A stretch of 15,795 nucleotides of DNA, from positions 1 to 15,795 of the forward strand of contig JAGLPV010000041.1 in NCBI GenBank assembly GCA_023137195.1, given 5' to 3'. The translations under genes were made by a program, and so were the position numbers. The notes below the pieces were generated by a model. That model ran no database searches and had not been told where the DNA came from. It saw only the letters and a list, made by a program, of their open reading frames with translations. This document shows positions 1 through 15,795 of the stretch, in pieces. Position 1 is the first letter of the stretch, and each line of letters opens with the position of its first letter. The stretch comes from Candidatus Aenigmatarchaeota archaeon (GTDB lineage: Archaea; EX4484-52).

Positions 1-1319
1 GCATACCATTTGAACCAGTTTTCAACGAGCGTAGTTTTACCGTTAGCAGCAAATAATTCTTTTTTTATGTCCAGTGTAACATCAACAGATTTACGGATAG
101 CTGCCTGACCAAAGCATGAAAAAAACCTTTTGACTATCAAATCATATATTTTTTCTTCCCTCTGGCTTAATCCCGGTTTCATTAATTCCCCTGTGGGATG
201 AATTGCCGGATGCGCAGGGTCGTCCTTTTTCCCGTTATTTGGCTGGAGTTTCGTTTTCAGCACTTCATTTGCAAGTGCAGTATATCCCGTATTCTTTGCA
301 AGATTGTTTAATATATTAGCAAATCCAAGTTTTGGATCGAGTTTTTGCGAACTTGTCCTTGGGTAACTAATAAGTGCTGCCTCGTACAATTTCTGTGCAT
401 GCTCCTGGCATTCTTTCGGTGTAATCTTAAATAATTTGTATGCCTCCATCTGGAGGTCTGATAAATTAAATGGCGTCGGAGGATTTACTTTATACTCTTT
501 TTCCCTTAAATCATCCACTATCGCAGTCTTTTCTCCTTTCACTATCTCAAAAATGTTTTTTGCTTTTTCTCCGTCAAATATCTTATTAGCTTTGTGCATT
601 GCCTTGAACAAAGCCTTTTCTTTTTCGCAGTCTGCCTGTATCTGCCAGAAAGGTTCTGGGACAAATGCCTGTATTTCTTTTTCTCTCTTTGCTAAAAAGT
701 AAAGTGCAGGTCCCTGTACGCGTCCTGCTGAAAGTACCTTGTATTTTCCCTTGGCTTTCAAGGACAAAGTTAACGCCCGGCTTAGATTAATACCGAAGTA
801 AAAATCCAGGACATGCCTTGTTGTGCCTGCCATTGCAAGACCCATGTTTACTGAAGGGTCTGCGTTCTCGTAAGAATCAACCAGTTCTTTTTTAGTAAGG
901 GTTGAAAATTTCATTCTTTTTGCTTTATCTTTTTTGCAACCGTATTTTAGGATTGTGTAGCCGATTGTCTCTCCTTCAATGTCATAGTCGCATGCAATCA
1001 CGATATTGCCGGCTTTTTTCGACAAAAAAACAATATTGGAAAGGTATTTTTTAGCATAGGCGGCATTCTTGCTTGTCTTGTAAGTGGGCATCCATTCAAC
1101 GTCAAAAACAGGGTAAGTCCATTGCTTTTGGCTCTCTACTGTCGTAACGCCAAAAAGATGACCTACGGCGGGAGCGACTATAATTTCTTCTCCGTTGTGG
1201 GTCAATTTAAAATAAGAAATTGAATTCTTCCTCTGGGGCGAAATGCCCTTGTCAGCAAGCGCAGATGCGATTTTTTTTGCCGCAGAAGGTTTTTCTGCGA
1301 TTATCAGAGAATATGACAT
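1..1319 (-). CDS. topA: DNA topoisomerase IA (archaeal topoisomerase I/III); 5' part only, continues beyond the left window edge
   Basis: Not in the ORF track because it has no stop inside the window. Manual translation from ATG at 1319 gives MSYSLIIAEKPSAAKKIA (TOPRIM), GHLF, ACDYDIEGETIG, SAGRVQGPAL and LYEAALISYPRT, with the catalytic Tyr codon at 363-365. Confidence 0.96.
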   Translation of the reverse strand, partial: MSYSLIIAEKPSAAKKIASALADKGISPQRKNSISYFKLTHNGEEIIVAPAVGHLFGVTTVESQKQWTYPVFDVEWMPTYKTSKNAAYAKKYLSNIVFLSKKAGNIVIACDYDIEGETIGYTILKYGCKKDKAKRMKFSTLTKKELVDSYENADPSVNMGLAMAGTTRHVLDFYFGINLSRALTLSLKAKGKYKVLSAGRVQGPALYFLAKREKEIQAFVPEPFWQIQADCEKEKALFKAMHKANKIFDGEKAKNIFEIVKGEKTAIVDDLREKEYKVNPPTPFNLSDLQMEAYKLFKITPKECQEHAQKLYEAALISYPRTSSQKLDPKLGFANILNNLAKNTGYTALANEVLKTKLQPNNGKKDDPAHPAIHPTGELMKPGLSQREEKIYDLIVKRFFSCFGQAAIRKSVDVTLDIKKELFAANGKTTLVENWFKWY

Positions 1320-1341
1320 AAGACTATAGATTTTAATTAAT

Positions 1342-1349
1342 TTTATAAA
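1342..1349 (-). promoter_or_regulatory. Putative archaeal TATA box for topA (probably leaderless mRNA)
   Basis: TTTATAAA ends 22 nt upstream of the topA ATG with no Shine-Dalgarno in between. The same motif and spacing occur upstream of map. Confidence 0.55.
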
Positions 1350-1415
1350 TATAAATGGTTTATATAACTATAAGAATAAATAATTTATTGGTATAAAATA
1401 TAAAAGGTTATTATT

Positions 1416-1886
1416 ATGGCAGCAGACGCTCAAATAAAAGAAGATGAAGACTTTAATGAAGATTACGTAGAAAATGAATCAATGCCGGGGAAAGAAGAAG
1501 AAATGCCCGATGACGAGCCGTTTAACCCGGAAGCAGAGCAATATGAGGATGAAATTCCAAAAACATACTCTGATGAGGATATGTTAGATTTATCTTCTTC
1601 TGTACCCGAAACCGTTGAAGCAGAAAAACCAGAACCCAAAAAAGAGCAGGACAGACCTTATTCAAGACTTGGCGGACCATTATTCATAAGCGTGCCGAAA
1701 TACCAGAATGTAGGTAAAAAGATATCTACAATGAAAAGAAAAATAAGTGCCCTGAAGGGAGGCTTGTCTGATATAAAGGACTTGAGAAACAGGAGTACAA
1801 AGGTTCTTTCAGATGTCTTGGACGACCTGGAAGTTGTCGAGGAAAATATCAGGGAAATCAATGATGTTTTAAAAGTAAAATCATAA
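1416..1886 (+). CDS. Hypothetical protein: acidic low-complexity N-terminus and C-terminal coiled coil
   Basis: 156-aa ORF. About 75 N-terminal residues are rich in E/D/P, followed by PLFISVPKY and heptad-like helices. It is the first gene of a + strand run, with AAAGG before the ATG. Confidence 0.8.
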   Translation: MAADAQIKEDEDFNEDYVENESMPGKEEEMPDDEPFNPEAEQYEDEIPKTYSDEDMLDLSSSVPETVEAEKPEPKKEQDRPYSRLGGPLFISVPKYQNVGKKISTMKRKISALKGGLSDIKDLRNRSTKVLSDVLDDLEVVEENIREINDVLKVKS

Positions 1887-1898
1887 AAACGAGTTATT

Positions 1899-2294
1899 AT
1901 GGCAGATCAAATAGAAGCAAAGCATATAAAGAAAGGAACTTACATTATGGCGGACGGTGCGCCCTCAATCGCCAGTACAAATGATATTTCAAGACCGGGA
2001 AAGCATGGACACGCAAAATGCAGGATGACAGCAACAGGAATTATCGACAATAAAAAAAGAGTTTTGATTGCCCCGGGAGAGTTGAAATTTGATTTAGTTA
2101 GTGTCGATAAAAGAAGCGGTCAGGTAGTATCAATAAACGAGGACATCACACAATTGATGGATGTTGCCTCCTACGAGATGGTTGATGCGATTAAAGCAGA
2201 GGACTTCAAGGACTCTGTTGCAGAAGGCGAAAATGTTGAATACTGGGTTGTCTGCGACAAAAATGTAATCAAGGGAAAAGCAAAAAGCAAATGA
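1899..2294 (+). CDS. eif5a: Translation factor a/eIF-5A
   Basis: 131 aa with the hypusination motif SRPGKHGHAK (Lys35), and C-terminal QLMD..SYE typical of aIF5A. Confidence 0.96.
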   Translation: MADQIEAKHIKKGTYIMADGAPSIASTNDISRPGKHGHAKCRMTATGIIDNKKRVLIAPGELKFDLVSVDKRSGQVVSINEDITQLMDVASYEMVDAIKAEDFKDSVAEGENVEYWVVCDKNVIKGKAKSK

Positions 2295-3040
2295 GCGAAT
2301 ACAATAAGATAGCAAACTATATTAAAGATTCTGATTTTGTAATTGAATTGGTGGATGCAAGATGTCCTTTTCTCTATCACATCCCGCAATTGCCAATATT
2401 TTCTGAGAAGTTCGATAAAGAATTTCTTGTTGTTATAACAAAATGCGAATTAATACCATCCGGACATAAAAAAACCATTGCAAAAAAATTCAATGAACGC
2501 AATATTAATGTCTTTTTTGTCTCTGCAAAGAAAAGAGACGGCATCCTGAGACTTGCTTCTTTATTAAAGTCAAGAGCAAAGGACAGGCAAATAAGCGTAA
2601 TTCTTTTTGGTCTTCCCAATGCAGGGAAATCAACGCTCGCAAATGCTCTTATTTCAAAACACAGTGCGGGGACTTCTCCTGTGCCTGGTCACACCAGGGG
2701 TATTCAGTTCCTGAAGATGTCAAAAAACGTAATGCTCCATGATACAAAAGGAATAACAAATATAAAGAAGTACAGCGAACTGGAGTCTGCGTTGTTTTCA
2801 AAAAACCCGGAAAATGTATTTTTTCTCGTGGAAAAGCTTCTGGAAGCCAATAATGGGAATTTAGACCAATATGGCGTAGATTTGCCATCATGCAAAAAAG
2901 AGGCGGAGTTGTTTCTCGAAAAGTTTGCAAAAGAAAAGAATTTTATATTTCAAAATAATATTATTGATATACACAGGGCAAAAGGAAAAATAATATCAGA
3001 CTGGCACAAGGGAAAACTGACTGGTTGGTGGATTGATTAA
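2291..3040 (+). CDS. Circularly permuted ribosome-biogenesis GTPase, RbgA/YlqF family
   Basis: DAR motif (VDARCP), G4-like TKCE placed before G1 GLPNAGKS, G2 PGHTRGIQ and G3 DTKG. ATGA overlap with eIF5A. Confidence 0.9.
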   Translation: MSEYNKIANYIKDSDFVIELVDARCPFLYHIPQLPIFSEKFDKEFLVVITKCELIPSGHKKTIAKKFNERNINVFFVSAKKRDGILRLASLLKSRAKDRQISVILFGLPNAGKSTLANALISKHSAGTSPVPGHTRGIQFLKMSKNVMLHDTKGITNIKKYSELESALFSKNPENVFFLVEKLLEANNGNLDQYGVDLPSCKKEAELFLEKFAKEKNFIFQNNIIDIHRAKGKIISDWHKGKLTGWWID

Positions 3041-3041
3041 G

Positions 3042-3701
3042 ATGAGGAAAACAAAACGAAAAGGCATAGGTGGTTTTGTAATCTTGATGATATATTCTGT
3101 AGTTACGACTTTTTCCGTCCTTGTCATATTTTATACATATGTATCTACACTGGATAATATTGCTGCCACCGCAAGTCATGGAGAAAATATAACGCATAGT
3201 GCAATGCTTGATTTTACTATGCTTAATACTAATTTTATAAATAAAGGGAATGTGTCCTCTAAGACATTGGTGTGTGCTAAAAATACGTTTCTTCCAATAA
3301 AATATGTTATGGGGATTGGTCTTTTGAAAGGATCCCCTAATACATTTAATGTTGGTTATAGAGGACATCAGGAAACTGTAGAAATGGAGTCATGCATGTC
3401 TCCGTTTTTTACTTCTCTTGGTTATATTCTGGAAGTTATAAATGCGATCATTAATTTTATAGCGCCAGCAGCCAGCCATATATTTTTGTTTACTCCCCTG
3501 GATATAATTCCACAAGTAGGACAGGCAGAGACCTATGTGAGTTATTTGGGAACTCAGCATTATAATACCCCTGGAATAATAGCTACTTTCTGGAAGTTTA
3601 CCATACCGAATAATATGAAAATTAAACATCCAAAAACAACCTATGCCTACATAACCCTTCCGAACGAGGAAATAGCAACTGTTGTTACAAAAACAAACTG
3701 A
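3042..3701 (+). CDS. Hypothetical secreted or membrane protein with a class III (type IV pilin-like) signal peptide
   Basis: From ATG 3042 (ORF track start 3033): MRKTKRKG followed by a hydrophobic stretch (IGGFVILMIYSVVTTFSVLVIFYTYV). A second hydrophobic or amphipathic segment lies mid-protein. Confidence 0.65.
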   Translation: MRKTKRKGIGGFVILMIYSVVTTFSVLVIFYTYVSTLDNIAATASHGENITHSAMLDFTMLNTNFINKGNVSSKTLVCAKNTFLPIKYVMGIGLLKGSPNTFNVGYRGHQETVEMESCMSPFFTSLGYILEVINAIINFIAPAASHIFLFTPLDIIPQVGQAETYVSYLGTQHYNTPGIIATFWKFTIPNNMKIKHPKTTYAYITLPNEEIATVVTKTN

Positions 3702-3703
3702 TT

Positions 3704-4357
3704 TTAAAAATCAAAGATATTTTTTTGCTTGATATTTTGCACAGTCTTCCACTTAGTTCTTACTTCTTCCGGCATTTTTTTGAACTTTTCAAAATAATGC
3801 TTCAGAAAAAGTATAGTTATTTTATCTGCCGGGTATCCACTTCCTACAACAAAGCCCATTTTAGAGTATTTTTCGTTGATTTTTTCAATGTAGCTGTCTC
3901 TTGTGACTTTAGCAACAATGGATGCTGCAGACACTATTTTGTAGGTGCTGTCTGCCTTAAATTCAATAAAGAATTTTTTGTCGGTATTTGCTTTTTTGAT
4001 GAAATCTTCCCTGAAATTCTTTTTGACTGAAAAACAGTCGATGTAAACTTCATCTGTATTAGAGGAAGATACTATATTCAATGCGCATTTTTCTTCAATG
4101 TCATTCAATGAGATATCATCCATTTGCCTGTTTAATTCTGCCGGATGAACAATTTGCATTATGACTTTTGCTTTTATTTTATTTGTTAAAAAGTCATGTA
4201 ACCGTTCTCTTCTTTTTTTCGATAGTTGTTTGGAATCCTTTAGTTGCGACTTTACCTGTTCAAAAATCGCATCGTCTTCATCTACTTCAAAGCCGCACAT
4301 CACCAGCGGACCTATGACACATCCCCGTCCTGCCTCGTCTATCCCCAGAATTTTCAT
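3704..4357 (-). CDS. rnhB: Ribonuclease HII
   Basis: Starts MKILGIDEAGRG; true start is ATG 4357, not 4423. Contains LKDSKQL, KADS, VSAASIVAKVTRD and GSGYPAD, and ends in a PCNA-binding PIP-box-like QKNIFDF. Confidence 0.97.
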   Translation of the reverse strand: MKILGIDEAGRGCVIGPLVMCGFEVDEDDAIFEQVKSQLKDSKQLSKKRRERLHDFLTNKIKAKVIMQIVHPAELNRQMDDISLNDIEEKCALNIVSSSNTDEVYIDCFSVKKNFREDFIKKANTDKKFFIEFKADSTYKIVSAASIVAKVTRDSYIEKINEKYSKMGFVVGSGYPADKITILFLKHYFEKFKKMPEEVRTKWKTVQNIKQKNIFDF

Positions 4358-4400
4358 ACCACATATAACTAAAGAAGCAATAAAAACATAACTCTCTATA

Positions 4401-5183
4401 ATGCTTATGAATACAAAAATCAAATTTATTGGGATTGGCGGCGGTAGAAGAGCAATGCTGACGCAGAAAATAAAAACCGGCGGAATTTACATTGAATTAA
4501 ATAAAAACAACATCAACACAAATTTTTTCCTAGACCCGGGGGTTGGAGCATTTACAGGAAGCATAGAACAAAAAATAAAATTCAGTAAAGTTGATGCCCT
4601 GTTGATATCCCACTGCCACACAGACCACATAAATGACGCTCCTGTTATAATAGAAGCAATGACGAACAGTGGCAGGAAAAAAAGAGCGGGACTCTATGCA
4701 TCTAAATTAGCAATAGAATACATCAGCCAATACCACAAAAATTGCTTTGAAACAGTAAAAACAATAAAAACATATGAACAATTCCAAGTAAACAACATAC
4801 AAGTAAATACAACAAAGACAAGCCACACAGAAAAATACAACATCGGATTTATCTTTGATGGAGTTATAGGGTATACCTCCGACACAACTCTTTCAGACAA
4901 AATATCAGAGCAATACAAAAATCTTGATGTATTGATTCTGAATGTCTGCTTTTTCAAGAATCCTTATAAGGGCAGGGATTTTGGATATGGACAGCATCTG
5001 GATGCCTATGATGCAGTCAGGTTCTTAAAAATCGCAAAGCCAAAAACATGCATTCTCTATCACATTGGAGTCAGCATCTTAAATTACGGTTTTGAAAAAA
5101 CAAGAAGATACATACAAATCAACTCCGGCATAAAAACAATTATTCCCACAATAGGAAAAACATATAAATATCAACAAAAATAA
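4401..5183 (+). CDS. Metallo-beta-lactamase-fold hydrolase (archaeal PhnP/RNase Z-like group)
   Basis: HxHxDH motif (SHCHTDH), N-terminal FIGIGGGR, DPG, YTSDT, and later His motifs (QHL, LYH). Start may be ATG 4407. Confidence 0.88.
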   Translation: MLMNTKIKFIGIGGGRRAMLTQKIKTGGIYIELNKNNINTNFFLDPGVGAFTGSIEQKIKFSKVDALLISHCHTDHINDAPVIIEAMTNSGRKKRAGLYASKLAIEYISQYHKNCFETVKTIKTYEQFQVNNIQVNTTKTSHTEKYNIGFIFDGVIGYTSDTTLSDKISEQYKNLDVLILNVCFFKNPYKGRDFGYGQHLDAYDAVRFLKIAKPKTCILYHIGVSILNYGFEKTRRYIQINSGIKTIIPTIGKTYKYQQK

Positions 5184-5188
5184 TATAC

Positions 5189-6076
5189 ATGGATAACTGG
5201 TCGACAAAAAAATTAATCATAGAAAATGCAAGACCTGACGGTGAATCTCTGGTCATACCATATATAAAAATTAAAGGAACAGGACCAAAAATCGCAATTG
5301 TCGGGACACAGCACGGGGATGAATTTTTTTCAATCGCAATAATAAATAAATTCTTAAAATCAAATTTCTCAACAGATGCAGACCTGACAATATTTCCTCT
5401 TGCAAACCCGTCTGCCTTTAATATATCAAACCGAAGAAGTCCTATAGACAACCAGGATATGAACAGGAACTGGTCCGGCAAAAAAGAAGGGACTCTGACA
5501 AGCAGGATGTGCTATCAAATCTTCCGCATCATAAAAAACTGCGACTATGTGCTTGACCTACACAATGCAAATAAAAACATAAGGGATGCACCTCAGCTAA
5601 GGGTGCATGAATCAAACAGGGAAAAAACCCAGAACCTGTGTAAATATCTCGGGATTGATTTTTTTATCAATCACTCGGATGTAAGGCACACTCTTGTAGA
5701 AGAAATGCAAAAACTCAACAAAACTGCTGTCTGCATAGAAATAGGAGAAGGAAAGAGAATAGATTCCTTTTATCTCAATAAAGGGGTGCAGATAATAAAA
5801 AAATTCATATTATATGCAACAGACCCAACTGTAGCAAGAACAAAAACAAAGCACATAGATGAAGAGACTATTAAAAAAATCCATGCTCCAAAAAGCGGTA
5901 TCTTTATCCCAAACGAAAAATTTTTGGGCGAAAAAACAAAAATCATGGGGACTTTCATAAATATAGCTGATTTGAAAGATGAAAAAATCACACTCAAAAA
6001 AGACCACAAGGTTTTGAGTTTGTGCGTGGGTGGCGTTGTATCAAAAGGGGATTTGATTGCAAGGGTTGTTGAATAA
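5189..6076 (+). CDS. Succinylglutamate desuccinylase/aspartoacylase family (M14-like Zn hydrolase)
   Basis: Motifs QHGDE, ANP, RR..DMNR, VLDLH and IEIG, plus a C-terminal biotinyl-like AP..G...GDLIA tail. Confidence 0.88.
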   Translation: MDNWSTKKLIIENARPDGESLVIPYIKIKGTGPKIAIVGTQHGDEFFSIAIINKFLKSNFSTDADLTIFPLANPSAFNISNRRSPIDNQDMNRNWSGKKEGTLTSRMCYQIFRIIKNCDYVLDLHNANKNIRDAPQLRVHESNREKTQNLCKYLGIDFFINHSDVRHTLVEEMQKLNKTAVCIEIGEGKRIDSFYLNKGVQIIKKFILYATDPTVARTKTKHIDEETIKKIHAPKSGIFIPNEKFLGEKTKIMGTFINIADLKDEKITLKKDHKVLSLCVGGVVSKGDLIARVVE

Positions 6077-6078
6077 TA

Positions 6079-7329
6079 TTACAACACTTCTAACTCAAGC
6101 GCATTTTTCTGGGCATTAAAGTCAAGACTGCATATCTTCTTGACTTCTCCTTTTTCTACATAAACAACTGCATGAACTACAGAAGAAATTTTTTTAGTTC
6201 CAATAAACTCAGATAATAATTCAACAGCATGTGTCGGGCTTTTTGCATTTAGAACCCCTATTGTCTTTATTCCACAATCAGCCAGGCGCAGGTATGCATC
6301 AAAATCCTCTCTCTTCACAACAGAATCAAGGACTGCCACCTCAGCATTAGAAATAAGAGCAAGCTCTGCTGTATTTCCTGCGTTGCCTTTGAAAAAAGAA
6401 TACTGTGATATCCCTGGAGGAAGGGTCATATCCCTTAAACTTTCTATTGTCTTTACTGTTTTTTTCATGTCATCAAAATAAAGGGCAATTGCTTGTGAAA
6501 GTGTTGTCTTACCGCTTCTTTTTGTGCCGCAGACGATTATGTTGCTGGATTCATCCTGTATTTTTGCCAATCCTTCTCCTTTGATTTTGTATTGGCTCAA
6601 CACAATAGGTTTGGGAAGAACAGTAATAGTAATTTCTTCCTTCAGACTAAACGGGCGTGAAAACATTGAAATCCGCAGACCCTTGTATTTTACAACCATT
6701 GCATTGTTCTGGTTGCTCAAAAAAAATGCATTTTCGTCATCTCTTACAGCGGTGATAATCTCTTTTTTTATTTCCTCTAGTTTTGCCCGGTCTGGTTTTA
6801 TTTTTGAATCGCAAAATATTTTTGAGTTTTTGATTGTTCCACGTCTTATCAACGGTGCTTTTCCTTCTGTAAAATAAACAGACAAAGTGCCTGTGTCAAT
6901 GTATTTCTCAAAAAACAAACCCTTCTTTCCCTGGTCCAGATGAAGGCATTTAACCCCAAGAGCATCAGCAGACTTGTACTGGACAAAATCACAGGTCACA
7001 AGAATCGCATTTTCTTCTTTTGCAAGGTCTTTTATGAGGGCATCAATTCTGCCTTTTTTCGACAGTTGAATTTCTTCTAATGTGGGTCTCCTGCCGACAA
7101 CAACCACAGCCACCTTTTTCGAATTTGCAAACTTCCTTATCTTCTTTAGCCTCTCCAGACCTTCAACACCTATGGCTCTCCCGGAATTTGCCTGGTTTTC
7201 CATCTCGCTCATGACATACTCAGGGACCAGGATTTCTTCCATCTTGCCGATATTCTCAGCAATGAATGTCTCGACGCTTCCGGACAATATCGCTGAAGTA
7301 TCAAACAAGTATTTATTTTTTGAATCCAT
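6079..7329 (-). CDS. PIN domain and VirB11/PilT-like ATPase (PINA-like), short and with degenerate motifs
   Basis: N-terminal PIN motifs FDTS, E.E.QAN, IDALI and LVTCD. Walker A GTKRSGKTT, VKTIESLRD, Walker-B-like AVLDSV. No C-terminal KH region. Confidence 0.85.
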   Translation of the reverse strand: MDSKNKYLFDTSAILSGSVETFIAENIGKMEEILVPEYVMSEMENQANSGRAIGVEGLERLKKIRKFANSKKVAVVVVGRRPTLEEIQLSKKGRIDALIKDLAKEENAILVTCDFVQYKSADALGVKCLHLDQGKKGLFFEKYIDTGTLSVYFTEGKAPLIRRGTIKNSKIFCDSKIKPDRAKLEEIKKEIITAVRDDENAFFLSNQNNAMVVKYKGLRISMFSRPFSLKEEITITVLPKPIVLSQYKIKGEGLAKIQDESSNIIVCGTKRSGKTTLSQAIALYFDDMKKTVKTIESLRDMTLPPGISQYSFFKGNAGNTAELALISNAEVAVLDSVVKREDFDAYLRLADCGIKTIGVLNAKSPTHAVELLSEFIGTKKISSVVHAVVYVEKGEVKKICSLDFNAQKNALELEVL

Positions 7330-7330
7330 A

Positions 7331-7483
7331 TTAATTTAATATATATAATAAATATAAGACGAAAAAATTGTTAAATATAACGGTAAACCAGTATATTTTT
7401 CTGCGTTTTGTTAAAAATTGGATTATGGAAAGCATGAACAGGACGAAATATATCTTAAAAAATATAGATTGGAATGGCACCAT
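7331..7483 (-). CDS. Putative 50-aa small membrane protein
   Basis: MVPFQSIFFKIYFVLFMLSIIQFLTKRRKIYWFTVIFNNFFVLYLLYILN has two hydrophobic segments around a basic KRRK loop. It starts 7 nt after the map stop and ends 1 nt before the PIN-ATPase ATG. Confidence 0.5.
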   Translation of the reverse strand: MVPFQSIFFKIYFVLFMLSIIQFLTKRRKIYWFTVIFNNFFVLYLLYILN

Positions 7484-7490
7484 AAATAAC

Positions 7491-8369
7491 TCATCTTGTG
7501 GTAACAATAATCTCGTCTTCGTCAACAAATATTGTCTCTTCAAACTGGACAATTTTTGAACCCTCTCTTTCCTTCAGGAAAGGATAAAGATGAAGGCATC
7601 TTGAATCAATCATTCTTTTTGCAGTCAATTGGGATTTCGCTTTTTGTACCAGGTATCTTTTTGAAAATGGCAGTGTCTTTCTTTCCCTGTAAATCTGGTC
7701 CAGTACTTTTCTTGCATTAAAATCTCTTGGGGGAGTTACATTTTCCATGACAGAGAAAATATTGCCGTTGTTTGAGGAGTTTATGTAGCCGTCTCCGTCT
7801 GTTACAAATAGCTCAACTGCGTAAGCTTCGCCCGGCTTCATCGTTCTAGGGTCGTGGTTATTGTAAGAGGGGATCGTCTTACCTCCATGTAGGTTCCATA
7901 CTCTTAACTGGTGTCCTTCAAGGTTTTTTATTAGTTTGTATGGCTTGTTTTTGAAATATTCTTCCAGGAATTTTCCGATCTGACCAAATTCAATATTTGG
8001 TTTTATGTATTCTAAAACTGCTTCAAGAGCAGATTTGCATAAGTTTGTCATTTCTTCATATTCTGGGTTAAAGCATACCGTGTATGCGGAATCTGATAAA
8101 TAGCCGTCCCTGCTCAACAGACCGAAATCTACTTTTACGACGTCATCTTTGGTTAGGATTGTTTTGTCGTTTAAATCAGAACTGTAATGTACTATGTTGT
8201 TTAGCTGGAGTTCTACAGGGAATGCGAGCATTGCGTCTTGTTCGTGTATATCTTTCTCTATTTTTTCTGTGATTTCCAGCAATGTTTTTCCTTCTTTTAC
8301 ATATTGCCTGCTTTTTTCTTTTACGATTGCATGTTTCTTTCCGATGTTGATGCAGTCCTGTTTTGCCAT
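7491..8369 (-). CDS. map: Methionine aminopeptidase type II
   Basis: Motifs AFPV, HY, VKVDFG, SDSAYT, GHQL...LHGG, AVELF and QFEETI, with the type II helical insertion (TLPFSKRYL). Confidence 0.96.
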   Translation of the reverse strand: MAKQDCINIGKKHAIVKEKSRQYVKEGKTLLEITEKIEKDIHEQDAMLAFPVELQLNNIVHYSSDLNDKTILTKDDVVKVDFGLLSRDGYLSDSAYTVCFNPEYEEMTNLCKSALEAVLEYIKPNIEFGQIGKFLEEYFKNKPYKLIKNLEGHQLRVWNLHGGKTIPSYNNHDPRTMKPGEAYAVELFVTDGDGYINSSNNGNIFSVMENVTPPRDFNARKVLDQIYRERKTLPFSKRYLVQKAKSQLTAKRMIDSRCLHLYPFLKEREGSKIVQFEETIFVDEDEIIVTTR

Positions 8370-8391
8370 GAAGATATAAATAAGAAAGATT

Positions 8392-8399
8392 TTTATAAA
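8392..8399 (-). promoter_or_regulatory. Putative TATA box for map (probably leaderless mRNA)
   Basis: TTTATAAA ends 22 nt upstream of ATG 8369, with no SD. The geometry matches the topA site. Confidence 0.55.
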
Positions 8400-8420
8400 T
8401 TGTATTGATGTTTAGGATTA

Positions 8421-9653
8421 TTATTTTCTCCTCCCCTCCAACTCATTTATTACATCCTCAATTGCAATATTTTTCTTTGCCATAAGCACAAGAATAAAAT
8501 ATGTCAAATCTGCGATTTCCCAGATTAAATTATCCTTGTCTGTATAATTCAAAACCTCTCCAGACTCTTCCTTAATTTTCTCCTTTATTGATTTTTCATC
8601 CCTTGACACAAGCGAAGTATAAGAGCCCTTTCTGGGTTTATTAACCCTGTCCTTAATACAACCATAGAGTTCCTTTAAATTAAATTCTCTATTCTCCGCT
8701 CCAAAACAGGAATAACTTCCCTTGTGGCATGCAACACCAGATTGCCTGACTCTGAACAACAAAGTGTCTTTATCGCAGTCATATTTTACATTGAGTAATT
8801 GTTGCGTGTTGCCTGAGGTCTCTCCTTTTCTCCATAATTGCTTTCTTGATCTGCTGTAATAAATTCCTTTTTGCTTCTTCAATGCCTGTTTTAATGATTC
8901 CCTGGAAGAGTAAGCAAGCATCAAAACCTGATTCGCCTCATCCTGAACAATTGTCGGAATCAGACCATTGGTTTTATTAAAATCAAGAAGCCCGGCAAAA
9001 CATTCTGTCAAATCCAGCTTGCCTGTATATAGTGCCATTCCTATCTGGCAGTCTACATCTATTTTGTCAAGCTCTTTAATCTGTTCCAGGGAACTTATTC
9101 CTCCGGCAGCAATCAACCTGTTTTTTGTCATTTTCCTTATCTGTTTGATTTTTTCCAAATCAATGCCCTGCATTCTGCCTTCTGATTCTATAAGAGTGTA
9201 TAAAAAACCACAGCAGTAATCTTTCAATTCAGCTACTGTTTCCTGCGGCGTCTTGTTTGTCTTATTTTTCCAGCCTTCATTCACGACAAATCCTTCTTTA
9301 CTGTCAATTGCAACTATCAATCTGTCTTTTGGCAATTGCATTAAAAAATCCCTGTTTGCTTTTGTCCCGATAATTATTTTTTTGGCTCCGCTTTTCAATA
9401 ATTCCTCTGCTTTTTGTTTTGTCCTGATTCCTCCGCCGACATTGCACTTGGTGATTTTGCATATTTTCTTAATTAATTCTGTATTGTCTTTACATTTGTT
9501 CATTGCCGCATCAAGATCAATTACAGCAACATCCCCGTAAACTCCAAATCTTCTTGCCAGTTCCAGCACATCCTCTCTTTCGAGTATTTTCTTCTTTCCG
9601 CCGACAAGTTGAACTGCTTTGCCATCTATTAAATCGATGCTTGGGATTATCAT
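8421..9653 (-). CDS. hisAIE: Trifunctional HisA-HisI-HisE fusion (ProFAR isomerase, PR-AMP cyclohydrolase, PR-ATP pyrophosphatase)
   Basis: The first ~220 aa form the HisA barrel (IIPSIDL, DLDAA, VGGGIR, AAGGI). HisI follows ([35 protein letters not shown]), then HisE (SYT, EESGEV, EIADL). SD GGAGGT upstream. Confidence 0.93.
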
Positions 9654-10405
9654 AGTCTTACCTCCATATTATTTTTTGCCAGGTATTCTTTTACCTGACT
9701 TACTGAAAATTTCCCGTAATGAAAAATAGATGCCGCCAGCATTGCATCTGCGCATCCATATTCAAATATATCGGATATGGACTTCAAATCTCCTGCTCCA
9801 CCCGATGCAATGACAGGAATATTTATGCTTTCTGAAATGATTTTTGTCAACCCGATGTCAAACCCTTTTTTTGTCCCGTCCCGGTCCATTGAAGTAAGAA
9901 GGATTTCCCCCGCACCAAACTGCTGAACTTTTTTCGCCCATTCAATTGCATCAATTCGGGTATCTGTCCTGCCACCATTAATAAACACATTCCATGAATT
10001 TTGAGTTTTTTTTGCGTCAATTGCAACAACAATGCACTGGGAGCCAAATTTCGAACTTGCCTGTTTTATGATGCCCGGGTTTTTGATTGCCGCAGTATTT
10101 ACTGAAATTTTGTCTGCCCCGCAAAACAATAGTTTCTGCATATCTTCAACTGTACTGATTCCCCCTCCGACAGTAAATGGAATAAACAACTGTCTTGAAA
10201 CATTTCTGACAATGTCATAGATTGTTTTTCTTTCTTCAACCGAGGCGGTAATGTCCAGAAAGACCAGTTCATCTGCTCCTTCTTCATTGTATTTTTTCGC
10301 CAGCTCCACGGGGTCTCCCGCATCTCTCAAATTGACAAAATTCGTGCCTTTGACAACCCTGCCATTTTTCACATCAAGACAGGGAACAATTCTTTTGGTC
10401 AACAT
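9650..10405 (-). CDS. hisF: Imidazole glycerol phosphate synthase, cyclase subunit
   Basis: True start [12 protein letters not shown] at ATG 10405 (SD GGAGGTGG). Motifs [29 protein letters not shown] and AASIFH. Confidence 0.97.
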
Positions 10406-10983
10406 TCCAACCACCTCCTTAATATATCCAATCCAAATTCGCCGCTTTTTTCCGGGTGAAATTGTGTTGCTGTGATGTTTTTGCACTGCACTGCGCTTGT
10501 AAATTCAAGATAATAATCTGTCTTCGTCGCAATTATATCTGTGTTTTTTGGAACAATATAAAATGAATTCACAAAATAAACAAATCCTTCTCTAAAAAAT
10601 TCATTTTGATTTGCCGGTCTGATTTTATTCCATCCAATTTGGGGAACTTTTCCCTGCCTGAATTTCACGACTTCTCCTTCAAAAAGTCCAAGACCTTTTA
10701 CGCCAGGACTTTCCTCACTCCTTTCAAAAAGAACCTGAAGACCCAGACAAATGCCAAAAAAGGGTTTGCCGGAATCAATAAACTTCTTGATTGGTTCAAT
10801 TAGTTTTTGTTTCTTTAGATTGTCCATTATCTCTCCAAATGCCCCGACACCAGGCAGAATCAATTTATCTGCTTCTTTTATCATGTCTGGATTTTCGGTT
10901 ATTGTATATTCGTATCCTAAATATTCAAGAGCATTGGTTATACTGCCTATGTTTCCTGCCCCGTAATTAATTATGTATATCAT
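10399..10983 (-). CDS. hisH: Imidazole glycerol phosphate synthase, glutaminase subunit
   Basis: Motifs [17 protein letters not shown] (catalytic Cys) and QFHPEKS. SD GGAGTGA. Confidence 0.97.
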
Positions 10984-11571
10984 TTAAATCACTCCTTTTG
11001 TAGTTGGCATCTCTTTTATTCTCCTTTTATCTTTTGAACATGCCATATTCATTGATCTGGCAAATGCCTTGAATATTGCCTCGATTTTGTGGTGGTCGCT
11101 CCTGCCGTAAGGCATCCTGACCACAAGATTTGCCCCGAGATTTGTCGCAAATGCCTGGAAAAAATCCTCCAATAAGTCTGTATCAAAGTCGCCGCAGAAT
11201 CGCCTCTTGAATTCAGCATCATACTGCAAATATGGTCTGCCTCCAATATCAACAGCAACAACAGCCAATGCCTCATCCATCGGATACACAAAATAACCCG
11301 CCCTGTTAATACCTCTTTTGTCCCCTAATGCTTTTTTAAATGCTTCTCCCAGCACAATTCCGCAATCCTCTATTGTGTGGTGCTGGTCTGTTTCCAAATC
11401 GCCTTTGATTGTCATACTAATATCAAAAAGCCCGTGCTTTGAAAATGTCTCCAACATGTGTCCGAAAAATCCAACAGGAGATTCAATCCCGTATGTTCCC
11501 GAACCGTCAATATTCACGCTCAGTGAAATATCTGTCTCATTTGTCTTTCTTTTAATTTTTGCTGTTCTCAT
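10984..11571 (-). CDS. hisB: Imidazoleglycerol-phosphate dehydratase (monofunctional)
   Basis: Motifs RKTNET, FFGHML, DQHHTIED, PMDEAL, DHHKIEA and PTTKG. SD GGAGG. Confidence 0.97.
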   Translation of the reverse strand: MRTAKIKRKTNETDISLSVNIDGSGTYGIESPVGFFGHMLETFSKHGLFDISMTIKGDLETDQHHTIEDCGIVLGEAFKKALGDKRGINRAGYFVYPMDEALAVVAVDIGGRPYLQYDAEFKRRFCGDFDTDLLEDFFQAFATNLGANLVVRMPYGRSDHHKIEAIFKAFARSMNMACSKDKRRIKEMPTTKGVI

Positions 11572-13286
11572 TCTAAAACCTCCTTTATCTCATTTATATC
11601 ATTTAATACTTGTTTTGCCCCGTATTTGAGCATCCTGTTTTTTAATTTTCCTGACTTTTCCTGCGGCGGCAGAACTCCGACAGGAGTTATGTTTGCATCA
11701 ATTGCCGCCTTCATGTCATCTATTGTGTCGCCAAAATAAATCACATCTTCTGATTCATATTTTTCCATGATTTTAAACAGCCCTTGCGGGTTTGGCTTGG
11801 CTTTTGAGACATCTTCCATTGCAACTATCCTGTCAAAATAACCGAACACACCATTTATTTCCAATGAAAAAACAGCTTCTTCTTTCGGTCTTCCTGTAAA
11901 TATGGCAAGTTTATATTTTGATGATAATTTTTTTAGAATCTCTTTTTCCAAAAGCCATTTTTCATTATTTCTTAGACCGCCCAGATATAACTCCTGGAAT
12001 TTATCTATTATTTTGCTCTTTTTCACATCGAGTCCCCTGCTCTTTATTATTGCCTCTGTCAAGTCCCAGTCGTTGTTATATCCTCCTCTGTTCTTGAAAT
12101 CCTGAATCTTATTTTCTGAAACTTCCCTACCTAAAAAAAATTCTGCTGTTTGTTTTATGGCTTGTCTGTATGATTTTGAGACATCAATCAAAACCCCGTC
12201 AATATCAAAAATCAATAGCGGCTTTTCCTGGTCTTTTATTTCTTTCAATGCCTCTATCAACTGCTGTGTCTGTTTGGCAGTTCCGACTGTTATTCTAAAA
12301 ACTCCTTCCAGCAACGGGTCTTTACTCCTGTCTCTTACCAATATTCCTTTTTTCTTTAATTGTCCGCAATAATCAGAACACCTTTTGCCAACATCAACCA
12401 ACAGAAAATTTGCATCTGATTCATAGTATTTTATTTTCTCTTTCTTCAATTCAGAATATATCCTTGTTTTATTCTCATTCACAGTTTTTACATAGTTTTT
12501 GACATACTCGTAATCGTCCAATGCTACGGATACACAGGCTGTGGCAATGCCGTTGACACTGTATGGAGAAATCACTTTTCTCATGGTTTTTATATTCTCT
12601 TTGTTTGAAACAATATAGCCGATTCTTAGATTTGCCATGCCAAATGCCTTTGAGAAGGTCTGAAGCACAACAAGATTATCAAATTCTTCAATTAAATCAA
12701 TTGATGATTCATTGAAAAAAGGATAGTATGCCTCATCAACAAGCACCAGCGCATCATTTTGCTTTGCTTTGTTCAGGATTTCAATAAGTTCTTGTCTATT
12801 TACAGATGTGCCTGTTGGATTATTTGGATTTACTATCACCACAATCTTTGTTTTTGGGTTAATTTCCTCCAATACTTTTCCTGTCGGAAAACTCAAATCC
12901 TTATTGTAAAAAACCTCTTTGATTTTTGCTTCATTCAACTGGGCATAGAATCCAAACATGGCGAAAGTCGGCACAGGAATAATGATTTCATCTATGCCTC
13001 TTTCAACATAAGTCTCGGTTATCGTTTTTATTGCTTCATCCGTCCCGTTTGTATACATCACCTGACTTGAATCGATTTTCAGAAAATCAGCAAGTTTTTT
13101 TATGGATTCATCATATTGGGGATACGTGCTTATATTTCCTGCTGTTATTTCTCTTAATTTTTCAATGACCCTTGGCGAACAGCCAATTGTATTTTCATTG
13201 AAATCCAGTCTTAGATAACCTTCTCTGCCTTCTGTCGGAGGAGAATAAGAGGACATTTCCATTACAGCTTTTTTTGGTCTTATCAT
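11568..13286 (-). CDS. hisC: Histidinol-phosphate aminotransferase fused to a C-terminal HAD phosphatase (probable histidinol-phosphatase)
   Basis: HisC motifs LDFNEN, NPNNPTG, DEAY and TFSKAFG...RIGY (PLP Lys). From about 12220 a HAD domain: FDIDGV, FTGRP, KPNP, GDTIDD. Start ATG 13286 after AAAGGTGA; the ORF-track GTG start lies inside the SD. Confidence 0.94.
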   Translation of the reverse strand: MIRPKKAVMEMSSYSPPTEGREGYLRLDFNENTIGCSPRVIEKLREITAGNISTYPQYDESIKKLADFLKIDSSQVMYTNGTDEAIKTITETYVERGIDEIIIPVPTFAMFGFYAQLNEAKIKEVFYNKDLSFPTGKVLEEINPKTKIVVIVNPNNPTGTSVNRQELIEILNKAKQNDALVLVDEAYYPFFNESSIDLIEEFDNLVVLQTFSKAFGMANLRIGYIVSNKENIKTMRKVISPYSVNGIATACVSVALDDYEYVKNYVKTVNENKTRIYSELKKEKIKYYESDANFLLVDVGKRCSDYCGQLKKKGILVRDRSKDPLLEGVFRITVGTAKQTQQLIEALKEIKDQEKPLLIFDIDGVLIDVSKSYRQAIKQTAEFFLGREVSENKIQDFKNRGGYNNDWDLTEAIIKSRGLDVKKSKIIDKFQELYLGGLRNNEKWLLEKEILKKLSSKYKLAIFTGRPKEEAVFSLEINGVFGYFDRIVAMEDVSKAKPNPQGLFKIMEKYESEDVIYFGDTIDDMKAAIDANITPVGVLPPQEKSGKLKNRMLKYGAKQVLNDINEIKEVLE

Positions 13287-13287
13287 C

Positions 13288-14538
13288 TTATTCACCTTTT
13301 AATCTTATTGATGCGGCTCTCTTGTGTGCATCCAGCCCTTCAATTTCTGCGAATTTTGCTGAAATTTTTACTAATTCATCAAGACTGTTTTTCCCTGCTT
13401 TCTGATAAGTCTGTATCTTCACAAAGTCTTTTACACAAAGACCACCTGTATATCTTGCGGCTTTGCTTGTCGGCAGAATGTGGTTTGTGCCCGTGCAATA
13501 ATCTCCAAATACCTCTGCACTATTCTGCCCAATAAACAGGCTCCCGTAATTCTTTAATTTGTCGATTAGTTTATCCTGCTCTTTAACCTGAATTTCCAAG
13601 TGTTCCGGCGCATACTTATTTGCGATTTTTACTGCATCGTCCAAATCTTCAACCAAGATGATTTTGCTGTTTTTTACAGATTCTTCAATGATTTGTTTTG
13701 TTGTTAATTTCTCTTTTTGACAGATTAATTCATCATTGACCTGTCCTGCAATTTTTGAGGAAGTTGCAATTAAATTTGCCCTTGCGTCTGTATCGTGCTC
13801 TAATTGAGCGAGCAAATCTGCTGCAATGAATTTTGGATTTGCAGATTCATCGGCAATTATCATCACTTCGCTCGGACCTGCAATGAAATCAATCCCGACT
13901 GTTCCATAAACCTGTTTTTTTGCTGCGCTGACATATTTATTTCCCGGACCCACAATTTTGTCTACTTTAGGAATGTCTCGCGTTCCAAAAGCAAGAGCGG
14001 CTATTGCCTGAACTCCCCCAATATTGAATATCCTATCAGCCCCTGCTAAATCGCACGCAACAATAGTTATTGCCTGAATTTTAGGAGAACACGCAATTAT
14101 ACTTTCAACCCCGGCAACTTTGGCAGGAATTATTGACATCAACGCAGAAGAAGGAAGAGGAAATCTTCCTCCAGGAATGTAGCACCCTACTGTCTCTAAA
14201 GGTATTATTTTTTGCCCCAGCACAATGCCGTTCCTTTCTGCCTCAAAATCCACGAAATTGCTCATCTGTTTTTGCGCAAAAAATTCAATATTTTCAATCG
14301 CTTTTTTCAAGGTCAGAATTGTCTTTGAATCTGTCTTTTCATATGCCTCCCGTATCTGTTTTGGAGTTATTGAAAAATCATCCAAATCCAGATTATCAAA
14401 TTTTTTTGCGTATTTTATGAGTGCTGTATCGCTGTTTGCCTTTACATCCGAAATAATTTCTTCAACTATTTTTATGTCCTCTGTGGACTCGCAACTGAAA
14501 AAATCATCAGTCAGGTCTTTATATCTTATAATTTCCAT
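13288..14538 (-). CDS. hisD: Histidinol dehydrogenase
   Basis: Motifs GCYIPGG, GGVQAIAALAFG, GPGNKYV, AGPSE, QLEHD, APEHL, GDY..GTNHILPT and EGLDAH. Start ATG 14538 after GAAGTGA. Confidence 0.97.
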   Translation of the reverse strand: MEIIRYKDLTDDFFSCESTEDIKIVEEIISDVKANSDTALIKYAKKFDNLDLDDFSITPKQIREAYEKTDSKTILTLKKAIENIEFFAQKQMSNFVDFEAERNGIVLGQKIIPLETVGCYIPGGRFPLPSSALMSIIPAKVAGVESIIACSPKIQAITIVACDLAGADRIFNIGGVQAIAALAFGTRDIPKVDKIVGPGNKYVSAAKKQVYGTVGIDFIAGPSEVMIIADESANPKFIAADLLAQLEHDTDARANLIATSSKIAGQVNDELICQKEKLTTKQIIEESVKNSKIILVEDLDDAVKIANKYAPEHLEIQVKEQDKLIDKLKNYGSLFIGQNSAEVFGDYCTGTNHILPTSKAARYTGGLCVKDFVKIQTYQKAGKNSLDELVKISAKFAEIEGLDAHKRAASIRLKGE

Positions 14539-14543
14539 TTTAA

Positions 14544-15419
14544 TCACTTCACTACTTTTTCCAGCTTATATTCTAAGATGTCTGTTGCCCCCTCCTGTAA
14601 TAATTCCGGAATCAATTCCTTTACTTCGTCTCTTTTTACTGCAATTTTGACTGCATAACCACGCCCTCCATACAATTTAGAAACTGTGGGTGATTTCATG
14701 CACGGAAGAGTTTCCAGAAGTTCTTTTAATTTAGCTTCGGAGATATTCATCTCAATCAAAACTCTTTTTCTTGCCTCCAGCACGCTTTTTATCAGCATCG
14801 TAATATTTTTTATTTTTCCCTGCTTCCAGTTATCTTTCATGGCATCGATATTGGCAATAAACCTTGTTGAAGAAGACATTACTGTTTCCACTATTTTTAG
14901 ATTATTGTCCTTTAATGTATTTCCTGTGGATACGTTGTCAACAATCATATCTGCATCCTCCGGTGGATAGCACTCTGTCGCCCCGTATGTTTTTATGTAT
15001 TCATAGTTGATTCCTTTTTGTTCCAGATATTTTTTCACTATTCTCTCGTATTCTGATGCAACTCTTATTTTTCTCTTTATCAATTTGCTAAAATCGTATC
15101 CTACAGGAACAGCAGAGACTATCCTTACTTTATCCAGTTCAAGGTCAAGCAATTCCTCAACTTTCGCATCTTGTTCAATTATCCAATCCAGACCGCAGAA
15201 TCCAATATCCTGAGAACCCAGTTCCACTAATTTAGAGATTATCTGGGGCTTTAGAAGTTTCACTTCCAGTTCGCTGTCATTTATGAAGGGACGGTAATTT
15301 CTGCCGTTTTGCGATATTTTCAAACCAATATCGTCTAATAGTTTAACTACGCCTTTAGATAATCTTCCCTTTGGAATGGCAAGTTTTAATTTTCTTTGTT
15401 GTTTTTTAGAAATGGCTAT
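14544..15419 (-). CDS. hisG: ATP phosphoribosyltransferase, long form with C-terminal regulatory domain; no in-frame canonical start, probably entered by +1 frameshift from the leader ORF
   Basis: The frame continues upstream of the ORF-track TTG (15323) as IAISKKQQRKLKLAIPKGRLSKGVVKLLDDIGL, which includes the conserved AIPKGRL motif. Also DIGFCGLD, GATE.YPP..AD.IVD.VSTG.TL and LP.MKSPTV. No ATG, GTG or TTG lies between the upstream in-frame TGA (15504-15506) and 15323. Confidence 0.93.
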   Translation of the reverse strand: MAISKKQQRKLKLAIPKGRLSKGVVKLLDDIGLKISQNGRNYRPFINDSELEVKLLKPQIISKLVELGSQDIGFCGLDWIIEQDAKVEELLDLELDKVRIVSAVPVGYDFSKLIKRKIRVASEYERIVKKYLEQKGINYEYIKTYGATECYPPEDADMIVDNVSTGNTLKDNNLKIVETVMSSSTRFIANIDAMKDNWKQGKIKNITMLIKSVLEARKRVLIEMNISEAKLKELLETLPCMKSPTVSKLYGGRGYAVKIAVKRDEVKELIPELLQEGATDILEYKLEKVVK

Positions 15420-15507
15420 GGGGTGAACATGAACTAGTATCCTGTCTTCCGTATAAAGACTCTTGCATGCTTTTGTCCATTGTATTTGTATTATTTTTTG
15501 TGTTCAT
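15406..15507 (-). CDS. 33-aa his leader ORF (MNTKNNTNTMDKSMQESLYGRQDTSSCSPHSHF), putative frameshift or sensor leader
   Basis: ATG 15507 is preceded by AAAGGCGA plus 5 nt, the same geometry as AAAGGTGA before hisC. The ORF ends CCC CAT AGC CAT TTC TAA and overlaps the hisG frame, which is +1 relative to it. Confidence 0.7.
   Translation of the reverse strand: MNTKNNTNTMDKSMQESLYGRQDTSSCSPHSHF
15418..15423 (-). promoter_or_regulatory. Candidate +1 ribosomal frameshift site CCC-CAT
   Basis: P-site Pro CCC can re-pair perfectly on the +1 CCC while the A-site codon is His CAT. The shift yields the hisG frame (CCC ATA GCC ATT TCT AAA). Confidence 0.55.
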
Positions 15508-15539
15508 ATATATCGCCTTTTAATGGTATTAGTAGATAA

Positions 15540-15556
15540 TTTTTTTAAGCTTTTTG
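15540..15556. promoter_or_regulatory. Putative divergent promoter region for the his operon and tRNA-Met
   Basis: The minus strand reads CAAAAAG-CTTAAAAA (BRE/TATA-like), about 35 nt above the leader ATG. The plus strand has TTTAAG about 25 nt above the tRNA 5' end. Confidence 0.4.
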
Positions 15557-15573
15557 TATTTTAAGTCATATAT

Positions 15574-15703
15574 GCTGAGGTGGCTCAGTTGGTTAGAGCG
15601 CCAGACTCATAAGTTCAGTATGAGTTTTGACTCTTTTGTTGCAAAAGGGGATGATAAGAACTAAGATATCTGGAGGTCGCGGGTCCGAGCCCCGCCCTCG
15701 GCA
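15574..15703 (+). tRNA. trnM: tRNA-Met (elongator, anticodon CAT) with a 56-nt intron at canonical position 37/38 (15612-15667); CCA not encoded
   Basis: Acceptor GCTGAGG/CCTCGGC-A, D arm GCTC/GAGC, anticodon stem CCAGA/TCTGG with loop CTCATA^A, T arm GCGGG/CCCGC. A bulge-helix-bulge motif forms: CTCA/TAAG core with one C.A mismatch, outer helix GTTC/GAAC. G1-C72 argues against initiator; a GC-T-GAGG rather than GGGCC start favours eMet over Ile2. Confidence 0.92.
15612..15667 (+). ncRNA. tRNA intron with a box C/D-like K-turn and a guide for 2'-O-methylation of C34
   Basis: Guide TATGAGTT (15619-15626) is complementary to the anticodon arm. It is followed by box D-like TTGA (15627-15630), stem CTCTTTTG/CAAAAGGG and box C-like ATGATAA (15651-15657). 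The D+5 nucleotide pairs with C34. Confidence 0.7.
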
Positions 15704-15764
15704 TTAAAAGTGAGCGAACAAAGGAATTCACACAGGAGTGAATTCCGCAGTGAGCCGCTTTTAA
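15704..15764. repeat. Nested inverted repeat (long hairpin) immediately 3' of the tRNA
   Basis: Perfect 9-bp inverted repeat GGAATTCAC (15723-15731) / GTGAATTCC (15738-15746), inside an outer near-perfect pair TTAAAAGTG (15704-15712) / CGCTTTTAA (15756-15764). AGTGAGC occurs in both arms. Confidence 0.65.
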
Positions 15765-15795
15765 CCTTGAAACCTAAGTTTGACAGTTTAACATC

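Follow-up and report, generated by a model that had tools for sequence, protein, structure and literature searches.

The histidine biosynthesis operon described here raises the question of how its first gene, hisG, is translated when the reading frame of that gene offers no start codon ahead of its conserved N terminus. The operon lies in a stretch of 15,795 nucleotides, referred to here as the window, from an archaeal metagenome-assembled genome (MAG; 85% completeness, 1.4-Mb genome), and all of the features discussed below are encoded on its minus strand.

The hisG gene and its out-of-frame leader

The body of hisG (positions 14544 to 15389) encodes a long-form ATP phosphoribosyltransferase of 281 codons plus a stop and contains no histidine residues. 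Its frame remains open between 15503 and the stop codon (14546 to 14544) and includes the sequence LVHVHPIAISKKQQRKLKLAIPKGRL. The product is full length, comprising the catalytic domains and the C-terminal regulatory domain (Pfam HisG, PF01634, 1.3e-42; HisG_C, PF08029, 1.5e-22), and its alignment to 2vd3 spans residues 2 to 280. All 19 of the matching PDB sequences (E ≤ 1e-10) align from query residue 1 to 3, and the motif LKLAIPKG is therefore the true N-terminal strand of HisG. The 38 open in-frame codons upstream of this N terminus contain neither an ATG, GTG, or TTG nor a Shine-Dalgarno (SD) sequence, and the first such start codon in the frame is the TTG at 15323, 22 codons past the conserved motif, as the initial annotation had reported. 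Gene callers use this TTG (15321 to 15323), yielding a product of 259 amino acids that lacks the first 22 conserved residues, and a database protein (P0002; 259 amino acids, 92% coverage) begins at the same codon. This start was rejected, because all 19 PDB matches align through their N-terminal strand with the 22 residues that would be lost. Among 80 HisG loci from species representatives, in contrast, 79 start in the ordinary way no more than 12 codons from the motif.

Overlapping the 5' end of the hisG frame is a leader open reading frame of 33 codons (15406 to 15507; MNTKNNTNTMDKSMQESLYGRQDTSSCSPHSHF*), which is read one base behind hisG, such that hisG stands in the +1 relation to it. The leader has both an SD sequence and an ATG, whereas hisG has neither. 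The SD-like element AAAGGCGA (15513 to 15520) is located 5 nt before the leader ATG, giving the initiation region AAAGGCGA-TATAT-ATG. An arrangement of the same kind, an SD sequence separated by 5 or 7 nt from ATG, is found in all six downstream his cistrons, including hisC (AAAGGTGA-ATAAG-ATG) and hisH (AGGAGTGA-TTTAA-ATG), and the earlier description of the leader as carrying the standard SD geometry of the operon thus holds. The remainder of the operon (8421 to 14547) is complete and intact and consists of genes that abut or overlap, each with its own SD sequence and ATG: hisD, a hisC-HAD phosphatase fusion, hisB, hisH, a HisA/HisF-family gene, and a second HisA/HisF-family gene fused to hisI-hisE. 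The leader ends in TCA CCC CAT AGC CAT TTC TAA, which includes its sole two His codons. They are separated rather than forming a run of consecutive His codons, and only the first is conserved, the second being CAA in one sample and TAT in a congeneric relative.

That relative (G002) is a MAG from another habitat with 76% HisG identity to the window. It has the same layout, with an out-of-frame leader containing CCC-CAT, and the sequence CCCCATAG is unchanged. The G002 leader comprises 32 codons owing to a 3-nt indel and starts from AAAGGTGA-ATAAT-ATG, and the poorly conserved linker between the leader and LKLAIPKG is two codons shorter owing to a 6-nt indel; both of these indels preserve the frames. 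The first two-thirds of the leader diverge between the two genomes. By our reading, perfect +1 re-pairing in the P site is possible within the shift window of G002 at CCC_CAT alone, and no other such site is shared with the window. CCC-CAT and the frame relation are kept in all four genus sequences, namely, those of the window (X1), a second sample of the same study (X4), a brine-metagenome strain from another study (X5), and G002, while the flanks diverge. Conservation of this kind, with a leader that otherwise diverges, had been put forward as a test of the arrangement and is what G002 displays.

The initial annotation had also pointed to an indel at the junction as a possible cause of the missing start. 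The X4 contig covers 15248 to 15600 with one substitution and no gaps, and the X5 contig covers 15200 to 15600 with 26 substitutions and no gaps. The leader contains one substitution in X4, three in X5, and no indel, and 11 of the 15 codons changed in X5 are synonymous in the hisG frame. Compared with G002, hisG has a dN/dS of 0.12 (281 codons, dS 1.39), and no internal stop is present over the 281 codons in the window species or in G002. An assembly or sequencing indel, or a decaying pseudogene, might be suspected in an 85%-complete MAG in which gene callers report a shortened, 259-amino-acid protein, but gap-free contigs from sequencing runs of two studies span the junction, the MAG from another habitat has the same frames, hisG is under purifying selection, and the his operon downstream is complete. 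Errors or decay of this sort are very improbable: the gap-free contigs rule out an assembly indel, and the dN/dS value rules out a pseudogene. Two further candidates were discarded. A mini-open reading frame from the ATG at 15430 (MFTP*) is not conserved, with ATA at that position in G002. For transcriptional slippage, the only nearby homopolymeric runs are C4 and A6, with the A6 run falling after the leader stop begins, and the corresponding site in a Micrarchaeota-phylum genome (L170, described below) has no homopolymer.

The candidate shift site CCC_CAT_A

The proposed shift site, CCC_CAT_A (15417 to 15423), is identical in the window, X4, X5, and G002. The P-site codon CCC (15423 to 15421) permits its tRNA to re-pair in the +1 frame (CCC_C, 15423 to 15420) with the overlapping CCC at 15422 to 15420. 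The codon that follows is CAT (15420 to 15418) in the leader frame and ATA (15419 to 15417) in the hisG frame. Reading CCCC in one step yields MNTKNNTNTMDKSMQESLYGRQDTSSCSP-IAISKKQQRK-LKLAIPKG..., and translation reproduces the leader-HisG fusion that had been predicted, with 29 + 10 + 281 = 320 residues and no histidine. The linker IAISKKQQRK (15390 to 15419) contains no stop, overlaps the last four codons of the leader and its TAA, and would be translated only by ribosomes that have shifted into the hisG frame.

The locus anatomy, its conservation, the gap-free junction, and the analogues described below argue that hisG is probably made via a programmed +1 frameshift at CCC_CAU, favored when His-tRNA is scarce. 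In this mechanism, which we infer from the arrangement of the sequence, ribosomes would load at the sole ribosome binding site and ATG heading the operon (15507) and translate the 33-codon leader until peptidyl-tRNA-Pro sits on CCC with the His codon CAU in the A site. Arrival of His-tRNA would lead to the reading of four more codons and termination at TAA, and no HisG would be produced. If charged tRNA-His were scarce, the A site would stay empty and tRNA-Pro could slip by one base onto the overlapping CCC, such that CAT would be passed over, Ile-tRNA would read AUA, and the ribosome would enter hisG to make the 320-residue, His-free fusion. Output of the first enzyme of the pathway would rise as His-tRNA falls, and the downstream his genes would follow through coupling.

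CCC is the rarest Pro codon (13% in the genome codon usage), and CCC_CAY is the sole codon pair with perfect +1 re-pairing ahead of a His codon. It is found 32 times (13 CCC-CAT and 19 CCC-CAC) among approximately 366,000 codon pairs in 831 long open reading frames, and the number expected in a 33-codon open reading frame, by a post hoc estimate, is about 0.003, which speaks for the frameshift. The A-site codon CAT is the commoner His codon (65%) and is decoded by the single tRNA-His(GUG) found.

Several observations weigh against the frameshift. The initial annotation had regarded CCC-N codons as prone to slippage, and a CCC_C site is indeed present, but CCC-C is not avoided in this genome: C follows 242 of 1,461 in-frame CCC codons (17%, versus 12.7% C at first codon positions), the CCC-CAT and CCC-CAC pairs counted above lie in long open reading frames, and CCC-CAG is present in frame inside hisG, so that the slippery codon alone cannot be a strong shifter. 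Similarly, the claim that two His codons mark the end of the leader stands for the window, whereas conservation is limited to the first, and a single conserved His codon is a thin sensor compared with the seven in the E. coli leader. The only tRNA-Pro found in the 85%-complete MAG is tRNA-Pro(UGG), which also counts against the frameshift.

Stimulatory elements were sought around the site. An SD-like stimulator 3 nt upstream of it is absent in both the window and G002, and the predicted RNA fold around the site is no better than that of shuffled sequences (z = -0.58); both results count against the frameshift. A small hairpin, GUCUUU-N5-GAAGAC (15444 to 15460), is located approximately 21 nt upstream of CCC and is kept in G002 with a different loop; none of its six pairs co-vary. 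No alternative terminator or antiterminator hairpins were detected after the leader, which overlaps the hisG frame, and the neighboring tRNA was the only match in an Rfam search.

Start-less hisG genes in other deep lineages

The comparison covered 55 of 60 metagenome loci, with L043, L060, L066, L067, and L069 left out because their match fell short of the N terminus. A quick tree was built from 74 chosen rows, comprising 45 metagenome loci, 28 of the 80 genome loci, and the window. Two more deeply diverged lineages contain a start-less hisG, namely, a metagenomic group (L014, L017, and L028, each found in one or two assemblies) and a Micrarchaeota-phylum genome (L170). In both of these lineages, a leader with an SD sequence and ATG carries a His codon and is followed by the hisG frame one base on, with GTT-CAY in place of CCC-CAT. 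The analogous P-site codon (NUU_C) would re-pair at only two of three positions, which counts against the frameshift. The window and G002 share the hexamer GTTCAT with the L014, L016, and L170 types, but it falls in the hisG frame of the former and in the leader frame of the latter.

In the L014 group, the leader contains GTT-CAT and is one base behind hisG. Over the 11 codons past CAT, the ratio of synonymous to nonsynonymous pairwise codon differences is 14:18 in the hisG frame, 6:23 in the leader frame, and 1:32 in the third frame. These values bear on the possibility that ribosomes terminate at the leader stop (TAA, 15408 to 15406, in the window) and reinitiate nearby in the hisG frame at a noncanonical codon. 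The leader stop does lie within or adjoining the 5' end of hisG in all of the groups (10 codons before LKL in the window; in CTTAAG in L014, L016, and L170), and stop/start overlaps are common in the his operon. However, no ATG, GTG, or TTG is in reach in the window, G002, L014, L017, L028, or L170, and the hisG-frame codons upstream of the leader stop in the L014 group (ISAP) evolve as coding sequence, which a restart at the stop would leave unexplained. Reinitiation is thus improbable.

L170 has 59 to 62% HisG identity to the L014 group and 57% to the window. Its leader (MKNGCLVHIRIQA*) carries GTT-CAC, and in its hisG frame a TAG directly precedes TTC, the first of six codons leading to LKLALPKG. 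This open stretch, TTC ACA TCA GAA TAC AAG, contains no ATG, GTG, TTG, or AUH or other near-cognate start and therefore argues against non-AUG initiation. By that explanation, the leader would be a separate upstream open reading frame and hisG would start in its own frame at ATA 15419 or ATT 15413 (AUC in the L014 group). In favor of this explanation, the hisG frame of G002 retains both the ATA and the ATT of the window, and an SD-like GGCGGT is located 7 nt before ATC in the L014 group. X5 retains only the ATA, the linker ATT having become ACT (Thr for Ile) in X5 and AAT (Asn) in X4, and neither the window nor G002 has a purine-rich SD sequence in the 15 nt preceding either codon, whereas every other cistron has one. 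Moreover, a ribosome stalled at the His codon would be expected to cover an ATA or ATT start, which would regulate in the wrong direction. Initiation at a non-AUG codon, which the initial annotation had named as a refuting alternative, is weakened by the lack of an SD sequence and by L170 and is an unlikely explanation.

About as unlikely is constitutive slippage, in which a frameshift was fixed in the ancestor of the genus, a low level of CCC-C slippage suffices to correct it, and the His codon is coincidental. Excerpts from PMC8129111 describe +1 frameshifting on CCC/U-C in E. coli, which occurs to a low degree in wild-type cells as well and which also speaks for the programmed shift. Translational correction of indels in reduced genomes is reported in excerpts from PMC5009743; the host genome here is small (1.4 Mb). 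Against a coincidence, each of the three start-less lineages, and L016 as well, has a His codon directly after the proposed P-site codon, across saturated divergence. His makes up just 1.6% of codons. The leader also retains a strong SD sequence and ATG and a nearby stop.

A further point against the programmed frameshift comes from two relatives with the same leader design. L018 (TTG at -3) and L016 (GTG at -5 and -10) combine the leader with a canonical start in the hisG frame past the His codon, and the leader can therefore coexist with ordinary initiation. L016-like proteins (P0008, P0009, P0011, P0013, P0018, and P0028) have N termini of the form (M/V)FIVSG.... An SD-like GGT or GGGGT is found exactly 3 nt before the slip codon in L014, L016, L170, L074, and L075. 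The motif G[GT]T-N3-[ACG]TT-CAY has 13 matches, in 13 of 143 loci, versus 4 on the reverse complement, and 11 of the 13 are within the archaeal clade. In favor of the frameshift, all 16 HisG proteins of this clade lack histidine; HisG proteins with histidine in the same list are mostly more distant (approximately 50 to 57% identity) and usually contain two to eight.

More tentatively, the window may belong to a larger, previously undescribed group of +1 frameshift switches in DPANN archaea that sense His-tRNA. Members would have a short leader, either with an SD sequence and ATG or leaderless, containing GGU-N3-NUU_CAY or CCC_CAU, from which a starved ribosome would pass into the +1 frame. That frame might be hisG itself in the window genus, the L014 group, L170, and L016, or a long open reading frame ending on the hisG start, and acting through coupling, in L157/L158 and L010/L074/L075. 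In the latter loci, the +1 frame from the leader His codon reaches an ordinary hisG ATG. A loose control scan for this pattern found it for the +1 frame in 41 of 143 unique loci and for the -1 frame in 28 of 143, so that the generalization lacks secure statistical support. L073 and L071/L156 are exceptions, with a +1 frame that stops approximately 75 to 85 nt before the motif. Were this larger group real, it would represent a counterpart, in archaea and at the level of translation, to attenuation in bacteria.

Comparison with known recoding and attenuation systems

Release factor 2 and polyamines are known to be sensed through regulatory +1 frameshifting, and leader-peptide attenuation is a known means of sensing aminoacyl-tRNA. 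A frameshift at a hungry sense codon that yields a needed enzyme has, to our knowledge, been looked for previously. In excerpts from a 2016 review (PMC5009743), a slow A site favors +1 shifts, and of starvation-induced shifts giving functional trans-frame products it is said that "no examples are known". The initial annotation was aware of no such description for an archaeal his operon, and our literature search, covering partial texts, likewise found no report of frameshifting in hisG or in the his leader of any archaeon. The mechanism proposed here would be a self-adjusting histidine sensor of an undescribed kind. If true, it would supply the missing example of a hungry-codon frameshift making a needed enzyme and a first case of amino-acid-responsive control without a protein regulator in an archaeal biosynthetic operon, as well as a compact, portable amino acid sensor for synthetic biology. 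For annotators, "truncated" hisG calls in DPANN genomes would represent intact genes, which bears on the histidine-making ability of these supposed symbionts.

The closest parallel in form is prfB, with the geometry AGGGGG-UAU-CUU-UGA. As in prfB, a short first open reading frame stands in the +1 relation to a long second one, the P-site tRNA would re-pair while the A site waits, and the length of the wait would reflect how much of the product of the pathway is available. The SD-like element 3 nt before the slip codon is also shared with prfB by the analogues L014, L016, L170, L074, and L075. The his locus differs from prfB in four respects: its A-site codon specifies His instead of termination, no SD-like element is present in the window or G002, the supply being sensed would be that of an aminoacyl-tRNA, and the host is archaeal.

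With attenuation at hisL, the locus shares a short leader open reading frame heading a his operon, in which ribosome speed at His codons would report the charging of His-tRNA. Such coupling by the His codons of the hisL leader is described in excerpts from PMC8129111. In contrast to hisL, with seven His codons in a row, the leader here has one or two scattered His codons and no detected terminator/antiterminator fold, and its output would be a change of reading frame rather than transcription read-through. Slippage of tRNA-Pro on CCC-C, which depends on m1G37 and EF-P in bacteria, involves the identical four-base slippery sequence, as described in excerpts from PMC8129111. In bacteria, selection acts against this slippage as an error, whereas here CCC-C is not avoided genome-wide and slippage would be used. 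The "hungry codon" +1 shifts (Gallant; Ty1 CUU_AGG and Ty3) are driven, according to excerpts from PMC5009743, by a slow sense codon in the A site, as is proposed here. In the Ty elements the slow codon is constitutively rare, whereas CAT in the his leader would be slow only under histidine limitation.

The hisG start region and its integrity

The window, which is an entire 15.8-kb contig, comes from a MAG of 1.42 Mb (85% complete), and its host organism is a DPANN archaeon. The his operon is complete on the minus strand and comprises hisG, hisD, a hisC-HAD phosphatase fusion, hisB, hisH, and two HisA/HisF-family genes. The fusion (11568-13295, minus strand; 575 aa) combines histidinol-phosphate aminotransferase with a HAD-family phosphatase, which is probably the missing histidinol phosphatase, and the second HisA/HisF-family gene is fused to hisI-hisE, giving a barrel, PRA-CH, and PRA-PH protein of 410 aa (8421-9653, minus strand). 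All six his genes downstream of hisG have a Shine-Dalgarno (SD) sequence 5 to 7 nt before an ATG.

The hisG frame is open from 15503, and its first ATG, GTG, or TTG is the TTG at 15323, already 22 codons into the conserved protein; the 22 residues before it align with the N-terminal strand in 19 of 19 matching solved HisG sequences. The expected position of the hisG start signals is occupied by a leader open reading frame of 33 codons (15507-15406, minus strand), with AAAGGCGA 5 nt before its ATG, that runs one base behind hisG and ends TCA CCC CAT AGC CAT TTC TAA. Reading CCCC as a single step joins both frames into a 320-residue protein without histidine. The initial annotation had described the start-less hisG, the SD-ATG leader, its CCC CAT ending, and the His-free fusion, all correctly in every particular. 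Divergent from the leader and about 65 nt from its ATG is a tRNA gene with a CAT anticodon (15574-15703, plus strand; Rfam tRNA model, 54.3 bits), whose intron of about 55 nt fits a DPANN host; despite this match, ARAGORN reported no tRNA anywhere in the window.

Sequencing or assembly error and a dead gene are ruled out by gap-free contigs, a congener with the same design, and the pattern of substitution. A second sample from the same study yielded a contig that spans 15248-15600 with one substitution, and a brine-metagenome contig from another study spans all of 15200-15600 with 26 substitutions; neither has a gap. When these variants are applied to the window, the leader ATG, its frame, the CCC, and the first CAT are all unchanged, and the second leader His codon becomes CAC in the brine strain and CAA (Gln) in the second sample. 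Of the 15 hisG-frame codons changed in the brine strain, 11 changed synonymously. A congeneric MAG from another habitat keeps an out-of-frame leader of 32 codons (AAAGGTGA 5 nt before the ATG) ending TGT CCC CAT AGT TAT TTT TAA; its hisG lies one base ahead and lacks a canonical start. Comparison of the two species gives hisG a dN/dS of 0.12 (dS, 1.39), so the gene has remained functional since their split, and the two indels in the 5' region (leader, 3 nt; linker, 6 nt) each preserve the frame concerned.

Start-less hisG genes in other lineages

Among 80 species-representative loci, 79 have an ordinary start within 12 codons of the conserved N-terminal LKLAIPKG motif, the congeneric MAG being the exception. 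Ordinary starts were likewise found in all but 5 of the 55 metagenome loci examined. These five represent three distinct sequences (L014, L017=L019, and L028=L064), two of them each present in two assemblies, which form a GC-richer group with HisG 55 to 57% identical to that of the window. No start occurs in their 32 to 44 open hisG-frame codons, and each has an SD-ATG leader one base behind hisG (e.g., MDNFKQTFSGKGGPVHLCTGKAAQA followed by a stop) with a single His codon within an invariant block, GGCGGTCCAGTTCATCTC. A fourth member, L018, retains the leader alongside a TTG where the start usually lies, and in L016 (60% identity) a leader of this type occurs together with possible GTG starts.

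Just after the CAT, comparison of the four members gives 14:18 synonymous to nonsynonymous codon differences in the hisG frame, 6:23 in the leader frame, and 1:32 in the third frame. The hisG frame thus fits much better than the other two, which means that translation is already in that frame there. Termination at the leader stop followed by restart in the hisG frame would leave this coding-type evolution upstream of the stop unexplained, and no start codon is available for a restart.

Screening 401 genomes from the phylum containing the "Micrarchaeota" relatives yielded a further locus, L170, with HisG 57% identical to that of the window and 59 to 62% identical to those of the L014 group and L016. 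Its leader, MKNGCLVHIRIQA, ends at a stop, is preceded by AGAGGTG 6 nt before the ATG, and contains GTT CAC. In the hisG frame, a TAG directly precedes six open codons (TTC ACA TCA GAA TAC AAG) leading into LKLALPKG, with no ATG, GTG, TTG, or AUH among them; the only simple route into hisG is here a +1 move within the seven leader codons starting GTT CAC. The main rival explanation, non-AUG initiation of hisG at ATA or ATT, therefore has no codon of that type to use in L170. In the window, neither ATA nor ATT has an SD sequence, population variants alter the ATT, and stalling at the His codon would leave the ribosome covering the start site.

A conserved direct repeat, GTGGGA-AAATA-GTGGGA, adjoins a TATA-like box in the promoter region upstream of hisG in L014, L017, L018, and L028 (about -135 to -115 before hisG) and in L170 (about -75). 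The two HisG lineages concerned share only about 60% identity, and the repeat is a possible protein binding site.

Histidine codons in leaders and their absence from HisG

Short His-bearing leaders recur before hisG across the archaeal HisG clade (SH-aLRT, 96; quick tree of 74 chosen rows), also where hisG has its own ATG. Leaders ending GAGCIH(H)TSC are found in L157 and L158 (about -140 to -77), one ending GCAGCIHCQ in L073 (-201 to -138), leaders with MERG(L/C)LHQ in L074, L075, and L010 (about -160 to -105), and a short one in L156/L071 (-317 to -251). All of these share GGT-N3-NTT-CAY at the DNA level and GC(I/V)H or G(L/C)LH in the peptide, and their hisG starts are ordinary. The strict motif matched in 13 of 143 unique loci (11 from the archaeal clade), against 4 matches on the reverse strand, and all 11 clade matches sit inside ATG open reading frames that read the His codon in frame. 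The prfB frameshift site has this geometry, with GGT or GGGGT three bases before the slippery codon. The codon preceding the leader His is always NTT or CCC, though in several lineages they are a minority choice: within hisG, 19% of the Val codons of the L014 group and L170 are GTT (45% in L016), and 12% of the Leu codons of the L010 group are CTT.

Read from the leader His codon, the +1 frame of L157/L158 and L010/L074/L075 is open for 31 to 45 codons and ends at or just beside the hisG ATG, which could, less securely, reflect activation by coupling. L073 and L071 do not fit this pattern, and a loose control scan picked up similar patterns in 41 of the 143 loci for +1 and in 28 for -1. L073 has four consecutive His codons within the +1 frame. 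In L071, a Woesearchaeota MAG, a tRNA-His(GTG) gene (1333-1404, plus strand) lies downstream of the GGTTGTATTCAT leader; it shares the strand of hisG and precedes the hisG ATG by about 90 nt, and the leader's +1 frame is open across the tRNA gene for 62 codons. In L072, hisG begins directly after the 3' end of another gene; the C terminus encoded by that gene (VVFIGEDEV..KLRDM) looks, by eye, like a class II tRNA synthetase anticodon-binding domain or HisZ. The sole bacterial member of the clade, L088 (Spirochaetales), has a classical-looking leader with a His run (PNHPRHHHHYHSLSH before the stop; -256 to -145).

HisG itself has no His residue in 16 of 16 proteins of the archaeal clade (the window, L070, L170, L014, L017, L018, L028, L016, L010, L074, L075, L157, L158, L073, L071, and L072), so that the first pathway enzyme can be made without the pathway end product. 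His-carrying proteins of the same homologue list, mostly more distant matches, usually have two to eight.

A proposed +1 frameshift model

Under the proposed model, a ribosome with plentiful His-tRNA would read on and terminate after four codons without entering hisG, whereas scarce His-tRNA would favor a +1 slip at the CCC before the His codon and entry into hisG. This regulatory reading has the correct sign of control, less His-tRNA giving more slippage, and matches the His-free HisG of the clade. A constitutive "corrective" slip without sensing is possible but leaves the recurrent His codon unexplained. CCC followed by C precedes the His codon in both the window and its congener; it is the only arrangement with perfect +1 re-pairing and the only such site common to both leaders. 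CCC is the rarest Pro codon in the genome (13%), and among the roughly 366,000 codon pairs of 831 long open reading frames, 32 are CCC-CAY. According to published work, CCC/U-C promotes +1 frameshifting in Escherichia coli, wild type included (PMC8129111), and a slow A site favors +1 shifts (PMC5009743).

Several observations weigh against the model. CCC-C is not avoided genome-wide (242 of 1461 CCC codons are followed by C), 13 CCC-CAT pairs occur in long open reading frames, and hisG itself has an in-frame CCC-CAG. No frameshift stimulator was found at the shift site in the window, re-pairing at the analogues' GTT-CAY sites is imperfect, and just one leader His codon is conserved, a weak point for a sensor. 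A programmed +1 frameshift would account for all of the locus and comparative observations, and we regard the frameshift-sensor model as a whole as moderately probable. The initial annotation's interpretation is partly supported: +1 recoding at hisG emerges from the sequence comparison as conserved and well supported; that it senses His and gates the whole operon we infer, and coupling might conceivably extend control operon-wide.

A full-text literature search for frameshifting in hisG or in an archaeal his leader found no description, and a passage of a 2016 recoding review states of functional trans-frame proteins from starvation-induced hungry-codon frameshifting that "no examples are known" (PMC5009743). 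Relative to known regulatory +1 frameshifting, the new elements would be the archaeal setting and a sensor made of a sense codon and its aminoacyl-tRNA, controlling the first gene of the pathway that makes the amino acid sensed.

Just upstream of the CCC, the hisG frame of the window contains GTT CAT GTT CAC (Val-His-Val-His; 15425-15436, minus strand), the same GTT-CAY motif that other lineages have in the leader frame. It would be untranslated under the frameshift model and may be left over from an earlier shift site or have arisen by chance.
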